Assembly (NCBI GenBank): GCA_963812155.1
Contig: CAWETW010000003.1
Location: 1,216,001-1,280,000, forward strand
From: Vulcanimicrobiota bacterium
GTDB lineage: Bacteria; Vulcanimicrobiota; Vulcanimicrobiia; Vulcanimicrobiales; Vulcanimicrobiaceae
DNA length: 64,000 nucleotides
Direction of reading: 5' to 3'
The first letter of the stretch is position 1, and each line of letters starts with the position of its first letter. The translations under genes and the position numbers were made by a program. This document shows positions 1 through 64,000 of the stretch, one piece after another. The notes below the pieces were generated by a model. The model made no database searches, had not been told where the DNA came from, and saw only the letters and a list, made by a program, of their open reading frames with translations.

Positions 1-448
1 CGAACTCGTGCGCAACGACGTGCGGGTGCGCGTCATCGGCGATTGGGAATCGCTGCCGCCGGCACCGCGCCGTGCGCTGGCCGATCTACAGCACGGAACC
101 GCGGCCAACGGGGGATTGCTGCTCAACCTCGCGGTCAACTACAGCTCGCATGCCGAACTGGCCCGCGCCGTACGCGCGATTGCCGCCGACGTGGCCGCCG
201 GTACGCTGCGTCCCGACGACGTCGACGAAGCCCTGATTGGGCGCTATCTCTACACCGCCGACCTTCCCGAACTCGATCTGCTCGTCCGTCCGGGCGGCGA
301 ACACCGGCTCTCGAACTTTTTGCTCTATCAGGCCGCCTATGCGGAACTCGTGCTCAGCGAGGTGCTCTGGCCGGACTTTACTGCCGACGATTTAACGCGC
401 GCGCTCGTGGAGTACGCGCAGCGCGAACGGCGCTTCGGAGGAGCGTGA
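1..448 (+). CDS. uppS: undecaprenyl diphosphate synthase (5' part outside window)
   Basis: Motifs LNLAVNY, DLLVRPGGEHRLSNFLLYQAAYAE, LWPDF, RERRFGG; upstream of cdsA-dxr-rseP. Confidence 0.95.
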   Translation, partial: ELVRNDVRVRVIGDWESLPPAPRRALADLQHGTAANGGLLLNLAVNYSSHAELARAVRAIAADVAAGTLRPDDVDEALIGRYLYTADLPELDLLVRPGGEHRLSNFLLYQAAYAELVLSEVLWPDFTADDLTRALVEYAQRERRFGGA

Positions 449-1296
449 GCGCTCGCGACGCGATCGCTACGAGCGGCGCCCGCACCAACCCGATCACCCT
501 GCGCCGCGTTGTCGTCGGCATCATCGTGGCGGCGATCGGCCTGGGCTGCGTTGCCGTTCCGTGGGCGTTCTATCTTCTGATCCTGGCGATCAGCCTGGCC
601 GCCATCTACGAACTCAACGCCCTGTGCGAGAAGAAGGGCCAGCCGCTGGAGTATCCCGTCGCCGTTGCCGGCGTCTGCGGCTACGTCTTGATGGCAGCAT
701 TCGGCACGCTGCACAAGTGGGAAGGCGTGCTGCTCGCGGGAATCGTTATCGCGGCCTTTTGGATCGGCATGTACGGCGAGCAAAAGGGCTACTTCGCGCG
801 CACGGCTTACACGCTGCTGGCGGCGCTGTACATCGGCAAGTTGCTGACGTACTTCGTATTCGTGCGGCAGATCCCGATCGACGGCATGTGGCTGACGTTC
901 TACGTCATTCTGATGGTCGCGTTGACCGACATCTTCGGTATGGTCGTCGGAACGTTCGTCGGCCGCCATCAATTGACGAAGGTCTCGCCGCGAAAAACGG
1001 TTGAAGGTTCGTTCGGTTCGCTGGTCGTCGTCACGGCGTTTGCCATCGCTGCGACGAGTTTCCCGCCGCTGCATCTGCTGTGGTGGCAGGGTGCGGTGCT
1101 CGGCCTGTTGACGAGCGTGGCCGCGCAGGCCGGCGACTTGGTCGAGTCCGCGCTCAAACGCGATGCCGGCGTGAAAGACGCAGGCGACATGATCGCGGGG
1201 CACGGCGGCGTGCTCGACCGCTTCGATTCGTATCTCTTCGGCGGCGTCGCGTTTTTCGCGACGCTCCACCTGCTCGGCGTGCTGCAGATGCAATGA
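445..1296 (+). CDS. cdsA: phosphatidate cytidylyltransferase
   Basis: GTG at 445 overlaps uppS stop (GTGA); multi-[39 protein letters not shown] signature. Confidence 0.95.
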
Positions 1297-2448
1297 AGCG
1301 CAGACGGATCGCCATTCTCGGCAGCACCGGTTCGATCGGCACGCAAGCGCTCGACGTCGTCGCGCGCCATCCCGATCGCTTCGAGGTCGTAGGATTGGCC
1401 GCCGGCCGCAACGCCGACGCTGCTCGCGGAGCAATCCCAGCGTTTCGATTGCGCGCTGGCGACGACGGCTGCCGACGGGCCGCAGTCCCTGATCCGCGTT
1501 GCCGTCGAGAGCGAACCCGACGTCGTGCTCGCCGCAACCGACGGCGCGGTAGCGTTCGACGCGGTGTTTGCGGCGGTCGAACGCGGCACGACGATCGCCG
1601 TTGCCAATAAGGAACTCATCGTTGCCGCCGGCGAGTTGCTGGTCGCGGCGGCGGCGCGCAGCGGCGCGCGACTGCTTCCGGTCGATAGCGAGCACAGCGC
1701 GATCTTTCAATGTCTGATCGGCGAAGACGTCGCCGAAGCGTCGCGGCGATCGTGCTTACCGCGTCGGGCGGTCCGTTTTGGCGGTCGTCGCGCGAAGAAA
1801 TGGCCAACGCCGGCATCGCGCAAGCGCTCGCACATCCGACGTGGCGCATGGGTACGAAGAACACGATCGACTCCGCCACCATGATGAACAAGGGGCTGGA
1901 AGTCATCGAAGCCAGCCGGCTGTTCGGCATTCCGGCAGAACGCGTGCGCATCGTCGTTCATCCGCAGTCGATTGCACACGGTTTCGTCGTCTTCACCGAC
2001 GGCAGCGTCAAAGCGCAGCTCGCCGCGCCCGATATGCGACTGCCGATCGGCTACGCGCTGGCTTACCCAGAGCGTCTTTCGAACGGCGCGCCGAAGGGCG
2101 AGGGCGACAGCCTGCGGGCGCTCGGGGCGAAACCCGACCAAGCGCAACTCCGTTACGATTTCGAGCCACCCGATTTCGAACGGTTCCCATGCGTCGCGGC
2201 TGGCATACCGGGCGCTCGCCGAGGGCGGGGCCCTCCCGGCGGTGCTGTCGGCTGCAAACGAGGTCGCCGTCGAAGCGTTTGTCGAAGGGAGGATCGCCTT
2301 CGGAGAGATCGCCGGGATCATCGAGTCAACGATGGACTCGGTCGAAAGCGTGGAACCGACGCTGGCCGGCATCCGCGCGGCGGACGCCGGAGCTCGTCAA
2401 ACCGCAAAGGCACTCGTCGAACGAATCGAAAGGGCGTCGTGTCGCTAA
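1293..2448 (+). CDS. dxr: 1-deoxy-D-xylulose 5-phosphate reductoisomerase, split by ~3 frameshifts (~1420, ~1735, ~2195; probably sequencing indels)
   Basis: [66 protein letters not shown] found in successive frames. Confidence 0.9.
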
Positions 2449-3589
2449 CCGTCTCCACCCTCGTCGGAATCGAAAAGATCGTCACCTTCCTGCTCATGCT
2501 GTCGGTGCTGGTGGTGCTCCACGAGCTCGGCCACTTCGTGCTCGCGCGCCGAAACGGCGTGCGCGTCAACGAGTTCGCCATCGGGATGGGCCCCAAGCTC
2601 TTCGGCTGGAAGTCGCCGCGCAGCGGCACGCTGTACTCGCTTCGCGCGCTGCCGATCGGCGGCTACTGCGCGATGCAAGGCGAGGACGGGAAGACCTCCG
2701 AGGCCGAGCAGCAGCGCGAGTTTCGCGGTCGGAGGCGCTCGACGACGACAACTTTCAAGCGAAATCCGCGTGGCGGCGACTCGCCATCGTGCTTGCCGGA
2801 CCGGTAGCGAACTTCATTCTCTGCTACGCGATCCTGCTGATCGGTGCCCTGTCGTTCGGCGTCATCGGTGCCGGATCGCACGGCGTCGTTCAGCCGGTCG
2901 TGGGCATCGTCGTGCCGGGCTCACCGGCGGCGGTGGCCGGCCTGAAGATCGGCGACCGGATCGTCGAACTCGACGGTGTCGCCGTGACCAGCGGCGAAAA
3001 GCTCATCGACGTATTCACGGTTCGCTCGGCAAACGGCTCGATCTCGTATACTTGCGCAACGGCGCGCGCAACGAAGTGTACGTAACCTCCGAATCGTGCG
3101 CCCACCTCGGGAACGCGGGCGCAAAGAAGCTGGGTTGCATCGGGTTTACCCCGGTGCCGCAGTTCGAACGCGTCGGATTTCCCGAAGCGGTGCGCCAAAG
3201 CGGCATTGAGTTCGCCGGCATTGCCGATCAGACGGTCGGCAGCATCGTTCTGCTCGTCACGCACTTCACGAAGTACGCGCCGCAGATTTCCGGCGTCATC
3301 GGCATGGGTCAGGTCGCGACGACGATCCAGGATTGGGGATGGGGCCCGTACCTCTGGCTGGCCGCGACGATCTCGTTCGCGCTCGGACTCTTCAACTTGC
3401 TGCCGATTCCCGGCGCTCGACGGCGGACGCGCCGCGTTCATCATCGCCGAGCTCCTGCGCGGCAAGCCGGTCGATCCCGAAAAGGAAGCGATGGTGCACA
3501 TCGCCGGCTTCGCCGCGCTGATGGCGCTGATGCTGCTGATCGCGTTTCACGACATCGCGCGCATCGCCAGCGGCAACGGGGTCATGTAG
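2439..3589 (+). CDS. rseP: RIP metalloprotease RseP (M50 with PDZ), split by ~3 frameshifts (~2725, ~3015, ~3410)
   Basis: HELGH, LPIGGY, AGPVAN, PDZ GSPAAVAGLKIGDRI, FNLLPIP/ALDGG in successive frames. Confidence 0.9.
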
Positions 3590-3590
3590 C

Positions 3591-4736
3591 GTGATTCGCT
3601 TGCGCCGCCAAAGCAAGCCGATCTTCCTGCAGAACAAGACCGGCAAGTCCGACGCGAAGAGCGTGTGGATCGGCGGCGACCATCCGATCGTCGTGCAGTC
3701 GATGACGACGACCGATACCGCCGACGCCGACAAGACGCTCGAACAGATTTACGGCTTGACGATGGAAGGCTGCGAAGTCGTCCGCGTGACGGTCAAGGAT
3801 CCGCCCGACGCCGCGGGTCTGCCGGCCATCGTGCACCGCTCGCCGGTTCCGATCGTCGCGGACATTCACTTCGATCACAAGATGGCGCTCGCGGCCATCG
3901 AAGCCGGCGTCGCGAAGCTGCGTTTGAATCCCGGCAACATTCGCGACCCGAAGAAGGTCTCGGAAGTCGTGACCGCCGCGAAAGCACGCGGCATTCCGAT
4001 TCGCGTCGGCGTCAACATGGGTTCGCTCGCGCCGGATCTGGAGAAGACGCTCGGGCATACGGCCGAAGCGATGGTCGAATCGGCGCTGCGTCACGTCGAG
4101 ATGCTCGAAGAGCACGGTCACACCGACATCGCGATCTCGCTCAAGGCGCACGACGTGCTGACGACCGTCGCCGCCTACCGCCTGATGGACAAGCGCTTGC
4201 GCGAGCGCGACAACGCCCTACGCGCTGCATCTCGGCATCACCGAGGCGGGATTGCTGCGCGACGGCACGATCAAGTCGTCGATCGGTCTCGGCATTCTGC
4301 TGTTCGAAGGCATCGGCGATACGATTGCGCGTTTCGCTCGCGGCACGATCCGGTCGAAGAAGTGCCGGTCTGCTGGGACATTCTCAAGTCGCTCGGCCTG
4401 CGCGAAAAAGGCTTCGAAATCACCGCGTGTCCGTCGTGCGGCCGCGCCGAGATTTCGGTGCTCGAACTCGGCCGCGCGGTCGAAGCGATCGCAAAATCGT
4501 ACAACGCGCCGGTCAAGGTCGCCGTGATGGGCTGCGTCGTCAACGGACCGGGCGAATCGAAGATGGCCGACGTCGGCGTCGCCGGCGGAAAAGGCAAAGG
4601 CGCGATTTATCGCGCCGGCGAGTTGGTCGGCACGTATCCGGAAAGCGAACTGCTCGGCATGCTCCGTCTCGAGATCGAAAAGGTCATCGTGGAGAAATAT
4701 CCGGAGTACGTCCACGAGATCGGCGCCCAAACGTGA
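3591..4736 (+). CDS. ispG: 4-hydroxy-3-methylbut-2-en-1-yl diphosphate synthase, internal frameshifts ~4217-4345
   Basis: [46 protein letters not shown] in another frame, [17 protein letters not shown]. Confidence 0.93.
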
Positions 4737-5206
4737 CGTACCGAGCGCCGGGCAACGCGTCACGCTCGGCTCGGTCGCGGTGCTCGCGCTCCTCGCTTCC
4801 GCGCTGCTGGCGTTTTCGCGGCCGGTGGAGATGATGGTCGACGGCGAGCGCGTCGAAAGTGACGTGCCGCCCGTGACGACCGCCGACGACCGCGTCTTCG
4901 TCCCGATTCGCAGCTTTGCTCGCGCTCTCGGCGCCCAGACGTCCGGCGAAGACGGCCACATCGACGTCGTGCGTGGAAGTCAATCGCTGCGCGTGAAGGC
5001 CGGCGACGTGCGCGCCACGGTCAACGGCAAGCCGATGACCTTGACGCACGCGCCATTTCTCGTGCGCGGCCGCGTCATGGTGGAACTCGACACGCTTGCC
5101 GGCGCCTTCAACGTACGCGCGCGTTACGACGCGCGCACCGCGCGCATCGAGCGTGTTGACGCCCGGTACCGGACAAGCTCCGGCGTCCCCAGTAAGCACG
5201 CAATAA
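4733..5206 (+). CDS. secreted copper amine oxidase N-terminal (stalk) domain protein; frameshifted near both ends
   Basis: Signal peptide, DRVFVPIRSFARALGA, ATVNGKPMTLTHAPFLVRGRVMV; plausible C-terminus VLTPGTGQAPASPVSTQ* in shifted frame ending 5206. Confidence 0.7.
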
Positions 5207-5218
5207 GGGGGCCGCACG

Positions 5219-6157
5219 ATGCGCTCGTATGCCGTCGCCCTCTCGGTGCTCTGCGCCACGCTGCTTGCGGCATGCGGCGAACGTGGACCCGAAGCGTTCA
5301 ACGCGGTTCCCGCAGCTGCAGCCTTCGGTGGAGGTATGCAGGGCGCGTGGATGTCGCCGGCGGCCAAGAATCCCGACCTGCTCTATATCGCTACCGGCGA
5401 CGACGCCTACATCGTGACCTATCCGGGCGGGAAACTCGTGGGTGCCTTGGGCCTCAACTTCGCGTCGTCGCTGTGCACGGACCGTGCCGGGAATGTCTTC
5501 TTTCCAGTGGGAAAAGTCGTGGAGTATCAGCACGGGAGCCTGCGCCCGTCGCGCGTGCTGGATACCGACAATCTCATTGCGGTAAGCTGTGCGGTCGATA
5601 GGACGACGAACGATCTCGCCGTCATGTGCTGGTCCTCGGGGGCCAGTGCCGTCTTAGTCTATCCAAACGAGCAGATGACGCCCGTGTTCTACGGCACCGG
5701 ATTCGACGCCATCGGTCAGGGCGGCTATGACGACAAAGGCGACCTTTTCGTGGATGGAAACAATAGCCTGGCCGAACTTCGAAAGGGCAGCTCAGAGTTT
5801 GCGTATTATTCGCTCGACTACCGCTTCGATCCGTACGGCGCCATCCAGTGGGACGGTACGCACATGACCATCTCGCGTCCGTCCCATCACGAGATCTATC
5901 GCATCGAGACGGCGGGGTCTTCGCTGAAGATCATCGGAACGACGCACCTTCACGATTGGCACAATCCCTATAACGGAAATTATCCGTTCGTGCAGACGTG
6001 GATTCAAGGCGGCACGTTTATCGCTCAAGACGGTATTGGGGGCGACATTGGTTTATGGCCGTATCCCGAAGGTCACGAACACACGAAGACGATTCGCGGC
6101 TTTCGCAGCGGCCAGGTCAATATTTACGGCGTCGCGGTCAGCCTCGCAAAACGCTGA
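5219..6157 (+). CDS. secreted lipoprotein, probable beta-propeller-like fold
   Basis: Lipobox LLAAC; repeated short beta motifs (LLYIA, GNVFF, GDLFVDG, IQWDG, YGVAVS). Confidence 0.7.
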   Translation: MRSYAVALSVLCATLLAACGERGPEAFNAVPAAAAFGGGMQGAWMSPAAKNPDLLYIATGDDAYIVTYPGGKLVGALGLNFASSLCTDRAGNVFFPVGKVVEYQHGSLRPSRVLDTDNLIAVSCAVDRTTNDLAVMCWSSGASAVLVYPNEQMTPVFYGTGFDAIGQGGYDDKGDLFVDGNNSLAELRKGSSEFAYYSLDYRFDPYGAIQWDGTHMTISRPSHHEIYRIETAGSSLKIIGTTHLHDWHNPYNGNYPFVQTWIQGGTFIAQDGIGGDIGLWPYPEGHEHTKTIRGFRSGQVNIYGVAVSLAKR

Positions 6158-6164
6158 CGCTCCG

Positions 6165-7691
6165 CTAGACCGATTCGGCTAAGCCTTCGGGTTCCACGAC
6201 GGGAACGACGTTTGCGGGATCCGATTTGCGGAATCCGTACGCGAAGAAGAATATCAGCCCCGCAACGAGCGCGATGACGAACCACGTCCACGTCGCGCGA
6301 GAGAGGCCGAAGACCGCGAGGAAAAGCGAGCAAACGATTCCGAGGATCGGAAAGAGTGGAACGAACGGCACGCGGAAACTGCGCGGCATATCCGGTTTGC
6401 GCTTGCGCAGATAGAGAACGCCGGCACAGACGACCGTAAACGCGATTAGCGTTCCGATGTTCACGAGGTTGAGCAGATTGTTCAGGGGCACGATGAGCGC
6501 GAGCACCGCAACGACGACGCCGGTGATGAGCGTCGTACGCAGCGGCGTCTTGAAGCGCGGATGCACGACGGCGACGGCCGGCGGCAGCATGCCGTCGCGC
6601 GCCATAACGTAAAAGATGCGCGACTGGCCGAGCAGCGAGGCGAGCGCGACGCTCGTCGTGCCGGCCAATACGCCGATGGTAATGACCCAATTGAGTGCCG
6701 GCATGTGCAGCGGTGCGAGCGCGTAGACCAGTGGATTCTTGATCGGCACCTGATTCCAAGGTACCGCGCCGACCAATACGATCGCAGTTGCGCAGTAGAT
6801 CAGCGTTCCGATCGCGAGGGCGCCGATCACGCCGACCGGTACGTCGAACTGCGGATTCTTGCACTCCTCGGCGGTCGTCGTCGCGGTATCGAACCCGATG
6901 TAACTGAAAAAGACGTACGCACCGATCGCGATGATACCGTAGGGCTGCGCCGACGACGAGTAGTCGGCCATTCCGCCGAACGGCTTGAGCGTTCCCCAGC
7001 CGATGGGGTTGAAATTGTGCAAATTGACCGCATGAAAGAGCAGCAAGCCGGCCGCGACGAAAACGACGAGGGCCGAAATTTTCAGCACGACGAAGATGTT
7101 GTTCGCCGTCGCGGATTCTCGGATGCCGACCGAAAGCAGAAGGCTCAATCCGATGACGAAGAGCGCGCCGACGACGTCGCACTGCGAGTGGGCGAGGTCC
7201 CAGCTCGACGGATTCCACCACGGTCCGTTGAAGATCAAGTTCGATTGTTGCGCCCACGCCGGCAGTGCCAAGCCCACGGTCTTGAACACGTCTTGGATCG
7301 ACGCCGAGAACTGCTGCGCGACGGGCGCTGCGCTGATGCCGTATTCGAAGATCAACGCGAAACCGATGATCCAGGCGAAGAGTTTCCCGAGCGTCGCGTA
7401 GGCGTAGGTGTACGCGCTCCCCGCGACCGGCACCATCGCGCCGAGTTCCGCGTAGCACAGTGCGGCAAAAAACGACGTAAGTCCGGCCAGCAGATAGGAG
7501 ATGATGACCGCCGGGCCGGCACCTTTGACGCCGGTACCGATGGTCGTGAAGATTCCGCCGCCGATCATCGTTCCAAGACCGATCGCGACGAGATCCTTCG
7601 CCGTTAGCGCGCGGCGAAGGATCTTGCTCTTGCTCATCTCGCGGAGCTTGTCGACGTTGGTCGTCGCGAAGAGTTCCGAGACGAATGACAT
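6165..7691 (-). CDS. APC-family amino acid permease
   Basis: GLGTMIGGGIF, CYAELGAMVPVAGSAYTY, YIGFD, SRIFYVMARDGMLP, RSFRVPFVP; many TM segments. Confidence 0.93.
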   Translation of the reverse strand: MSFVSELFATTNVDKLREMSKSKILRRALTAKDLVAIGLGTMIGGGIFTTIGTGVKGAGPAVIISYLLAGLTSFFAALCYAELGAMVPVAGSAYTYAYATLGKLFAWIIGFALIFEYGISAAPVAQQFSASIQDVFKTVGLALPAWAQQSNLIFNGPWWNPSSWDLAHSQCDVVGALFVIGLSLLLSVGIRESATANNIFVVLKISALVVFVAAGLLLFHAVNLHNFNPIGWGTLKPFGGMADYSSSAQPYGIIAIGAYVFFSYIGFDTATTTAEECKNPQFDVPVGVIGALAIGTLIYCATAIVLVGAVPWNQVPIKNPLVYALAPLHMPALNWVITIGVLAGTTSVALASLLGQSRIFYVMARDGMLPPAVAVVHPRFKTPLRTTLITGVVVAVLALIVPLNNLLNLVNIGTLIAFTVVCAGVLYLRKRKPDMPRSFRVPFVPLFPILGIVCSLFLAVFGLSRATWTWFVIALVAGLIFFFAYGFRKSDPANVVPVVEPEGLAESV

Positions 7692-7748
7692 GCGGGCCGG
7701 GGTTCGCAAGCCAGGAGACCCGCTCCCCTGCGCCCAAAGCCGCCACCG

Positions 7749-8399
7749 ATGCGTTCGACTCAGTTGGCGCTCCGCGTCTGCTTAGTCGCAGTCGCCGCCG
7801 CCTTGGCCGCCGCGGCGGCGCACGTCCTGACCGACGTCGCCGGCGACTATCTCCTGTCACACGACGCCTATGACGGCGTCGCGCATCACTCCCGGCCCGT
7901 GCTGCTTGCCTTGGCCGGCCTCGTGCTGCTCGTCGCGGCATTGCGCATCATTTGCGACCTGCTCGATCGCCGCTGCAGTTCGAAGACCTCGATGCTCGCC
8001 GCGGTGCGTGCCGCGCTCGGACATCCTGCGGTGTTTGCCGTCGCGTCGGGCGCCGCAGCAATCGCCGCGCTGGCCGGGATGGAGTTTTTCGACTGTTCGC
8101 TGGCCGGAAGAATCGCCGGCATTGACGACCTCTTCGGCGGATCGGTTGCTCTAGGCGGCGGCACCGCGCTGTTCCTCGGCGCGGCTTGCGGATGGATAAT
8201 CCACCGCTGCGTCCGGCTCGTCGCAAAATACGAAGCGCCGATTGCCGCCTTGATCGGATCGGTTCTAAAGCTCGCGACGGGCATTCCGGTCGCGGTCACA
8301 TCGCAATGCCGCGCCGCGACGGTGCCGTGCATCGCATACGCGTTGATCCTCACGCGGCAGGGCCGCAAGCGCGGACCGCCGCGCCCCGTTTTCGGCTAA
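7749..8399 (+). CDS. membrane protein with C-terminal RGPP motif; putative regulatory leader of the downstream TonB-dependent receptor
   Basis: ~4 hydrophobic segments, SHDAYDGVAHHS loop, ends RKRGPPRPVFG; 41 nt upstream of TBDR. Confidence 0.65.
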   Translation: MRSTQLALRVCLVAVAAALAAAAAHVLTDVAGDYLLSHDAYDGVAHHSRPVLLALAGLVLLVAALRIICDLLDRRCSSKTSMLAAVRAALGHPAVFAVASGAAAIAALAGMEFFDCSLAGRIAGIDDLFGGSVALGGGTALFLGAACGWIIHRCVRLVAKYEAPIAALIGSVLKLATGIPVAVTSQCRAATVPCIAYALILTRQGRKRGPPRPVFG

Positions 8400-8440
8400 T
8401 CCTCTCACACTCGTACACGCCGTAAACGGAAGGTTTTCCC

Positions 8441-10969
8441 ATGAGGAAACTCATTATGCGCGCACGCGCCTGCTGCGCGCTGCTCGCGCTCTCCGGCATC
8501 CTGGTCCCCTGCGCCGCACTCGCGGCCGCAGCGGTCGACGTCACCGGCACGGTCACCGCGCCCGACGGCACCCCGGTCGCGGGCGCTTTGGTGACGCTCT
8601 CCGCGCCCGGTCGCATGAAGTCCGCAACGACCGACGCGCGCGGCTCGTTCGCGATCTCCGGCGTCACGTTCGGCACCTATGCGGTGCACGCCGCCGCTCC
8701 CGGTTTTGCAACGATCTCGGAGCAGACCGTCACGATCGACGAGCGGAGTTCGACGATCTCGGTGGTGCTCGAACGCGCGACCACCAACTCGCTCACGGTG
8801 ATCGGCCACGTGCGCGCGTCGGCGGGCGAAACCGTCTCGACCGCATCGGCGCCCAGCGTGACCCTCAGCGCGCAGGATGCGGCAGCGGCGGGCGTGACGG
8901 CGGTTTCTTCGATGGTATGGAATCAGTTGAATACGACGCCGGTCATTCCGCTGGGCGGAGGCAGTAACGCAACTGCAGCCTTCGCGCTGCGCGGGCCGGA
9001 CCCGACCGAAACGCTGGTCGATATCGACGGACACGCGATGAATAACGGAAACACGGGCGACTACGATCTCTCGCTGCTCGATCCGGCCGCACTGCAAAAC
9101 GTACAGCTGGTCTATGGAATCGCACCGTCGTCACTGGTCGGCCCCGACACGCTCGGCGGCGCAATCAACGTGCAGACGCTGCAGCCGACGCTCGCGCCGC
9201 ACGCGCTGGTACGCCTCTTCGGCGGCTCCTACGGAAGCTTCGGTGAGACCGCGCAGGCCACCGGTTCCGATCAGCTCTTCGGGTACGCGCTCTCGTTTCA
9301 CGGCGCGTCGTCGAACGGATCGATCAATCAAACCGTTCTAGCGCCTCCCGACGCCGGCGCGCCGCCGGCGCGGCACGAGACGCTGCAATCCGTCGGCAGC
9401 GACTCATACGGAACGTCGTTCATATCGAAGCTGCGCTATCAACTCGGCGGCGACCAAGGCTACGGGTATCTGCAGCTCAATTTTCGCAATCAAGCGATTT
9501 CCAAGGACGACTCCGCGCTGCTGACGACGTATACGCCGCCGGGCTTTGAAGGCGGCGGCGGCGACGACGCCGTCCCCGGCAAAGCCAACCCCAACGACTT
9601 ACCGCTCCTCGGCGGTTACCAAAGTTTCGCCGGCACGAACCTCACGGCGCACCAATCGAACTACGGATTCGACGCGCAGGTTCCATTGGGCAACGAAAAA
9701 CTCGACGGCGCGCCCGCGACGATGCTGCTGTTGAGCCATCTCACGTCGGTGAACTCGCAATCGGTCGACGGTCCCGGCGAAGGCGCGCAGCCCTACCTTT
9801 ATAACCAGCACGACTCATTGGGCGACGACTGGCTCGAGATCGACCATCGCTTTCCCTCGGGCTTGCTCTCATTCAAGTACGATTTAGGGACGGAGTCGCT
9901 CACGACGAACTACGTGCAAAGCCAAATCACCGCCGAGCTGGTGCACGCTCCCGTTCGCGCCAATGCATTTTCGCCGAACGACGAAGGGCCGCCAGTCAAC
10001 AACCTGGGGCTATCGCAGACCACGCGCTCGATGGTGCTACGGTACAACGGCGACCCGACCAGCCAGATTCACTATTCGCTGGCTGCGTATTACAGCAACT
10101 ACAGCACGTTCGGGACGAGCTTCGACCCGCGCGGCAGCGTCGTGTGGACGCCGACGGGCAGCACCTCGCTGCGCGCGTCGATCGGTTCGACGTTCCAGAC
10201 GCCGCAACTTTCCGAGCTGGTCGTGCTCCCGCCGGCCGACCGGGTTCCCGTCGGCGGCATCATCTTCATCGGAAACGCGAATCTCAAACCCGATTTCGCC
10301 ACCGAATACGATTTCGGCGGCGAACAGATCTTCGGCCGCCTGGGGCATCAGCTGCACCTCTCCGCGGACATCTACCAAACGAACTTGCGCGGACCGGCCA
10401 ATCAGCTCGAGGTCGACCCCGTCCCGGGCTGTCAAAGCGACCGGCATCCCAACCGCATCTGTCCGCTGAGTTACCCGGTCAACGCGGGCAACGGTACCTA
10501 CCGCGGGATCGATCTCACTGCGGAGCAGCAACTCGGTCCCTCGTTCCGGCTGCGCGCCGGTTGGGACGTCGACAGTTCCTTCATCACGGCCGTTCCGGAG
10601 AATATTCAAGACGGAACGCTCGTCATCGGCGAACAGACGCTCGGACAACCGTTGCACAAGGCGTACTTCGGCGTGGATCGACAGGTGCCGCAAGGTCTCG
10701 TCTACGGCGCGCAGCTCAACTACGAGGGTTGGTACAACGAACTCAACCGCACGCCGTACGCTACCCTCGACGCGCACGTCGCCTACCGTCACGGTGGCTA
10801 CGAGTTCGGCGTCTACGGAACCAATCTGACCAACGTCTACGCGACGCCGTTCACCATCGTCGGCGGCGGCGTACTCTACGGCACGGTGCCGGGCAATCCG
10901 ATGATCACACCCAACGCCTTCAATCTCGAGGGAGCGAAGCTCGTTTTCGTAATCACGCGCTCAATTTAA
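8441..10969 (+). CDS. TonB-dependent receptor with N-terminal carboxypeptidase-regulatory-like domain
   Basis: Signal peptide, VTGTVTAPDGTPVAGALVTL, plug FALRG..TLVDIDG, LGGAINVQT, GNANLKPD, NLTN, C-terminal beta strand. Confidence 0.9.
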   Translation: MRKLIMRARACCALLALSGILVPCAALAAAAVDVTGTVTAPDGTPVAGALVTLSAPGRMKSATTDARGSFAISGVTFGTYAVHAAAPGFATISEQTVTIDERSSTISVVLERATTNSLTVIGHVRASAGETVSTASAPSVTLSAQDAAAAGVTAVSSMVWNQLNTTPVIPLGGGSNATAAFALRGPDPTETLVDIDGHAMNNGNTGDYDLSLLDPAALQNVQLVYGIAPSSLVGPDTLGGAINVQTLQPTLAPHALVRLFGGSYGSFGETAQATGSDQLFGYALSFHGASSNGSINQTVLAPPDAGAPPARHETLQSVGSDSYGTSFISKLRYQLGGDQGYGYLQLNFRNQAISKDDSALLTTYTPPGFEGGGGDDAVPGKANPNDLPLLGGYQSFAGTNLTAHQSNYGFDAQVPLGNEKLDGAPATMLLLSHLTSVNSQSVDGPGEGAQPYLYNQHDSLGDDWLEIDHRFPSGLLSFKYDLGTESLTTNYVQSQITAELVHAPVRANAFSPNDEGPPVNNLGLSQTTRSMVLRYNGDPTSQIHYSLAAYYSNYSTFGTSFDPRGSVVWTPTGSTSLRASIGSTFQTPQLSELVVLPPADRVPVGGIIFIGNANLKPDFATEYDFGGEQIFGRLGHQLHLSADIYQTNLRGPANQLEVDPVPGCQSDRHPNRICPLSYPVNAGNGTYRGIDLTAEQQLGPSFRLRAGWDVDSSFITAVPENIQDGTLVIGEQTLGQPLHKAYFGVDRQVPQGLVYGAQLNYEGWYNELNRTPYATLDAHVAYRHGGYEFGVYGTNLTNVYATPFTIVGGGVLYGTVPGNPMITPNAFNLEGAKLVFVITRSI

Positions 10970-10970
10970 A

Positions 10971-10998
10971 CCTTCGACTGCGGCGCTCAGGGTGACAC
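10971..10998 (+). repeat. REP-like interspersed repeat, copy 1 (short)
   Basis: CCTTCGACTGCG-GCGCTCAGGGTGACAC; same ends as copies at 38385 and 60633. Confidence 0.7.
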
Positions 10999-11595
10999 GG
11001 GAGGCGGGGGCGACGAGTTCGGATTCCAGCGGTATTCCGGCTCGTTGCGGTCGTGGTTGATCCAACGAGACCAGACGAAGAGCGCGTCGGAGAGACGATT
11101 GAGAAAGCGCGCGGCTTCGACCGGTACCGCTTCGGTTTCGGCCAGTGCGACGAGACGGCGTTCGGCGCGGCGGCAGGTCGTGCGCGCGACGTGCAGTTGC
11201 GCGCCCGGGAGCGATCCGCTCGGGAGAATGAAGGCGTTGAGCGGCGCGAGATCCGCTTCAGCCTCGTCGATCCCGCGCTCGAGCGCGGCAACTCCGGCGT
11301 CGCCGGCGCCGGGCCCGCCGTCGCCGAGATCCTCCGGCGGAGTCGCCAAGCGGCTTCCGAGGTTGAATAGCACGTCTTGCGTCCATGCCAGCCATGCGTC
11401 GAGCCGCGCGGCTCGAGGCGACTGGTTGCAGAACGCGCGCAACTCGGCCCGAGCAACGCCGATCGCGCTCGATAGTTCGTCGACGGTTCCGTAGGCGTCG
11501 ATGCGCGGCGCGTTCTTCTTGATGCGCGCGCCGCCCACGAGTCCGGTCGTTCCCGCATCGCCGGTGCGGGTGTAGATGCGCGTATGCTTCGGCAT
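10987..11595 (-). CDS. PduO-type cob(I)alamin adenosyltransferase
   Basis: IYTRTGDAGTTGL, AYGTVDELSSAIG, FILPSG, LHVARTTCRRAER, FLNRLSDALF. Confidence 0.93.
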   Translation of the reverse strand: MPKHTRIYTRTGDAGTTGLVGGARIKKNAPRIDAYGTVDELSSAIGVARAELRAFCNQSPRAARLDAWLAWTQDVLFNLGSRLATPPEDLGDGGPGAGDAGVAALERGIDEAEADLAPLNAFILPSGSLPGAQLHVARTTCRRAERRLVALAETEAVPVEAARFLNRLSDALFVWSRWINHDRNEPEYRWNPNSSPPPPVSP

Positions 11596-11687
11596 CCGGC
11601 GAGGCTTCGCCGAACGCGCGTCCATCCCCGGAACGTTCGCTCGTGAGGGAAGGCGGCCCGCCGCACGCGCGCGAAGCGGGGCCGGTC

Positions 11688-13151
11688 ATGTCGCAAGCCC
11701 CAGGATCGGCCGTCCTCAGGGAGATTCCTTCGAAAGCGGCCGACCTCTCCGCATGGTACACCGCCGTCTGTTTGCGTGCCGAGCTCGTCTCGTACTCGCC
11801 GGTCCGCGGTTGCATCGTGCTGCGCCCCTACGGATACGGCCTGTGGGAGAATTTGCAGAAAGATCTCGACGCGCGCTTCAAAGCGACCGGACACGAAAAC
11901 GCCTACTTTCCGCTCTTCATTCCCGAGAGTCTGCTCGCAAAGGAAGCCGAGCACGTCGAAGGCTTCGCCCCGGAGGTCGCCTGGGTAACGCGCGGCGGCA
12001 GCGAAGAGCTGACCGAGCCGCTGGCAATCCGGCCGACGTCGGAAGTCGTGATCGGCACGATGTACGCGCAATGGATCGAGTCGTACCGCGATCTGCCGAT
12101 CCTCATCAATCAGTGGGCGAACGTCGTGCGGTGGGAAAAGGCTACGCGGCCGTTTCTGCGCACGATGGAGTTTTTGTGGCAGGAGGGTCACACCGCGCAC
12201 GCCTCTGCAGAAGAAGCGCGCGCCGAAACGCTGCAAATGCTCGACGTCTATCGCGACTTCGCCGAAAACGTCGCGGCGGTACCGGTATACGCCGGCATCA
12301 AAAGCGAGAGCGAGCGGTTTCCCGGCGCGGTCGAAACGTATTCGATCGAAGCGCTCATGCCCGACGGGCGCGCGCTGCAGTCGGCAACTTCGCACGATCT
12401 GGGGCAGAACTTCGCGAAAGCCTACGACATTACGTTTGCCGACGCGAGCCAGCAGATCAAGCACGCGTACACGACCTCGTGGGGGATGTCGTGGCGCATG
12501 CTCGGCGCCCTCATCATGACGCACGGCGACGACCGCGGTTTGCGCATCCCGCCGAAGATGGCGCCGCTCGAAGCGGTGTTCGTTCCGATCGTACGCTCGC
12601 AGGACGACCGGGCCATTTCGGTCTGCCGCGAGGCTTGCGAAGAACTGCGCAAGGCCGGCTTTCGCGTGCGCGTCGACGAGCGCGATCAGCAACCCGGCTG
12701 GAAGTACAGCGAGTGGGACGTGCGCGGCGTCCCGGTGCGAATCGAGGTGGGTCCGCGCGACGTGGATGCGGGAACGGTGGTTGTCGTCCGGCGCGATCGC
12801 GACAAAGGACATCCCGAGCAGCGGACCACGGTCGCGCTCGAAGCGCTCGCGCGAACCCTGCCGGAGATACTCGACGCCGTGCAGGCGTCGCTCTATGCAG
12901 ACGCCGCCGCCTTTCTCCGCAATCACACGCCGCCGGCGCACGACCGGGACGCGTTTCTTTCGATGTGCCGCGAACGCGCCGGGATGATCGACATTCCGTG
13001 GTGCGGACGGCCGTCGTGCGAGGCCCACGTGAAGGCAGAAACGGGAGCGACGACACGAAACCTCCGGCCGCTCGCCGAAGGGGCCGGAAGCCGCTGCGTC
13101 GCGTGCGGCGAACCTGCGAAAGTGAGCGCATATTTTGCTCAGTCGTATTAA
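11688..13151 (+). CDS. proS: proline--tRNA ligase (archaeal/eukaryote-like type, no editing insertion)
   Basis: HVEGFAPE, IRPTSE, QWANVVRWE, FLRTMEFLWQEGHT, SHDLGQNF, C-terminal Cys and FAQSY end. Confidence 0.96.
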   Translation: MSQAPGSAVLREIPSKAADLSAWYTAVCLRAELVSYSPVRGCIVLRPYGYGLWENLQKDLDARFKATGHENAYFPLFIPESLLAKEAEHVEGFAPEVAWVTRGGSEELTEPLAIRPTSEVVIGTMYAQWIESYRDLPILINQWANVVRWEKATRPFLRTMEFLWQEGHTAHASAEEARAETLQMLDVYRDFAENVAAVPVYAGIKSESERFPGAVETYSIEALMPDGRALQSATSHDLGQNFAKAYDITFADASQQIKHAYTTSWGMSWRMLGALIMTHGDDRGLRIPPKMAPLEAVFVPIVRSQDDRAISVCREACEELRKAGFRVRVDERDQQPGWKYSEWDVRGVPVRIEVGPRDVDAGTVVVVRRDRDKGHPEQRTTVALEALARTLPEILDAVQASLYADAAAFLRNHTPPAHDRDAFLSMCRERAGMIDIPWCGRPSCEAHVKAETGATTRNLRPLAEGAGSRCVACGEPAKVSAYFAQSY

Positions 13152-13701
13152 GGCAGTGCCGTTGGCCGCGATGCTGGCGGCCGTCACGGCGTTCGCGTCG
13201 CCTTCGGCGCGAGCGGCCGTCCCGTCGCTGGCCGACGTGGACGCGACGGCTCGCGCGTCGGGCAATCGGATCGACGTCGCCACCCGCATCGGCGAGAGCA
13301 TCTTCGCGACTTCCTGGCCGGCGCAAGTCAGCCAAGTTTCCGCCAATCAAATGGATCGGCACTTAATCGTCGGCATACGCCTCTGGGGCGTGAAGTTTCA
13401 CGACGAAATGACGCGGCGGGAGTTCGTCACCGAGGTCACCGACCTCATCGCCCGAGCGTACGCGGCGGCACCTGCGGTCGAAGAGGTCGACGTCTGGGCG
13501 AGCGTGCCGATCGAAGTCGCTAGAGGCGAAATCGTCAGCGGCGACCTAGCGGTTCCCACGTCGCGAACCGTCTTCAGCATCACCTCGCGTCGCGGCGAGG
13601 CGGCCGCCGAGATCGAAACGCGCGCGAGCGGCCAGCGCGAAGGCGTGTTCTGGGACGAAGAATGGGCGCGCACTGCGTTTGCGAAACAGGAGGCACTCTA
13701 G
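13135..13701 (+). CDS. hypothetical secreted protein (start uncertain)
   Basis: Signal peptide ending SARA; bridges proS and M16 peptidase with overlapping junctions. Confidence 0.7.
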   Translation: MLSRIKAVPLAAMLAAVTAFASPSARAAVPSLADVDATARASGNRIDVATRIGESIFATSWPAQVSQVSANQMDRHLIVGIRLWGVKFHDEMTRREFVTEVTDLIARAYAAAPAVEEVDVWASVPIEVARGEIVSGDLAVPTSRTVFSITSRRGEAAAEIETRASGQREGVFWDEEWARTAFAKQEAL

Positions 13702-13709
13702 CCAAACCG

Positions 13710-14966
13710 ATGTATCGCAAAACGACGTTTCCCAGTGGATTGCGCGTGCTGACCGAAGCCATGCCTTCGGTGCGCTCGGTTTCGATCGGCATTTGGGCGG
13801 ACGTCGGCTCGGCGGCTGAAACCCACGACCGGCGCGGCATCTCGCATCTCGTCGAGCACATGCTGTTCAAGGGCACGCAGCGCCGCAGCGCGCGTGCGAT
13901 TGCCGAGACCATGGACGGCGTCGGCGGGAATCTCAACGCCTTCACCGACAAAGAATCGACCTGCTACTACGCCAAAGTCATAGACCGCCACGCACCGCTG
14001 GCGCTGGACGTGCTCGCCGACATGTTTCTCAACTCGGTCTTCGACTCGGCCGAACTCGGCAAAGAGCAAAAGGTCGTGCTCGAAGAGATCAAGATGTACG
14101 AGGACTCGCCCGACGAACTGATCCACGACCTCTTTCTGCAAACGATGTGGAGCGGCGCGAATCTGGGCGAGCCGACGATTGGATTCACCGACACCGTCGT
14201 GCGGTTTACCCCCGACGATTTGCGCGCCCACATGAAACGGCACTACGCGCCCAACGCCGTCGTCGTCGCGGCGGCCGGAAACCTCGAGCACGAGCACTTC
14301 GCGGAAATGGTGGAACGGGAGTTCGCCGCCTTCGGGGGCGCGTGCGTCCAGCCGCGACCCGAAGCGCCCCAAACGACCCCGAACCGTTTGATCCGCCACA
14401 AGGACTCGGAACAGGCTTACGTGGTGGTGGGCACGCGAGGTCTTTCGGTGCGCGACGAACGGCGCTACTCGCTGTCGTTGCTCGATACGCTGCTCGGCGG
14501 CGGCATGTCGAGCCGTCTCTTTCAAGAGATTCGCGAAAAGCGTGGCCTGGTCTACACGGTCTATTCCTTCCAAGCCGCATACCGCGGCGCCGGACTCTTC
14601 GGGGTTTACGCCGGCACGTCGCCCGAAAACGTGCAGTCGTATCTCGATCTGGTGTCCGAGCAGTTTACGAAGGTGCGTAATCTGCGGGTGGATTCCGGCG
14701 AACTGCGCCTCGCCAAGGAGCACGTCAAAGGAAACCTCACGCTCTCGCTCGAGTCGACCTCGAGCCGCATGATTCGTTTGGGCCGCAACGAGTTCGCGCT
14801 GGGGCGGCACGTTACGCCGGAAGAAATCGAACAGCGTATTGACGCGGTCACCGCCGGCGAGGTGCAAGAGCTGGCGAACGAATTGCTCGCGGAAAAGAAT
14901 CTGGGACTATGCGTCATCGGCCCGGTCGACGAGTCGGCGATCGCGTGGAACCGTGACGCCGCTTAG
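13710..14966 (+). CDS. M16 (pitrilysin-family) zinc peptidase
   Basis: HLVEHMLFKGT inverted zincin motif, NAFTDKE, LGGGMSSRLFQEIREKRGLVY. Confidence 0.95.
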   Translation: MYRKTTFPSGLRVLTEAMPSVRSVSIGIWADVGSAAETHDRRGISHLVEHMLFKGTQRRSARAIAETMDGVGGNLNAFTDKESTCYYAKVIDRHAPLALDVLADMFLNSVFDSAELGKEQKVVLEEIKMYEDSPDELIHDLFLQTMWSGANLGEPTIGFTDTVVRFTPDDLRAHMKRHYAPNAVVVAAAGNLEHEHFAEMVEREFAAFGGACVQPRPEAPQTTPNRLIRHKDSEQAYVVVGTRGLSVRDERRYSLSLLDTLLGGGMSSRLFQEIREKRGLVYTVYSFQAAYRGAGLFGVYAGTSPENVQSYLDLVSEQFTKVRNLRVDSGELRLAKEHVKGNLTLSLESTSSRMIRLGRNEFALGRHVTPEEIEQRIDAVTAGEVQELANELLAEKNLGLCVIGPVDESAIAWNRDAA

Positions 14967-15876
14967 GATCGTCAGCGAGACGCACGCCGGTTTTCCTTTT
15001 TGGACCTGGCAGCTCGTCGTTGCCCTGATCGTCAACGCGATCGTTCAGGCAATACAGATCGGCGCCTATGCGGCGCGGCTGGCGGGCGTTCGCACCGGTC
15101 GCATCGCCACCTCGATCTCGCTCTTCAACCTCTTCGTCACGGCCAGCCGCCTTGCGACGCTCGTGTATACGTTGATGCTCGGTCCGCTTGCCGACGCCGC
15201 CGGCAATACGGTCAAGGCGCTTCTGCCGCGCGTACCCGCTGCGGCGATTGCACCGCTGCGAGCGGACGCCATCGCGGGCGTGCAGCACACGTTCGAGTGG
15301 CAGCTGCGAGCGATTATCATTGCAGGTACGATCGGAACCGTCATCGGCAGCCTGCTGCTGCCGGCATTCACCTACACGTACGTGCGCGGCGTGCGCTCCT
15401 TCGAGCGCACGAAATCGGTCCCGCATTCGCTCGTGCGGCTCTTCAACGTGCGGGTGATCGGCGCAATCTTCCAACGAATTCGCGTGCCGCACTATCGCGA
15501 GATTTTTGCGTTCTCGACGACCGGCATCCCGCGCCGCCTGCTGATATTCAACGTCGTGGTCACCGGCGTCTACGCGATCGGCGTGGTAGCTGCATACTAT
15601 GCCAGCGTCTTGGACGTCAACGTCGCGCGTACCGCGATCGGCATTTCGGGCATCGTCAACGGCATCGGGACGGTTGCGTTTACCCTCTTCGTCGATCCCA
15701 CGTCGTCGATCATCGTCGACGAAGCCGTTAAGGGCGAACGCCCGCACGGCGAAGTGAAATCCATGGTCTTCTACCTGGCGGCATCGGCGATCGTCGGCTG
15801 GCTGCTTTCGCAGCTCATCCTGTGGCCGGCGGCGGAAATAATCAAGGTAGTGGCGCATTTGGTGAACCGTGGATGA
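14953..15876 (+). CDS. amj: lipid II flippase Amj family protein (DUF2837)
   Basis: AYAARLAGVRTGRIATSISLFN, SGIVNGIGT..LFVDP, multi-TM. Confidence 0.85.
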   Translation: MTPLRIVSETHAGFPFWTWQLVVALIVNAIVQAIQIGAYAARLAGVRTGRIATSISLFNLFVTASRLATLVYTLMLGPLADAAGNTVKALLPRVPAAAIAPLRADAIAGVQHTFEWQLRAIIIAGTIGTVIGSLLLPAFTYTYVRGVRSFERTKSVPHSLVRLFNVRVIGAIFQRIRVPHYREIFAFSTTGIPRRLLIFNVVVTGVYAIGVVAAYYASVLDVNVARTAIGISGIVNGIGTVAFTLFVDPTSSIIVDEAVKGERPHGEVKSMVFYLAASAIVGWLLSQLILWPAAEIIKVVAHLVNRG

Positions 15877-16532
15877 GCGGGGTACCGATGCATAGGTGGG
15901 TCGCCGCATTGGCGCTGGCATTTGGAGTGACGGGATGCGCGGCCTCGATTCAGGAGTGGATCGTGAACGAGCGCGTGCACCAAGGCCAGATCGCGCTCGA
16001 GCGCGGCGACGTGCGGGATGCCGAGCTCGCGTACAGCTTGGCGCTGCGCGTCGATCCCCAGGATCCACGGGCGCAAGCTGGTTACGTGCGCGCGGCGGCT
16101 GGTTTCGCGCAGGCGCAGTACGCCAAAGGAAACTTCGAGGATGCGCTGGCAACGATCCGCGACGGTCTTGCGATCGATCCGCAGAGCGTGCACTTAGCCG
16201 CGCTCAGGCGGACGATCGAAGCGGCCCGTCTCGAGCGCGAGATCGTCGTGTCGAACTATCCCAGTTATCGAGAGGCCGGTTCGGCGTTGGCGCGCTCGTA
16301 CGAACAGCTGCAGGTGACGAACAAGCAGTTGATACGCAGTCTGAAGCGCTTCGCCAACACGTTCGACGATGCGGATCTCGTCAGCGCGATCAAGCGAAGC
16401 TACGAGCTGCAGCTCGACGTGGCCAAGAACGCGAACCGTCTGATTGCCTACCGCCAGCTCGTAACGTCGGGCGTGCCGGCGAATGCCTCCGAGGCGGCGC
16501 CGTCGACGACGTCGCTGCTTCCGCTGCCCTAG
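15873..16532 (+). CDS. TPR-repeat lipoprotein
   Basis: Lipobox VTGC; TPR-like ALRVDPQD, GLAIDPQS. Confidence 0.75.
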   Translation: MSGVPMHRWVAALALAFGVTGCAASIQEWIVNERVHQGQIALERGDVRDAELAYSLALRVDPQDPRAQAGYVRAAAGFAQAQYAKGNFEDALATIRDGLAIDPQSVHLAALRRTIEAARLEREIVVSNYPSYREAGSALARSYEQLQVTNKQLIRSLKRFANTFDDADLVSAIKRSYELQLDVAKNANRLIAYRQLVTSGVPANASEAAPSTTSLLPLP

Positions 16533-16544
16533 GAGCCCGCTCTT

Positions 16545-17327
16545 ATGGTCGAATGGCTCGACACCGTACCAGCCTTCGTTTCCGGAACGGTTATCGTGGC
16601 GGGATTCGTTGCGGTCTCGCTGCTCATCGCCTACGTCGTCGACAAGGCAACGCCGCGAGAACTCCGCATCGAGCACAACGATTTGGCCGGATTCATCCTG
16701 GCGGTCATCGGGGTCATCTATGCGGTGCTGATCGCCTTCGTAACGATCGGCGTGTGGGATCGCTTCGAGGTCGCCGAATCGCGCAGTTACGAGGAGGCGG
16801 CGGCACTCACGTCAATCTATCGCGACGCATCCTCGTTCGAACAGAGCCGCGAACTGCGCGCGGCGGTCCGCAGCTACGTCGACGAGTTGCTGGCCGACGA
16901 GTGGCCGCGGATGGCGCGCGGAGAAGAATCTCCGCGCGTCGACACAAAAATGGAACGGATCGATGCGATGGTGCGCGGCCTGAAAGTCGACTCACAGTCG
17001 CGCCAGGACGTGCACGACCAGATGCTGGCAGAACTCAACGTGGCGCTCGGCGACCGCGACGCGCGCCTGGCCGAAGATGCCACCGGCCTCAACGGCGTTA
17101 TGTGGTTCGTTCTCCTGCTCGGGGCGTTCGTCACCATCGGATTTACGAGTCTGTTCGGATTCCGGCACGACGCCATGCAATACGTCATGATCGGGACGCT
17201 CGCGCTGCTCATTGGGCTCGTGCTCTTTCTGGCGATCGCGCTCAACTATCCGTATCGCGGCGCGGTCACCGTCGATCCAAAAGCATTTCACACGGCTTTG
17301 CGCACCTTCGACGCCCTCGGGCCCTAG
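16545..17327 (+). CDS. DUF4239-like membrane protein
   Basis: IGVIYAVLIAFV..VW, YVDELLADEWPRM, LNYPYRG pattern; 4 TM segments. Confidence 0.8.
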   Translation: MVEWLDTVPAFVSGTVIVAGFVAVSLLIAYVVDKATPRELRIEHNDLAGFILAVIGVIYAVLIAFVTIGVWDRFEVAESRSYEEAAALTSIYRDASSFEQSRELRAAVRSYVDELLADEWPRMARGEESPRVDTKMERIDAMVRGLKVDSQSRQDVHDQMLAELNVALGDRDARLAEDATGLNGVMWFVLLLGAFVTIGFTSLFGFRHDAMQYVMIGTLALLIGLVLFLAIALNYPYRGAVTVDPKAFHTALRTFDALGP

Positions 17328-17416
17328 GAAGGTCCGATTAGTCCCGACTCGTCGTCAGCTCGGGGGCTCATTTGCCATAGCAAACTTCACCCCTCGCTTC
17401 CTAGATTCGGAACAAA

Positions 17417-19066
17417 TCAGACCTTCCTTACATTTGTAGTGCATAATGGGGCGTGCGCGTCGAGAAACGCTCGTCCCGCTCCCTTGCGTTCGGCAGAACG
17501 AAACGCGCGCCAGAAGGTTTGCGCGTTCGGAAGTTCCTTCGCGGGATCCGTTTCGTAGACGATCCATTGCGCGCGAGGGTCGAGCACGGGATAGCGTTGG
17601 AGGAACGCGCAGAGTTCGACGTTGCGGCGCAGACGGTTGTCTTCGATGGAAATGAAGTACCGTGCACCCTTGCGAATCGCGCTTTCTTCGTCGAAGGGCG
17701 TCCATAGCAGCGGGTCTTCCTCCCAGCCGAAGCGGTCGATGTAGTACTGGACGTCCGGGCCGTAGTGCCCGATGACGACCAGAGCATTGCGATCGAGGGT
17801 CGCATCGAGAAATGTTGCGTGGCGATACGCGATGCGGTTGTAGCCGTAGTAGGCTGCCACGGCCGCGCGCCCTTGCAGCAGCACGCCGATGGCCAGCAGC
17901 GGCACGACGGCAAACAGCGCCCAACGCGCGGCGGCGGAGGCATCGGCATCGAGCGCGCCACGGGCTAAGCCCGCAGCAGCGCCGCCCAGCACCAGCGCGC
18001 ATAACGGAACGAGCGGCAGCATGTAGTAGTCGACGCGTTCCACCGTCACGACGACGAAGACGTAGAGGAGCCCCGCCCCGAGCCACGCCCAGAGCAGCGG
18101 CGCGCTGCGCACGCGCAAAAACGGCAGCGCAATCAGCGAGAGGATCGTCGCGAGGAACGCGGCGTTGCCGAGGATGCGCTGGCGAAAGAGTCCCAAGACC
18201 GCGAAAAATGCGCTTAGCTTCGCGCCGAATGCGGAGAAGCCGGAGAAACTGGCGCGCAGCGCGGGCAGGACGTGCAAGGTCGTGATGCCGCTGGCCCAAT
18301 GCCACTCGGCGTACGACGCCACGCGCCGGTCGTAGAGCCAGAGAATGACCAACGGCACGATCACCAGCACTGCCGCAGCGGTGGGACGCGTCGGCATGCC
18401 CGCGCGTGCGCGCTGCCACACCATCGCGAGCACCGGCACGACGGCGAGCACCGCAACCGGCTTTGCCAAATACGCGAACGTGAGGAGCGCCGTCGTGCGC
18501 GCGAGCGCGCGCGGCCCGATCGATTCGTCCTCGAGCAGCAGCCGAAGCGCCGAGTAGAGCGCCGCGGTGAGAAAAAAGACCATCGCCGCGTCGGGCATGA
18601 AGGTGCGCCCGTAGTAGACGCTCCCGGGAAGAACTGCGAAAAAAAAGCTCGCGGCCAGTCCGGCCGCGCGGCTGGCAAAGAGCCAGCGGCCGAAGTAGGC
18701 GACGACGACGACGGTTGCAAGGCTGAAGACAATCGAGACGAGACGTCCGATGACGACCTGGATGCCGAACACCTTATAGAGCGTTGCGGCGAGGAACGGA
18801 ACGATCTGCAGTTCGAGTTCTACGTAGTTCGGAGGGGCGCCGTTGTAGATGGTCTGAGGATGCATGAGATCGTATTGCAGGCGCACGAAGTTTCGCGCGA
18901 TGCTCGCCGTGTCGCCCTGCCGCCATCCAGGATGATCGAGGATCGGGTTGTGAATCCCGTGCAGACGCAACACCAGCCCGAGCCCGACGACCAGAAGCAC
19001 GCCGAGCGTCCACCAGGTCTGCAGCCCGGATACAGCGATACCGACGCGCGCGTTCGCGCCCTCTAG
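17417..19066 (-). CDS. GT-C glycosyltransferase (ArnT/PMT_2-like); start uncertain
   Basis: HPGWRQGDTASIARNF, GRLVS, YYGRTFMPD, LAKP; many TM segments. Confidence 0.85.
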   Translation of the reverse strand, partial: LEGANARVGIAVSGLQTWWTLGVLLVVGLGLVLRLHGIHNPILDHPGWRQGDTASIARNFVRLQYDLMHPQTIYNGAPPNYVELELQIVPFLAATLYKVFGIQVVIGRLVSIVFSLATVVVVAYFGRWLFASRAAGLAASFFFAVLPGSVYYGRTFMPDAAMVFFLTAALYSALRLLLEDESIGPRALARTTALLTFAYLAKPVAVLAVVPVLAMVWQRARAGMPTRPTAAAVLVIVPLVILWLYDRRVASYAEWHWASGITTLHVLPALRASFSGFSAFGAKLSAFFAVLGLFRQRILGNAAFLATILSLIALPFLRVRSAPLLWAWLGAGLLYVFVVVTVERVDYYMLPLVPLCALVLGGAAAGLARGALDADASAAARWALFAVVPLLAIGVLLQGRAAVAAYYGYNRIAYRHATFLDATLDRNALVVIGHYGPDVQYYIDRFGWEEDPLLWTPFDEESAIRKGARYFISIEDNRLRRNVELCAFLQRYPVLDPRAQWIVYETDPAKELPNAQTFWRAFRSAERKGAGRAFLDAHAPLCTTNVRKV

Positions 19067-19485
19067 CGTGGCTTGAACGTCCAATACTTGTTCAGGAAGA
19101 AATTGATGAAGATGCCGCTCAGGTTCGCGACGAACCACGTCTTATGGCCGTGTCCGAGCCACGGGCTCACGGCTGCCGAGACGATCAGTCCGGCGGCCAA
19201 CGCGATCACCGAGACGCTCAGGAACTGCGCGCCCTCGCGCACCGCGTGGCCGGTCGAACGAAACGTCCATATGCGGTTGAGATAGAAGTTCGACACGCCG
19301 CCGGCCAAGAATGCGGCCGAGTAGATCAAGTCGTACTGCAGCGGCTTGGTGTGATCCGGGACGATCCGCTGCAAGAGCGTGAAGGCGACCAGATTGACGA
19401 GAAATCCCGACGCGCCCACGATTCCGAACTTGACGAACTGACGCACCCCGCGCCGCTGCGCGATCGAATGCAGCGCGTTAGGCAA
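19063..19485 (-). CDS. GtrA-family protein (putative lipid-linked sugar flippase)
   Basis: QFVKFGIVGASGFLVN, NFYLNRIWTF, NFFLNKYWTF. Confidence 0.92.
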   Translation of the reverse strand: MPNALHSIAQRRGVRQFVKFGIVGASGFLVNLVAFTLLQRIVPDHTKPLQYDLIYSAAFLAGGVSNFYLNRIWTFRSTGHAVREGAQFLSVSVIALAAGLIVSAAVSPWLGHGHKTWFVANLSGIFINFFLNKYWTFKPR

Positions 19486-20998
19486 CCCAATACCAGTCCG
19501 CAAATAGCACCGTGAAGAGGCCGAGCAGCGGCAGTGAGAAGGCTAGGATGAGGTTGTTGACCCAGGGACGCTCGCCCCAGCGAGCCAGAATGGCGAACAT
19601 CGGAAAGAGCACGAGCGCAAACCGCGGCATCGACATCAGGCTCGACGTCGACATCGGAATGAGGATCGAAAGCGCGAGGTAGGCGATGTACGAGGGCCGC
19701 AACTGTTTCCAACCGCCGGCGAGGACCGCAATCATCAGGACCGTGAAGGCGACCTCGAGCGACTCGTTGGCGAGAATCTGCCCGTTGGGTGCGTGCGCGA
19801 TCTTGTGAATCGAGTTGAACACGCTCACCCACGGCAGCGCGAGATGCCGGTTCCAGTGAATCTGTACGTGTGAGAAGTAGAGCGGATCGGCTCGCAGTAC
19901 CCAGAGGTACGCCATATAGACGGAGAGACCCAGCGGAACGAGGATTCCGGCGAGCAAATTCCACAGCCCGCGCAGCGGATCGCTGCGATACTGCGCGTAC
20001 CATTCGATGACGAACGGAACCACCAGGAGGACGCCTTCGACGCGCGTCAACGCGGCAAAGAAGCCGATGGCGCCGGCAAGCCACCAGCGATGCGCCCGCA
20101 TGTAGTAAAACGACGCGACCGTCAGCATGAAGAAGAGCGATTCGGTGTAGACCGCCGAGAAGAACACGGCCGACGGAAAGATCGAAACGTAAAAAATCGC
20201 GCGCCGCGCGACGCCGCGGTCGTATTCGTGCTCGAGCAATTTATAGAGAAAGAGTAACCCGAAAAAGAAGGACGCGTTCGAAACGAGCAGTCCGGCGACG
20301 AGATGATTGCCGGCGAGTGCGCCGACGACGCGAATCAGGAACGGATAGAGCGGAAAGAACGCCAGGTCCGTTCCGTGATAGCCCTTGCTGGCGACGTCGA
20401 TGTAGTGCACGGCGTCCCAGCGTCCCCACACGGCGAGCAACACGTGACTGGACTCCTGAACGTGCGTGCCGGCACGCTGGCCGATGATCGAAGCGGCGAG
20501 TTCCGCAATGACGATGATCGCCACTCGCGTGGCGACGAAGTCCAGCAGCACCTCGCGGACGGTTTGATTGAAGCGTGCGGCGATGAGCACCTTGACGACG
20601 CAGAACATCGTCGCGGCAACCAAAAACAGGCGCGCGCCGTGCGTGATCTGCGGCTGCAGCACGAAGGTGAGCCATAACAGAAGAAACGGCAGCCACGAAA
20701 GGGCGTCGTAGCGCAGCGAACGCGCGAGCGTCGTTCCGGAGCGGCGAGAAAAGTAGCGAGCGTAGCCCAGCCACACAGCCAGGGCCGCTGCGGCAAATCC
20801 GGGTACCGCGACGAGCAGGCCGAACTGAGCGAGAAATGCGTCGTGGCGCGGTACGATCACGGCGTACCATGCAAAGAACCCGAGCGTGAGGCCGCCTAGA
20901 GCGACGGCCGCGAGCGGGAGCCAACCCGAAACGAGCAGTTCGTCGAGGCGAGCCCAGCGCAAACGCAACGTTTGAGACGGGTGCGAAAAGGTGGACAC
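19478..20998 (-). CDS. PIG-V/Mannosyl_trans2-like GT-C mannosyltransferase with N-terminal membrane extension
   Basis: WGRWDAVHYIDVA, AFFPLYP, FFSAVYTESLF, SMPRFALVLFP. Confidence 0.88.
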   Translation of the reverse strand: MSTFSHPSQTLRLRWARLDELLVSGWLPLAAVALGGLTLGFFAWYAVIVPRHDAFLAQFGLLVAVPGFAAAALAVWLGYARYFSRRSGTTLARSLRYDALSWLPFLLLWLTFVLQPQITHGARLFLVAATMFCVVKVLIAARFNQTVREVLLDFVATRVAIIVIAELAASIIGQRAGTHVQESSHVLLAVWGRWDAVHYIDVASKGYHGTDLAFFPLYPFLIRVVGALAGNHLVAGLLVSNASFFFGLLFLYKLLEHEYDRGVARRAIFYVSIFPSAVFFSAVYTESLFFMLTVASFYYMRAHRWWLAGAIGFFAALTRVEGVLLVVPFVIEWYAQYRSDPLRGLWNLLAGILVPLGLSVYMAYLWVLRADPLYFSHVQIHWNRHLALPWVSVFNSIHKIAHAPNGQILANESLEVAFTVLMIAVLAGGWKQLRPSYIAYLALSILIPMSTSSLMSMPRFALVLFPMFAILARWGERPWVNNLILAFSLPLLGLFTVLFADWYWVA

Positions 20999-21052
20999 GG
21001 CGAAACTCCTTTTTAAGAGGATAACCGGCGCTTCCTTTTGTAGCCTGAGCGC

Positions 21053-22036
21053 ATGGCACGCTCGGTCGCGCACACGGTTTTCAACCATCCGGTCCATTCG
21101 CTCGATTTCGTCAAGGTCACCGAAAGCGCGGCGCTGGCTGCGTCGCGCTGGATGGGCCGCGGCGAGCGCGACGCTGCCGACGGTGCCGCAGTCGAAAAAA
21201 TGCGCGAGGCATTGGGCGAGATGGAGATCACCGGACGCATCGTTATCGGCGAAGGCGAGCGCGACGAGGCGCCGATGCTCTTCATCGGCGAGGAAGTCGG
21301 CTGCGGCGGCGAAGAAGTCGATATTGCCGTCGATCCGGTCGAAGGCACGAATCTGGTTGCAAACGGGCTTCCGAACTCGATTGCCGTGATGGCGATATCC
21401 GAACGCGGCGGCTTGCTGCACGCGCCCGATTCGTACATGAAAAAACTCGCGGTTGGTCCGAAAGCCGCTCCCTTCGTGCACATCGACGCGCCGGTGGCCG
21501 AGAATCTCGAGGCCGTCGCCAACGCACTCGAGAAACCGATCAACGACGTCTGCGTCGTAATTCTCGATCGTCCGCGGCACGCGGCATTGATCCACGAAGT
21601 CCGGACGGCGGGCGCGCGCATTCGGCTCATTTCCGACGGTGACGTGGATGCGTGCATCGCTACGGCGATCGATTCCACCGGCATTCACGTCGCGATGGGC
21701 ACCGGAGGAGCGCCCGAAGGCGTGCTCGCCGCGGCCGCCATCAAATGCTTGGGCGGCAACTTCATGGGCCGGCTGGAGCCGCGCAATCAAGAGGAAGCCG
21801 ATCGAGCGATTGCAATGGGTTTCGGGGAACTGGATCGCGTCCTACAGATCGACGATCTGGTCAAGAGCGACAACGTTATCTTCTGCGCGACCGGCATTAC
21901 CGACGGGGATTTAGTACGGGGCGTGCGCTTTTACGGCAACCAGGCGCGAACCCACTCGATCCACGTGCATTCGGTCGGTACGGTGCGTTTCATCGAATCG
22001 ATCCACCGGCTCGGCGCCCGCCCGCACGGACGATAG
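21053..22036 (+). CDS. glpX: class II fructose-1,6-bisphosphatase
   Basis: VIGEGERDEAPML, DIAVDPVEGT, ISDGDV, GGAPEGVLAA, ATGITDG. Confidence 0.96.
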   Translation: MARSVAHTVFNHPVHSLDFVKVTESAALAASRWMGRGERDAADGAAVEKMREALGEMEITGRIVIGEGERDEAPMLFIGEEVGCGGEEVDIAVDPVEGTNLVANGLPNSIAVMAISERGGLLHAPDSYMKKLAVGPKAAPFVHIDAPVAENLEAVANALEKPINDVCVVILDRPRHAALIHEVRTAGARIRLISDGDVDACIATAIDSTGIHVAMGTGGAPEGVLAAAAIKCLGGNFMGRLEPRNQEEADRAIAMGFGELDRVLQIDDLVKSDNVIFCATGITDGDLVRGVRFYGNQARTHSIHVHSVGTVRFIESIHRLGARPHGR

Positions 22037-22049
22037 GTTCCGAACGGAA

Positions 22050-23486
22050 ATGATCCGCCACGCGCACGAAGTCGTGGTCGTCGGCGCGGGTTCGGGCGGG
22101 TACGCGGCGGCCCGTACGGCACGCGATTTCGGCTGCGACGTTGCACTGGTCGACGCAGGACCGCTCGGGGGTCTTTGCATTTTGCGCGGATGCATGCCGA
22201 GCAAGGCGCTGTTGGCGTCGAGCGACGCGCTGCAGGACGCGCGCGACGCGGGTGCGCTCGGAATTCGCATTCCATCGGCGACCGTCGACATGCCGTTCGT
22301 CGCCGCCCGCAAACGCGCGCTCGTGAAGGATTTCGCCGATTACCGCATTGACGGCATCCACGAGTTTCCGCTGTATCTTGGAGCCGCGCGCTTTCTATCG
22401 CCGGTTGAGTTGGCGGTCGGCGACGGCGTGGTGCTCGAGTCGGAGCGATTCATCATCGCGACCGGAAGCACCGTCGCGCCAAGCCTGTTGCCCGGTTTAG
22501 CGGAAACCGGATTCGTCGACAGCGACGGCGTGCTCGAGTTCGAGCGCGCTCCCGAGTCGGCAATCGTGCTCGGCGGCGGGTACACGGCCTGCGAACTCGG
22601 CCAGTTTTTGGCGCGCGTGGGGACGAAGACGACAATGCTGATTCGCAGCGGCCACCTGCTGACCGAGACCGACGACGACGTCGGCGACGCGCTGACCGGA
22701 TATCTTCGCGAAGAAGGCATCGACGTCGAGACGCGCACGACGTTGATTGCGGCGGAGCGGCGCGACGCGCAGAAGGCCGTGCGATTCCTGCACGACGGGA
22801 CGGAACGCGAGGTTGCGGCCGAGGAGATTTTCTACGCGCTAGGGCGCACGCCGAACGTGGCGGGGCTCGGGCTCGAACGCGCGGGCGTCGCCCTTGGCCC
22901 GGGCGGCGGCATCGCCGTCGACGCGACGCTGCGCACCAGCAATCCGCAGATCTTCGCCGCCGGCGACGTCACCGGCGAGTACATGCTGGTCCACGTCGCC
23001 ATCTATCAAGGTGAAATTGCGTCGCGCAACTCGTGCTTGCAGGGAAGCGAACGCGCCGACTACCGGCTCGTGTCGGCGCATACGGTCTTCACCGATCCGC
23101 AGATTGCGGCCGTCGGGGCGAGCGAGAAGGATCTGCGCGCGGCGGGAACGCGTTACGTCGTCGGCCGATACGACTTCGCCGACCACGGCAAAGCGCAGTG
23201 TCTCGCAAAGACGAAGGGTTTCGTGAAGATGATGGCCGATCCCGAGAGCGGCCGCATCCTCGGGGCGGCGGTCATCGGCCCTCAAGGCTCGGAGTTGATT
23301 CACGAAGTCATCGTCGCGATGAACTACGACGCAACCGTCGTCGACTTCATGCGCATTCCGCATCTGCATCCGACGCTTGCCGAGATCTGGACGTATCCAG
23401 CCGAGATGTGTGCGGCGCAGCTGGGGATGCGAATCCCCGGCGACGAGCAAATGGAGGTTGCAACGAGCGTCGATGGCCGCCGTTGA
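22050..23486 (+). CDS. dihydrolipoamide dehydrogenase-like pyridine nucleotide-disulfide oxidoreductase
   Basis: GAGSGG, CILRGCMPSK redox disulfide, GDVTG, C-terminal HPTLAE. Confidence 0.9.
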   Translation: MIRHAHEVVVVGAGSGGYAAARTARDFGCDVALVDAGPLGGLCILRGCMPSKALLASSDALQDARDAGALGIRIPSATVDMPFVAARKRALVKDFADYRIDGIHEFPLYLGAARFLSPVELAVGDGVVLESERFIIATGSTVAPSLLPGLAETGFVDSDGVLEFERAPESAIVLGGGYTACELGQFLARVGTKTTMLIRSGHLLTETDDDVGDALTGYLREEGIDVETRTTLIAAERRDAQKAVRFLHDGTEREVAAEEIFYALGRTPNVAGLGLERAGVALGPGGGIAVDATLRTSNPQIFAAGDVTGEYMLVHVAIYQGEIASRNSCLQGSERADYRLVSAHTVFTDPQIAAVGASEKDLRAAGTRYVVGRYDFADHGKAQCLAKTKGFVKMMADPESGRILGAAVIGPQGSELIHEVIVAMNYDATVVDFMRIPHLHPTLAEIWTYPAEMCAAQLGMRIPGDEQMEVATSVDGRR

Positions 23487-24387
23487 GGCGGAGGGCCGGC
23501 GGTCGCGCGTCGCCGTCGCGATCGTGCAGACCAAGCCGGCCAAAGGACGCTACGAGGAGAACCTGCGCAACGCAGGCGAGGCGTTCGCCGCGCTCGGCCG
23601 GCGCACCGAACTCGTCGTCTTTCCCGAAGCGGCGTTTACCGGATACTTTCTCGAAGGCGCCGTCTACGATTTGGCGTTGAGCGCGCCGCGCTTTGCCAGC
23701 GATCTCGCGCGAACCTGGCGCAGCGCGCGCGGCGGCGACGAGGTCGACATCGTTGCGGGTTTCTACGAGAACGACGGCGGCACGTATTACAACTCGGCGC
23801 TGTATTTGCACGTGGCGCACGACGCGGAGCGCATCCTGCACGTCCACCGCAAGCTGTTCCTACCAACCTACGGCGTTTTCGACGAGGAGCGCTTCCTCTC
23901 ACGCGGGCGAAAAGTCGGAACCTTCGAAACGCGCTTCGGCCGAATGGCGATGCTCGTCTGCGAAGATGCATGGCACGCGATCGTGCCGACGATTGCCGCC
24001 GTGAAGGGCGCGCGCATTCTCTTGGTCCCGGCTGCGTCGCCCGGCCGCGGTATCGACGGCCACGGAGAACTCGCAAGCGTCACGCGCTGGCGCCAGATTC
24101 TGAGCGCAACCGCGGTCGAGCACGGCATCTTCGTTCTCTACGCGGGCTTGACCGGATTCGAAGGCGGCAAGGGCTTGAGCGGGACGTCGTGTGCGATCGA
24201 TCCCCGCGGCAACGTGTTGGTGGAGGCTCCGTCGACCCAAGCATGCATCCTCCGCGCCGAGCTCGATCTGCGCGAGATCGATCTCGCGCGCGCAAGCCTG
24301 CCGCTGCTCGGCGATTTGGAGGCCGTATTGCCGGACCTCATTCTCGACGAGGAGCTGCCCGTTTCGCGTGGTTTAGGAACGCCGTAA
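23473..24387 (+). CDS. nitrilase-family amidohydrolase, probable glutaminase subunit for NAD synthetase
   Basis: FPE / HRKLFLPTYGVFDEERF / VCEDAW (E-K-C triad); 1 nt upstream of nadE. Confidence 0.88.
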   Translation: MAAVEAEGRRSRVAVAIVQTKPAKGRYEENLRNAGEAFAALGRRTELVVFPEAAFTGYFLEGAVYDLALSAPRFASDLARTWRSARGGDEVDIVAGFYENDGGTYYNSALYLHVAHDAERILHVHRKLFLPTYGVFDEERFLSRGRKVGTFETRFGRMAMLVCEDAWHAIVPTIAAVKGARILLVPAASPGRGIDGHGELASVTRWRQILSATAVEHGIFVLYAGLTGFEGGKGLSGTSCAIDPRGNVLVEAPSTQACILRAELDLREIDLARASLPLLGDLEAVLPDLILDEELPVSRGLGTP

Positions 24388-24388
24388 G

Positions 24389-25240
24389 GTGACGTTCTCG
24401 ATCGTCGACGCGCCGTCGCCGTCGCCGCGCCCGCCGGCCATCGACTGCGCGGTGACCGCGGAGTGGCTTACGGCGTTTCTGCGAGACGAACTGCGATTTC
24501 GTCGCAACATCGAGCGGGCGGTCGTAGGATTGTCGGGCGGCGTCGATTCGGCCGTCACCGCCTATTTGTGCGCGCGAGCCCTGGGTCCCGAAAACGTCTA
24601 TGCCATCCGGCTGCCGTACGCAACGTCGAGCCCTGCAAGTCTCGCCGACGCGCAACTCGTCGTCGACGACCTCCGCATTCACTGTCGCACGATCGACATC
24701 AGCGCCGCGGTCGACGGCTATCTGCAGTACGAGCCGGATGCCGGAGCGCGCCGGCGCGGAAACGTCATGGCGCGGACGCGCATGGTCGTGCTCTTCGATC
24801 AGTCGGCAAAACTCGACGCGTTGCCCGTCGGAACCGGCAACAAGACGGAGCGGCTGCTGGGCTATTTCACGTGGCACGCCGACGATACGCCGCCGGTCAA
24901 TCCCATCGGCGACCTCTTCAAGACGCAAGTATGGGCGCTGGCGCGCTACCTGGGCGTTCCGCAAACGCTCGTCGACAAAGCGCCGAGCGCCGATCTCGAA
25001 GCGGGCCAAACCGACGAGGCCGACCTCGGCATCACCTACGCGCGCGCCGACGCGCTGCTCTCGGAACTGCTGCTGGGTTACAGCGACGCGCAGCTCGCCG
25101 AACGCGGCTTCTCCGCCGATGAAGTCGCGCTCGTGCGCCGCCGCGTCGACGCGACCCACTGGAAGCGGCATCTGCCGACGACCGCGATGCTCACGAATAC
25201 TGCCATCAACGAATTTTACTTACGTCCCGTCGATTACTAA
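24389..25240 (+). CDS. nadE: NAD+ synthetase (synthetase domain only)
   Basis: VGLSGGVDS, GNVMARTRM, GTGNKTE..GYFT, PIGDLFKTQV, KAPSADL..GQTDEADLG. Confidence 0.96.
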   Translation: MTFSIVDAPSPSPRPPAIDCAVTAEWLTAFLRDELRFRRNIERAVVGLSGGVDSAVTAYLCARALGPENVYAIRLPYATSSPASLADAQLVVDDLRIHCRTIDISAAVDGYLQYEPDAGARRRGNVMARTRMVVLFDQSAKLDALPVGTGNKTERLLGYFTWHADDTPPVNPIGDLFKTQVWALARYLGVPQTLVDKAPSADLEAGQTDEADLGITYARADALLSELLLGYSDAQLAERGFSADEVALVRRRVDATHWKRHLPTTAMLTNTAINEFYLRPVDY

Positions 25241-25249
25241 GGCAAGAAC

Positions 25250-25828
25250 GTGCGCAAGCCTTTTTTCCCGGTAAGTTTGAATCTCGACGGGCGATTGTGC
25301 GTGGTCGTAGGAGAAGCGTCCGATCGCGAAGCGGTGGAGAAGGCTGCGGCGCTCGAAGAAGCGGGGGCCGCCGTGCGGCGCATCACCGATCTACGGAACG
25401 TGCGCGACGAAGACGTGGCCGATGCGTTCTTCGTCATCTCGACGCCGCAGGACGAGGCGCTTTCGGCCCGGATGCGCGCGCTCGCCGACCGGCACGGATT
25501 CTTACTGTGCTGCATCGACCAGCCGGCGCACGGGTTCGTCGCAATGGCTGCGATCGCGAAGGCCGGCCCGGTGCGCGTCGCGATCTCCACGACCGGATTG
25601 GCGCCGCGCGTCGGAAAAATACTGAAGCAGGCGCTGCAGAAGGCGTTGGACGCCCGCTTCGCGCGGTTCGTGGAACGCTTGGCCCGGATGCGCGAGACGG
25701 AACGCGAACGGCATCCGCGACCGGAAGAGGCGCCCCTGCGCCGGCGCGCGATGATCGAAGCCGCCGACGGGTTTTCCGCGGACGTGCGCTTTGCATACCC
25801 CGAATGGTTCGACGATGGCGAGCGTTGA
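25250..25828 (+). CDS. precorrin-2 dehydrogenase/ferrochelatase-like protein (SirC/CysG N-terminal), degenerate Rossmann motif
   Basis: FFPVSLNLDGRLCVVVG, CIDQP..FV, VRVAISTTGLAP. Confidence 0.75.
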   Translation: MRKPFFPVSLNLDGRLCVVVGEASDREAVEKAAALEEAGAAVRRITDLRNVRDEDVADAFFVISTPQDEALSARMRALADRHGFLLCCIDQPAHGFVAMAAIAKAGPVRVAISTTGLAPRVGKILKQALQKALDARFARFVERLARMRETERERHPRPEEAPLRRRAMIEAADGFSADVRFAYPEWFDDGER

Positions 25829-27077
25829 ACTCGTTGCGGTCGGGACCGAACTGCTGTTGGGTCAGTTGACCGATACGAACACGCCGCATATCGAACGGCG
25901 GCTCGCGGAGATCGGCGTCGACGTTCGGGGAACGCATGCGGTCGGCGATAATCGCGAACGCATCGCGGAGACGATCCGCAGCGTGCTCGATCGCCGCGAC
26001 GGTGCGATCGTCACCGGCGGACTCGGGCCGACCGTCGACGACCTCACGAAGGAGGCCGTGTGCGACGCGCTCGGTACCGGGACGGAACTCTACGAGCCGG
26101 CGCTGCGGCAGATGGAGGCGTTCTTTGCGCAGATCGGTCGCGAGATGCGGCCGAACAACCGCAAACAGGCCGAACTCCCGCGCGGGAGCTTGCCGTTGGA
26201 GAATCCCTTCGGCACCGCTCCGGGCTTTGTCGCGTTTTCCGCCGGAGGGGGATTCGTGGCGTGCATGCCGGGCGTTCCTCACGAGATGAAACCGATGCTC
26301 GCGAACGCGCTGGTGCCGTTCTTGGTGCAACGCTTCGGGCTGCGCGACGGCATCTACACGCGCGTGCTGCACACGATCGGCATCGGGGAGTCGGAGATCG
26401 ACCATCGCATTGACGACCTGTTTCGCGCGTCTGAAAATCCGAAGCTCGCGGTGCTCGCGCACGGCTCGCGCGCCGACGTCAAGATCATGGCGAAGAGTGC
26501 GAGCGCCGCGCAAGCGCGAGCAATGATCGCGCCGCTGGAGACCGAAATCGAGCGCCGGTTGGAAGGATACGTTTACGGCGCCGACGAGGCGACGATCGAG
26601 TCGGCCGTGCTTGCGTTGTTGCGCGAGCGCGCGTGGACGGCCGCGACGGCGGAGTCGTGTACCGGGGGGCGCATCGCAGCGGCGCTCACGCGGGTGGCGG
26701 GAGCGTCGCAGAGTTTTGCCGGAGGAATCGTCGCTTACGACGACGCGGTCAAGATATCGTCGCTCGGCGTCGACGCACCGTTAATCGCGCACGACGGCGC
26801 GGTGAGCGAAAACGTGGCGCTGGCAATGGCACGCGGAGCGCGCGCGCGGCTGAAGGCCGACGTCGCGCTGTCCACGACCGGCATCGCCGGGCCGAGCGGC
26901 GGATCGGCAGAAAAACCGGTCGGGCTCGTCTACGTTGCCATCGACGACGCAAACGGAAACTCGCGCGCGTGGCACGTGCAGCTGCGTGGAGACCGCGAGA
27001 CGATCCAGTCACGCGCGACTACCTACGCGCTCGGATTGCTCTGGCGCCGGCTTCGCAGCGTTACCGAAGCGTTATGA
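25815..27077 (+). CDS. cinA: competence/damage-inducible protein A (NMN deamidase)
   Basis: VGTELLLGQLTDTN, TGGLGPTVDDLTK, AESCTGG, GAVS, TGIAGPSGG. Confidence 0.95.
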   Translation: MASVELVAVGTELLLGQLTDTNTPHIERRLAEIGVDVRGTHAVGDNRERIAETIRSVLDRRDGAIVTGGLGPTVDDLTKEAVCDALGTGTELYEPALRQMEAFFAQIGREMRPNNRKQAELPRGSLPLENPFGTAPGFVAFSAGGGFVACMPGVPHEMKPMLANALVPFLVQRFGLRDGIYTRVLHTIGIGESEIDHRIDDLFRASENPKLAVLAHGSRADVKIMAKSASAAQARAMIAPLETEIERRLEGYVYGADEATIESAVLALLRERAWTAATAESCTGGRIAAALTRVAGASQSFAGGIVAYDDAVKISSLGVDAPLIAHDGAVSENVALAMARGARARLKADVALSTTGIAGPSGGSAEKPVGLVYVAIDDANGNSRAWHVQLRGDRETIQSRATTYALGLLWRRLRSVTEAL

Positions 27078-27614
27078 GAACTCCAAGCGACGAGGAAGCA
27101 GCGCCGCTGCTTCCGCAACGGCTGGGTGGCGAACGGAAAGCGTTTCCGGCGTTCCTTTAAGCTGTAGACCCTTCTTGTTCCATAAACCGATGCTTTGCCA
27201 TCGCGACTCATAGCGTGACCACCAGGCGATGCCGATCCATCGGCGCGTTTGGTAGATTCGTTCCGACCACGTTTGCGAGATGCTGCGATCCCGCGTTACG
27301 ACCGCCGAGGGAGCCAGGTCGTAGGTCAGAAGCGCAGCGGCGCAGTCGAGATCGCAAATCGAACTTCGATCCGAGAAGGTAAATGCTGCCAGAGCGTATG
27401 GCCGGTCGCGACCTGCAAAAAGCGCCGGCCGCCAGGTGTCGAGCCGGCCGAAAGCCTCGCTTATGGCTCCCGCGGCGGTCGTGCTGAGATAAAGCTCGTG
27501 ATAGATGTCCGGGTTTCCGATGCGACCGAGACCGGATCGCGGTGCGAACATAGGGCCGCCCGGTTCGGACGTCCGCGCGCTGGAGTCATACGGAAATACT
27601 CGGTAAAGCGTCAT
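27072..27614 (-). CDS. RES-domain toxin
   Basis: GRIGNP (R), LYLS..AISEAF (E), WWSR (S); ATGA-coupled to upstream antitoxin. Confidence 0.8.
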   Translation of the reverse strand: MTLYRVFPYDSSARTSEPGGPMFAPRSGLGRIGNPDIYHELYLSTTAAGAISEAFGRLDTWRPALFAGRDRPYALAAFTFSDRSSICDLDCAAALLTYDLAPSAVVTRDRSISQTWSERIYQTRRWIGIAWWSRYESRWQSIGLWNKKGLQLKGTPETLSVRHPAVAEAAALLPRRLEFS

Positions 27615-27997
27615 GCATAAGCACCCGCTTCGATCGCGTCAAGGGCCTCGATCAACGGCGCCGAGCCGCGTTGCGCGAGGACGTCGATCGGTCGCGCCTG
27701 GTTGAGAAACGGCTCGTGTCCGACAAGCCAATCCGTTACGACTTCGGCCGGAAAGACGAGCAGAGCCCGCGCCAGGACGCCGTGCAGATCGAGAATGCGG
27801 CGCGTCATCTTCGCGCTGATCTTCCCGCCGCGCTTCCACCGCGTGACCATCGCAGCATCAACGTCGAGTAGGCGCGCGACGGGATTGTGACCGTATGCTG
27901 CGATCATTTGCAGCAAAAGCGGATGAAGGTCCGTGAGTGCCTGCGGATTATTTGGCGCAACAAAGGGATCGATCGTAGGACTCCAGCGCGCATCCAT
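27611..27997 (-). CDS. Xre/MbcA/ParS-type antitoxin
   Basis: HTH VARLLDVDAAMVTRWKRG; C-terminal WLVGHEPFLNQARPIDVL..GAYA. Confidence 0.85.
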   Translation of the reverse strand: MDARWSPTIDPFVAPNNPQALTDLHPLLLQMIAAYGHNPVARLLDVDAAMVTRWKRGGKISAKMTRRILDLHGVLARALLVFPAEVVTDWLVGHEPFLNQARPIDVLAQRGSAPLIEALDAIEAGAYA

Positions 27998-28003
27998 ACG
28001 CTA

Positions 28004-28047
28004 AGCATAAATCGCCCGCGCCGGCGACGTCAACGGTTTTTGTTGAC
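28004..28047 (-). promoter_or_regulatory. sigma70-type promoter of the TA operon with inverted repeat over -35
   Basis: Minus strand TTGACG-N18-TATGCT-N6-ATG; GTCAAC-N7-GTTGAC palindrome at 28029-28047. Confidence 0.65.
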
Positions 28048-28049
28048 TA

Positions 28050-29096
28050 CTAAGTCTTCGGAAGCGTCGGGGTAGCGTAGCCGATCGCTTCCAGCACGCG
28101 TTGCGTTGCGAGCGCCTCTTCAAACGTAGGAAGCGCGTTAGGCCGTCCTTCGATGGCGTCAACGAATTCGTCGTACAACTCCATCAGGAGCGGCACGTTT
28201 CCGTTGATCGAGCCGAAGCGCGCGTACGGCGAGGGCTTGCATTCCAGTTCGCTCGTCTCTTCCGGGTCGATCGAGAAGAGGGTCAACTCCACGATATTGG
28301 GTCCGCTGGCGACGGCAGTACGGTCTTCGCCGTGCACTGCACATGTGTACCCTTCCGCTGACGTTGTACCGTCGACGGTCAACCGGCCGACGAACCCGTC
28401 GCCGTATTCGAGCAACGCGAATGCGCCGTCGTCCACCGTGGAAACGAACTCGCCGGCGTCGTCGCGGCGCCGGTGGTTGGCGGCGCGCGTGAATCCGACT
28501 GCGCGTTGCGGGGCACGGCCGGCGAGCCAATCGGCGTGATCGACGATGTGCGACATCATCGCGCCGGCCAAGCCGCCTCCGCGCTCGCGCTCGAACCACC
28601 AACCCCGGCGGCGCGTCTCGTGGCGGTGAAGCATGCGCCGCAAAAGGCTAATCTCGATGTTCCGGAGCGGATCGAGATGATGGTTGTCGACGAGTTCCTT
28701 GAGCGCGCGCGCCTGCGGGGTGAATCGAAACTCGTGCACGATCCCGCAGGCCGTTCCCGCGTGGGCCGCGGCCTCGACCATGCGCTCCGCCGACTCGACG
28801 TTGAGGGCGAAGGGTTTTTCGCAGAGGACGTGTTTTTCGCGTTCGAGCGATGCGAGGACGTCGTGCACGTGCGAGAACGGCGGCGATGCCACCAGGACGG
28901 CGTCGAGCTCGCAGCCGGCGAGCATTTCGTCGCACGAACGAAATGCGTGCGGAATCGTCCCCTCGGCGGCGTGCCGCGCGGCGCTCGACGGCGATGCCAG
29001 CGCGACGACGTCGAAGCGCGGATGGGCCCGCAGCGCCGGCAGATGCGAACTGACGCCGAACCCTGCGCCGACGATACCCACGCGAATCGGATCCAT
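28050..29096 (-). CDS. Gfo/Idh/MocA family oxidoreductase
   Basis: RVGIVGAGFG, KHVLCEKPFA, GGGLAGAMMSHIVD. Confidence 0.92.
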   Translation of the reverse strand: MDPIRVGIVGAGFGVSSHLPALRAHPRFDVVALASPSSAARHAAEGTIPHAFRSCDEMLAGCELDAVLVASPPFSHVHDVLASLEREKHVLCEKPFALNVESAERMVEAAAHAGTACGIVHEFRFTPQARALKELVDNHHLDPLRNIEISLLRRMLHRHETRRRGWWFERERGGGLAGAMMSHIVDHADWLAGRAPQRAVGFTRAANHRRRDDAGEFVSTVDDGAFALLEYGDGFVGRLTVDGTTSAEGYTCAVHGEDRTAVASGPNIVELTLFSIDPEETSELECKPSPYARFGSINGNVPLLMELYDEFVDAIEGRPNALPTFEEALATQRVLEAIGYATPTLPKT

Positions 29097-29105
29097 CGTC
29101 CGCTC

Positions 29106-30404
29106 CTACTCGGCCGCGCCGGCCGCGGCCTCCAGGAGATCCAGTCCGCGCGACAGCTGCGTTTGCGTGATGACGAGCGGAGGCGAGATCGAAATGGCGT
29201 CCCCGCGCGTGCCCGATTGCAACAGAATGAGACCGCGCTGCAACGCGCCTCTGACCACGCCTTGCGCGGTTGCAGCGTCGCGAAACTGCACGGCCCATAG
29301 GAGCCCGCGCCCGCGCACTTCGCGGACGAGGCGCCGCGAACGAACGTCTTCCAGGCGCGTGCGAAGGTACGGCTCGAAGGCGGCGGCTCGCGCGACGAGA
29401 TCGAGCCGCTCGATCTCCTCGATGGTCGCGAGCGCGGCTGCGCAGCCCATCGGGTTGCCGAGATACGTCGACGTATGCAGGGCTTCGCCGCGCGATACGG
29501 GCCACGCATCCATGATCGTTGCGCGCGCTATCGTCGCGCTGATCGGGAAGCCGGATCCCATGGCTTTTCCGATGCAGAGAATATCCGGCATTACCGCCTC
29601 GCGCTGCACGGCAAACCACGTGCCGGTCCGGCCGAAGCCGGTGAAGATTTCGTCGGCGATCAGCAGCGCGCCGATCTCGTCGCACAGCGCGCGCAGCGCG
29701 CGCAGGTATCCGTCGGGGGGGACGACGGCGCCGCCGCGCCCTTGAATCGGCTCGACGATGACGGCGGCGACGTCCCCAGCCGCGTGCAGCGAGGCGCGCG
29801 TATCCGCGATCGCCTCGCCGGCCGTGATGCCGCTTGCCGCATCCGGATAGTTTAACGGCACTGCCTCGGGGCCGAGCGCCCGAGCGAACGGACCCCGGAA
29901 CGTCTCGATTCCGCACAGCGGCAGCGTGCCGAGCGAAAGTCCGTGATACGCGCCGCGATACGCGGCAAAGCGCGCGCGGCCCGTCGCGAGCATCGCGGTC
30001 TTGAGGGCCGCTTCGACGGCTTCGGACCCCGTGGTAGCGAGAAATATTTTCCACGCAGCGCCGGGAAGCAACGCCGCAAGCCGTTCGAGCAGGCGCGCGC
30101 GCATTGCGGTTGGATGCACGTCGCCCATGCCGTGCGTCAGGCGTGCGGCTTGTTCGGCGATGGCCGCGGCAACGCGGCGATTCGCATGCCCCGCGTTGGC
30201 GACGCCAAACGCCGCGGTAAAATCGAGATACCGGTTTCCATCCACGTCGGTGACCGTCGCGCCCTCGGCGCAGTCCCAGAAAACCGGAAAGTCGTCGAAG
30301 AACGCGGTAACGTTCTGCGATTCGAATTGCCGCAGCAGGGCTCGATAGCGGTGCGATGCCGGACCGGGAACGGCGCCCGTCATGCAATCGAGATCGTCGC
30401 TCAC
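29106..30404 (-). CDS. class III PLP-dependent aminotransferase
   Basis: DVDGNRYLDF, TGSEAVE, EPIQGRGG, IADEIFTGFGRTG, PDILCIGKAMG; GTG overlaps luxC-like stop. Confidence 0.93.
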   Translation of the reverse strand: MSDDLDCMTGAVPGPASHRYRALLRQFESQNVTAFFDDFPVFWDCAEGATVTDVDGNRYLDFTAAFGVANAGHANRRVAAAIAEQAARLTHGMGDVHPTAMRARLLERLAALLPGAAWKIFLATTGSEAVEAALKTAMLATGRARFAAYRGAYHGLSLGTLPLCGIETFRGPFARALGPEAVPLNYPDAASGITAGEAIADTRASLHAAGDVAAVIVEPIQGRGGAVVPPDGYLRALRALCDEIGALLIADEIFTGFGRTGTWFAVQREAVMPDILCIGKAMGSGFPISATIARATIMDAWPVSRGEALHTSTYLGNPMGCAAALATIEEIERLDLVARAAAFEPYLRTRLEDVRSRRLVREVRGRGLLWAVQFRDAATAQGVVRGALQRGLILLQSGTRGDAISISPPLVITQTQLSRGLDLLEAAAGAAE

Positions 30405-31651
30405 GTTTCGTCGCCGATCCAACGCACGAACTCGGCGATGCGCGGCCGCCCCCCGTGATATCCACGCAGCGGCGGCGATTGCAGCGCGCCGAACGCGGCG
30501 ATGCGCAACGCACCCAACGCGCGTGCGGTCGCCGCGGCGCCATCCTGGAGACCGGCGGCGGCGAGCGCTTCGATCGGAATGCGATGCCGCGCGACGTAGT
30601 GCGCAGCATCGGCGGGTGCGTCCACGCTGAAAACCGCGAGTGCCCGTGGCAGAAACGGCGGCGAATCGTCGCGCGGCTGGTCGAGCACGATGAGATGCGC
30701 CGCGTCCGGTCGGGAAAAGACCGCTCCGCACGCACCGCTTGCGCGGAACGCCGCGGCATCGCGCGCGGCGGCTACCGGCGCCAAGCGCCCTGCATCGAAT
30801 GCGCCCGGCGGAAACTCCACGCTCGCGTGCTCGGTTGCATGTGCGAGCATCCTGCAGAACTCTTCCGGCGACACGCCGCCGCCTCGTTCGACGAAGAGCA
30901 CGCGCAGCGAAAGGCAGCCTTCGGTGTCGTAGAGCACGAGGTCGCGCGCGGCGCCTTCGGCGATGCGCGCGGCGTTCGCGGCAGTGTCGAGTGCGTCGCG
31001 TCCGACGTAGCCGCAGCTCGCCTTCGAACCGTAGCCGATCCAGCGCGCCGCAGCAGCCAGATCCGCGCGAATACGCTGCAGCGTTGCGTCGTCGCCGAAC
31101 GCTACGACCGCGGCGAACTCGTCGAGACGGCGGCGGTCGCGTTCTCCGTCCCACGTCAACGTCGCGGCCGCCGTTGCAAACTCCTCGAGTTCCTCGGTCA
31201 GCGTTTTGAAGAATGCTGCAACCAGCGCGTCGTCGCGGTCCTTGACGAGCACGTCGCATTTCGCGCACAGTGCGAAGATCGCCGGGACGATGGCGACGCC
31301 GACTGTCGTGCGGCTCGACAGGATGCAGACGCGCCCGACCGGCAGCGCGCGCGAACGCAGTCGTCCGGGCGCGTCGACGAAACCGTCGAGCGCCTCGAGC
31401 GATCCCAATTCGTTTCGAATGACGTCTTCGATTGCATCGCGCGTCACTGCGGAAAAGAGACGATCGAGGGCATACTCGACGACGGGCGTGGAATAGCCGG
31501 TGCGCTCGCACGCTGCGGCGATGACGCGAACGCGCGGCGGGAAGTCGGCGTCGATCCAGCGTTCGGCGGCGTCGCCGATGGCGCGGACGATCGAACGAAC
31601 CGGGCGCTCGATGAGTGAGCCTGCGAAGAAATCCATGTAGCGGTCGTGCAT
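30401..31651 (-). CDS. LuxC-like acyl-CoA/acyl-protein reductase
   Basis: ALDH-like fold: VVAFGDDATL, IGYGSKAS, ARDLVLYDTEGCLS (catalytic Cys region), HGGRPRIAEFVRW. Confidence 0.82.
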   Translation of the reverse strand: MHDRYMDFFAGSLIERPVRSIVRAIGDAAERWIDADFPPRVRVIAAACERTGYSTPVVEYALDRLFSAVTRDAIEDVIRNELGSLEALDGFVDAPGRLRSRALPVGRVCILSSRTTVGVAIVPAIFALCAKCDVLVKDRDDALVAAFFKTLTEELEEFATAAATLTWDGERDRRRLDEFAAVVAFGDDATLQRIRADLAAAARWIGYGSKASCGYVGRDALDTAANAARIAEGAARDLVLYDTEGCLSLRVLFVERGGGVSPEEFCRMLAHATEHASVEFPPGAFDAGRLAPVAAARDAAAFRASGACGAVFSRPDAAHLIVLDQPRDDSPPFLPRALAVFSVDAPADAAHYVARHRIPIEALAAAGLQDGAAATARALGALRIAAFGALQSPPLRGYHGGRPRIAEFVRWIGDET

Positions 31652-31712
31652 CTTCGAGCGGGAAGCGCGAAACTCCCGAGGTCCTCGAGCCGCGAGCGGC
31701 TAAAGGCGCGGC

Positions 31713-32936
31713 ATGCCCTGGTTGCCTCGCGCATTTTTTCTGCTCGTCGCGACGGTCGCGATCGCCGGCGCCGGCTGCACGAGATACGGCAAGCCGACGC
31801 CGGTGCCACCGACGATTCCACCCCTCACGGTGCTTATCGTTAATCCCGTCAGCGGGAGCGACACGACCGGTAACGGCACGAGCGAGAAGCCATACAAGAC
31901 GCTGACGAAAGCGCTCGCCGTCGTGAAAAACTCGACGACGCCGGGACTGACGATTCAACTCGCCGCGGGACAGTACTCGGCGGCGAGCGGGGAAACGTTC
32001 CCGATCGTCGTTCCGACGGGCGTCACCATCGACGGCAGCGGTTACACGGGGCAGACCGGCTTCCCGAAAGGGACGTTCATCAACGGCATCGGCGAGGATA
32101 CGGCTCTCGAGAAGCTCGCCGGCTTTGCCCCGCAATCCGCCTACACGACGCTCGAGATCGGCGCCGGCGTAACGTCGGTTTCGCTCAACAATATCTACGC
32201 GGGCGTCACGCGGTTTGGAACGCTCAACCCGAGGGCCGCCTATAGCACGCTCGACGCGCTCGGTTCGTTAAGCATTGGGCATGCGTCGCTCGGGGCCGGG
32301 ACGTTGTTCAGGGGCCATCCTAATGGAACCGGAATCGCCGTGCCGAGCGGCGATCTTACGTGCATCGGCTGCGCGATTGCGGGTGGCGCTGCGGCGCTAG
32401 TCGCGTACACGCTGCCTAACGGCGCATCGCCGCCGCTCATCGTCTTGAGCGGGCAGCCGACGCAGGGCATCATCGGCGGCGCTATCGGCATCCTGAGCGA
32501 TGGATACGCCGGTATCACCGCGTCGTATCAAACGTTTCAGTCGAAACAGTACGCTTTTTCGGACAAGTTTGCGCCGCTCGTTCCTTCGAGTGGATCGTTC
32601 GCTTTGAGCACGCCGGATTTCGGCAACGCGCCGAATACCGCTTCGCCCGGCGGCAACTCGTTCATCGGCGTTGGAACCTCGGGCCTCCTCGTCACGTTGC
32701 CGCTCGATCAAGTCTACGCCGAAGGCGATTACTGGACGCCCAACCAGCAAGGCGCCAACGTGCACGGCCAGTATCCTAGGAAGCGCCTTTTTAGCGCCGG
32801 AGCGAGCGGCAAGAACGTCACCATCGCGGGCAACGCCTCGGGTGCGGCGGTCCTGGTCGGCCCCATTCCACCGCCGACGCCGACGCCTCCGCCGTCCGGG
32901 GAGCCGAGCACGAGCCCTTCGGCGAGCCCGACGTAG
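31713..32936 (+). CDS. DUF1565-domain lipoprotein (beta-helix-like) with Pro/Ser/Thr tail
   Basis: Lipobox GAGC; VNPVSGSDTTGNGTSEKPYKTLTKAL, IQLAAGQYS..GETFPI. Confidence 0.8.
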   Translation: MPWLPRAFFLLVATVAIAGAGCTRYGKPTPVPPTIPPLTVLIVNPVSGSDTTGNGTSEKPYKTLTKALAVVKNSTTPGLTIQLAAGQYSAASGETFPIVVPTGVTIDGSGYTGQTGFPKGTFINGIGEDTALEKLAGFAPQSAYTTLEIGAGVTSVSLNNIYAGVTRFGTLNPRAAYSTLDALGSLSIGHASLGAGTLFRGHPNGTGIAVPSGDLTCIGCAIAGGAAALVAYTLPNGASPPLIVLSGQPTQGIIGGAIGILSDGYAGITASYQTFQSKQYAFSDKFAPLVPSSGSFALSTPDFGNAPNTASPGGNSFIGVGTSGLLVTLPLDQVYAEGDYWTPNQQGANVHGQYPRKRLFSAGASGKNVTIAGNASGAAVLVGPIPPPTPTPPPSGEPSTSPSASPT

Positions 32937-32941
32937 ACGCG

Positions 32942-34057
32942 CTAGGCGACTGGGTGCAGGGTTTCGGCGTCGAGCGAGCAGCCGCGTAACGCCGCCCCGC
33001 TCTCGCGCCCGATCAGCACGACCGCATCGCCGAAACGCGCGCCGAGATCTTCGGTAGCGACGGCGACGCACGACGCGCGGTTCGCAAGATCCACGTGCAC
33101 GAGCGCGCCGACCGTACCCTCGGGCAGCGTCGTACCGTCGGGACCGACGACTCGCGCTCGAAGCCACGGCGGTGCATACTTCTTGCGCGCATCGGCCACG
33201 GCGTGTTCCCCGCGCGCCAAGAGGCCGTCGTAATACTGCGAGCTCAGTTCGGTCATTCCGTATTCGGCGACGATCGCGTCGAGCGGAACGGCGAACGCAC
33301 GGCGGGCGCGCGCGTAGAGGCCGGAGCGTTCGACGATACGCGCGCGGCCTTTGAAGCCCCCCGTTTCCATGATGCGCGACCCCGGTGAAAGCTCGAAATG
33401 TAAAGAACGTTCCTCGAGTGCGTCGAGAGCGCCGGCGAGCGCAAACGCGGTCGTCGCGATGCACACCGGCGCATCATCCGACGCAGCGCGGCGCAAGGCC
33501 TCAAAAAATTCGCCGAGCGCGAGGGCGTCGCCGCGGACGTACCAGCCAGTTTGGCCGTCGCCGCGCCGTTCGCAGACCCGGCCCATCATGTAAGCGAGTG
33601 ACGAACGGGGACGCTCCGACGGAGCCGGAACGAGGTTGAGATAGCGCAGCGGCTTGCCGTCGGGCAGCATGAAGCGGTCGAATCCGGCAAGGAGCGCGGC
33701 ATCGTAGAGATCCGGTGTTTCGAAGTAATGGCGCCCTGGTCTGCCGCCGGTCGTGCCGCTGGTTTCGAAGACCAGCGCGGCGCGCGCCGGATCGAACGTC
33801 GCGAGGACGGCGTCTTTGAAGGCCGCCGCCGGCGCCGGCGGAATCTCGTCCGGCGATTGCGGCGGCAGCGACGTCGAAATGCCGCGGGCCGCGCAGTAGC
33901 GCGCATAGGGTGCGTTGTAACGCATTTGATAGTCGAACACGTCGAGTGCGAGCGCGTCGAATCCGGCGTCGTCGAGCGCGTCGCCCGTGCGGTGCCAGCG
34001 ATCGATTGCAGCGAAAATGCGGGCGTCGAGCGCGTCGGATTCGTCGCGATAGGTCAC
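32942..34057 (-). CDS. LuxE-like acyl-protein synthetase
   Basis: FETSGTTG adenylation motif, SSLAYM, METGGFKG, EYGMTELSSQYY, VDLAN, TEDLG, LRGCS terminal Cys. Confidence 0.88.
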   Translation of the reverse strand: MTYRDESDALDARIFAAIDRWHRTGDALDDAGFDALALDVFDYQMRYNAPYARYCAARGISTSLPPQSPDEIPPAPAAAFKDAVLATFDPARAALVFETSGTTGGRPGRHYFETPDLYDAALLAGFDRFMLPDGKPLRYLNLVPAPSERPRSSLAYMMGRVCERRGDGQTGWYVRGDALALGEFFEALRRAASDDAPVCIATTAFALAGALDALEERSLHFELSPGSRIMETGGFKGRARIVERSGLYARARRAFAVPLDAIVAEYGMTELSSQYYDGLLARGEHAVADARKKYAPPWLRARVVGPDGTTLPEGTVGALVHVDLANRASCVAVATEDLGARFGDAVVLIGRESGAALRGCSLDAETLHPVA

Positions 34058-34533
34058 GGGGTGCGGCGGCGCGACGTGATGACGCCGCTGTTGAGGCCGC
34101 TGGTCGCGAGGCCGCCGTCGAAGCGGGCGTGCTCGACCTTCACGCAGCGGTCCACGACCACCGTCAAGCCCGCGGCATCGGCCTTCGCAATGGCGTCCTC
34201 GTTGACGACGCCGTACTGAAACCAGATCGCTCGCGCGCCGGCGGCAATCGCGTCCTCGACGACCGCGACGGCGTCGGACGGCTTGCGAAAGACGTCGACG
34301 AGATCCGGCGCGCCGCGATCGGCGGCGTAGGCGGCGAGCGACGGATACGCGCGCACGCCGTCGATCGCGTCGACCGACGGATTGATCGGGGTCGCGTCGT
34401 ACGGCGTCTGCGTGCGCAGATACGAAAAGACCGTGTAACTGGGCCGCAGTGCGTTGGGCGACGCACCGACGACGGCAATGGTTCGCACGGTGCGCAGTAA
34501 CGCTTGCCGCTGCGACGGCGTGCGCGCGATCAC
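34054..34533 (-). CDS. CoA-binding protein (YccU-like)
   Basis: TIAVVGAS, AYPSL, DLVDVFR, IWFQYGV, VVDRC; overlaps metY stop and luxE-like start. Confidence 0.9.
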   Translation of the reverse strand: MIARTPSQRQALLRTVRTIAVVGASPNALRPSYTVFSYLRTQTPYDATPINPSVDAIDGVRAYPSLAAYAADRGAPDLVDVFRKPSDAVAVVEDAIAAGARAIWFQYGVVNEDAIAKADAAGLTVVVDRCVKVEHARFDGGLATSGLNSGVITSRRRTP

Positions 34534-35786
34534 GCCGGAGCGGTCGCCGGAATCGCCGCAGCCGAGAGAGCGCGGTCGACGTCCCAGATCAGATCCTCCA
34601 CGTTTTCGAGACCGACCGAAAGCCGCACGAGTTCGGGTGGGACGCCGGCTTTTTCGAGCTCGCCGTCGGAAAGCTGCGAGTGCGTCGTCGACGCAGGATG
34701 GATGACCAGGCTTTTGGCATCGCCGACGTTGGCGAGATGACTCCACAGTTCGAGCGCGTCGATGAAGCGGCGTCCGGCATCGCGGCCGCCGCGCAGACCG
34801 AACGTGAAGATCGAGCCCATGCGCGGCTCGCGCACCCACGCGACCTCGTCGCGCGTTTTCAAATGGGCGGAAATCGCGCGCGCGTTGGCGACGTGCTTCT
34901 CCATGCGAAGTGGGAGCGTCTCGAGACCGAGCAGCATGAGCCAGGCATCCATCGGCGCCATCTGCGCGCCGACGTCGCGCAGCACCTCGGCGCGCGCCCG
35001 CATGAGAAAGGCGTACTCGCCGAACGTCTCGCTAAACATCTTGCCGTGGTAACCCGGACTCGGCTCGGTGAGCAGCGGATAACGCCCGTTGTGCCAGGGA
35101 AACGTTCCCGATTCGATCAGCACGCCGCCGATGGTCGTCCCGTGACCGCTGATGAACTTGGTTGCGGAATGGAGCACGAGGTCGGCGCCGTGTTCGATCG
35201 GCCGAAATAGATACGGCGACGCAAACGTGTTGTCGACGGCCAGCGCCACGCCGGCTTCGTGCGCGACGCGAGCGAGGCCGGCAACGTCGGCGATTTCGCC
35301 GGAGGGATTAGCAACCGTCTCGACCAGCACCATACGTGTATTTGGCCGAATCGCCGCGCGCACCGCGTCGAGGTCGCTCGCCGGCACGAACGCCGTCTCG
35401 ATGCCCATGCGTTTGACGGTGACGGCGAGTTGGGTCGTCGTGCCGCCGTAGACGTGCTGCGAACAGACGAGATGGTCGCCGTTCTGGGCGAGCGAGAGCA
35501 CCGCGCACAGTTGTGCCGCTAACCCGCTGGAGAAAGCGATTGCGCCCAAGCCTCCTTCGAGGCTGGCCATCCGTTCCTCGAACGCCGCAACCGTCGGATT
35601 GCTGATGCGGCTGTAAATGTGGCCGTAGCCGCGCAGAGCAAAGAGTTCCGCCGCCTGCTCGGTCGAGCCGAAAACGTACGCCGCGGTTTGATAGATCGGC
35701 GCGACGCGCGCGCCGGTCGCGGGATCCGGCGGTGCGCCCGCGTGAATCGCGCGGGTCGAGAAGCCGAATTGCCGATCCTGCTGCAT
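34530..35786 (-). CDS. metY: O-acetylhomoserine aminocarboxypropyltransferase/cysteine synthase
   Basis: PIYQTAAYVF, YSRISNPT, VDNTFASP, HSATKFISGHG, HLANVGDAKSLVIHPASTTH. Confidence 0.92.
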   Translation of the reverse strand: MQQDRQFGFSTRAIHAGAPPDPATGARVAPIYQTAAYVFGSTEQAAELFALRGYGHIYSRISNPTVAAFEERMASLEGGLGAIAFSSGLAAQLCAVLSLAQNGDHLVCSQHVYGGTTTQLAVTVKRMGIETAFVPASDLDAVRAAIRPNTRMVLVETVANPSGEIADVAGLARVAHEAGVALAVDNTFASPYLFRPIEHGADLVLHSATKFISGHGTTIGGVLIESGTFPWHNGRYPLLTEPSPGYHGKMFSETFGEYAFLMRARAEVLRDVGAQMAPMDAWLMLLGLETLPLRMEKHVANARAISAHLKTRDEVAWVREPRMGSIFTFGLRGGRDAGRRFIDALELWSHLANVGDAKSLVIHPASTTHSQLSDGELEKAGVPPELVRLSVGLENVEDLIWDVDRALSAAAIPATAPA

Positions 35787-35820
35787 GACTCGCGTGGTTC
35801 GCCGGATAACCGTTCTCCTC

Positions 35821-37107
35821 ATGGGAATGACGCTTACCGAGAAAATCCTGGCTCGCCACGCCGGCGTGGATTGCGTGGAACCGGGGCAGATTATCAACGC
35901 CAAAGTCGACCTCGTCCTCGCCAACGAACTGTCGGCCGCGGTTGCCATCGGCGTCATGCGCCGCATCAAAGGCGCCGATCGCGTCTTCGACCCGGAGCGG
36001 ATTGCGCTGGTCGAAGACCACTTCGTTCCGGCGAAGGACGCGCAATCCGCGAAACTTGCGAAGCTGATGAAAGATTTCGCGGTCGAGCAAAAGATCACGC
36101 ACTTTTTCGACGTCGGTCGCGGTGGTATCGAGCACGTCGTCCTGCCCGAAGAGGGTCTCGTCGCGCCCGGAGAGTTGATCGTCGGGGGCGACTCACACAC
36201 GTGCACGTACGGCGCGTTCGGCGCATTTGCGACGGGCATGGGATCGACCGACATCGCCGCGGCGTTCGTCCTCGGCGAGGTATGGCTCAAGGTTCCCGCG
36301 TCCATCAAAATCGTCTACGAAGGCAAACTCGGGCCGATGGTGTTCGCCAAAGACGTCATGCTGAGAACGGTCGGCGAACTAGGAATCGACGGCGCGACCT
36401 ACCGCGCCATCGAGTACCATGGAAGCACCGTCGACGAACTGTCGATTACCGGCCGCATCACGATGGCCAACATGGCGATCGAGGCGGGTGCCAAGAACGG
36501 CATCTTTCACGCCGACGAAAAAACGCTGGCGTACGTGCGCGAACGGACGAACCGGCCCTTCCTCGTCGAGAAGGCGGACGCAGACGCATCCTACGAACGC
36601 GAACTGCGCATCGACGTGGGAACGCTCGAACCGCAAGTCGCGTGTCCGCATACACCCGACAACGTGCATCCGATCTCGGAAATTGCCGCCGGCGACGTGC
36701 CCGTCGATCAAGTCTTCATCGGCTCGTGCACCAACGGCTACATCGACGATCTCCGCGTGGTGGCGAAGATTCTCGAAGGCCGCCGGATTGCCGACAGTTT
36801 GCGCGTCATCGTCAATCCGGGCAGCCAGAAAGTCTGGATGCAGGCGGCGCAAGAAGGCATTCTTACGACGCTGGCGGCAGCCGGCTGCGCGGTCAACACT
36901 CCAGGCTGCGGCGCGTGCTTCGGCGGGCATATGGGCACGCTCGGCGACGGCGAACGCGCGATCTCGACGACCAACCGTAACTACGTCGGACGTATGGGAT
37001 CGCCCAAAGCCGAGGTCTTCCTTGCTTCACCGGCGACGTGCGCGGCGTCGGCGTTGACCGGAAAGATTACCGATCCGCGTACGGTCACGGCGCTGGTGGA
37101 AGCTTAG
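35821..37107 (+). CDS. leuC: 3-isopropylmalate dehydratase/homoaconitase large subunit
   Basis: MGMTLTEKIL, DSHTCTYGA, FIGSCTNG, PGCGACFG, STTNRN. Confidence 0.9.
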   Translation: MGMTLTEKILARHAGVDCVEPGQIINAKVDLVLANELSAAVAIGVMRRIKGADRVFDPERIALVEDHFVPAKDAQSAKLAKLMKDFAVEQKITHFFDVGRGGIEHVVLPEEGLVAPGELIVGGDSHTCTYGAFGAFATGMGSTDIAAAFVLGEVWLKVPASIKIVYEGKLGPMVFAKDVMLRTVGELGIDGATYRAIEYHGSTVDELSITGRITMANMAIEAGAKNGIFHADEKTLAYVRERTNRPFLVEKADADASYERELRIDVGTLEPQVACPHTPDNVHPISEIAAGDVPVDQVFIGSCTNGYIDDLRVVAKILEGRRIADSLRVIVNPGSQKVWMQAAQEGILTTLAAAGCAVNTPGCGACFGGHMGTLGDGERAISTTNRNYVGRMGSPKAEVFLASPATCAASALTGKITDPRTVTALVEA

Positions 37108-37120
37108 GAGGTTCCCGAAC

Positions 37121-37624
37121 ATGGAAGCGACGCTGCGCGGTCACGCGCATAAATACGGCAAAAACGTCGATACCGACGTCATCATTCCGGGCAAGTATTG
37201 CAACATCGTCGATCCGGTCGAGCTCGGAAAGCACGCGCTTGAAGGTCTCGATCCGGAGTTTACGACGCGCATGCACGCCGGCGACATCATCGTCGCCGAT
37301 CGCAACTTTGGTTGCGGCTCCAGCCGTGAGGTCGCGCCGATCGCGATCAAAGGGTCGGGGGCTTCGGCAGTTATTGCCAAGAGTTTTGCGCGAATCTTCT
37401 ACCGCAACGCGCTGAACATCGGATTGCCGATCTTCGAATCGGAGGAAGCCGTCGACGGCATCGAGAGCGGCGACGAGATCGAACTCGAACCGGCAACCGG
37501 CATCGTCCGCAACGTCACCAAGGGCACGCAGTATCGCGCCGCCGAGTTTCCACCGTTCATGCGTTCGCTCATCGACGCGGGCGGACTCGTTCCGTACGTG
37601 GAGTCGCGCCTCGCCGCCGGATGA
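37121..37624 (+). CDS. leuD: 3-isopropylmalate dehydratase/homoaconitase small subunit
   Basis: NVDTDVIIPG, NFGCGSSRE, SFARIFYRN. Confidence 0.9.
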   Translation: MEATLRGHAHKYGKNVDTDVIIPGKYCNIVDPVELGKHALEGLDPEFTTRMHAGDIIVADRNFGCGSSREVAPIAIKGSGASAVIAKSFARIFYRNALNIGLPIFESEEAVDGIESGDEIELEPATGIVRNVTKGTQYRAAEFPPFMRSLIDAGGLVPYVESRLAAG

Positions 37625-37715
37625 GGCGCTGCCGAGCATGAATGTTTGCTAAGAAGGAAGCGGCGAAGCGGCCGCACGGGAGGGAGTGCCGCCGGACCGC
37701 TCAAAGGCTGACTGC

Positions 37716-38375
37716 GTGAGCAGCAAAGCGATGTGGGTGACCTTGCCGGCGGCCGGCCTGATGTTCGGCACCTTGATTGCCGGCGGCGGATTCGCCGCAC
37801 CCGGCGTGGCGGCAACGCCTCCGCCGACGCCGCCTCCGCTCTCGACCCCGGCCACCGCGCCGCCGTCGGCCGCGCCGCAGCCGGGTTCGCTTTCGACGCC
37901 GATTCCGATGCCTTCGGGCTACGGGCTGCCCGGCGCGAGCGGGCCGGCCGCGATGCCGAGTGCCTCGCCGACGCCTCCTCCGGACGCGCGTAAAGGGCTC
38001 GAAGGCGTCTGGGAGATGGCGATTCAGCGCGGGTCGGCCACGAACTACGCGCACTTCGTCCTTCGCCAGGAGGGGACGTCGCTGACGGGCTCCTACCTCA
38101 ACGACGCGGGCAAGAAATTTCCGCTGGCCGGATCGGTTGACGGGCAGTCCGTCCGTCTGATCGTCACGATGCCCGACGGTACCTCGCTCCTGCTCGTCGG
38201 CCGCCTCGACGGAACGACCGATATGGTCGGCATGATGACGTCGGGTCAGGAAGAGGTCGGCTTCACCGCCGCCTACCGTCCGAAGGAGAAGTTCATCGAC
38301 AATCTCAACGCCGCGCCCGGCGGGCTGGGCGGCATGGGTTCGGGCGGCGGCGGTGGGGGCTACGGCCCACCCTAA
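37716..38375 (+). CDS. secreted Pro-rich hypothetical protein with beta-barrel-like C-terminal domain
   Basis: Signal peptide, ATPPPTPPP linker, LEGVWE..LTGSY..LAGSVDG; start uncertain (37686/37716). Confidence 0.7.
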   Translation: MSSKAMWVTLPAAGLMFGTLIAGGGFAAPGVAATPPPTPPPLSTPATAPPSAAPQPGSLSTPIPMPSGYGLPGASGPAAMPSASPTPPPDARKGLEGVWEMAIQRGSATNYAHFVLRQEGTSLTGSYLNDAGKKFPLAGSVDGQSVRLIVTMPDGTSLLLVGRLDGTTDMVGMMTSGQEEVGFTAAYRPKEKFIDNLNAAPGGLGGMGSGGGGGGYGPP

Positions 38376-38384
38376 CGCGCCCTT

Positions 38385-38420
38385 CGTCCTTCGACTGCGC
38401 TCGCTGCGCTCAGGATGACA
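38385..38420 (+). repeat. REP-like interspersed repeat, copy 2
   Basis: CGTCCTTCGACTGCGCTCGCTGCGCTCAGGATGACA. Confidence 0.75.
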
Positions 38421-38443
38421 GCGGAGGAGGGACTTGCGAGCCC

Positions 38444-38452
38444 TGCTATACT
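38444..38452 (+). promoter_or_regulatory. extended -10 promoter for rpmE operon (near-leaderless)
   Basis: TGCTATACT 9 nt upstream of the rpmE GTG; no SD. Confidence 0.6.
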
Positions 38453-38461
38453 CTATAAGCT

Positions 38462-38728
38462 GTGAAAGAGAAGATCCATCCCAAGTGGTATCCGGAGGCG
38501 CGCGTGCACTGCGCCTGCGGCAATACCTTTACGACAGGCTCGACCCTGGCCGAAATCGGCGTCGAGATCTGTGCGGCCTGCCATCCGCTGTTCACCGGAC
38601 AGCAGAAGCTGATCGACACCGCCGGACGCGTCGATAAGTTCAACCAGCGCGCCGCCGCCGCCAAGAAGAAGCAAGAAGAAGCCGCCGCCCGCGCCGCTCG
38701 TAAGAAAGCCGCGGCGCCGGTCTCCTGA
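38462..38728 (+). CDS. rpmE: 50S ribosomal protein L31 (zinc-binding type)
   Basis: [29 protein letters not shown]. Confidence 0.97.
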
Positions 38729-38736
38729 ACGGGTCT

Positions 38737-39805
38737 TTGACCGCCCGGCTCGACTCGATGCTGCGGCGGTTCGACGAAATCGAAGCCGAACTCGCCCATC
38801 CTGCGGACGCCTTCGACCAAGCGCGTTACACCGCGTTGGTCAAGGAGCGCGCGCAGTTGGAGGCGCCGGTCGAAACGTTCCGCCGGCTGCGGAAGACCGA
38901 AACCGAGGTCGCGGCTAACGAGCGTCTTGCGCGCGAGAGCGACGGCGAGTTGCGCGAGCTGGCCGAAGACGAGGCGCGTACGCTTCGCGACCGCACCGCC
39001 GAACTCGAAGGCGAACTTCAACAGTTGATGCTTCCGAGCGATCCGGACGACGACCGCGACGTCTTCGTCGAGATTCGTGCGGGCGCCGGCGGCGACGAAG
39101 CCGGCATATTTGCCGGCGACCTGTCGCGCATGTACATGCGTTTTGCCGAGTCGCTCGGCATGCGCGTCGAGCTGGCATCCGAAAATCTCAACGATGCCGG
39201 CGGCTACCGGGAAATCGTCTTCAGCGTACGCGGAAAGGGCGCGTACCGCCGGCTCAAGCACGAATCCGGCGTCCATCGCGTCCAGCGCGTGCCGGAGACC
39301 GAAGCGCAAGGCCGCATTCATACGAGCACGGCGACGGTGGCCGTGCTTCCGCAGGTCGACGACGACGATGCGGAGATCGAAATCCGTCCGTCCGAGCTGC
39401 AGATCGACACGTTTAAGTCGTCGGGTGCCGGCGGCCAGCACGTGAACAAGACCGAGTCGGCGATTCGAATCACCCACGTGCCGTCGGGATTCATCGTTTC
39501 GTCGCAGCAAGAACGCTCGCAGCAGCAGAACCGCGAAAAAGCGATGCAGATGCTCCGCGCAATGCTCTACGACCGCAAGCGGCGCGAGCAGGAGGAGGCG
39601 GTTGGATCCATGCGCCGTTCGCAGGTCGGCACCGGCGACCGTTCCGAGAAAATTCGCACCTATAACTTCCCGCAAGACCGCGTCACGGACCACCGCATCA
39701 ACCGCAGTTTCGGCAACATTCGCGCGATCGTCGACGGCGACCTCAGCGCAATCGTCGACGATCTCTTCAGCCGACGAGCGAGCGCGGATGCTGGCCGGCG
39801 TATGA
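38737..39805 (+). CDS. prfA: peptide chain release factor 1 (+1 frameshift near 39767 makes it read into prmC)
   Basis: [40 protein letters not shown]; native-looking end [11 protein letters not shown] in shifted frame. Confidence 0.93.
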
Positions 39806-40668
39806 GTGCTCGCGCGGGCGCCCTGCTCGCGTCGGGGTCGGCGCTGCTCGCGTCCGTCAGCGAATCGCCCCACGCCGACGCCAGCCTGCTGCTCGCACAC
39901 GTGCTGGAGTGCGATCGCGCCTGGATCGTCGCGCACGGCGACGCGTCCCTCACGCCGGCTCAATGCGCGCGATTTGAGGACCTGTGCGGCGTTCGCGCGA
40001 CCGGAATGCCGCTTGCATACGTCTTGGGGTCGGCCGGTTTCTACGGCCGTGAGTTCGCCGTCGACGCGCGCGTGCTCGTGCCGCGTCCCGAAACCGAACA
40101 CCTGGTGGAGGACGCGCTGGCGTTCGCCGCGCGCCGGTTTCCCGAGAACGGATCGATCGCGGCGCTGGACGTCGGCACCGGCTCCGGCGCCATCGCCATC
40201 ACGCTGGCCGCGGAGAACGCGCGCATCTCCGCCGATGCCACGGACGCGTCGGCCGACGCGCTCGCGGTCGCGCGCGCCAACGCGCTCGCGCACGGCGTTT
40301 CGGCGCGCTGCCGGTTTCATCTCGGCGAGTTTGCCGAACCGGTGGCAGGACGGCGGTTCGATCTGGTCGTCGCAAATCTGCCCTACGTTCCCAGCGGCGG
40401 CATACCGCCCGAGCCCGACCCGCTGTCGTTCGAGCCGCGCCTGGCGCTCGACGGGGGACGCGACGGTCTCGACCCGTATCGCGGGCTGATGCCCGCATTG
40501 CCGCTTCTGGTGGCCCCGGGCGGCCTGGTCTTGCTCGAGGCCTCCCCGGAACAGATGGCGGCGCTCGGCGACTCCGTCGCACGCGCGCTGCGCGACGCCC
40601 GCGTCGAGGTGGCGCGCGATTACGCCGGCCGCGACCGCTATTTACGGGTCGCGACGGCGGCAGCGTAA
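39802..40668 (+). CDS. prmC: release factor glutamine methyltransferase
   Basis: ATGA overlap; [41 protein letters not shown]. Confidence 0.95.
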
Positions 40669-42393
<1,725 letters not shown>

Positions 42394-42404
42394 GGAACCT
42401 AACG

Positions 42405-43163
42405 CTGGACCCCACGGCAATTACGGCCGTCATCCTGACGCGCGACGAAGAACGCAATCTTCCGCGTGCGCTTACGAGCCTGCCGCGTACGATGCCCGTG
42501 CTGGTGCTCGATGCGTGCTCCCGCGACCACACGGTGCAGTTCGCGCGCGGAGCCGGAGCCGAGGTCGTGCAGCGCGAGTGGACCGACTTTGTGGATGCGC
42601 GGCGTTTCGCGCTGTCGCAGGTTCGCACGCCGTGGGCGTTGATGGTCGACGCCGACGAGGCGCTCGACGACGTGCTCCTGGATGCGATCGCCGATTGCTC
42701 CGGCGATGCCGACGCCTACGTTGTGAAGCGCACGACCTACTTTGCCGGGCGGCCGATGCGGATATGGCGCAACGAGCCGCTCGTGCGTCTGTTTCGCGTG
42801 GGTCGCGCGACGCTCGAGGCGCACCCGGCCGCCGGCGGCCGGGCGGCGCTGCACGAACGCTGGACGTCGCCGGGAATTACCGGCGCCCTCGCCGGTACGC
42901 TGCTCCATTTTTCGTATCAAGACTATACGTCGTACCGGGTGAAGTACGAGGCCTACACGACCGCCGAAGCGCACGGCCTACGCGGATCGGCGGCCGGATT
43001 CGCACGCGCGTGGGTGGCGGGCGTGCTGAGGTTCTGGTGGCTGCTCCTCGCCAAAGCGTCGCTGCTGGACGGCATTCGCGGCGTGTACGTCGCGTACAAA
43101 TCGGCGATGTATCCCGCCGTGGTGGCGCGTAAAGCGCTCGCCGGTTCGGAAACGCCGGATTGA
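42405..43163 (+). CDS. GT2 glycosyltransferase (KdtX/WaaE-like); probable non-canonical start
   Basis: ITAVILTRDEERNL lies upstream of first ATG (42492); D..SRDHT, VDADE, RLFR, LHE, LLHF. Confidence 0.88.
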   Translation: MDPTAITAVILTRDEERNLPRALTSLPRTMPVLVLDACSRDHTVQFARGAGAEVVQREWTDFVDARRFALSQVRTPWALMVDADEALDDVLLDAIADCSGDADAYVVKRTTYFAGRPMRIWRNEPLVRLFRVGRATLEAHPAAGGRAALHERWTSPGITGALAGTLLHFSYQDYTSYRVKYEAYTTAEAHGLRGSAAGFARAWVAGVLRFWWLLLAKASLLDGIRGVYVAYKSAMYPAVVARKALAGSETPD

Positions 43164-44170
43164 CGGCGCGCATCGGCTTGGACGCGCGTTCGACCGATCA
43201 GATGTCAGCCGGCATGAAAGCCTACGCGCGCGAGTTGGCCGGCCGTTTGCCGGATGTGGCGCCGGAGTTCGCGTTCGTGCGGTTCACGCAAGGTCGCAAC
43301 TTTGGCTGGGAAGAGCAAGTCGCGCTGCCGCTGGCGATGCGGCGGGCGCGTCTCGACTTGGTGCATTTCCTCTCGCTGTACGTTCCGTGGGTTGCTCCGG
43401 CACCGTCGGTCATCACGATCCACGATCTCATTCACTTGCGCTTTCCAGAACAGTTCAAGACGAAAGTCGGGCCGTACTACCGCACGGTCGTGCGCCGCGC
43501 GTGCGCGCGCGCGAAGCGCGTCATTACCGATGACGAACGTACGGTCGCCGATCTCGAACGCTTCCTGCACGTCGATCGCGCCAAAGTGCGCGTCGTTCCG
43601 CTCGGCGTCGACGACCGCTTTCTGGAACCGGCCGCACCGCACGCCGGCGCGCGACCGTATCTGCTCTACGTCGGAAATCATCGCACCCATAAGGATTTGC
43701 CGACGCTGTTCGAGGCCTGGACGGCGCTCGCACGAGAGGCCGCGATCGATTTGTACCTTACGGGATCCGACGATTTCGGGGGAGAGCTGCAACGCCGCAG
43801 CACGCCGGATCGCGCGATCGTTGCACTCGGGGACGTTTCCATCGAACGCCTGGCTTCGTATTACGCGGGTGCTACGGCGTTGGTCGCACCAGCGTGGCGT
43901 GAGGGTTTCGGCCTGCCGATGCTCGAGGCGATGGCGATGGGCTGCCCGGTCGTCGCCTCCGCCGAAGCGGTGCCCCGTGTGCTTGCGCCTGCGGCGTGGG
44001 CGTTCGCGGCGGGGAATGCGGCGCAATTGAGTGCAACGCTGAAGGAATTGCTCGCCGACGAGGGCCGGCGCAACCGTTTCGTCAATCTAGGACGGGAGAT
44101 CGCGCGGTCACTGACGTGGGATCGTTGCGCGCGTACGACCGCCGGCGTCTATCGAGAGGTGTTGGAGTGA
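43160..44170 (+). CDS. GT4 glycosyltransferase
   Basis: ITIHDLI, LYVGN..HKD, EGFGLPMLEAMAMGCPVV, TWDRCA. Confidence 0.93.
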   Translation: MTARIGLDARSTDQMSAGMKAYARELAGRLPDVAPEFAFVRFTQGRNFGWEEQVALPLAMRRARLDLVHFLSLYVPWVAPAPSVITIHDLIHLRFPEQFKTKVGPYYRTVVRRACARAKRVITDDERTVADLERFLHVDRAKVRVVPLGVDDRFLEPAAPHAGARPYLLYVGNHRTHKDLPTLFEAWTALAREAAIDLYLTGSDDFGGELQRRSTPDRAIVALGDVSIERLASYYAGATALVAPAWREGFGLPMLEAMAMGCPVVASAEAVPRVLAPAAWAFAAGNAAQLSATLKELLADEGRRNRFVNLGREIARSLTWDRCARTTAGVYREVLE

Positions 44171-45675
44171 CGGGACCGTTGCGGGTCTTCGCAATCGCGC
44201 TCGTCGCGGCGAGTGCCCTGCCGGCGAGCGCTGCCGCGCCTTCGGCGGCGAAGCATCCGATCGCCATCGCAATCAACGGGAACGCGCTTCCCATCGATCC
44301 GCCGCCGCGCTTCGAGAAGAGCGTGCTGTTCGTGCCGGTGAAGCGTACGCTCGCGGCGATCGGGCTGCCGTTCGTGCGCACCGGAAAAATCGTGACGACG
44401 CAGGCCGGCTCCAAAATGATTTCGCTCGAGCTGGGCAGCCGCTATGCGAAAGTCGACGGAGCGCGCGTCGAACTCGACGCGCCGCCGTTCGAAGCGGCCG
44501 GGACGCTCTACGCTCCGCTTCGGTTTTTCACCGACGCATTGGGCGCGCAGACGAACTACGACCGCAAAACCCGCACCGTCACGATCGTCGCGCAGCTGAT
44601 CGGACGCAGCGAGTCGGGATTGGCGGCGACATCTTCGGGATACGTCAGGCTCGGCACCGTGGCCGCCGTTGACGTTCTCTCGAACCCGCCGACGCTGACG
44701 CTGGGCTACGACACCGGCCCGAAGACGGTTCCGATCGCGCCCAATGCGGCCGTCGACATGCAAGACGTCAATGCCGACGTCACGACGCCCGGAGAGCTGG
44801 GCGACGTTCGGCCGGGCGACTTCGCACGCCTCGAAATGCGCAAAGACGGTCGCGTCGAGCGGGTGGTCGACATGTTCGGGTCGCGCAACGGCCGCATCGT
44901 CGCGGTGGCCGGTAATCAGTTCGTGCTCGACGACGGCCAGGTCATTGCCGCCGGGCGCACGACCGAAGTCGCGTTGAACGGGAAGGCGGCGAGTTTCTCC
45001 GACCTGCGTGCGGGCGACACCGTTACCGTGCGATACAACGTCGAAAGCAACGAAGTGCGCGAGGTGCTGGCCGGCCGTGCCGTCGCAGCCGTGCCGGGCG
45101 CAGCCGGCGTGACGGTCACGACCGATGTCACGCGTCCGTTGCGCGCCGGTGAAACCGTCGCCGTACGACTGCACGGACCGGCCAACGGCGCCGCCACGTT
45201 CGACATCGGTTCGTACGTGACGAATCAAGCGATGCACGAAACGGCCGCGGGCGACTACGCCGGAAGCTACAGGATTCCGCAAGGAGCGAACTTCGCGCAA
45301 GCGCCGGTGATCGGCAGGCTCGCAGATCGCAACGCAACGACGCTCGCAGCACAGGCTCCCCAGCTGCTCTCCGCTTCGAGCGTTCCGCCGGGCGTCGTCG
45401 ATTTTGCGCCCGACGGCGGGGCGACCGTCAACAACGACCGTCCGGCCGTGTACGCGACGTTTGCCGCGGACGCCGTGCCGGTCAATCCGTCGAGCGCCAC
45501 GATTTCGATCAACGGCCACGACGTGACCTCAGACTCGGTGCGCACGCCGCAGTTTATCCAGTACGTTCCCGCCTATCCGTATCCGGACGGGCAAGTCCAC
45601 GTGACCGTGCGCGTCGCCGACCAAGCCGGAAACGCCACGACGAAATCGTGGACGTTTACGATTCGGACGCATTGA
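44167..45675 (+). CDS. secreted copper amine oxidase N-terminal domain protein with OB/Ig-like C-terminal domains
   Basis: Signal peptide, LFVPVK, LYAPLRFFTDALGA, C-terminal VADQAGNATTKSWTF. Confidence 0.8.
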   Translation: MTGPLRVFAIALVAASALPASAAAPSAAKHPIAIAINGNALPIDPPPRFEKSVLFVPVKRTLAAIGLPFVRTGKIVTTQAGSKMISLELGSRYAKVDGARVELDAPPFEAAGTLYAPLRFFTDALGAQTNYDRKTRTVTIVAQLIGRSESGLAATSSGYVRLGTVAAVDVLSNPPTLTLGYDTGPKTVPIAPNAAVDMQDVNADVTTPGELGDVRPGDFARLEMRKDGRVERVVDMFGSRNGRIVAVAGNQFVLDDGQVIAAGRTTEVALNGKAASFSDLRAGDTVTVRYNVESNEVREVLAGRAVAAVPGAAGVTVTTDVTRPLRAGETVAVRLHGPANGAATFDIGSYVTNQAMHETAAGDYAGSYRIPQGANFAQAPVIGRLADRNATTLAAQAPQLLSASSVPPGVVDFAPDGGATVNNDRPAVYATFAADAVPVNPSSATISINGHDVTSDSVRTPQFIQYVPAYPYPDGQVHVTVRVADQAGNATTKSWTFTIRTH

Positions 45676-45678
45676 GCG

Positions 45679-46038
45679 ATGACGGCGCGACCGGATTCAA
45701 ACTGCATTTTTTGTAAGATCGTGGCCGGGGAAGTCTCGTCGGCGATTCTGTATCGCGACGACCGCGTCGTCGCGATCGCCGACCGGAACCCGCAAGCGCC
45801 GGTGCATCTGCTCGTGCTGCCGGTCGAACACTACACCGACCTCGGGGCCGTTACGGCGGCCGGCCGCGACGACGTCGTCGCCGCGTTGATGCGCGTCGCG
45901 GCATCGCTGGGAACCGAACGTGGAGGCCCGGGGGGATTCCGCTTGGTCGTCAATACGGGCGCGGACGGCGGACAGACCGTCGGGCACGCGCACGTTCACG
46001 TGCTGGCCGGAAGGGCGATGCACTGGCCGCCGGGCTAG
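45679..46038 (+). CDS. HIT-family nucleotide-binding protein
   Basis: CIFCKI, PQAPVHLL, GGQTVGHAHVHVL, WPPG. Confidence 0.95.
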   Translation: MTARPDSNCIFCKIVAGEVSSAILYRDDRVVAIADRNPQAPVHLLVLPVEHYTDLGAVTAAGRDDVVAALMRVAASLGTERGGPGGFRLVVNTGADGGQTVGHAHVHVLAGRAMHWPPG

Positions 46039-46040
46039 AT

Positions 46041-46069
46041 TTGACGCTCGTTCGGCCCTGTGCTAGGGT
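46041..46069 (+). promoter_or_regulatory. sigma70-type promoter upstream of rpsU
   Basis: TTGACG-N17-TAGGGT with extended TG. Confidence 0.55.
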
Positions 46070-46148
46070 AAAGCGTTGACCCGGGACCGGGTCAAAATTT
46101 TTTCGTGCGCCCGCACAGGGCCACGCCGAAAGGGGGGTCGTTTATCAG

Positions 46149-46319
46149 ATGGAAGTTCGCGTAGCTCCGGGCGAATCGATCGAGAGCGCGCTGCGCCGCT
46201 TTAAAAAGGCCACCCAAAAGGCGGGCATTCTCGCCGAGGCGCGCAAGCACGAACACTACGAGAAACCCAGCGTGCGCCGGAAGAAAAAGTCGGCCGCGGC
46301 ACGCAAGCGCCGGACGTAG
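46149..46319 (+). CDS. rpsU: 30S ribosomal protein S21 (below ORF-track length cutoff)
   Basis: [56 protein letters not shown]. Confidence 0.97.
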
Positions 46320-46337
46320 GCGCCGCACTAGCGCTAA

Positions 46338-46796
46338 ATGGGCATTCTCAAGGACCGCATCGGCAACGATCTGAAAGCGGCGATGAAGGCGCGCGACCAA
46401 CTGCGCCTCGATACGCTGCGCTCGGCCCTTTCGGCGTTTACCTATAAGCGCTCCGAAGCGGGGCAAGATCTTTCGGACGCCGACGAAATCGATGCGGTCG
46501 CGCGGCTGGTCAAGCAGCGCGGCGATTCGCTATCGGAGTTCGAGCGTGCCGGGCGCCAGGATTTGGCCGAGAAGGAGCGAGCCGAACGCGAGATTCTTCT
46601 GGCCTACTTACCGCAGCAAAAATCGGCCGCGGAGATTCGCGAGATGGTTCAGAGCGCGATTTCGCAAATCGCGCTCGAGTCGCGCAATCAAGGCGCCCTC
46701 ATGAAGATCCTCATGCCGGCGCTCAAGGGCTTGGCCGACGGCAACCTCGTCCGCCAAATCGTCACCGAAGAGTTAGGTTCGCCCGCCCCCCGTTAG
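46338..46796 (+). CDS. yqeY: GatB/YqeY domain protein
   Basis: DLKAAMKARD, KQRGDS..F..AGRQDLAEKE, YLPQQ; follows rpsU. Confidence 0.92.
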   Translation: MGILKDRIGNDLKAAMKARDQLRLDTLRSALSAFTYKRSEAGQDLSDADEIDAVARLVKQRGDSLSEFERAGRQDLAEKERAEREILLAYLPQQKSAAEIREMVQSAISQIALESRNQGALMKILMPALKGLADGNLVRQIVTEELGSPAPR

Positions 46797-46831
46797 CGTA
46801 ACCATCCGGCGCCGCGCAGGTAGGTAGCGGT

Positions 46832-48142
46832 ATGAAGGTTCAGCTCCTGCGACGCTGGCTCGCGTACGGTCTCTTGACGTGGGGCGTTTTCGGCATCGCC
46901 GCCGCGGCGGCTTCGATGCGGCCGGTCGTCGTGATTCCCATCGAAGGCACCGTCGACGACGGCATGGCGCACCTCGTGGAACGTTCGGTCGAGCTCGCCA
47001 ATCGCGAAAACGCCGCCGCAATCGTCCTCGACGTCAACAGTCCCGGGGGATTGGTCGAAGCCGCATTCGCCATTCGCGATGCACTCTTCTCGGCGAAGGA
47101 ACCGGTCGTCGCCTACGTCGGGCGCCGCGCCTACTCCGCCGCCGCACTGATCACGCTCGCGTCCAACCGCATCGTCATGGGACCGGGCGCCTCGATCGGC
47201 GCAGCCGAGCCGATTCCTACGACGGTGAAGACGGTGTCGGCGCTGCGCGGCGAGTTCGAATCGACGGCGTTGCGCAATCACCGATCGGCCGCGGTGGCGG
47301 GCGCGATGGTCGACAAAAACGTTGACTTGCCACAGTACAAGCGGAGCGGCGCGATTCTCACCCTGAATACCGACGACGCGGTGCGCGCGCACGTCGCCGA
47401 TGCGACCGCGCCGACCCTCGATGCGGCGCTGGCGCAAGAAGGCCTTGCGGCCAACCCGCGCACGTCGCAGGCATACTCGTGGGGCGAGGAAATCGCCCGC
47501 TTTGCGACCAGTCCACAAGTCAGCGCGCTGCTGCTCTCGCTCGGCATGCTCGGACTGCTGATCGAGATGCAGACCCTTCACGGCATCGCAGGAGCGATCG
47601 GCGTCGGCGCGCTAGCATTGTTTTTCGGCACGCACGTCTACGCCGGATTCTCCAACGGCGTCGTGCTCGTGCTGGCCATCGTCGGCATCCTCGGCATTCT
47701 CTGGGAGCTGCACGTCGTTCCGGGCCATGGGTTACCGGGCGTTCTCGGTGCGATCTGTTTGCTGCTGGCGATCCTGTTTGCGTTCGGCCTGCCGTTTTTC
47801 TTCGTCGCCATCGAGACGCTCGCGACGGCCATCGTGCTCACGGTAATCTGCTTTACGTTAGTGGTTCGCGCCATGCCGGAGAATGCGTGGGCCCACCGGC
47901 TGGCGCTGGGCGCGGCGCAGGGTCCGGACTACGTCGCCAGCGGAGACTTGACGTCGTTTCTCGGACGATCCGGCACGGCGGCGTCGTTCTTGCGCCCGGC
48001 GGGCATCGCGGCCATCGACGGACGGCGCGTCGACGTGCTGACGGAGGGCGAGTTCATCGCCCAGGGAACACCGGTTCGCGTCGTCCGCGTCGAGGGCGCG
48101 CGCGTCTTCGTCGAATCCGTTACTCTCCCGAGTTATCAGTGA
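46832..48142 (+). CDS. nfeD: NfeD-family membrane-bound ClpP-class protease
   Basis: [25 protein letters not shown] bundle, C-terminal OB fold LRPAG. Confidence 0.9.
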
Positions 48143-48149
48143 GGTAGTT

Positions 48150-49160
48150 TTGGTGGCTGTAGTCAGTGCGGCGATCATCATCGTCGTCGCGGTCGTTCTG
48201 TTCTTCACGTTCATGTACTACTTTCCGGTGGGGCTGTGGATCCGCACGATTGCGGCAGGCGTCCCGCTCGGAATCATCGCCCTGGTGCGGATGCGGCTCA
48301 TCGGGATTCCGCCGAGCGTCATCGTCACCAACTACGTGCGCGCGCGCAAAGCCGGCTTAGACCTCACGGTCGATCAAATGCAGTCGCACTACCTCGCCGG
48401 CGGCAACGTAGAGAACGTCACGCTTGCGATGATCGCGGCGCAGCGCGCGCAAATTCCGCTCGTGTGGCAACGCGCGGCGGCAATCGATCTTGCCGGCCGT
48501 AACGTGCTCGAGGCATTGCAGACATCGGTCAATCCGAAGGTCATCGAAACGCCAATCTTCCAAGGCGTCGCACAAAACGGCATCCAGCTGAACGTCAAAG
48601 CCCGGATCACGGTGCGCAGCGATCTCGACCGCTACGTCGGCGGCGCCGGCGAGCCGACGATCGTGGCGCGCGTCGGTGAAGGCGTGGTCTCGGCCGTCGG
48701 CGCGGCCATCGACCATAAGGAAGTCTTAGAGTATCCCGATCGCATCAGCAAGGCGGTGCTCGCCAAAGGGCTAGATGCGGGCACGGCGTTCGAGATCGTG
48801 TCTATCGACATCGCCGACGTGGACGTTGGAAAGAACATCGGCGCCGAACTGCAAACCAGTCAGGCCGAAGCCGACCGCCGCATCGCGCAGGCCAAGGCGG
48901 CAGAACGGCAATACGCGGCACTCGCGGCGGAGCAAGAACAGAAGGCCGAAACGCAGGCGATGCGCGCGAAAGTCGTAGAAGCCGAGGCCTCGATCCCGCA
49001 AGCAATCGCCGAAGCGTTTCGCAGCGGTCACTTAGGCGTCATGGACTACTACCGCCTGAGGAACATTCAAGCCGACACCGAGATGCGCTCGTCGATCGGA
49101 GGAAGCGCCGAAGGCCCGAACGACCAATCGCAGACGCCTCCACCGCCCGTCAAGCCGTAG
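48150..49160 (+). CDS. floA: flotillin-like protein FloA (YqfA)
   Basis: [62 protein letters not shown]. Confidence 0.95.
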
Positions 49161-49175
49161 ACTCTTAGGGGCAGC

Positions 49176-49580
49176 GTGCACGACGTCGGTACGTTCGTTT
49201 GGGTGGTGCTGGTGGTGATCGGCGTCGTTTCGAGCATCGTCTCGAACGCGCGAAAGCGCGTCGGCCCCCCAGCGGGCCCGGCGGCGTCGCAGGGAACCCC
49301 GCCGTACGTGGTCTCGCCGCAGGCAATGCCGCCGCAGCGAATGCCGCCCGGCGCGCCGCCGCCCGCGGTTGGCGCGGCGCCGCCGGCCGCACCCCGGCGG
49401 GTCGTTCCCGCCCGACCGCCGTCACCGCCGGCCCCGCCGCCGGCCGCCGACCACACCTTGGACGTGTTCCGGCCGGCACACCGGCGCGGTCCGCGCGTCT
49501 TTGGGGGCCGCGGCGCCCTGGTGCGCGCTGTGATCGGCGCCGAGGTGCTAGGCAAGCCGGTGGCCCTGCGCGACGAGTAG
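49176..49580 (+). CDS. Pro-rich membrane-anchored protein (YqfB-like position)
   Basis: N-terminal TM, Pro-rich linker, C-terminal AVIGAEVLGKPVALR. Confidence 0.75.
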   Translation: MHDVGTFVWVVLVVIGVVSSIVSNARKRVGPPAGPAASQGTPPYVVSPQAMPPQRMPPGAPPPAVGAAPPAAPRRVVPARPPSPPAPPPAADHTLDVFRPAHRRGPRVFGGRGALVRAVIGAEVLGKPVALRDE

Positions 49581-49641
49581 GGAAGGCTCTTCGGCCGCCG
49601 CGAGGTACGGGCGCCGTCTCAGCGAGAATCCTGCGGAGGCA

Positions 49642-50589
49642 TTGAGCGGGCCACAGGAACGGGCGGTCGACCTTCACGCGCTGGGCGAGCGCGTCCGCCT
49701 CTTCGGAGAGTACGACCGGAACCTGTCGGCGATCGAATCGCTGGGCGTGGCCGTTCGGGCCGACGGCGACCGGTTGTTGCTGAGCGGCGAGCCGGCTGCG
49801 GTCGACCGGGCCGAACGCGTCGTTCGCCGCATCCTCGACGCGGCCGTCGGCGGTGCCCACGTCACGCCCGACGACGTCGCGCTGGCGGCATCCGACGTGC
49901 GCGCTCAAAATGGAGCGCCGCTGCCCAAGACGCTGTTGCGAACGCAGCGCGGACGCGAAGTTCGTCCGCGTACGGCCGGACAGCGCGCTCTCGTGGAATC
50001 GATCGAACAGCACACGCTGACGATCGGCATCGGTCCGGCGGGAACCGGCAAGACCTATCTGGCTATCGCCATGGCAATTCGCGCGCTGAAAAACCGCGAG
50101 GTTGCGCGCGTCGTGCTCTCTCGGCCCGCCGTCGAAGCAGGCGAGAGCCTTGGTTTTCTACCCGGCGACGTGCGCGAGAAAGTGGATCCGTACATGCGGC
50201 CGCTCTTCGATGCGCTCAACGAGCTGCTCGACGACGGCGTCATGACGCGGTACGTGGATCGCGGTACGCTGGAGATCGCTCCGCTCGCGTACATGCGCGG
50301 CCGGACGCTCTCAGAGGCGTTCGCGATACTCGACGAAGCCCAAAACGCGACCGCGGACCAGCTGAAGATGTTCCTCACGCGGCTCGGACCGGCATCGAAG
50401 ATGGTCGTCATCGGCGACGAAACGCAGGTCGACTTGCCGATCGGCGGGCGCAGCGGATTGCGCGACGCTGCGACGCGCTTGCGGGGTGTCGATGCGGTCG
50501 GCGTCGTCGAGCTCGACGAGAGCGACGTCGTGCGGCATTCGCTGGTTGCGCGAATCATTCGCGCGTACGCGCGTGCCGCCGGAACGTGA
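49642..50589 (+). CDS. phoH: PhoH-family ATPase
   Basis: GPAGTGKTYLA, RPAVEAGESLGFLPGD, PLAYMRGRT, DEAQN, DVVRH. Confidence 0.95.
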   Translation: MSGPQERAVDLHALGERVRLFGEYDRNLSAIESLGVAVRADGDRLLLSGEPAAVDRAERVVRRILDAAVGGAHVTPDDVALAASDVRAQNGAPLPKTLLRTQRGREVRPRTAGQRALVESIEQHTLTIGIGPAGTGKTYLAIAMAIRALKNREVARVVLSRPAVEAGESLGFLPGDVREKVDPYMRPLFDALNELLDDGVMTRYVDRGTLEIAPLAYMRGRTLSEAFAILDEAQNATADQLKMFLTRLGPASKMVVIGDETQVDLPIGGRSGLRDAATRLRGVDAVGVVELDESDVVRHSLVARIIRAYARAAGT

Positions 50590-51038
50590 TCCACTATCGC
50601 AATGCGGCGCGCGCGAGAGACGTCGATTCGCGCGCGCTCGTCGCCGCAGCGAAACGATTGCTGGCCGCCGTCGATGAAGCGGATGCGGCGCTTTCGTTGA
50701 GCATCGTCAGCGACGCCGCCATGCGCGTCATCAACCGCGATCATCGCGGCAAGGACCGCACCACCGACGTGCTGAGTTTTGCGCTCGACGGGGAGACGCC
50801 GCGCGGCACGACGCGCCGGCAGAACCCGGAGCGCCTGCTCGGCGACGTGGTCATCTCGGTCGAAACCGCGCGGCGCCAAGCCGCCGATTACGACGCCACG
50901 CTGCAAGAGGAGCTCTACCGGTTGCTGATACACGGACTGCTGCACGTGCTCGGCCACGATCACATGCGACCGGACGAGCGACGGGTCATGCAGGGCGAAG
51001 AGCGGCGCCTCGCCGGCGCGCTGGGTCTGGAGACGTAA
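50586..51038 (+). CDS. ybeY: rRNA maturation RNase YbeY
   Basis: TDVLSF, LGDVVIS, HGLLHVLGHDH. Confidence 0.96.
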   Translation: MIHYRNAARARDVDSRALVAAAKRLLAAVDEADAALSLSIVSDAAMRVINRDHRGKDRTTDVLSFALDGETPRGTTRRQNPERLLGDVVISVETARRQAADYDATLQEELYRLLIHGLLHVLGHDHMRPDERRVMQGEERRLAGALGLET

Positions 51039-51043
51039 CGGTC

Positions 51044-51808
51044 GTGGCACGCCCAGCCGACGAACGCAGCAAGGAGGAGCCGCATTTCGCGCCGATCGCC
51101 GACAGCAAACTCTTACGTTCGTTCCACCACGCGTTCGAAGGAATCATGTATGCCACGCGCACCCAGCCGAACATGCGCGTGCACCTCGTCATCGCAGCGC
51201 TGGTCCTCGGCGCGACGCTGGTCCTGCGCTTGGAACGCTTCTATGTCGTGTCGACGGTGGTGCTGGTTGCGCTCGTCCTCAGCCTCGAGCTTCTGAACAC
51301 GGCCGTCGAAGCAATCGTGGATCTGCTCACCGTCGCGCATCATCCGTTGGCGAAGACCGCCAAGGATGCCGCGGCGGGGGCCGTGTTGATTGGCGCCGTC
51401 GGTGCTGCGATCGCCGGCTACTTGATCTTCTATCAGGGCATTATAAGCGGCGGCGAGCGCGTGTTCGCGGCGGTCCAGCAGGTGCCGGCGAATCTCGCGC
51501 TGATCACGCTGGCAATCGTCGCGATCGCCACGATCTTCGCCAAGGCGTGGGTCGGACGTGGATCGCCGCTGCAAGGCGGCGCGGTCTCCGGCCACGCGGC
51601 CGTTGCCTTCGCGGCGGCGACGATGCTCGCGTTTTTCTACCAAAAGCCGCTAGGCGCCATCTTGGCGTACATCGTCGCATTCCTGGTCGCCCAAAGCCGC
51701 GTCGAAGCGCGCATTCACAACGCCTTGGAGGTCTTCTGGGGAGCGGCGCTCGGCACGCTCGTCGCCCTCGCAATCTACGTCTTGGTGCGCCCCCACGTTG
51801 TGCTATAA
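51044..51808 (+). CDS. dgkA: diacylglycerol/undecaprenol kinase with C-terminal PAP2 domain
   Basis: SFHHAFEG, ELLNTAVEAIVD, AKDAAAGAV; PAP2 SGHAA, SRVEARIH. Confidence 0.9.
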   Translation: MARPADERSKEEPHFAPIADSKLLRSFHHAFEGIMYATRTQPNMRVHLVIAALVLGATLVLRLERFYVVSTVVLVALVLSLELLNTAVEAIVDLLTVAHHPLAKTAKDAAAGAVLIGAVGAAIAGYLIFYQGIISGGERVFAAVQQVPANLALITLAIVAIATIFAKAWVGRGSPLQGGAVSGHAAVAFAAATMLAFFYQKPLGAILAYIVAFLVAQSRVEARIHNALEVFWGAALGTLVALAIYVLVRPHVVL

Positions 51809-51809
51809 T
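51801..51809 (+). promoter_or_regulatory. extended -10 internal promoter upstream of hlyC/corC
   Basis: TGCTATAAT perfect extended -10, 20 nt before TTG start with SD GAGGA. Confidence 0.55.
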
Positions 51810-51829
51810 GGCGCCGATTTGAGGAAGCC

Positions 51830-53164
51830 TTGACCGATCCGTCGCGAAGTAGTTCTCTCATCTATACGCTGCACGTCCTCGTTCTCGTGGCTCTCGTGGT
51901 GCTGGCGGCGTTCTTCGCGGCATCCGAAGCAGCGCTCGTCTCGATCTCGCGCTTGCGGGCTCGAGCGATGACCGAGCGCCGCGTCAAGGGCTCCGCGCGC
52001 GTGCTCGAGATGGTCGAGGAGAAGAATCGCTATCTCACGTCCATCCTCGTGGGTAACACGATCGTGCTGCTCGCGTCCGATTCCCTGGCCACCTACGTCG
52101 CCATCGAACTCGGTCTCCCGGCAGCGGCGGTCTTTTCGACGGTCGTGATGACGGTCGTGCTGCTGCTCTTCGGCGAGATTATTCCAAAGCTCGTGGCAAC
52201 GGCCGACGGCGAACGCTGGGCACTCCGGCTGGCGGCCCCGATGCGCGTCGCTTCCTACATCCTCACGCCGATCGCCAAAGCTTTTCAGTTCGTGACCGAG
52301 TTGCTGTTGCGCCCGTTCGGGATCAAGCACGCTCGCCAGATTTACGTGACCGAGGAGGATATCCGCACGCTGGTAAACGTCGGCGCGGAACAGCGGGTCA
52401 TCGAAGAAGAAGAGCGCGAGCTGATCCACTCCGTCATGGAGTTCGGCGATACGATCGTTCGCGAAGTCATGAAACCGCGTCCCGAGATGATTGCGGTGTC
52501 GGTCGACGATTCGCCACGCCGCGCCCTCGACACCGTCATCTCCGAGGGGTACTCGAAACTGCCGGCGTACCAAGAATCGAAAGACGACGTGGTCGGCGTC
52601 GTGCACGACCGCGAGTTATTGGTGGCGCTCGCCAACGGATCGCTCGCGCACACGTCGCTGCGCTCGTTGATGCGGCCTGCGGTGCACGTACCCGAAAGTA
52701 AGAAGATCGCCGAACTGCTGCGCGAGATGCAGCGCGACAAATTCTCGATGGCGATCGTCGTCGACGAATACGGCGGCACGGCCGGATTGGTAACGATGGA
52801 AGATCTCCTCGAGGAAATCGTGGGAGAAATTCGGGACGAGCACGACGAGGACGAGCAAGAACCCATCCATGTGGTATCCGATACCGAAGCCGTCGTCGAC
52901 GCGGGCACGAACATCGACGACGTCAACGCCCGGCTGGAGACGCGCATCCCGAGCGAAGATTTCGAAACGATCGGCGGCTACACGGTCGGACTCTTCGGGC
53001 GCTTGCCGGCCGAGGGTGAAGAAATCGACGCCGATCCGCATACGCGGCTGAAGGTCGAGCGGACGCGCGGCCGGCGCATCCTTTCCGTACGCATCTTCAC
53101 CAACGGTACGCCGGCCGAGGAGTGGGACTCCGAGGAGGCCCCCGACGAACGCTCGCGCGTATAA
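51830..53164 (+). CDS. HlyC/CorC (CNNM-CBS-CorC) family transporter
   Basis: FFAASEAAL, FGEIIPK, VREVMKPR, VVDEYGGTAGLVTMEDLLEEIVGEI, ETIGG. Confidence 0.94.
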   Translation: MTDPSRSSSLIYTLHVLVLVALVVLAAFFAASEAALVSISRLRARAMTERRVKGSARVLEMVEEKNRYLTSILVGNTIVLLASDSLATYVAIELGLPAAAVFSTVVMTVVLLLFGEIIPKLVATADGERWALRLAAPMRVASYILTPIAKAFQFVTELLLRPFGIKHARQIYVTEEDIRTLVNVGAEQRVIEEEERELIHSVMEFGDTIVREVMKPRPEMIAVSVDDSPRRALDTVISEGYSKLPAYQESKDDVVGVVHDRELLVALANGSLAHTSLRSLMRPAVHVPESKKIAELLREMQRDKFSMAIVVDEYGGTAGLVTMEDLLEEIVGEIRDEHDEDEQEPIHVVSDTEAVVDAGTNIDDVNARLETRIPSEDFETIGGYTVGLFGRLPAEGEEIDADPHTRLKVERTRGRRILSVRIFTNGTPAEEWDSEEAPDERSRV

Positions 53165-53882
53165 GACGCGCGGTGTCGTGCTGCGCGGCCGGCAGCTCGG
53201 CGAAGCAGACCGCATCTACACGCTCTTCACCACGGAGCGCGGCAAGCTCGACGCGGTCGCCAAAGGCGTGCGCCGCGCGAAAAGCCACTTCGCCGGCCGG
53301 CTGGAGTTCGGCAACGAGTGCGAATTCGGCATGCATCGCGGGCGCACGCTCGACGTCATCGTATCGGCCGACATCGTCCGAGCGCCGTGGTCGCGCCTGG
53401 TTGAGCCCGAACGTTTTGCGGCGGCGTCGGCGACTGCCGAACTGGTCGAGGGGTTCTGCGAGCCGGATCTCGCGCTGCCCGAGATCTACGAGTTGCTCAC
53501 CGGAATGATCGCCGCGGTCGAGACGTCGGCGCGGCCCGCAGAGCTGCTGCCGCGCTTCTCGGCGCGTTTACTGGATCTGCTGGGATTGGCACCGCCGCCG
53601 GACGCGTGCGTGCGCTGCGGGCAAGCTCTCGCACCCGAGATCGCGTGGATCGACGCGGAGGCCGGCGGTTTGATCGACGATCGCTGCCGCGAGCGCTGGC
53701 GCGATCTTCCGGAACTCGACGCGCGCGATCGCGTGAACTTTCGGGCCCTGTGGATGCCCAAAGGCGGCGCGGCGACCGCGCGCGCGACGCCGCGCGTGGC
53801 ACGCGCCGTCGACGAACTGTTGGCGCACCATCTGGGACGGCGCCCGCGAGCCGGGGCGCACTTGGCTGAGTTCGCGCGCTAA
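53145..53882 (+). CDS. recO: DNA repair protein RecO; probable ACG start
   Basis: YKTRGVVLR..GEADRI..FT..GK..AVAKGVRR, CVRCG; GAGGAGG 6 nt before ACG 53145. Confidence 0.93.
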   Translation, partial: TNARAYKTRGVVLRGRQLGEADRIYTLFTTERGKLDAVAKGVRRAKSHFAGRLEFGNECEFGMHRGRTLDVIVSADIVRAPWSRLVEPERFAAASATAELVEGFCEPDLALPEIYELLTGMIAAVETSARPAELLPRFSARLLDLLGLAPPPDACVRCGQALAPEIAWIDAEAGGLIDDRCRERWRDLPELDARDRVNFRALWMPKGGAATARATPRVARAVDELLAHHLGRRPRAGAHLAEFAR

Positions 53883-54308
53883 GTGGCGATTGTCGCGCTG
53901 GACGTCGGGTCGAAACGCATCGGGGTGGCGGTTTCGGATCCGGGTCTGACGTTCGCGCTGCCGGTCGAGACGATCGAGCGCACCAATCTCGATGCGGATC
54001 TCGCGCGCATCGTTGAGCTGGCGCAGTCGTACGATGCGACCGAAATGGTGGTCGGCGATCCCGTGACCCTTGCCGGCGAACGCAGTTTCGCGGCCGCGAA
54101 GACCGATGCGTTCGTGGAACATCTGAAGCGTGTCTTTGCGGGAACGGTACACCGTATGGACGAGCGCCTCACCACGGCGCAAGCAACCAAGACGCTCCTC
54201 GCGGCGGATATGTCGCGCAAGAAGCGCCGGCAAGTCGTCGATCGCATGGCGGCAGCGCTAATTCTCGAAACGTTTCTCGGCCGCCGCCGAAATCTGCGCG
54301 CACCGTGA
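53883..54308 (+). CDS. ruvX: YqgF/RuvX pre-16S rRNA nuclease
   Basis: ALDVGSKRIGVAVSD, DERLTT, VDRMAAALIL. Confidence 0.95.
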   Translation: MAIVALDVGSKRIGVAVSDPGLTFALPVETIERTNLDADLARIVELAQSYDATEMVVGDPVTLAGERSFAAAKTDAFVEHLKRVFAGTVHRMDERLTTAQATKTLLAADMSRKKRRQVVDRMAAALILETFLGRRRNLRAP

Positions 54309-55303
54309 AGGCCGCCGCGCGCGTCGCGGCGGCGCTGTTAGGAGCCGCAATCGCCGTCACGCTCGGGGGCGCGGCATGGTGGTGGCATGCCGCATATCGC
54401 GACCGGGCGGTGCCCGCCGCACCGACGCAAGCGATCGTTCCGCAGGGAGCGACGTTTTCGGAAGTCGCGCGCCAGTTGGCGGCCGCCGGCGTGATCGACA
54501 ACGTTCTCGCGTTTCGCGTGCTCGCGCGCTTGCGCGGACAAGAAGCCGACGTGCGCGCCGGCGAGTACCGCTTCGCCGCCCATCAAACGCAAGACGAGGT
54601 GCTGCGCGCGCTCGTGAGCCAAGGCGCACAGGTCGCAGCGTGGGTCACGGTTCCCGAAGGTTTCACGAGCCGGCAGATTGCACGACGGCTTGCGGATACG
54701 GGCGTAGGCACCGCGTCGCAGTTCGAGCGGGCCTTCGCGCGCGACACGATGGTGGTTGCGGGCACCCGCACGAAAAGCATGGAGGGATTCCTGTTCCCCA
54801 GCACTTATTTGGTCGCGCTCGGCGCGTCGCCGCGGCAAGTCGAAGACGCGATGACGGCGCAATTTTTTGCGCATCTTCCGCACGACGCTGCGGTGCGGGC
54901 GCGGCAACTGCACGTCAGCGTACCGCAGGCGGTGACGGTCGCGTCGCTGGTCGAACGCGAGGCCAAGGCCGAAGCGGATCGCCCGCTGATCGCGGGCGTG
55001 ATCTACAACCGGCTGCGGCTCGACGTGCCGCTCGAAGTGGATGCAACGATCGAATATGCGCTGCCCGAGCACAAGCGAGCGCTCTCGTACGCCGACTTGA
55101 AGATCGATTCCCCGTACAATACGTACCTGCACGCCGGCCTGCCTCCGACCCCGATTGCCAATCCCGGCGTCCCGTCGATGGAAGCCGCGCTGCATCCGTC
55201 GAAGACCGACTTCCTTTACTACGTGTATTGCGGGAACGGGCGCCACGTTTTCGCCAAAACGCTCACGGAGCATCAAGCCAACGTGGCGCGCTGTCTGCAC
55301 TGA
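54305..55303 (+). CDS. mltG: endolytic transglycosylase MltG
   Basis: TVPEG, EGFLFPSTY, ASLVERE, IYNRL, SPYNTY..GLPPTPIANPG. Confidence 0.95.
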   Translation: MKAAARVAAALLGAAIAVTLGGAAWWWHAAYRDRAVPAAPTQAIVPQGATFSEVARQLAAAGVIDNVLAFRVLARLRGQEADVRAGEYRFAAHQTQDEVLRALVSQGAQVAAWVTVPEGFTSRQIARRLADTGVGTASQFERAFARDTMVVAGTRTKSMEGFLFPSTYLVALGASPRQVEDAMTAQFFAHLPHDAAVRARQLHVSVPQAVTVASLVEREAKAEADRPLIAGVIYNRLRLDVPLEVDATIEYALPEHKRALSYADLKIDSPYNTYLHAGLPPTPIANPGVPSMEAALHPSKTDFLYYVYCGNGRHVFAKTLTEHQANVARCLH

Positions 55304-55334
55304 TGACACGCCGAAGAAGAAAGGAGCGCGAATC

Positions 55335-55649
55335 GTGACGGCTTCGAACGGACAGGGACCGGCCGCTCCGTTGGACGTGGGCGAAGTTCTGCAACTGCGG
55401 GTCGAGGACGGGTCGACCCTGGAGTACGAGGTGCGGGCGATCTTCGAGGACGCCGAAGCGCACGTCAGCTATGCCGTGCTCGAACGCGAAAGTGACGGCG
55501 AGGGCGATGGCGATGGCGATGGCGACCGCGAGGTAATCGTTACGGATCTCGACGGCAACCTCATCGACGACGAGGATCTCGTTCGCGACGTGCTTGAAAA
55601 CTACGACGTCTTCAGCGAAGAAGCCGGCGACTCGGGAGGCGCCGGTTAA
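55335..55649 (+). CDS. acidic DUF1292-like protein
   Basis: SD AAGGAG before GTG; EDGSTLEYEV..F..YAVL; very acidic; typical neighbour of ruvX/mltG. Confidence 0.65.
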   Translation: MTASNGQGPAAPLDVGEVLQLRVEDGSTLEYEVRAIFEDAEAHVSYAVLERESDGEGDGDGDGDREVIVTDLDGNLIDDEDLVRDVLENYDVFSEEAGDSGGAG

Positions 55650-56785
55650 TTCGCGTTCTTTTTCTGTCGGCCAGCGTCGGCGTCGGACACCTCTCGGCCG
55701 CCAATGCCGTCTGCTGCGCGCTTCGCGAACGTGATCCCGGCGTGCGCACGACGGTCGTCGATTCGTATAAGTATGCCGCACTGGTCGTGTCGCGCGTCGT
55801 TTCCGACGGTTACCTTCAAATGGTCAAGACGATACCGCAGATGTACCGCTACATCTACGATCGAGCCGAACGCGCAACCGAGGTTGGTCCGTTTCGAACC
55901 TGGGCGCATCAGTTTACGGCCGGAAATTTGCGGCCGCTGCTCGAGCGGGAGCGGCCCGACGTGGTCGTCTGCACCCACGCGTTTCCGTGCGGCGCGATGG
56001 CCGAATACAAGCGGCTTTTCGACGACGCTCCGCCGGCGATCGGCATCGTCACCGATTTTGCGGTGCATGCGTTTTGGATGCACGCCAACATCGACGGGTA
56101 CGTCGTGGCCAGCGACGCGGTTCGCGACGCGATGACGGCGCGCGGCATTCCGGGCGAACGAATCGTGGCCGCCGGCATTCCGGTTCGCCGTGAGTTCGTG
56201 CCCGGAAACGAAACTCGCGACGCGCTGCGCGAACGCCTGGATCTCCCGCGCGACCGCCACGTCGTGCTGATGATGGGCGGCGGCCTCGGCATCGGTCCGC
56301 TCGAGCGGATGATGCGAGCGCTCGAGCGCGTCTCCATTCCGTTGGCAGCGGTCGTAATCGCGGGGCGGAACGCGCGCAGCGAGCGGCGCGTGCGTGCGGC
56401 CGCCGAGAGCATCGGATATCCGGTGCGCGCGCTGCGGTTTGTCGAGAACGTCTATGACTACATGCACGCTGCAGATGCATTCGTGACCAAACCCGGCGGG
56501 TTGAGCACGGCCGAAGCGCTCGTGGCCGGGATTCCGATGGTCCTCTGCAAGCCGCTGCCCGGTCAGGAGGAGCGCAACGCGCGCTATCTCAGCGACGCGG
56601 GTGCGGCGCTGCGAGCGCGCCGCGTGCGCGAACTGCCGGCGATCGTGGAATCGATTCTGACCGATTCGGCGCGTAGGGCTCGCATGGTTGGAGCGGCGCA
56701 GCGGCTCGCGCGCCCGGAAGCGGCAGGGGAAGCGGCGTCGATGATTGCACGATTGGGAACGGTGCGAAGGGAGGTGGTTGCGTGA
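55649..56785 (+). CDS. MGDG synthase/UgtP-like GT28 glycosyltransferase; probable ATT start
   Basis: RVLFLSASVGVGH upstream of first GTG; PDVVVCTH, IVTDF..H..W, GIPV, TKPGGLS, PLPGQEERNA. Confidence 0.9.
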   Translation: MRVLFLSASVGVGHLSAANAVCCALRERDPGVRTTVVDSYKYAALVVSRVVSDGYLQMVKTIPQMYRYIYDRAERATEVGPFRTWAHQFTAGNLRPLLERERPDVVVCTHAFPCGAMAEYKRLFDDAPPAIGIVTDFAVHAFWMHANIDGYVVASDAVRDAMTARGIPGERIVAAGIPVRREFVPGNETRDALRERLDLPRDRHVVLMMGGGLGIGPLERMMRALERVSIPLAAVVIAGRNARSERRVRAAAESIGYPVRALRFVENVYDYMHAADAFVTKPGGLSTAEALVAGIPMVLCKPLPGQEERNARYLSDAGAALRARRVRELPAIVESILTDSARRARMVGAAQRLARPEAAGEAASMIARLGTVRREVVA

Positions 56786-57330
56786 GCTCATTGCCCTCGT
56801 CGAGAGCATACGGCGGCTGGCTGGCGATCGTTCGCATCGTCACGGGCCTGATCTGGCTCTCGCACGGCGTGCCGAAATTCATGCAAAGCGCGCGTTTTAT
56901 GCCGCCCGGCGGTGCGATGGCGTCGTACGTGGCGCGCGGGCTGCAGACCGCAAGCCCTGCCTATCACGCATTTCTCGCCAACACCGTGCAGCCGAACATC
57001 ATGCTTTTCGCGGAACTCGTGCGTTTGGGCGAGGTGCTCGTCGGCATCGCACTCGTGCTGGGCGCACTGACCCGCGTGGGAGGCTTCTTCGGAATCGTTC
57101 TGACGCTGAACTATCTCGCCGCGCGCGGACATCTGCTCTCGTCGGCGACGCTTCAGAGCACCGATTTCGCCTTGCTGATGCTTTCGTTTATCGCGCTCGC
57201 TCTGCCGGTAGGGCGCGTGTTGGGCGTTGACGCGCTGCTGACCAGGCGCGCCCCGCGCGTCGAACGCGTACGCGCGGAGTTCGTGCCCGAGCCGACGCGT
57301 CCAGGTCCGAGCGCGCCTCCCGATCCGTAG
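56782..57330 (+). CDS. DoxX/TQO small subunit family membrane protein
   Basis: RIVTGLIWLSHGVPKF, GEVLVGIALVLGALTR, LGVDA. Confidence 0.85.
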   Translation: MSSLPSSRAYGGWLAIVRIVTGLIWLSHGVPKFMQSARFMPPGGAMASYVARGLQTASPAYHAFLANTVQPNIMLFAELVRLGEVLVGIALVLGALTRVGGFFGIVLTLNYLAARGHLLSSATLQSTDFALLMLSFIALALPVGRVLGVDALLTRRAPRVERVRAEFVPEPTRPGPSAPPDP

Positions 57331-57412
57331 CGGCGCGGCAGACGCGCCGGCGGACGGGTGAAGGGGACGGGCCGGGTCGCCGTTAAACAGGCGGGCTTGT
57401 CGTGCAGTCTCG

Positions 57413-57502
57413 GGAGAGATGGCCGAGCGGCTGAAGGCGGCGGTTTGCTAAACCGTTATACGATGTAAAGTCGTATCGAGGGTTCGAATCCCTCTCTCTC
57501 CG
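57413..57502 (+). tRNA. tRNA-Ser(GCT)
   Basis: GGAGAGA/TCTCTCC acceptor, anticodon arm GCGGT-TTGCTAA-ACCGT, long variable arm, GGTTCGAATCC; no encoded CCA. Confidence 0.95.
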
Positions 57503-57517
57503 AATGATGCGTCATAA

Positions 57518-57591
57518 GCGGTCGTAGCTCAATTGGATAGAGCAACAGGCTACGAACTTGTAGGTTGGGGGTTCGAGTCCCTCCGACCGCG
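57518..57591 (+). tRNA. tRNA-Arg(ACG)
   Basis: GCGGTCG/CGACCGC acceptor, ACAGG-CTACGAA-CTTGT, GGTTCGAGTCC. Confidence 0.95.
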
Positions 57592-57597
57592 GATGTC

Positions 57598-57636
57598 GAA
57601 CGAGTCCCGTCGCAACAACGCGGCGGGACTTCGTTC
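57598..57636. terminator. GC-rich hairpin between tRNA-Arg and convergent protease gene
   Basis: GAACGAGTCCCGTCGC..GCGGCGGGACTTCGTTC imperfect inverted repeat. Confidence 0.55.
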
Positions 57637-59194
57637 ATTCCTTGTGCGGGATCATAATGAGATGGCCGTGCGGGTAGTCGAAGACGTAATCGAAGTGGCG
57701 CAGGAAATCGTAACCCACGAGAATGTTCCGTCCGGAAAACGATGACGATTCGCAGGCCGGCGGTTGTTGGTAGACGATCGGACCCAGCGTGAGGGAATCG
57801 ACGTGTCCGCACGACTCCACCTCGTATCCCCCAACGCCTCCGATGTCCGGATGCGACTGCAGCATGCCGACGACCGAGTTGTCGACGAGCATGGCCAAGC
57901 CATACCGCGTGATGAGTTCTTTTCCGAACAGCACGTAGTAAAAGTTTCCGCTGTCGAGTTCGGCGCTCACGGGAATTCGGCCGTCCATCTTCATGGGAAC
58001 GTTTGGCACGCCGTCGCTGAGGTCGACGTTGAGCGCGATGCCCGCACTCGCGTCGGTCTGTGCGGCGGACGGATCCGAGATCGTCAGTTGTTGCGCCGAC
58101 GCGTTCAACCGAACGACCGCGCCGCCGAAGAGATCGAAACCGATCACGCCGTCTGGGGCGTCGGAGTCCATACTGTCGGGAATCGAGTTGGCCACGACGT
58201 TCGACAAGACGTTTCCGCCGATTTCCAGGCTGTCGAGTTTGAGAATGTTTCCCTTTGCCGTTCCGGCGATTCCGCCGATGCTTTCGCTCGTCAGCGTCTT
58301 CACGGCGGCTTTTACGCCAAACGCGCGGGTGAGATAGATTCCGTCGGCACCGGTGTCGATGATGAAGCGTCCGGGCGTTCCGTTCACCTTCGCGTCGACG
58401 ATGAAACGCGTATCGCTGACTTTGAACCCGAACGGCGCAGGATTGGAAAACGCCCAGGTGGCACGCGGCGCAGGCGGATGAAGGTCGTTGTCGGTCACCG
58501 CGACGTTGGCATCGGTTTTTTCGACGGTCCAGGTCGAGCCGCGGCCGTAGCGGTACGAGCCGATGATTTTCTTTCCGGGCGATGCGTCGGTATATCCGAG
58601 CACGTGAATCGTCTCGGTTGAGGATCCGTCGGGATCGATCACTGCCTGCACGAAGGCGCCGCTATCCGGATCGACGTAGAGGTCGATCGGATAATCGTCT
58701 TTCATCGTTACCCTAACGATCTGCGTGGCTTTTCCGCCGACGTCTGCCGAGCCGCGCAGCGTTCCCGTCAGTCCCGAAAGCGCCTCGTTGAAGAGAAGAT
58801 CCTCGGCGAGGGCCGCTTTCGCCGGGTCGCCGAAGGCCGGGGTCGTAAATCCGTTGACGTTGCTTTGCCAGAAGATATTGCCGGTGAATCCTTCGTCCCG
58901 CTGCAACCCTGCCCGCCTGTTTTGCGAGAACGTCGTGCGATAGACGAGACCCTCGGAAACCGTTGAAAACGCGGCGGTCGTCTCACCCTTGGCGTTGACG
59001 GTGCGGCCCGTCAGACGCATGCTGCTAAACGTTCCGTCACCGAGTTGCCAGCCGACGAAGGCGCGGTGCTTCGCGAGCAGCCCTTGCGCGCCGGCATCTT
59101 CCACGGCGGAGGCTGGAACGGCCACGAGACATATGGTAATCGCCGCCGCGTACGCGATCGGCTTGATGAGAAAGAATGACGAGTGGTTCGACAT
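57635..59194 (-). CDS. secreted retropepsin-like aspartyl protease with two protease domains
   Basis: Signal peptide; FIIDTGA and AELDSG motifs, DGVIGFD and LVGYDFL; SD GGAGGAG. Confidence 0.85.
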   Translation of the reverse strand: MSNHSSFFLIKPIAYAAAITICLVAVPASAVEDAGAQGLLAKHRAFVGWQLGDGTFSSMRLTGRTVNAKGETTAAFSTVSEGLVYRTTFSQNRRAGLQRDEGFTGNIFWQSNVNGFTTPAFGDPAKAALAEDLLFNEALSGLTGTLRGSADVGGKATQIVRVTMKDDYPIDLYVDPDSGAFVQAVIDPDGSSTETIHVLGYTDASPGKKIIGSYRYGRGSTWTVEKTDANVAVTDNDLHPPAPRATWAFSNPAPFGFKVSDTRFIVDAKVNGTPGRFIIDTGADGIYLTRAFGVKAAVKTLTSESIGGIAGTAKGNILKLDSLEIGGNVLSNVVANSIPDSMDSDAPDGVIGFDLFGGAVVRLNASAQQLTISDPSAAQTDASAGIALNVDLSDGVPNVPMKMDGRIPVSAELDSGNFYYVLFGKELITRYGLAMLVDNSVVGMLQSHPDIGGVGGYEVESCGHVDSLTLGPIVYQQPPACESSSFSGRNILVGYDFLRHFDYVFDYPHGHLIMIPHKE

Positions 59195-59295
59195 AGGCTC
59201 CTCCATGTGCGAACGCGCGCTCGTATAGCAAGCGCTCTTGCGGTCATGTTTTCGAAGCGCCGGGGAGGGGCCCTGCGCCGCGACGCCGTCCTCGC

Positions 59296-59324
59296 TTGCG
59301 CGGCAGGGAGGGTTTTGCTAGAGT
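59296..59324 (+). promoter_or_regulatory. sigma70-type promoter for tRNA-Met
   Basis: TTGCGC-N17-TAGAGT with extended TG. Confidence 0.5.
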
Positions 59325-59352
59325 ACGGAAGCGAAGCGGGTACCTGCCGTGC

Positions 59353-59424
59353 GGCTCGGTAGCTCAGCGGTAGAGCAGGGGACTCATAAGCCCTTGGTCG
59401 GGTGTTCAAATCACCCCCGAGTCA
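59353..59424 (+). tRNA. tRNA with CAT anticodon (elongator Met most likely; Ile2 not excluded)
   Basis: GGCTCGG/CCGAGTC acceptor (1-72 paired, so not initiator), loop CTCATAA, GTTCAAATC. Confidence 0.9.
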
Positions 59425-59432
59425 AGATTTAA

Positions 59433-59466
59433 GGCGTCGGCCGCCGAAAAGAAGGCGGCCGACGTC
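59433..59466 (+). terminator. hairpin after tRNA-Met
   Basis: GGCGTCGGCCGCC-N8-GGCGGCCGACGTC. Confidence 0.55.
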
Positions 59467-59488
59467 GTTGTCGAGGTAATAGTCCGTC

Positions 59489-59723
59489 ATGTCCACCATA
59501 CCGTGCGATTTCTGTCCCCATCCCGTCGATCGCGACGCAGATGGAAGAGATCGAGATTTCGCACTACGTCCCGGATAGTTCCGGCGACGATCTCGCGTAC
59601 GCGCGCACGTATTTTTTCGGTCATCCCGATTGCGTGCGCAAGTTCTACCGATCCCTGGTCGATCACAAGCTCGATCTCTTCAAGCACATTCCCAGCGCGG
59701 GTCCTGCAATCCAGGAGCCGTGA
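59489..59723 (+). CDS. small putative zinc-binding protein, interrupted by a +1 frameshift at ~59531
   Basis: MSTIPCDFCPHPVD joins ATQMEEIEISH..FFGHPDCVRKF if one base is removed (CxxC..HxxC). Confidence 0.55.
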
Positions 59724-59732
59724 CGCTGGCGT

Positions 59733-59809
59733 GCGCCCGTAGCGTAGCTGGATAACGCACAGCCCTCCGAAGGCTGGGATCGGGGGTTCGAATCCCTCCG
59801 GGCGCGCCA
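59733..59809 (+). tRNA. tRNA-Arg(CCG)
   Basis: GCGCCCG/CGGGCGC acceptor, CAGCC-CTCCGAA-GGCTG, GGTTCGAATCC, encoded CCA. Confidence 0.95.
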
Positions 59810-59839
59810 TTTCTCAACGACGCGTAGCGGCGCGATAGG

Positions 59840-60319
59840 ATGACGGTAAGCGACGAAGAGTGCATGCGGCGAGCCTTGACGCTCGCCGCCCAAGCCGAAC
59901 GCGCCGGCGACGTGCCGGTGGGCGCGGTGCTCGTCAGCGGCGCACTCATCGTCGAAGCGTGCAACGAAAAAGAGTCGAGCGCCGATGCGACCGCGCATGC
60001 GGAGATGCTCGCGCTGCGCCGCGCGTCGCGCGCGCTGGGGACGTGGCGTTTGAGCGACGCGACGCTCTACGTTACGAAAGAGCCGTGCATCATGTGTGCC
60101 GGCGCGATGATTGCGGCGCGCATTCGCCGTCTCGTCTATGCGGCCAACGATCCGAAAGGCGGCGCCGACGGCGGTGCGTTCGATCTGCTGCGATCGCGCG
60201 CGACAAACCATCGCATCGAGGTTGAAGCCGGCGTGCTGCAATCCGAAGCATCCGCCCAACTGCAGCGGTTCTTTCGCGCACGCCGAGCACGTGAAGGCAT
60301 CGAACGGGCCTCGCCATAA
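59840..60319 (+). CDS. tadA: tRNA adenosine(34) deaminase
   Basis: DVPVGAV, TAHAEMLA, WRL, TLYVTKEPCIMCAGA, DPKGG, FFRARR. Confidence 0.95.
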   Translation: MTVSDEECMRRALTLAAQAERAGDVPVGAVLVSGALIVEACNEKESSADATAHAEMLALRRASRALGTWRLSDATLYVTKEPCIMCAGAMIAARIRRLVYAANDPKGGADGGAFDLLRSRATNHRIEVEAGVLQSEASAQLQRFFRARRAREGIERASP

Positions 60320-60337
60320 TAAGGCGCCTCGCGGCGC

Positions 60338-60428
60338 GGAGAGGTGGTCGAGTGGTTGAAGGCACCCGCCTCGAAAGCGGGCGAACGTGATGAGCGTTCC
60401 GAGAGTTCGAATCTCTCCCTCTCCGCCA
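60338..60428 (+). tRNA. tRNA-Ser(CGA)
   Basis: GGAGAGG/CCTCTCC acceptor, CCCGC-CTCGAAA-GCGGG, long variable arm, encoded CCA. Confidence 0.95.
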
Positions 60429-60595
60429 TAACATACGAGGGCCCATTCGGGCCCTCGTATGTTATGGAGACGCGTTGGCTCGGAACTCTCGGAACGCTCA
60501 TCAGCGAGGCGCGCAGCGCCGAGCGGTATTAAAACTTCGGTGCGCGCGCGTTAGCGCGCTGCACCGTTCCGAGAGTTCGAATCTCTCCCTCTCCG
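60426..60595. repeat. tRNA-Ser-derived repeat element: 19-bp perfect hairpin, inverted tRNA fragment and direct repeat of tRNA 3' end
   Basis: Hairpin 60426-60467; 60483-60503 = reverse complement of 60388-60408; 60565-60595 identical to 60395-60425. Confidence 0.85.
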
Positions 60596-60632
60596 ATGTA
60601 GAGAAGACCCGGTCAAACGACCGGGTCTCGCT

Positions 60633-60680
60633 CGTCCTTCGACTGCGCATCGCTGCGCGATGCTTCGCTCAGGATGACAC
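60633..60680 (+). repeat. REP-like interspersed repeat, copy 3 (long)
   Basis: CGTCCTTCGACTGCGCATCGCTGCGCGATGCTTCGCTCAGGATGACAC. Confidence 0.75.
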
Positions 60681-60715
60681 CAAACGGAAGATCCGCTCGG
60701 CAACCACGCGTCGTG

Positions 60716-61474
60716 CTACTGCGGTGAGGGCGAAGAAGGCGGAGAAGGTGAAGGGCGCGGCGTGCCGGCGAGGCGAGGGTCGGGCGCTTCGGAGGGAAAC
60801 GCGATGTCGCTGAACGTGACGTCGGCGACGACTTTGAAGGTGAGAAAGACGGCGTGCTCCGTCGCGCTAAACGTGCCGTGCGTGATAACCCAGTGTCCCT
60901 GGATGACGTGGTAGTCGAGCGAGATGGTTTCATCGTCGCCCCCGGTGACGCGTATTTCGATGTGCGACGGCAGATGGGTCTGCGCGTCTTCGACGACTTC
61001 GCTCGGATAGAAACCGGTGACGCGATGCGTCGGGTCGATAAGCAGGTGGATTGCGGCTTCGGTCGAGTCGGCAGCGTAGCGCGAGTTCCAGTAACTGTTG
61101 TACGGCACGACGACGTTCACGCCCGTATCGGGCGGTGGCGTCGCCAGATAGAGCGGTTGTCCGCGCTGAACCGTGATGTCGACGCGTTTGAGATTGGCGA
61201 AGTAGCTGAATTGAAACGCCGACAACGGATCGAAATACGCGATGATTGGAAAAGCCTGCCCGGTACGGCTTCCTCCGTTGGGCAGATCCTGCATTACGGC
61301 GAAGTTGTCGGCAACGCGCACGGCGACCGAACGATTGATGTCCTGCGCGCGCCCCAGCCCCGCAGCCGTCACGTGGGTGCGTTCGGTGTACGTCATGTAC
61401 TGCGGCGGGTTCGCCTGGTAGTACTGGCTCGTGCGATTGATGAGAATGGCGAAGGCAAGGTCGGCGGGTATCAT
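60716..61474 (-). CDS. hypothetical protein with Pro/Ser tail (probably exported)
   Basis: SD GAGGGAG before ATG; coding-like composition; ends [23 protein letters not shown]. Confidence 0.7.
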
Positions 61475-61532
61475 CGTCGGCGCTCCCTCTTCGCGGGCGG
61501 GAACGCCGGTACCGCCGCCTAACCTTCGCGCG

Positions 61533-62708
61533 ATGGCCGTCGAAGCAAAAGATTCCTTGGCCGCGCGCGTGGTCGAGCTGCGGCGCGCCATCCACCGGCG
61601 GCCGGAGTTGGGCTTCGAGGAGCACGAGACCGCCGCGCTCATCGAGCGGGAACTGACGGCGCTCGGCATCGAGCATCGCCGCGTCGCGCAGACCGGAGTC
61701 GTCGGCATCGTGCGCGGCGAACGTCCGGGCCGCGTCGCGGCACTGCGTGCCGATATGGACGCATTGCCGATCGGCGAACGCAGCGGATTGCCGTTCGCTT
61801 CGGAAATCGCAGGAAGGATGCACGCCTGCGGGCACGACGCCCACGTGGCGATGCTGTTGGGAGCGGCGCGCGTGCTTGCGTCGCGACGAACGGCCCTTGC
61901 GGGCACCGTCGTGCTGATTTTTCAACCGGCCGAGGAAGGGCCGGGCGGGGCGCAACCGATGATCGAGCAAGGCGTGCTCGACGATCCAAAAGTCGATGCG
62001 ATCGCGATGCTTCACGTCGACGTGCGCTTGGAAGCAGGCACGATCGGCATCACGCCGGGTCCGGTGAACGCCGCGGCGGACGAACTCTATATCACCGTAC
62101 GCGGCAAGGGCGGCCACGGCGCCTACCCGCACACGGCCGTCGATGCCGTGCCGGCAGCGGCGGCGTTGATTTTGGCGCTGCAGAACGTGGCGGCGCGCGA
62201 AACCGACCCGCTGGAGAGCGTCGTCGTGACGATCGGAACGCTGGCGGGCGGCTATCGCAACAACGTGATCGCCGACGCCGTCGAAATGTCGGGAACGATC
62301 CGTACGTTCGATGCCGCGTTGCGCGACACGGTGCACGAGCGCGTCGAACGCATTGCCGGCGGCGTCGCGCGCGCGTACGGCGTTGCCGCGGACGTGCGTA
62401 TCGTGCGTGGATATCCGCCGGTCGTCAACGACGCGGCGCTCGCAGAAAGCGCGACGAAATACATTGCCGCGCACACCGGCGTGCACGTCGTCGCGGCGCG
62501 CCCCACGATGGGTGCTGAAGATTTCGCCTATTTTGCGCAGCGCGTACCGGGGTTGCAGATTCGTTTGGGCGTGCGCGGCGAACGTGCCGGCGCAATACAT
62601 CCCGGCCATAGCGCGGAGTTTCGCATCGACGAAGACGCGTTGACCGTGGGCGTGGAATCGCTCGTCGCCTTCGCGACCGGCGCGGGCAACGGGGACATTG
62701 GTGCATAA
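61533..62708 (+). CDS. M20D amidohydrolase
   Basis: [46 protein letters not shown]. Confidence 0.94.
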
Positions 62709-62776
62709 CCATCCACAATCGGGTGGATGAATTGCATCGGCAGGTTTCGCAATGGCCCCGGCGAAGGCGCGCGAAC

Positions 62777-63280
62777 ATGGCTGTAGCGAGCGATCCCTAT
62801 ACCATTTCAGGACGCCGCCCGCTCTACGCGAGTCTCGAAGTCGATAGCAGCGCCGAAGAGGCGTTCGGCTTGTTGTGCGCGGTAGAGAAGTGGCCGGTGT
62901 GGCTCTCCTTTTTGCGCAGCGCACGACTCGTACATTCGAAGCAACCAATCGGTGTCGGCAGCGAAGTCGTCATTCGCTCGTCGGTTTCCGGCGAAGAAGA
63001 GCAGCTCTACGAAGTCGACGCGTTCATGACGAACTATCACCTTTCGCTGGTCGGCGCGTACTCCGTGCGGCGGCGTCTCGACTTTCGCATCGAGCGGCGC
63101 ACGTCGTGCTCTCGCGTGCACGTCCGCCTAGCCTATCCCGCGTACCACGGGCGTTTTGGGGCACTGGTCGACGACTGGCGGCGCGGCCGCAAATTGGCGG
63201 CGGCGCTGGAGGATGCGCTGATCCACTTCAAGGGACTCGTGGAATTTCGCCGGGACGGACCGGCGCTCGCCGATCTCTAG
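62777..63280 (+). CDS. SRPBCC/polyketide cyclase-like protein
   Basis: AEEAFGLLCAVEKWPVW, IGVGS, C-terminal helix ALIHFKGLVE. Confidence 0.75.
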   Translation: MAVASDPYTISGRRPLYASLEVDSSAEEAFGLLCAVEKWPVWLSFLRSARLVHSKQPIGVGSEVVIRSSVSGEEEQLYEVDAFMTNYHLSLVGAYSVRRRLDFRIERRTSCSRVHVRLAYPAYHGRFGALVDDWRRGRKLAAALEDALIHFKGLVEFRRDGPALADL

Positions 63281-63307
63281 CCGGCGCGCTCGTTGGCCTG
63301 GCAGTCG

Positions 63308-63337
63308 TTGACCTAGAGTGCTAAATATGGGTATACT
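63308..63337 (+). promoter_or_regulatory. sigma70-type promoter for the FmdB gene
   Basis: TTGACC-N18-TATACT, 11 nt upstream of ATG. Confidence 0.6.
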
Positions 63338-63348
63338 GCCCTAGAACC

Positions 63349-63666
63349 ATGCCGCTCTACGACTACAAATGCGCCCAATGCGGAAAGGTCACCGAGGTCC
63401 GCCACGGCTTCGACGACGGCTTTGATTCGCCGTGTCCGGCCTGCGGCGGCGCGCTCTCGCGCGTCTTCAATCCGGCGTCGATCGTCTTCAAGGGTTCGGG
63501 TTTCTACGTCACCGACTCGCGTAAGAAGAGCGCAGCGTCGGAGCCTAAGACCGCCGACGCGCCGTCCGTAAAGACTTCGGAACCAAAGACTGAATCGAAA
63601 ACGGAATCCAAGCCGGCTCCAGCCGAGAAAAAGGCGGACGCCAAACCGGCAGACTCGGCGGCGTAG
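63349..63666 (+). CDS. FmdB-family zinc ribbon protein
   Basis: MPLYDYKCAQCG, CPACGG, IVFKGSGFYVTD, low-complexity tail. Confidence 0.93.
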   Translation: MPLYDYKCAQCGKVTEVRHGFDDGFDSPCPACGGALSRVFNPASIVFKGSGFYVTDSRKKSAASEPKTADAPSVKTSEPKTESKTESKPAPAEKKADAKPADSAA

Positions 63667-63675
63667 GCGGCTTCC

Positions 63676-64000
63676 GTGCTTTGGCTGATTCCGGCCGTCT
63701 GCTCCCTTGCCGCACTCGGTTGCATCGTCGCGGGTATCCTGCCGCTGCTCCGCGCGAAGCACACGCTCGACGCCCATACCGAACGCTTGCAGGCGGCGTT
63801 GCCGGTCGCCGTGGTCGACGGCGCGCGTCTACGTGCCGCGCTCGCCCGGCTCGACGCAACGTCGGCTGCAGCCCAAGCCGAAACCGCTCGTATCGGCGCT
63901 GCGGTGCGCCGGATTGCCGAAAGCGCGAGCGACTTGCGCCTGCGTGAAGCCGTGCTTGCGTTGCGGCTGGCCGGTGCGGCCTTGCGGACGCTCCGTTCGC
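63676..64000 (+). CDS. membrane-anchored hypothetical protein (runs off window)
   Basis: GTG start, MLWLIPAVCSLAALGCIVAGILPLLR.. followed by Ala-rich helical region, open to window end. Confidence 0.6.
   Translation, partial: MLWLIPAVCSLAALGCIVAGILPLLRAKHTLDAHTERLQAALPVAVVDGARLRAALARLDATSAAAQAETARIGAAVRRIAESASDLRLREAVLALRLAGAALRTLRS

Follow-up and report, generated by a model that had tools for sequence, protein, structure and literature searches.

The window analyzed here, a stretch of 64,000 nucleotides, carries on its forward strand an ORF of 216 aa (7749–8399), encoding four membrane helices and a cytoplasmic tail, upstream of a gene for a TonB-dependent receptor (8441–10969, + strand; 842 aa). 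The receptor has domain matches to CarboxypepD_reg, Plug, and barrel, and its ATG at 8441 is the start common to close relatives. The upstream ORF, termed the leader below, carries the arrest-type motif RGPP near its end (residues 208–211; 8370–8381, + strand), with five more codons (RPVFG) before its TAA stop, in agreement with the coordinates of the original prediction; the 41 nt given there as the distance from motif to receptor is the gap between leader stop and ATG, the motif itself starting 71 nt upstream of the ATG. A predicted hairpin, also on the + strand, spans this gap. Its 5′ arm falls in the last leader codons (8386–8396; CCGTTT at 8386–8391 and CGGC at 8393–8396), its loop in the folded RNA comprises the leader stop and a C-rich, G-poor unpaired stretch (8397–8418), and its 3′ arm (8419–8434; GCCG at 8419–8422 and AAACGG at 8424–8429) overlaps the receptor Shine–Dalgarno (SD) sequence, GGAAGGT, at 8428–8434; the genome's 16S tail ends CACCTCCTTT. 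Rfam returned no riboswitch match in 5000–14000, only a chance miRNA match (E 0.22), and a scan for promoters on the + strand was negative.

The leader matches no Pfam or NCBIfam family. Its four hydrophobic segments agree with the AlphaFold2 helices (2–35, 48–76, 93–119, 133–160), which form a well-folded bundle (mean pLDDT 87.8); the loop between helices 1 and 2 is acidic and the adjoining inner loops are basic. Relatives number 249 at E ≤ 0.001 among 50%-identity representatives, and a repeat search with a wide alignment added only two more proteins. Comparison of these sequences shows a conserved inner-membrane protein of four helices, with both termini inside and an acidic/His site facing the periplasm; it is an unnamed four-helix membrane family of Vulcanimicrobiota. 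The family tree is a quick version, whose one “core” clade is partly circular because the “core” label was assigned from profile score. A fold search produced no clear hit (highest Z 8.3, rmsd 8.8 Å, below the bar for helical bundles) and a further one nothing at E ≤ 0.001, a result that, for the predicted model, speaks neither for a novel nor for a distinct fold. Against the ESM Atlas, named clusters reached 0.77 at best and unnamed Actinomycetota clusters 0.96; a plasmid search gave no match.

Two places on the outward-facing side are conserved within the family. At the end of helix 1 and in the following loop (codons 25–49; 7821–7895, + strand), residues H25, D29, D33, D39, Y41, D42, H46, S48, and R49 are 94–100% conserved across 176 sequences, and this region is a putative ligand site. 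The outer end of helix 3 bears an M-E-x-x-D motif (codons 111–115; 8079–8093, + strand), with M111 in 176/177, E112 in 158/177, and D115 in 177/178 homologues; divergent paralogues have M/L/I-E-x-x-E at this position. The conserved outward-facing set (H25, D29, D33, D39, D42, H46, M111, E112, D115) is carboxylate-rich, and the candidate site is better described as two His, five or six carboxylates, and one Met than as the His cluster originally proposed. His38 is kept in just 118/176 sequences and His47 in 46/176. The several Cys that were also remarked on are present (11, 69, 76, 116, 147, 154, 187, 194; no CXXC), but none of the eight is more than 22% conserved, and Cys ligands were ruled out for this reason. 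A near-invariant Met beside two His is typical of transition-metal sites.

The arrest motif is also conserved. R[GA]PP is present in 31/31 close homologues and in 175/178 overall, and in 174/177 when the profile is built without the tail. The distance from the helix-4 GG to the motif R is 76–79 residues in 157 of the 164 measurable proteins, across a poorly conserved linker; in the leader, the GGS that caps helix 4 occupies residues 130–132 (8136–8144, + strand), at this constant distance. The R codon lies 61–72 nt from the receptor start in 55 of 68 distinct close loci, and the distance holds even where the leader stop is 50–190 codons further downstream. Among the genome's 19,808 six-frame ORFs with at least 80 aa, 37 have an R[GA]PP end, and the 6-nt complement by itself arises in 18% of shuffles, so that the motif or the complement singly is no better than chance; conservation among homologues, unlike either feature alone, does exceed chance. 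The localisation signal lies more than 30 residues before the motif, helix 4 ending at about residue 160. RGPP gives the strongest arrest in several contexts, and with the stall register taken from CruR toeprints and ApdA/ApdP structures (CruR arrest: PMC12992588), Pro210 (8376–8378) is predicted to occupy the P site and Pro211 the A site. Ribosome arrest at the leader motif is predicted and, from this analysis, very likely.

For the hairpin, the pairing of CCGTTT with AAACGG over the SD was correctly placed in the original prediction, but the stem is longer than first noted (6 bp + 4 bp; pairing probability ~0.99). The local GGAA/TTCC hairpin also put forward there did not hold up, with a probability of 0.00 in the free RNA and 0.32 with the stall site covered; it is absent from most relatives and was ruled out as the switch. 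Duplexes between cognate leader ends and ribosome-binding sites (RBSs) come to −13.1 versus −9.3 kcal/mol for swapped pairs (0/10,000 permutations), with receptor starts chosen by best SD score; an upstream control segment lacks this preference (−9.32 vs. −9.29). Duplex permutation was used instead of column-wise covariation because stems shift register among loci, and counts over loci overstate independence because the loci are related. Synonymous recoding weakens the duplex in 51/55 loci; 13/55 cognate duplexes rank below 15th of 55. CCT is used at the two motif Pro codons in 35/68 and 19/68 close loci, versus 92/1,671 in receptor genes. These comparative tests support selection on an RBS-masking hairpin. 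In the window, opening the binding site costs 16.8 kcal/mol, or 8.8 kcal/mol when a ribosome covers the RNA to +15, but the unpaired probability of the SD stays nearly flat (0.44 to 0.48) because weaker alternative stems form; and among close loci the opening gain exceeds that of a control footprint by >1 kcal/mol in just 42/68. Computation thus places the 5′ arm of an SD-masking stem beneath the predicted stalled ribosome, with accessibility in the window itself equivocal. Since cognate pairing exceeds swapped pairing, a switch of the SecM/CutF type, in which the stall opens the hairpin, is likely, and we regard hairpin-mediated coupling of the stall to the receptor as probable. A hairpin over the receptor start codon, striking in close relatives, proved no stronger than after synonymous recoding (32/55 loci; −4.09 vs. 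−3.76 kcal/mol) and was rejected.

The linkage of leader and receptor, like the motif itself, is conserved as the original prediction expected: a Plug domain is found in 50/50 downstream ORFs scanned at close loci, and a receptor lies downstream in 25/26 metagenome loci with room (whose organisms are partly shared with the other set). The receptor scored above cut-off for none of the substrate-specific families, and close-subfamily loci adjoin no recurrent metal-handling gene. A vitamin B12 link, suggested by a neighboring cobalamin adenosyltransferase and weak BtuB similarity of the plug, was ruled out as synteny: the adenosyltransferase gene is convergent, and CirA scores above BtuB.

RAPP/RGPP small proteins are known upstream of diverse genes, including a TonB-related class (Fujiwara et al., EMBO J 2025, PMC12992588). 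The leader shares with that class a length below 300 aa, a C-terminal R[GA]PP, a localisation signal, and a TonB-dependent receptor downstream, and at least two family members (MBC5799958.1, MBV8153103.1) appear, in the part of the study's RAPP source table that was available, as hypothetical proteins before TonB receptors. Nearly all TonB-linked leaders in that study have a signal sequence, whereas the leader here has four membrane helices; its main text mentions neither the family, the ligand set, the hairpin, nor the phylum (PMC12992588). Several such peptides failed to stall E. coli ribosomes. The Streptomyces lividans arrest peptides SLIV_18480, SLIV_27375, and SLIV_33595/33605 also combine four predicted TM segments with R[GA]PP; SLIV_18480 has a predicted site of three His and one Met, and SLIV_27375 precedes a thioredoxin-domain gene, as do some paralogues here (PMC12992588). 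Four YcnI-upstream leaders from other actinobacteria, used as proxies for the SLIV proteins, gave hhalign probabilities of 0.3–3.6% and no HMM match; the polar loop of these leaders connects helices 3 and 4. The regulator class is thus already published, both as RAPP/RGPP before TonB receptors and as four-TM, His-bearing arrest peptides, and the system is less new than first implied. Among the papers covered by literature searches, none describes the leader family.

Among characterized leaders, CruR (Bp2923, DUF2946/PF11162) of Bordetella pertussis is likewise a TonB receptor leader with a C-terminal RAPP-type motif (PMC9426467), conserved sensor-motif spacing (CxxC–RAPP), and a stall that permits downstream expression (arrest: PMC12992588). 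CruR differs in its 145 aa, export signal, CXXC, 162-nt gap, and Rho-dependent termination (PMC9426467), where the leader here has a 41-nt gap, a predicted SD-masking hairpin, and no conserved Cys. A CXXC about 45 residues before RAPP is a DUF2946 trait that the leader lacks, and DUF2946 leaders have a single N-terminal export signal and fewer than ~150 aa, as against 216 aa and four helices. PF11162 has no match in the leader at E ≤ 1, in 28 relatives at E ≤ 0.5, or in the genome (controls positive 2/14), consistent with the earlier description of a polytopic leader of about four TM segments distinct from DUF2946. CutF of Rhodobacter capsulatus, also DUF2946, resembles the leader in that the nascent chain senses an extracytoplasmic signal (bioRxiv 10.1101/2022.11.11.516240, 10.1101/2025.02.05.636593) and the stall melts a stem-loop covering the downstream RBS, as is predicted here; but CutF is secreted, <150 aa, and has a proline-rich, EF-P-dependent motif, copper promotes its stall, and its target is a detoxifying oxidase. 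SecM, MifM, and VemP also stall near the C-terminus and open an SD-masking stem (here predicted), and ApdA/ApdP/ApcA share the RAP/P stall chemistry; such monitoring substrates, however, regulate sec/yidC genes, and translocation force releases their stall.

Together, these observations suggest a cis-acting ribosome-arrest switch with a membrane sensor, in which arrest, hairpin coupling, and a metal signal act jointly; we give this reading a probability of about 50%. The ribosome would stall with Pro210 in the P site, as in tested RAPP/RGPP peptides, when the four helices, ending some 50 residues back at ~160, would already be past the exit tunnel and in the membrane. The codons beneath the stalled ribosome otherwise pair with the receptor RBS, and stalling would therefore turn receptor translation on; on completion of the leader the hairpin would refold. 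A periplasmic metal ion bound at H25/D29/D33/H46/M111/E112/D115 may tighten the bundle and release the stall, so that, as proposed here, the importer would be made when the ion is scarce. The polarity is reversed in CutF, where metal promotes the stall (bioRxiv 10.1101/2022.11.11.516240, 10.1101/2025.02.05.636593). That the signal is a metal ion is somewhat probable; a set rich in carboxylates and free of Cys suits Cu(I) poorly and Mn, Fe(II), Zn, Ni, Co, or some harder cation better.

The divergent paralogues bear on several other explanations. At the conserved outward positions they carry other residues, and the genes that follow them encode LCP, redoxin, SCO1, cytochrome c, DUF1007, and AcrB proteins; a genome has up to five leader copies. 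It is possible, if unlikely, that the leader is a monitor of membrane insertion or secretion like MifM or SecM, with the same stall and hairpin but release by Sec/YidC pulling; acidic residues would hinder insertion or tie it to the proton-motive force, and envelope genes would be induced when insertion is slow. The fixed helix-to-motif spacing and the established logic of SecM, MifM, and VemP suit such a monitor, as does the fact that every downstream product identified is either exported or a membrane protein, and the ten paralogues before LCP cell-wall enzymes are as compatible with sensing of the envelope or of insertion as with sensing of a metal. However, none of 90 downstream ORFs scanned (5 of them without a Pfam match) is sec or yidC, a genome may have five copies, and the clade-specific polar residue sets track the class of downstream gene, something superfluous in a generic monitor of insertion. 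An unlikely alternative makes the leader a working inner-membrane partner of the receptor, in uptake, reduction, or chaperoning, with stall and hairpin coupling the synthesis of the two but sensing no signal: the bundle is well folded, unlike CruR, described as poorly structured, and a conserved polar site could serve transport or catalysis. Yet the same scaffold stands ahead of unrelated LCP, redoxin, AcrB, and cytochrome c genes, the genome also encodes a related receptor that lacks a leader, the fold searches gave no transporter match, and robust stalling with five codons left to translate would probably limit the yield of free protein.

Two further explanations keep the stall. The same switch might respond to periplasmic protons (Asp/Glu/His, acid habitats), Mg/Ca, or a small organic ligand, which we consider rather unlikely: the five or six conserved carboxylates outnumber the two His, Tyr, Ser, and Arg are invariant, and His25 is replaced by Asp in the LCP-linked clade and one receptor-linked clade, but the near-invariant Met111 beside two His looks transition-metal-like, 6/68 downstream receptors have His/Asp-rich N-termini, and redoxin and SCO1 genes follow the leaders of a His-rich paralogue clade, several of which lie ~3 kb from YcnI/CopD-like genes, a copper-gene context. 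It is quite improbable that attenuation of the CruR type is the main output, with the stalled ribosome shielding a C-rich site from Rho and its release bringing early termination of the receptor transcript. The mechanism is known from CruR, the genome encodes Rho, the + strand has no intrinsic terminator in 7500–11200, and the loop-equivalent intergenic stretch in 55 relatives is C-rich and G-poor (C 427, G 104); against it, the gap is 41 nt versus 162 nt in CruR, and the selected SD pairing indicates control of initiation. Rho polarity may be a second layer over initiation control.

Fujiwara et al. ask whether and how arrest controls the gene that follows, and where the releasing force comes from (PMC12992588). 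The family offers a clean test case for these questions, with a confident membrane-sensor model, few near-invariant candidate ligands, a fixed spacer, and a selected hairpin, to which natural ligand-swapped paralogues ahead of different envelope genes add further value. If a carboxylate-bound, non-copper cation is sensed in the membrane, nascent-chain sensing would extend past Cys/Cu leaders, and the family could also help to find the substrates of an abundant but uncharacterised group of receptors. These belong to a soil phylum with few cultures, one cultured member being Vulcanimicrobium alpinum. Should the reading be true at the class level only, this is a well-supported new family within a published kind of regulator.

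More tentatively, the leader may be one form of a modular four-helix sensor scaffold, duplicated and retuned in Vulcanimicrobiota into a general envelope-control system. Across clades, the fold, the stall, the length of the spacer, and the M-E-x-x-[DE] motif would stay constant, and the ligands on the periplasmic side would change. One receptor group would be preceded by Asp-rich leaders, redoxin/SCO1 by His-rich ones, and LCP enzymes and a second receptor group by Asp/Asn-rich ones; ahead of cytochrome c-like genes, the stall motif would be the variant NRPP. Periplasmic non-copper cations (Mn, Fe, Mg, lanthanides) or protons would thereby be read out as ribosome stalling, without a transcription factor or riboswitch, and the two stalling Pro codons may double as anti-SD sequence in some members. 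CCT is used at the two motif Pro codons in 35/68 and 19/68 close loci, versus 92/1,671 in receptor genes.

The 216-aa membrane ORF that precedes the TonB-dependent receptor gene is most likely a ribosome-arrest leader controlling receptor translation via an RNA hairpin. The ORF (7749-8399, +; stop TAA) carries RGPP at 8370-8381 (residues 208-211), five codons before its stop. The receptor gene (8441-10969, +; 842 aa, with CarboxypepD_reg, Plug, and TonB barrel domains) starts at ATG 8441, after a 41-nt gap; our ORF reading thereby confirms the motif position and gap reported in the original prediction of a metal- or membrane-insertion-sensing switch. Each of the features that prompted that prediction, taken alone, is within chance. 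A 6-nt complement occurs in 18% of shuffles, and of the 19,808 ORFs (80 aa or longer) read in six frames from the window's genome, 37 have an R[GA]PP ending, among which the leader alone combines a strongly hydrophobic segment with a long ORF just downstream. The leader matched no family in Pfam or NCBIfam, and the receptor missed the cut-off of every substrate-specific NCBIfam family. Comparison among relatives establishes, at the level of sequence, a conserved membrane protein, its motif, the spacing, the receptor linkage, and pairing with the Shine-Dalgarno (SD).

The leader family is real and unnamed. A sequence search recovered a set of 31 proteins (the query among them), each carrying R[GA]PP. 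Searching 50%-identity representatives with a profile yielded 249 matches at E<=0.001; the listing covers the best 150 of these. The motif, which the earlier proposal expected homologs to conserve, is present in 175 of the 178 proteins gathered (109 RGPP and 66 RAPP), and two of the three exceptions are fragments. A profile without the tail still recovers 177 proteins, 174 of them with R[GA]PP; the motif is therefore not a query artefact. Labels at 30 genome loci are Vulcanimicrobiota or Eremiobacterota in 26 cases and other depositor labels in four, and of 201 genomes sampled across the phylum, 88 have a match; these are confined to three of 21 families, with at most five copies per genome.

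The expected linkage to receptors also held. A TonB Plug domain occurs in 50/50 scanned ORFs downstream of strongly matching leaders (the scan omitted contig-end or fragmentary-leader loci L010, L026, and L029, one duplicate, and L031-L060, which have short flanks). Among 40 metagenome loci, some from the same organisms as the other set, the motif is found in each of the 36 leader frames (out of 41) that are complete, and a receptor comes next in 25 of the 26 loci with downstream room. At 55 of 68 distinct close loci, 61-72 nt separate the R codon from the downstream receptor start; for this set, receptor starts were picked by best SD score, and six loci whose frames were doubtful had been excluded. 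This distance is maintained even where the leader stop falls 50-190 codons further on; it is therefore the position of the motif, and not that of the stop, that matters.

Window folding recovers the postulated pairing of the leader end over the receptor SD, as a stem of 8386-8396 with 8419-8429 (probability ~0.99) that overlaps the SD. In RAPP peptides it is the third residue that occupies the P site of the stalled ribosome (PMC12992588, PMC10951233). The +1 position is therefore 8376. With a footprint extending to about +15, a ribosome so stalled would, by analogy, cover the outer stem, and in the window model, exposing the binding site then costs 8.8 kcal/mol, compared with 16.8 before the footprint is covered. 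Across 55 loci, which as in all of these hairpin counts are related and hence not independent, the leader end pairs with its own SD region at -13.1 kcal/mol versus -9.3 with those of others (0/10,000 permutations), a preference absent from an upstream control segment, and synonymous recoding weakens the duplex in 51/55 (-15.4 vs -10.8). The stems differ by lineage (CCCGTT/AACGG, CTCCCG/CGGGAG, ACTCCCGC/GCGGGAG). In many loci the stalling codons are CCT, pairing directly with an AGGAG SD; CCT fills the two Pro positions in 35/68 and 19/68 loci, versus 92/1,671 in receptor genes, and the window's own Pro codons are CCG CCG. Other results count against the hairpin, however: the unpaired probability of the window SD bases rises only from 0.44 to 0.48 on covering, because weaker stems form; only 42/68 loci gain more than 1 kcal/mol over a control footprint; and at 13/55 loci the cognate duplex is placed lower than 15th of 55. 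CCT-type stalling codons were seen, for example, at the leader loci L021, L025, L044, L047, L054, L060, and L101-L103, in genomes where CCT is rare. An AUGAG-GAAA-CUCAU hairpin lies over the receptor start codon (8441-8454), with compensated forms in close relatives; family-wide it is no stronger than under synonymous recoding.

Averaged hydropathy gives four hydrophobic segments, and the AlphaFold2 model (mean pLDDT 87.8, pTM 0.78) places helices at 2-35, 48-76, 93-119, and 133-160, followed by 162-177 and a tail of low confidence; fold searches returned no clear structural relative. Loops 1 and 3 have an acidic composition (mean Asp/Glu 4.8 and 4.3), loop 2 and the tail a basic one (mean Lys/Arg 5.1 and 12.2); by the positive-inside rule, both ends would lie in the cytoplasm and loops 1 and 3 would face the periplasm. 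Conserved residues on that side lie at the end of helix 1 and in loop 1 (H25 171, D29 176, D33 171, D39 172, Y41 166, D42 176, H46 175, S48 171, and R49 175, of 176) and at the outer end of helix 3 (M111 176/177, E112 158/177, D115 177/178). The predicted outward-facing set thus comprises two His, five or six carboxylates, and one Met. Of the His cluster and several Cys originally highlighted, two His are conserved, but His38 (118/176) and His47 (46/176) are less well kept and every Cys is at <=22%. The spacing between the helix 4 GG cap and the motif Arg is 76-79 residues in 157/164 measurable proteins.

By analogy with tested peptides, the ribosome would stall at the leader's R[GA]PP; the stall would turn the receptor on, judging from the structure, and periplasmic metal may release it, as the residues and importer logic suggest. 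Among tested peptides, RGPP gives the strongest arrest in several contexts, though the motif alone is insufficient for arrest. CutF runs in the opposite direction to release by metal (10.1101/2022.11.11.516240, 10.1101/2025.02.05.636593), so the polarity in the leader could be either way. Rival readings take the same conserved membrane protein to be an insertion monitor, a coupled accessory protein of the receptor, or, from its outward-facing residues, a sensor of protons or hard cations. The output could alternatively be Rho attenuation; Rho is encoded in the genome, and the hairpin loop is C-rich.

As an arrest leader, the protein resembles CutF and SecM in output (PMC10987492 and the CutF preprints) and CruR in its target, a TonB-dependent receptor (PMC9426467). 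It fails the DUF2946 family tests, in keeping with the separate family first envisaged. The regulator class is already published: Fujiwara et al. 2025 (PMC12992588) report an enrichment of RAPP/RGPP leaders upstream of TonB receptors, nearly all of these leaders carrying a signal sequence, and also describe Streptomyces arrest peptides that have four TM segments and bear His. Two leader-family members are rows in its RAPP table, and its main text does not name the window's phylum. Literature searches found no description of the leader family, which supplements could hold. Actinobacterial YcnI leaders (n=4, from 4/8 loci) have no detectable homology to the leader, but they are proxies for the Streptomyces peptides, and the ESM Atlas lists unnamed Actinomycetota look-alikes at 0.96.

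Forty weaker profile matches (E about 1e-10 to 1e-27), the paralogues, can be aligned to the close family along their entire length (hhalign probability 99.7%). Their loop residues are swapped, but [MLI]-E-x-x-E, the GG cap, and a terminal R-x-P-P are retained; among the paralogue loci L061-L099, four leaders end NRPP (R-P-P-P) rather than R[GA]PP. Downstream ORFs comprise 12 receptor-like (three by N-terminal domain only), 10 LCP, seven redoxin, two cytochrome c, and one each of DUF1007, AcrB, SCO1, and a weak BNR repeat; five lack a match, some probably in wrong frames. Leaders with the same class of downstream gene group together on a quickly built tree of 92 (12 changes vs 38 shuffled, inflated by near-copies), with LCP as one group and redoxin plus SCO1 inside a His-rich clade at 99% support. 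This pattern supports a modular leader scaffold. Six His-rich leaders lie ~3-5 kb from YcnI genes, and four of these loci or their kin, on inspection, have adjacent genes that we take by resemblance to be CopD-like, a context that supports metal sensing for that clade. That support does not extend to the window's clade, whose neighbours are housekeeping genes. A bolder idea, that the membrane scaffold is a sensor which can be retuned to signals other than copper, is tentative and somewhat against the odds. Behind NRPP-type leaders, L066 and L073 encode ~310-aa exported proteins starting H-V-x-C-G-D-R-V-F-P, with no match in Pfam.

The window locus is flanked by a divergent APC-family amino-acid permease (6165-7709, -), recurring at 31/90 loci and taken as ordinary synteny, and by a PduO-type cobalamin adenosyltransferase (10987-11625, -) convergent with the receptor. 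Only ~60 nt separate the leader from the divergent permease start. An SD at the usual distance is missing in the window (7690-7748) and before the leaders of L035, L040, L044, L050, L051, L054, L058, L059, L101, and L102; many of these have TAGGA[CT]G ~35 nt 5' of the start, then a GC-rich stretch ending CGTCGAAGCG, and TAGGA[CT]G might be a -10 element, in which case the untranslated leader would be short. A related receptor in the window's genome (G000:C4:111552-114027, -) is split over two frames and leaderless, another gene ending directly upstream; relatives of that receptor type (L107-L112) have leaders. At L101, L102, L103, and L024, tandem leader-receptor-leader-receptor units occur at a spacing of ~3.3 kb, and every receptor there has its own leader. 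Six of 68 receptors (L013, L017, L035, L040, L059, L103) have His/Asp-rich N-terminal extensions, a weak hint of divalent-metal handling. Near 13/90 loci (L022-L024, L101-L104, L111, L114, L145, L146, L149, L163) is a gene for a 210-aa exported protein, presumably YceI-like, convergent with the receptor in L103.

Follow-up and report, generated by a model that had tools for sequence, protein, structure and literature searches.

A LuxE-like, LuxC-like and class III aminotransferase trio as a likely replacement for QueC and QueF in a class of Vulcanimicrobiota

During our analysis of a Vulcanimicrobiota (Eremiobacterota) genome, which is 84% complete, we encountered genes for a LuxE-like enzyme, a LuxC-like reductase and a class III aminotransferase (AT) that are likely to replace QueC and QueF, carrying 7-carboxy-7-deazaguanine (CDG) to 7-aminomethyl-7-deazaguanine (preQ1) via an aldehyde and not a nitrile. 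In the textbook conversion of CDG to preQ1, QueC forms the nitrile and QueF reduces it, and genomes without queC and queF are scored as queuosine salvagers. We infer the substrate, the product and all reactions of the trio from the genes, their catalytic residues, their linkage and their pattern of presence and absence, which are described below. In the proposed route the LuxE-like enzyme would use ATP to adenylate the CDG carboxylate, holding the resulting thioester on C360; the acyl group would then pass to C246 of the LuxC-like protein, from which NAD(P)H would release 7-formyl-7-deazaguanine, and the PLP-dependent AT would transaminate this aldehyde to preQ1, to be converted to queuosine in tRNA by Tgt, QueA and QueG. 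Judged by sequence, acid-to-amine chemistry by the trio is well supported, and its substrate is probably something other than a fatty acid. Among the matches listed, our literature searches returned no report of such a CDG route or of a link between LuxC/LuxE and queuosine (a 2024 review, PMC10966956, was not covered).

The trio lies within a window of 64,000 nucleotides, the whole stretch of DNA that was analysed. The five genes named in a preliminary description of this DNA (all those on the minus strand below, except the MetY-like gene) are present:

28050..29096, minus strand: Gfo/Idh/MocA oxidoreductase
29106..30404, minus strand: class III PLP aminotransferase (AT), 432 aa (PF00202, 343 bits)
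30401..31651, minus strand: LuxC-like thioester reductase, 416 aa (PF05893, 130 bits)
31713..32936, plus strand: DUF1565 protein with a lipoprotein-like leader (PF07602)
32942..34057, minus strand: LuxE-like adenylate-forming enzyme, 371 aa (PF04443, 30.6 bits against a cut-off of 24.9)
34054..34533, minus strand: CoA_binding_2 protein, 159 aa (PF13380)
34530..35825, minus strand: MetY-like Cys/Met PLP enzyme (PF01053), first gene of the upstream block

Inspection of the sequence bore out the arrangement reported earlier, with the five genes on one strand, GTGA overlaps at the CoA-binding/luxE and luxC/AT junctions and a gap of 9 nt between AT and the Gfo gene; a further GTGA overlap joins metY to the CoA-binding gene. 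The plus-strand DUF1565 gene, previously unmentioned, separates luxE from luxC, which therefore form two blocks at this locus. The reported lack of luxA, luxB and luxD in the window holds more widely, since none of 7 genomes from the genus, this one among them, has a match to the luciferase family PF00296, and none of 5 genomes has one to the LuxD family PF02273.

Comparison with related loci shows that the conserved core consists of the luxE-like, luxC-like and class III AT genes. The luxC-like gene adjoins AT in all 67 loci of relatives that have at least 1.5 kb of downstream sequence, so the link on which the preliminary description had relied is conserved. Of 70 close loci, 21 have no luxE upstream of luxC, and in these split cases the luxE gene is kept elsewhere in the genome; in one family (f3) the trio is intact within new flanking genes. 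The Gfo/Idh/MocA gene is present in 59 of 65 close loci. Its counterpart in family f2 is only 24-29% identical, and none was detected beside the trio in f3, where three of five genomes carry unlinked homologs of 32-34% identity. We regard it as a co-transcribed passenger or accessory outside the core, and rejected it as a pathway member because it is not conserved with the trio. The DUF1565 gene (29 of 70 loci, lying between luxE and luxC in 8) and metY (35 of 63 close loci) were set aside on the same ground. The CoA_binding_2 gene travels with metY and was likewise excluded; 40 of 63 close loci have it, and no copy was detected at the loci of families f2 and f3. Of the cluster originally proposed, the LuxE-like, LuxC-like and AT members thus stand as the core, from which the CoA-binding and Gfo genes drop out. 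In two word-index protein searches the named matches listed came almost entirely from the same phylum.

The catalytic residues expected of each enzyme are retained. The sole solved relative of the LuxE-like protein detectable by sequence is the LuxE of 7XC6 (E 1e-7). An SGT loop, TGGFKG (K236), EYGMxEL, R351 and GCS (C360) are invariant in 15 of 15 aligned proteins, and the GC motif is found in 78 of 81 LuxE locus sequences, some of them redundant. The predicted fold of the LuxE-like protein matches PaaK-type ligases, the top matches being aryl- and small-acid ligases, although 7XC6 was not among the matches listed and a search of this kind cannot specify the substrate. In the LuxC-like protein, C246 occupies the position of the catalytic Cys in the alignment with 7XC6 LuxC; all 15 sequences compared share this residue, and the surrounding motif is present in 111 of 118 locus sequences. 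Both LuxC-like and LuxE-like proteins fall far under the NCBIfam cut-offs (NF052251, 29.4 against 750; NF052244, 37.2 against 550). Together with the conserved luxC-AT link, these residues support the earlier proposal of a luciferase-free module leading from acid to aldehyde to amine.

The AT has the PLP lysine, the DExxxGFGRTG motif and the fold of a class III PLP enzyme, with D251 and K280 invariant; the fold is of the GABA-AT type (TM-score of about 0.9 to GabT). In GABA, ornithine and putrescine aminotransferases the Glu of a QGE motif pairs with a C-terminal Arg. Aligned to putrescine aminotransferase, the AT motif EPIQGRGG places an Arg where that enzyme has Glu, and the C-terminal Arg is missing; of 100 AT locus sequences, 99 carry Arg in place of that Glu and none carries the C-terminal Arg. 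The AT also scores under every listed NCBIfam cut-off. Judged by motif and cut-offs, it is a distinct class III subfamily and not the plain GABA or ornithine transaminase that the preliminary description had named as an alternative. Among the best 20 of 2203 records, a plasmid search with AT gave generic class III enzymes only, with identity not exceeding about 41%.

The distribution of queuosine genes was surveyed in 121 genomes of the phylum, 52 from the class of the locus and 69 from other classes. All 52 class genomes encode a LuxE ortholog (E<1e-109), an AT ortholog (E<1e-172), a LuxC-family match and a QueE homolog; QueC over the cut-off occurs in 0/52 and a QueF match of any kind in 0/52. 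Across the class as a whole QueC exceeds the cut-off in 1 of 385 genomes, and in 0 of the 208 of high quality. In the genome of the locus neither QueC nor QueF gave a match at E 0.1 with three queries. FolE2, QueD, Tgt and QueG were each found in all 5 genomes examined for them; QueA is present in 48 of 51 and FolE1 in none of 51. The class therefore possesses the flanking Que genes without QueC or QueF, so that exactly the step from CDG to preQ1 is missing. The salvage transporter YhhQ was over the cut-off in 0 of 51 genomes, in a search that left aside the QueT and QPTR types. The Tgt of this genome keeps residues matching Cys158 and Val233, the reference residues of preQ1-type Tgt (PMC3660597).

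Within this comparison, which covers the one phylum, none of the 69 genomes of other classes has the LuxE ortholog, and QueC accompanies QueE in each of the 22 where QueE has a match. A strong QueF match is found in only 12 of these genomes and QueC in 29; absence of QueF is by itself not diagnostic. The class-wide pattern represents one evolutionary event, not 52. Que models give the best matches to QueE and QueD of this genome, yet both score under the cut-off (119.7 bits against 240 and 88.1 against 89.25), and some 440 kb separate the queD-queE pair from the trio. The searches detected no preQ1 riboswitch, and neither the window nor 27 loci gave any riboswitch for the trio that reaches the gathering threshold. 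The lone QueC copy of the class adjoins a gene of the DndB family.

Clustering with que genes is observed in other lineages. We examined 80 metagenome loci, many of them short, judging gene content at the level of the locus and not of the host genome. Trio-type genes abut queE, queD or queG in 10 of the 80, 70 have no que neighbour, and no QueC or QueF homolog was found in any. One locus (L156) carries a queE-AT-luxEC fusion. The order luxE-luxC-queD occurs in seven loci, which are confined to one region of the tree and have no AT nearby, and queG-AT-luxE-luxC occurs in two (L172 and L177), where the AT is of a different type with QGE. An AT with the QGRGG motif of the class precedes luxE in 10 loci outside it, and AT-luxE-luxC is an order seen repeatedly in other lineages, the AT there being of two types. 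Some members of the family are LuxE-LuxC fusions; for some, an alcohol dehydrogenase is the fusion partner or a linked gene.

It is unlikely that the trio, with CDG or a similar deazapurine as its substrate, gives a product not destined for tRNA queuosine, or that it uses a nucleotide- or tRNA-bound form. The strongest clustering is with queD and queE, which are upstream of all deazapurine products; however, the association with queG in L172 and L177 and the retention of Tgt, QueA and QueG point to tRNA queuosine, and the finding of no relatives of the trio in viral and phage collections argues against another use for a deazapurine.

A role in thiamine-related salvage, whereby an oxidised pyrimidine or thiazole acid would be reduced and aminated, is very improbable for the trio itself. 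Of the annotated plasmid homologs, the nearest (32-38% identity in LuxE) follow TPP riboswitches in 5 of 6 loci, in the company of SDR/OarX-like, NMT1/THI5, ThiW or xanthine/uracil permease genes, and reductive thiamine salvage of this kind has been proposed (PMC11223231). These TPP-linked proteins nevertheless form a separate clade (support 0.996) that excludes the protein encoded in the window, and their partner is a reductase in place of an AT. No TPP riboswitch was found in the window or in the loci of relatives, and the only one in the genome lies elsewhere, upstream of a gene that, from its motif, we take to be thiC.

Equally improbable is the product favoured in the preliminary description, a fatty amine or amino-lipid. 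LuxC and LuxE of luminous bacteria do reduce fatty acids (PMC9157457), and TabE with TabA of tambjamine biosynthesis yields dodecylamine (10.1101/2025.08.11.669332). Against this, LuxD is absent, no lipid gene, ACP, thioesterase or amine-using ligase adjoins the trio in the examined loci, and the aryl- and small-acid ligases among the modelled fold matches may point, weakly, to other substrates. A fatty amine would also leave the que clustering and the lack of QueC and QueF unexplained; the queuosine pathway is favoured because gene neighbours and presence/absence point there.

There is still less reason to suppose that the trio replaces kinase, reductase and transaminase steps of arginine, proline or lysine synthesis. 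Two genomes (G000 and G001) have only two amino-acid-kinase family matches each, the AT resembles ArgD/GabT, and neighbouring genes include leuCD and metY. However, another genome that has the trio (G018) also carries what we read as proBA and argB, genes of the DAP pathway are present, and the AT is without the Arg that binds the alpha-carboxylate in ArgD/GabT-type aminotransferases. Just as remote is the prospect that the AT merely lies nearby, unconnected in function, and that luxE and luxC yield an aldehyde or alcohol only: the split luxE genes, the queD-linked loci without AT and the alcohol dehydrogenase fusions or links would fit, but the invariable luxC-AT adjacency, the intact trio of f3, the recurrence of AT-luxE-luxC with two AT types and the retention of luxE when split argue otherwise. 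Bioluminescence is out, given the PF00296 and PF02273 counts.

If the trio does replace QueC and QueF, an entire class of bacteria abundant in soil, together with members of other phyla, would be de novo queuosine producers, and metabolic reconstructions of queuine supply would change; the route from CDG to preQ1 via the QueC nitrile and QueF has until now been treated as fixed. Many proteins whose present labels wrongly point to bioluminescence or fatty-acid enzymes would gain a function, and the known carboxylate reductases would be joined by a carrier-free type acting on heteroaromatic acids. The sister branch found with OarX under TPP riboswitches bears on the open question of OarX, and suggests that the family handles small heteroaromatic acids. 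We tentatively propose, at somewhat less than even likelihood, that non-luminous LuxE/LuxC proteins are largely heteroaromatic carboxylate reductases, which with an AT would provide nitrile-free conversion of CDG to preQ1 in the whole class and several phyla, and with OarX under TPP riboswitches would recover oxidised thiamine fragments and furnish the partners for activation and reduction that were missing from tests of OarX.

The proposed route shares with that of QueC and QueF its start at CDG, its end at preQ1, ATP-dependent carboxylate activation and reduction by NAD(P)H. The folds of the trio are unrelated, thioester and aldehyde intermediates would replace the nitrile, the nitrogen would be introduced by PLP transamination, and preQ0 would not arise. 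LuxC-LuxE of Photobacterium phosphoreum (PDB 7XC6; PMC9157457) belongs to the same Pfam families, and the trio keeps residues matching Lys238, Arg355 and Cys364 of its LuxE and the catalytic Cys of its LuxC; in contrast to that system, the LuxC-like protein is shorter, luxAB and luxD are absent, and the genes are linked to AT and que genes. In the OarX thiamin-salvage candidates (PMC11223231), whose function is unproven, the sister LuxE/LuxC branch sits with an SDR under TPP control; that separate clade ends in a reductase (giving an alcohol), whereas the trio ends in an AT. Tambjamine TabE/TabA and TamH (10.1101/2025.08.11.669332) likewise combine a LuxC-related reductase with a class III transaminase to give a primary amine, using there an acyl-ACP substrate within a natural-product cluster and no LuxE partner. 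Unlike the tambjamine genes, the trio is single-copy, class-wide and housekeeping-like.

All five genes of the luciferase-free luxE/luxC and aminotransferase cluster, together with both GTGA overlaps (CoA-binding/luxE and luxC/aminotransferase) and the 9-nt gap between the aminotransferase and Gfo genes, were seen in the window as the preliminary description had reported, and a DUF1565 gene stands between luxE and luxC on the opposite strand:

28050-29096, minus strand, Gfo/Idh/MocA oxidoreductase
29106-30404, minus strand, class III aminotransferase
30401-31651, minus strand, LuxC-like reductase
31713-32936, plus strand, DUF1565 protein
32942-34057, minus strand, LuxE-like protein
34054-34533, minus strand, CoA-binding protein
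34530-35825, minus strand, metY

The host genome (2.96 Mb, 84% complete) carries one copy each of LuxE and LuxC, and its relatives are labelled Vulcanimicrobiota or Eremiobacterota, Ca. Tumulicola being the nearest named. Luciferase family matches are lacking in all seven genomes of the genus, this one included, which upholds the luciferase-free character of the cluster, and none of five genomes matches the LuxD family. In the Gfo protein the EKP motif is retained; the position before the conserved His, usually Asp, is Ala in 57 of 63 Gfo sequences, and the protein is degenerate in family f2. At 27072-27997 (minus strand) an Xre/ParS-like antitoxin gene, assigned on a weak NCBIfam match, and a downstream 180-aa open reading frame resembling a RES-type partner sit between Gfo and cinA, and are present in only one of 79 relative loci.

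These 79 loci, taken from genome contigs, constitute our neighbourhood survey of relatives. The proposed luxC-aminotransferase link is conserved among them, the aminotransferase following luxC directly in 67/67 loci with enough DNA. Gfo comes next in 59/65, and luxE (49/70), the CoA-binding gene (40/63) and metY (35/63) are found upstream. Since leuCD, cinA and nadE are frequently syntenic as well, trio synteny in close relatives proves little by itself. In the distant family f3, where LuxC is 25-33% identical, luxE-luxC-aminotransferase is unbroken within new flanks in 5/5 loci and three more genomes; no Gfo, CoA-binding or metY gene was detected at these f3 loci. A luxE missing upstream is present elsewhere in the genome (15/15 genomes of genus g23 have luxE). 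The core of the cluster is therefore the trio.

The LuxE-like protein keeps, by sequence comparison, residues equivalent to Lys238, Arg355 and Cys364 of Photobacterium LuxE, and the LuxC-like protein keeps its catalytic cysteine (for residue roles see PMC9157457 and PMC12041015), although both fall far under the lux equivalog cut-offs. The best matches of the predicted LuxE-like structure (pLDDT 87) are PaaK-type ligases. The aminotransferase has the PLP lysine and a GABA-aminotransferase fold but differs from putrescine aminotransferase at two sites, with Arg replacing the QGEGG Glu and no C-terminal Arg; among 100 locus sequences, some redundant, Arg occupies the former position in 99 and the C-terminal Arg occurs in none. 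Acid-to-amine chemistry, as originally suggested, is very probably what the trio performs, although its PLP enzyme may instead catalyse a non-transaminase PLP reaction. A plain GABA/ornithine aminotransferase is unlikely on these residues, because the Glu/Arg pair that presumably governs alpha-carboxylate binding is missing.

At E<=1e-30 the LuxE-like subfamily is wide, with 1,696 representatives, among them fusions of LuxE with LuxC and of an alcohol dehydrogenase with LuxE; the clusters listed for it in the Atlas include ones from Myxococcota, Pseudomonadota and Verrucomicrobiota. A zinc alcohol dehydrogenase is fused to or precedes the LuxE-like protein in P0277, P0295, P0312 and locus L182, suggesting alcohol production as a third role for the module. 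A distinct LuxE/LuxC group occurs in other classes of the phylum (L139, L149, L150), with LuxC fusions of about 885 aa and pairs within acyl-carrier/polysaccharide clusters; the L139 pair has a queE homolog nearby, encoded on the other strand, and its genome possesses QueC. Among 27 plasmid records with LuxE homologs, the six neighbourhoods inspected contain luxE then luxC with an SDR nearby, and five have an upstream TPP riboswitch; genes for NMT1/THI5, ThiW and permeases are among the neighbours. From metagenomes, 80 loci were kept from 600 of about 14,000 stretches, and seven carry OarX-like genes. The luxE-luxC-OarX operons are:

L122-L125 and L127, with OarX-like SDR, plasmids of Pantoea, Azospirillum, Niallia, Lactiplantibacillus and Pseudomonas
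L126, with OarX-like SDR, Priestia
L213, L215, L216, L226, L228, L230 and L231, with OarX-like gene, metagenome

Some also carry NMT1/THI5 ABC, ThiW or permease genes. OarX has been proposed to help salvage oxidised thiamine fragments by reduction, and no such salvage was found in Corynebacterium glutamicum (PMC11223231). LuxE and LuxC are apparently not named in the main text of that paper, and its Table S1 may include these genes. The operons bear on the OarX question it raises, and may constitute the whole pathway by which oxidised thiamine fragments are reduced. This context suggests small heteroaromatic acids as substrates of the subfamily, and 7-carboxy-7-deazaguanine (CDG) was therefore considered for the trio.

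CDG is a carboxylic acid, and the queuosine precursor preQ1 is the corresponding aminomethyl compound, so that a set of one activating enzyme, one thioester reductase and one transaminase matches the missing conversion exactly. The LuxE-like protein would activate CDG, the LuxC-like protein would reduce the thioester and the aminotransferase would deliver preQ1.

The host genome encodes adjacent queD and queE (C3:803334-804273), FolE2 fused to FolK, Tgt, QueA and QueG; QueC and QueF were not found in this 84% complete genome. The HPPK-FolE2 fusion lies at L249:1381-2868 (contig C4), and a search of 51 class genomes gave no FolE1. Tgt retains equivalents of Cys158/Val233 of the preQ1-using type (PMC3660597). 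We surveyed 121 genomes of the phylum, 52 from this class and 69 from others; the unpublished G022, G036 and G156 are tally rows only, and our claims are independent of all three. A LuxE ortholog, an aminotransferase ortholog, a LuxC-family match and a QueE homolog each occur in 52/52 class genomes; QueF occurs in 0/52, as does QueC over cut-off, with weak QueC-like matches in two. QueA is present in 48/51, and YhhQ over cut-off in 0/51. The 69 other-class genomes contain no LuxE ortholog (16 weak matches, 1e-12 to 1e-20) and one weak aminotransferase match; QueC exceeds the cut-off in 29, and is matched in 22/22 with a QueE match. Across the whole class QueC matches number 2/385, one over cut-off. 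These two (L251 and L252, genomes G450:C1 and G425:C614) are probably acquired DNA-modification islands; the first, which is the one over cut-off, adjoins a DndB-family gene and the second has a similar-looking open reading frame. The class-wide pattern is a single evolutionary event, and QueF absence is common in itself, with strong matches in only 12 other-class genomes. Only two amino-acid-kinase family genes each were seen in the whole host genome (84% complete) and in genome G001, so that ArgB and ProB appear to be missing from both.

Linkage to que genes recurs in the metagenome loci:

L156, queE, 14-nt gap, aminotransferase, 4-nt overlap, luxE-luxC fusion
L172 and L177, queG-aminotransferase-luxE-luxC

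In seven further cases queD immediately follows luxC (7/7 over the TIGR03367 cut-off), the aminotransferase not being adjacent. No que gene is seen in 70 of the 80 loci, and QueC and QueF occur in none (locus DNA only). In 6/6 genomes of family f3, luxE and queE are 14-23 kb apart, a weak linkage. A FastTree phylogeny of 93 sequences, with domains under 300 aa excluded and deep nodes poorly supported, spreads the que-linked proteins over several branches around the window's clade and gathers the TPP/OarX proteins in one nested clade (support 0.996). By clustering, L175 is allied to a Verrucomicrobiae protein and both L172 and L165 to Methylomirabilales/NC10; L202, whose source label is Ca. Aquilonibacter, nevertheless falls with L175 in the tree. 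We count at least three independent linkages, to three different que genes.

We consider it likely that the trio makes preQ1 from CDG. The queuosine routes given in a 2026 review are the canonical enzymes and salvage only (PMC13602947), and among the listed titles and abstract beginnings of openly available papers, none describes the trio route. The logic of a reductase plus a transaminase is already known from TabE/TabA of tambjamine.
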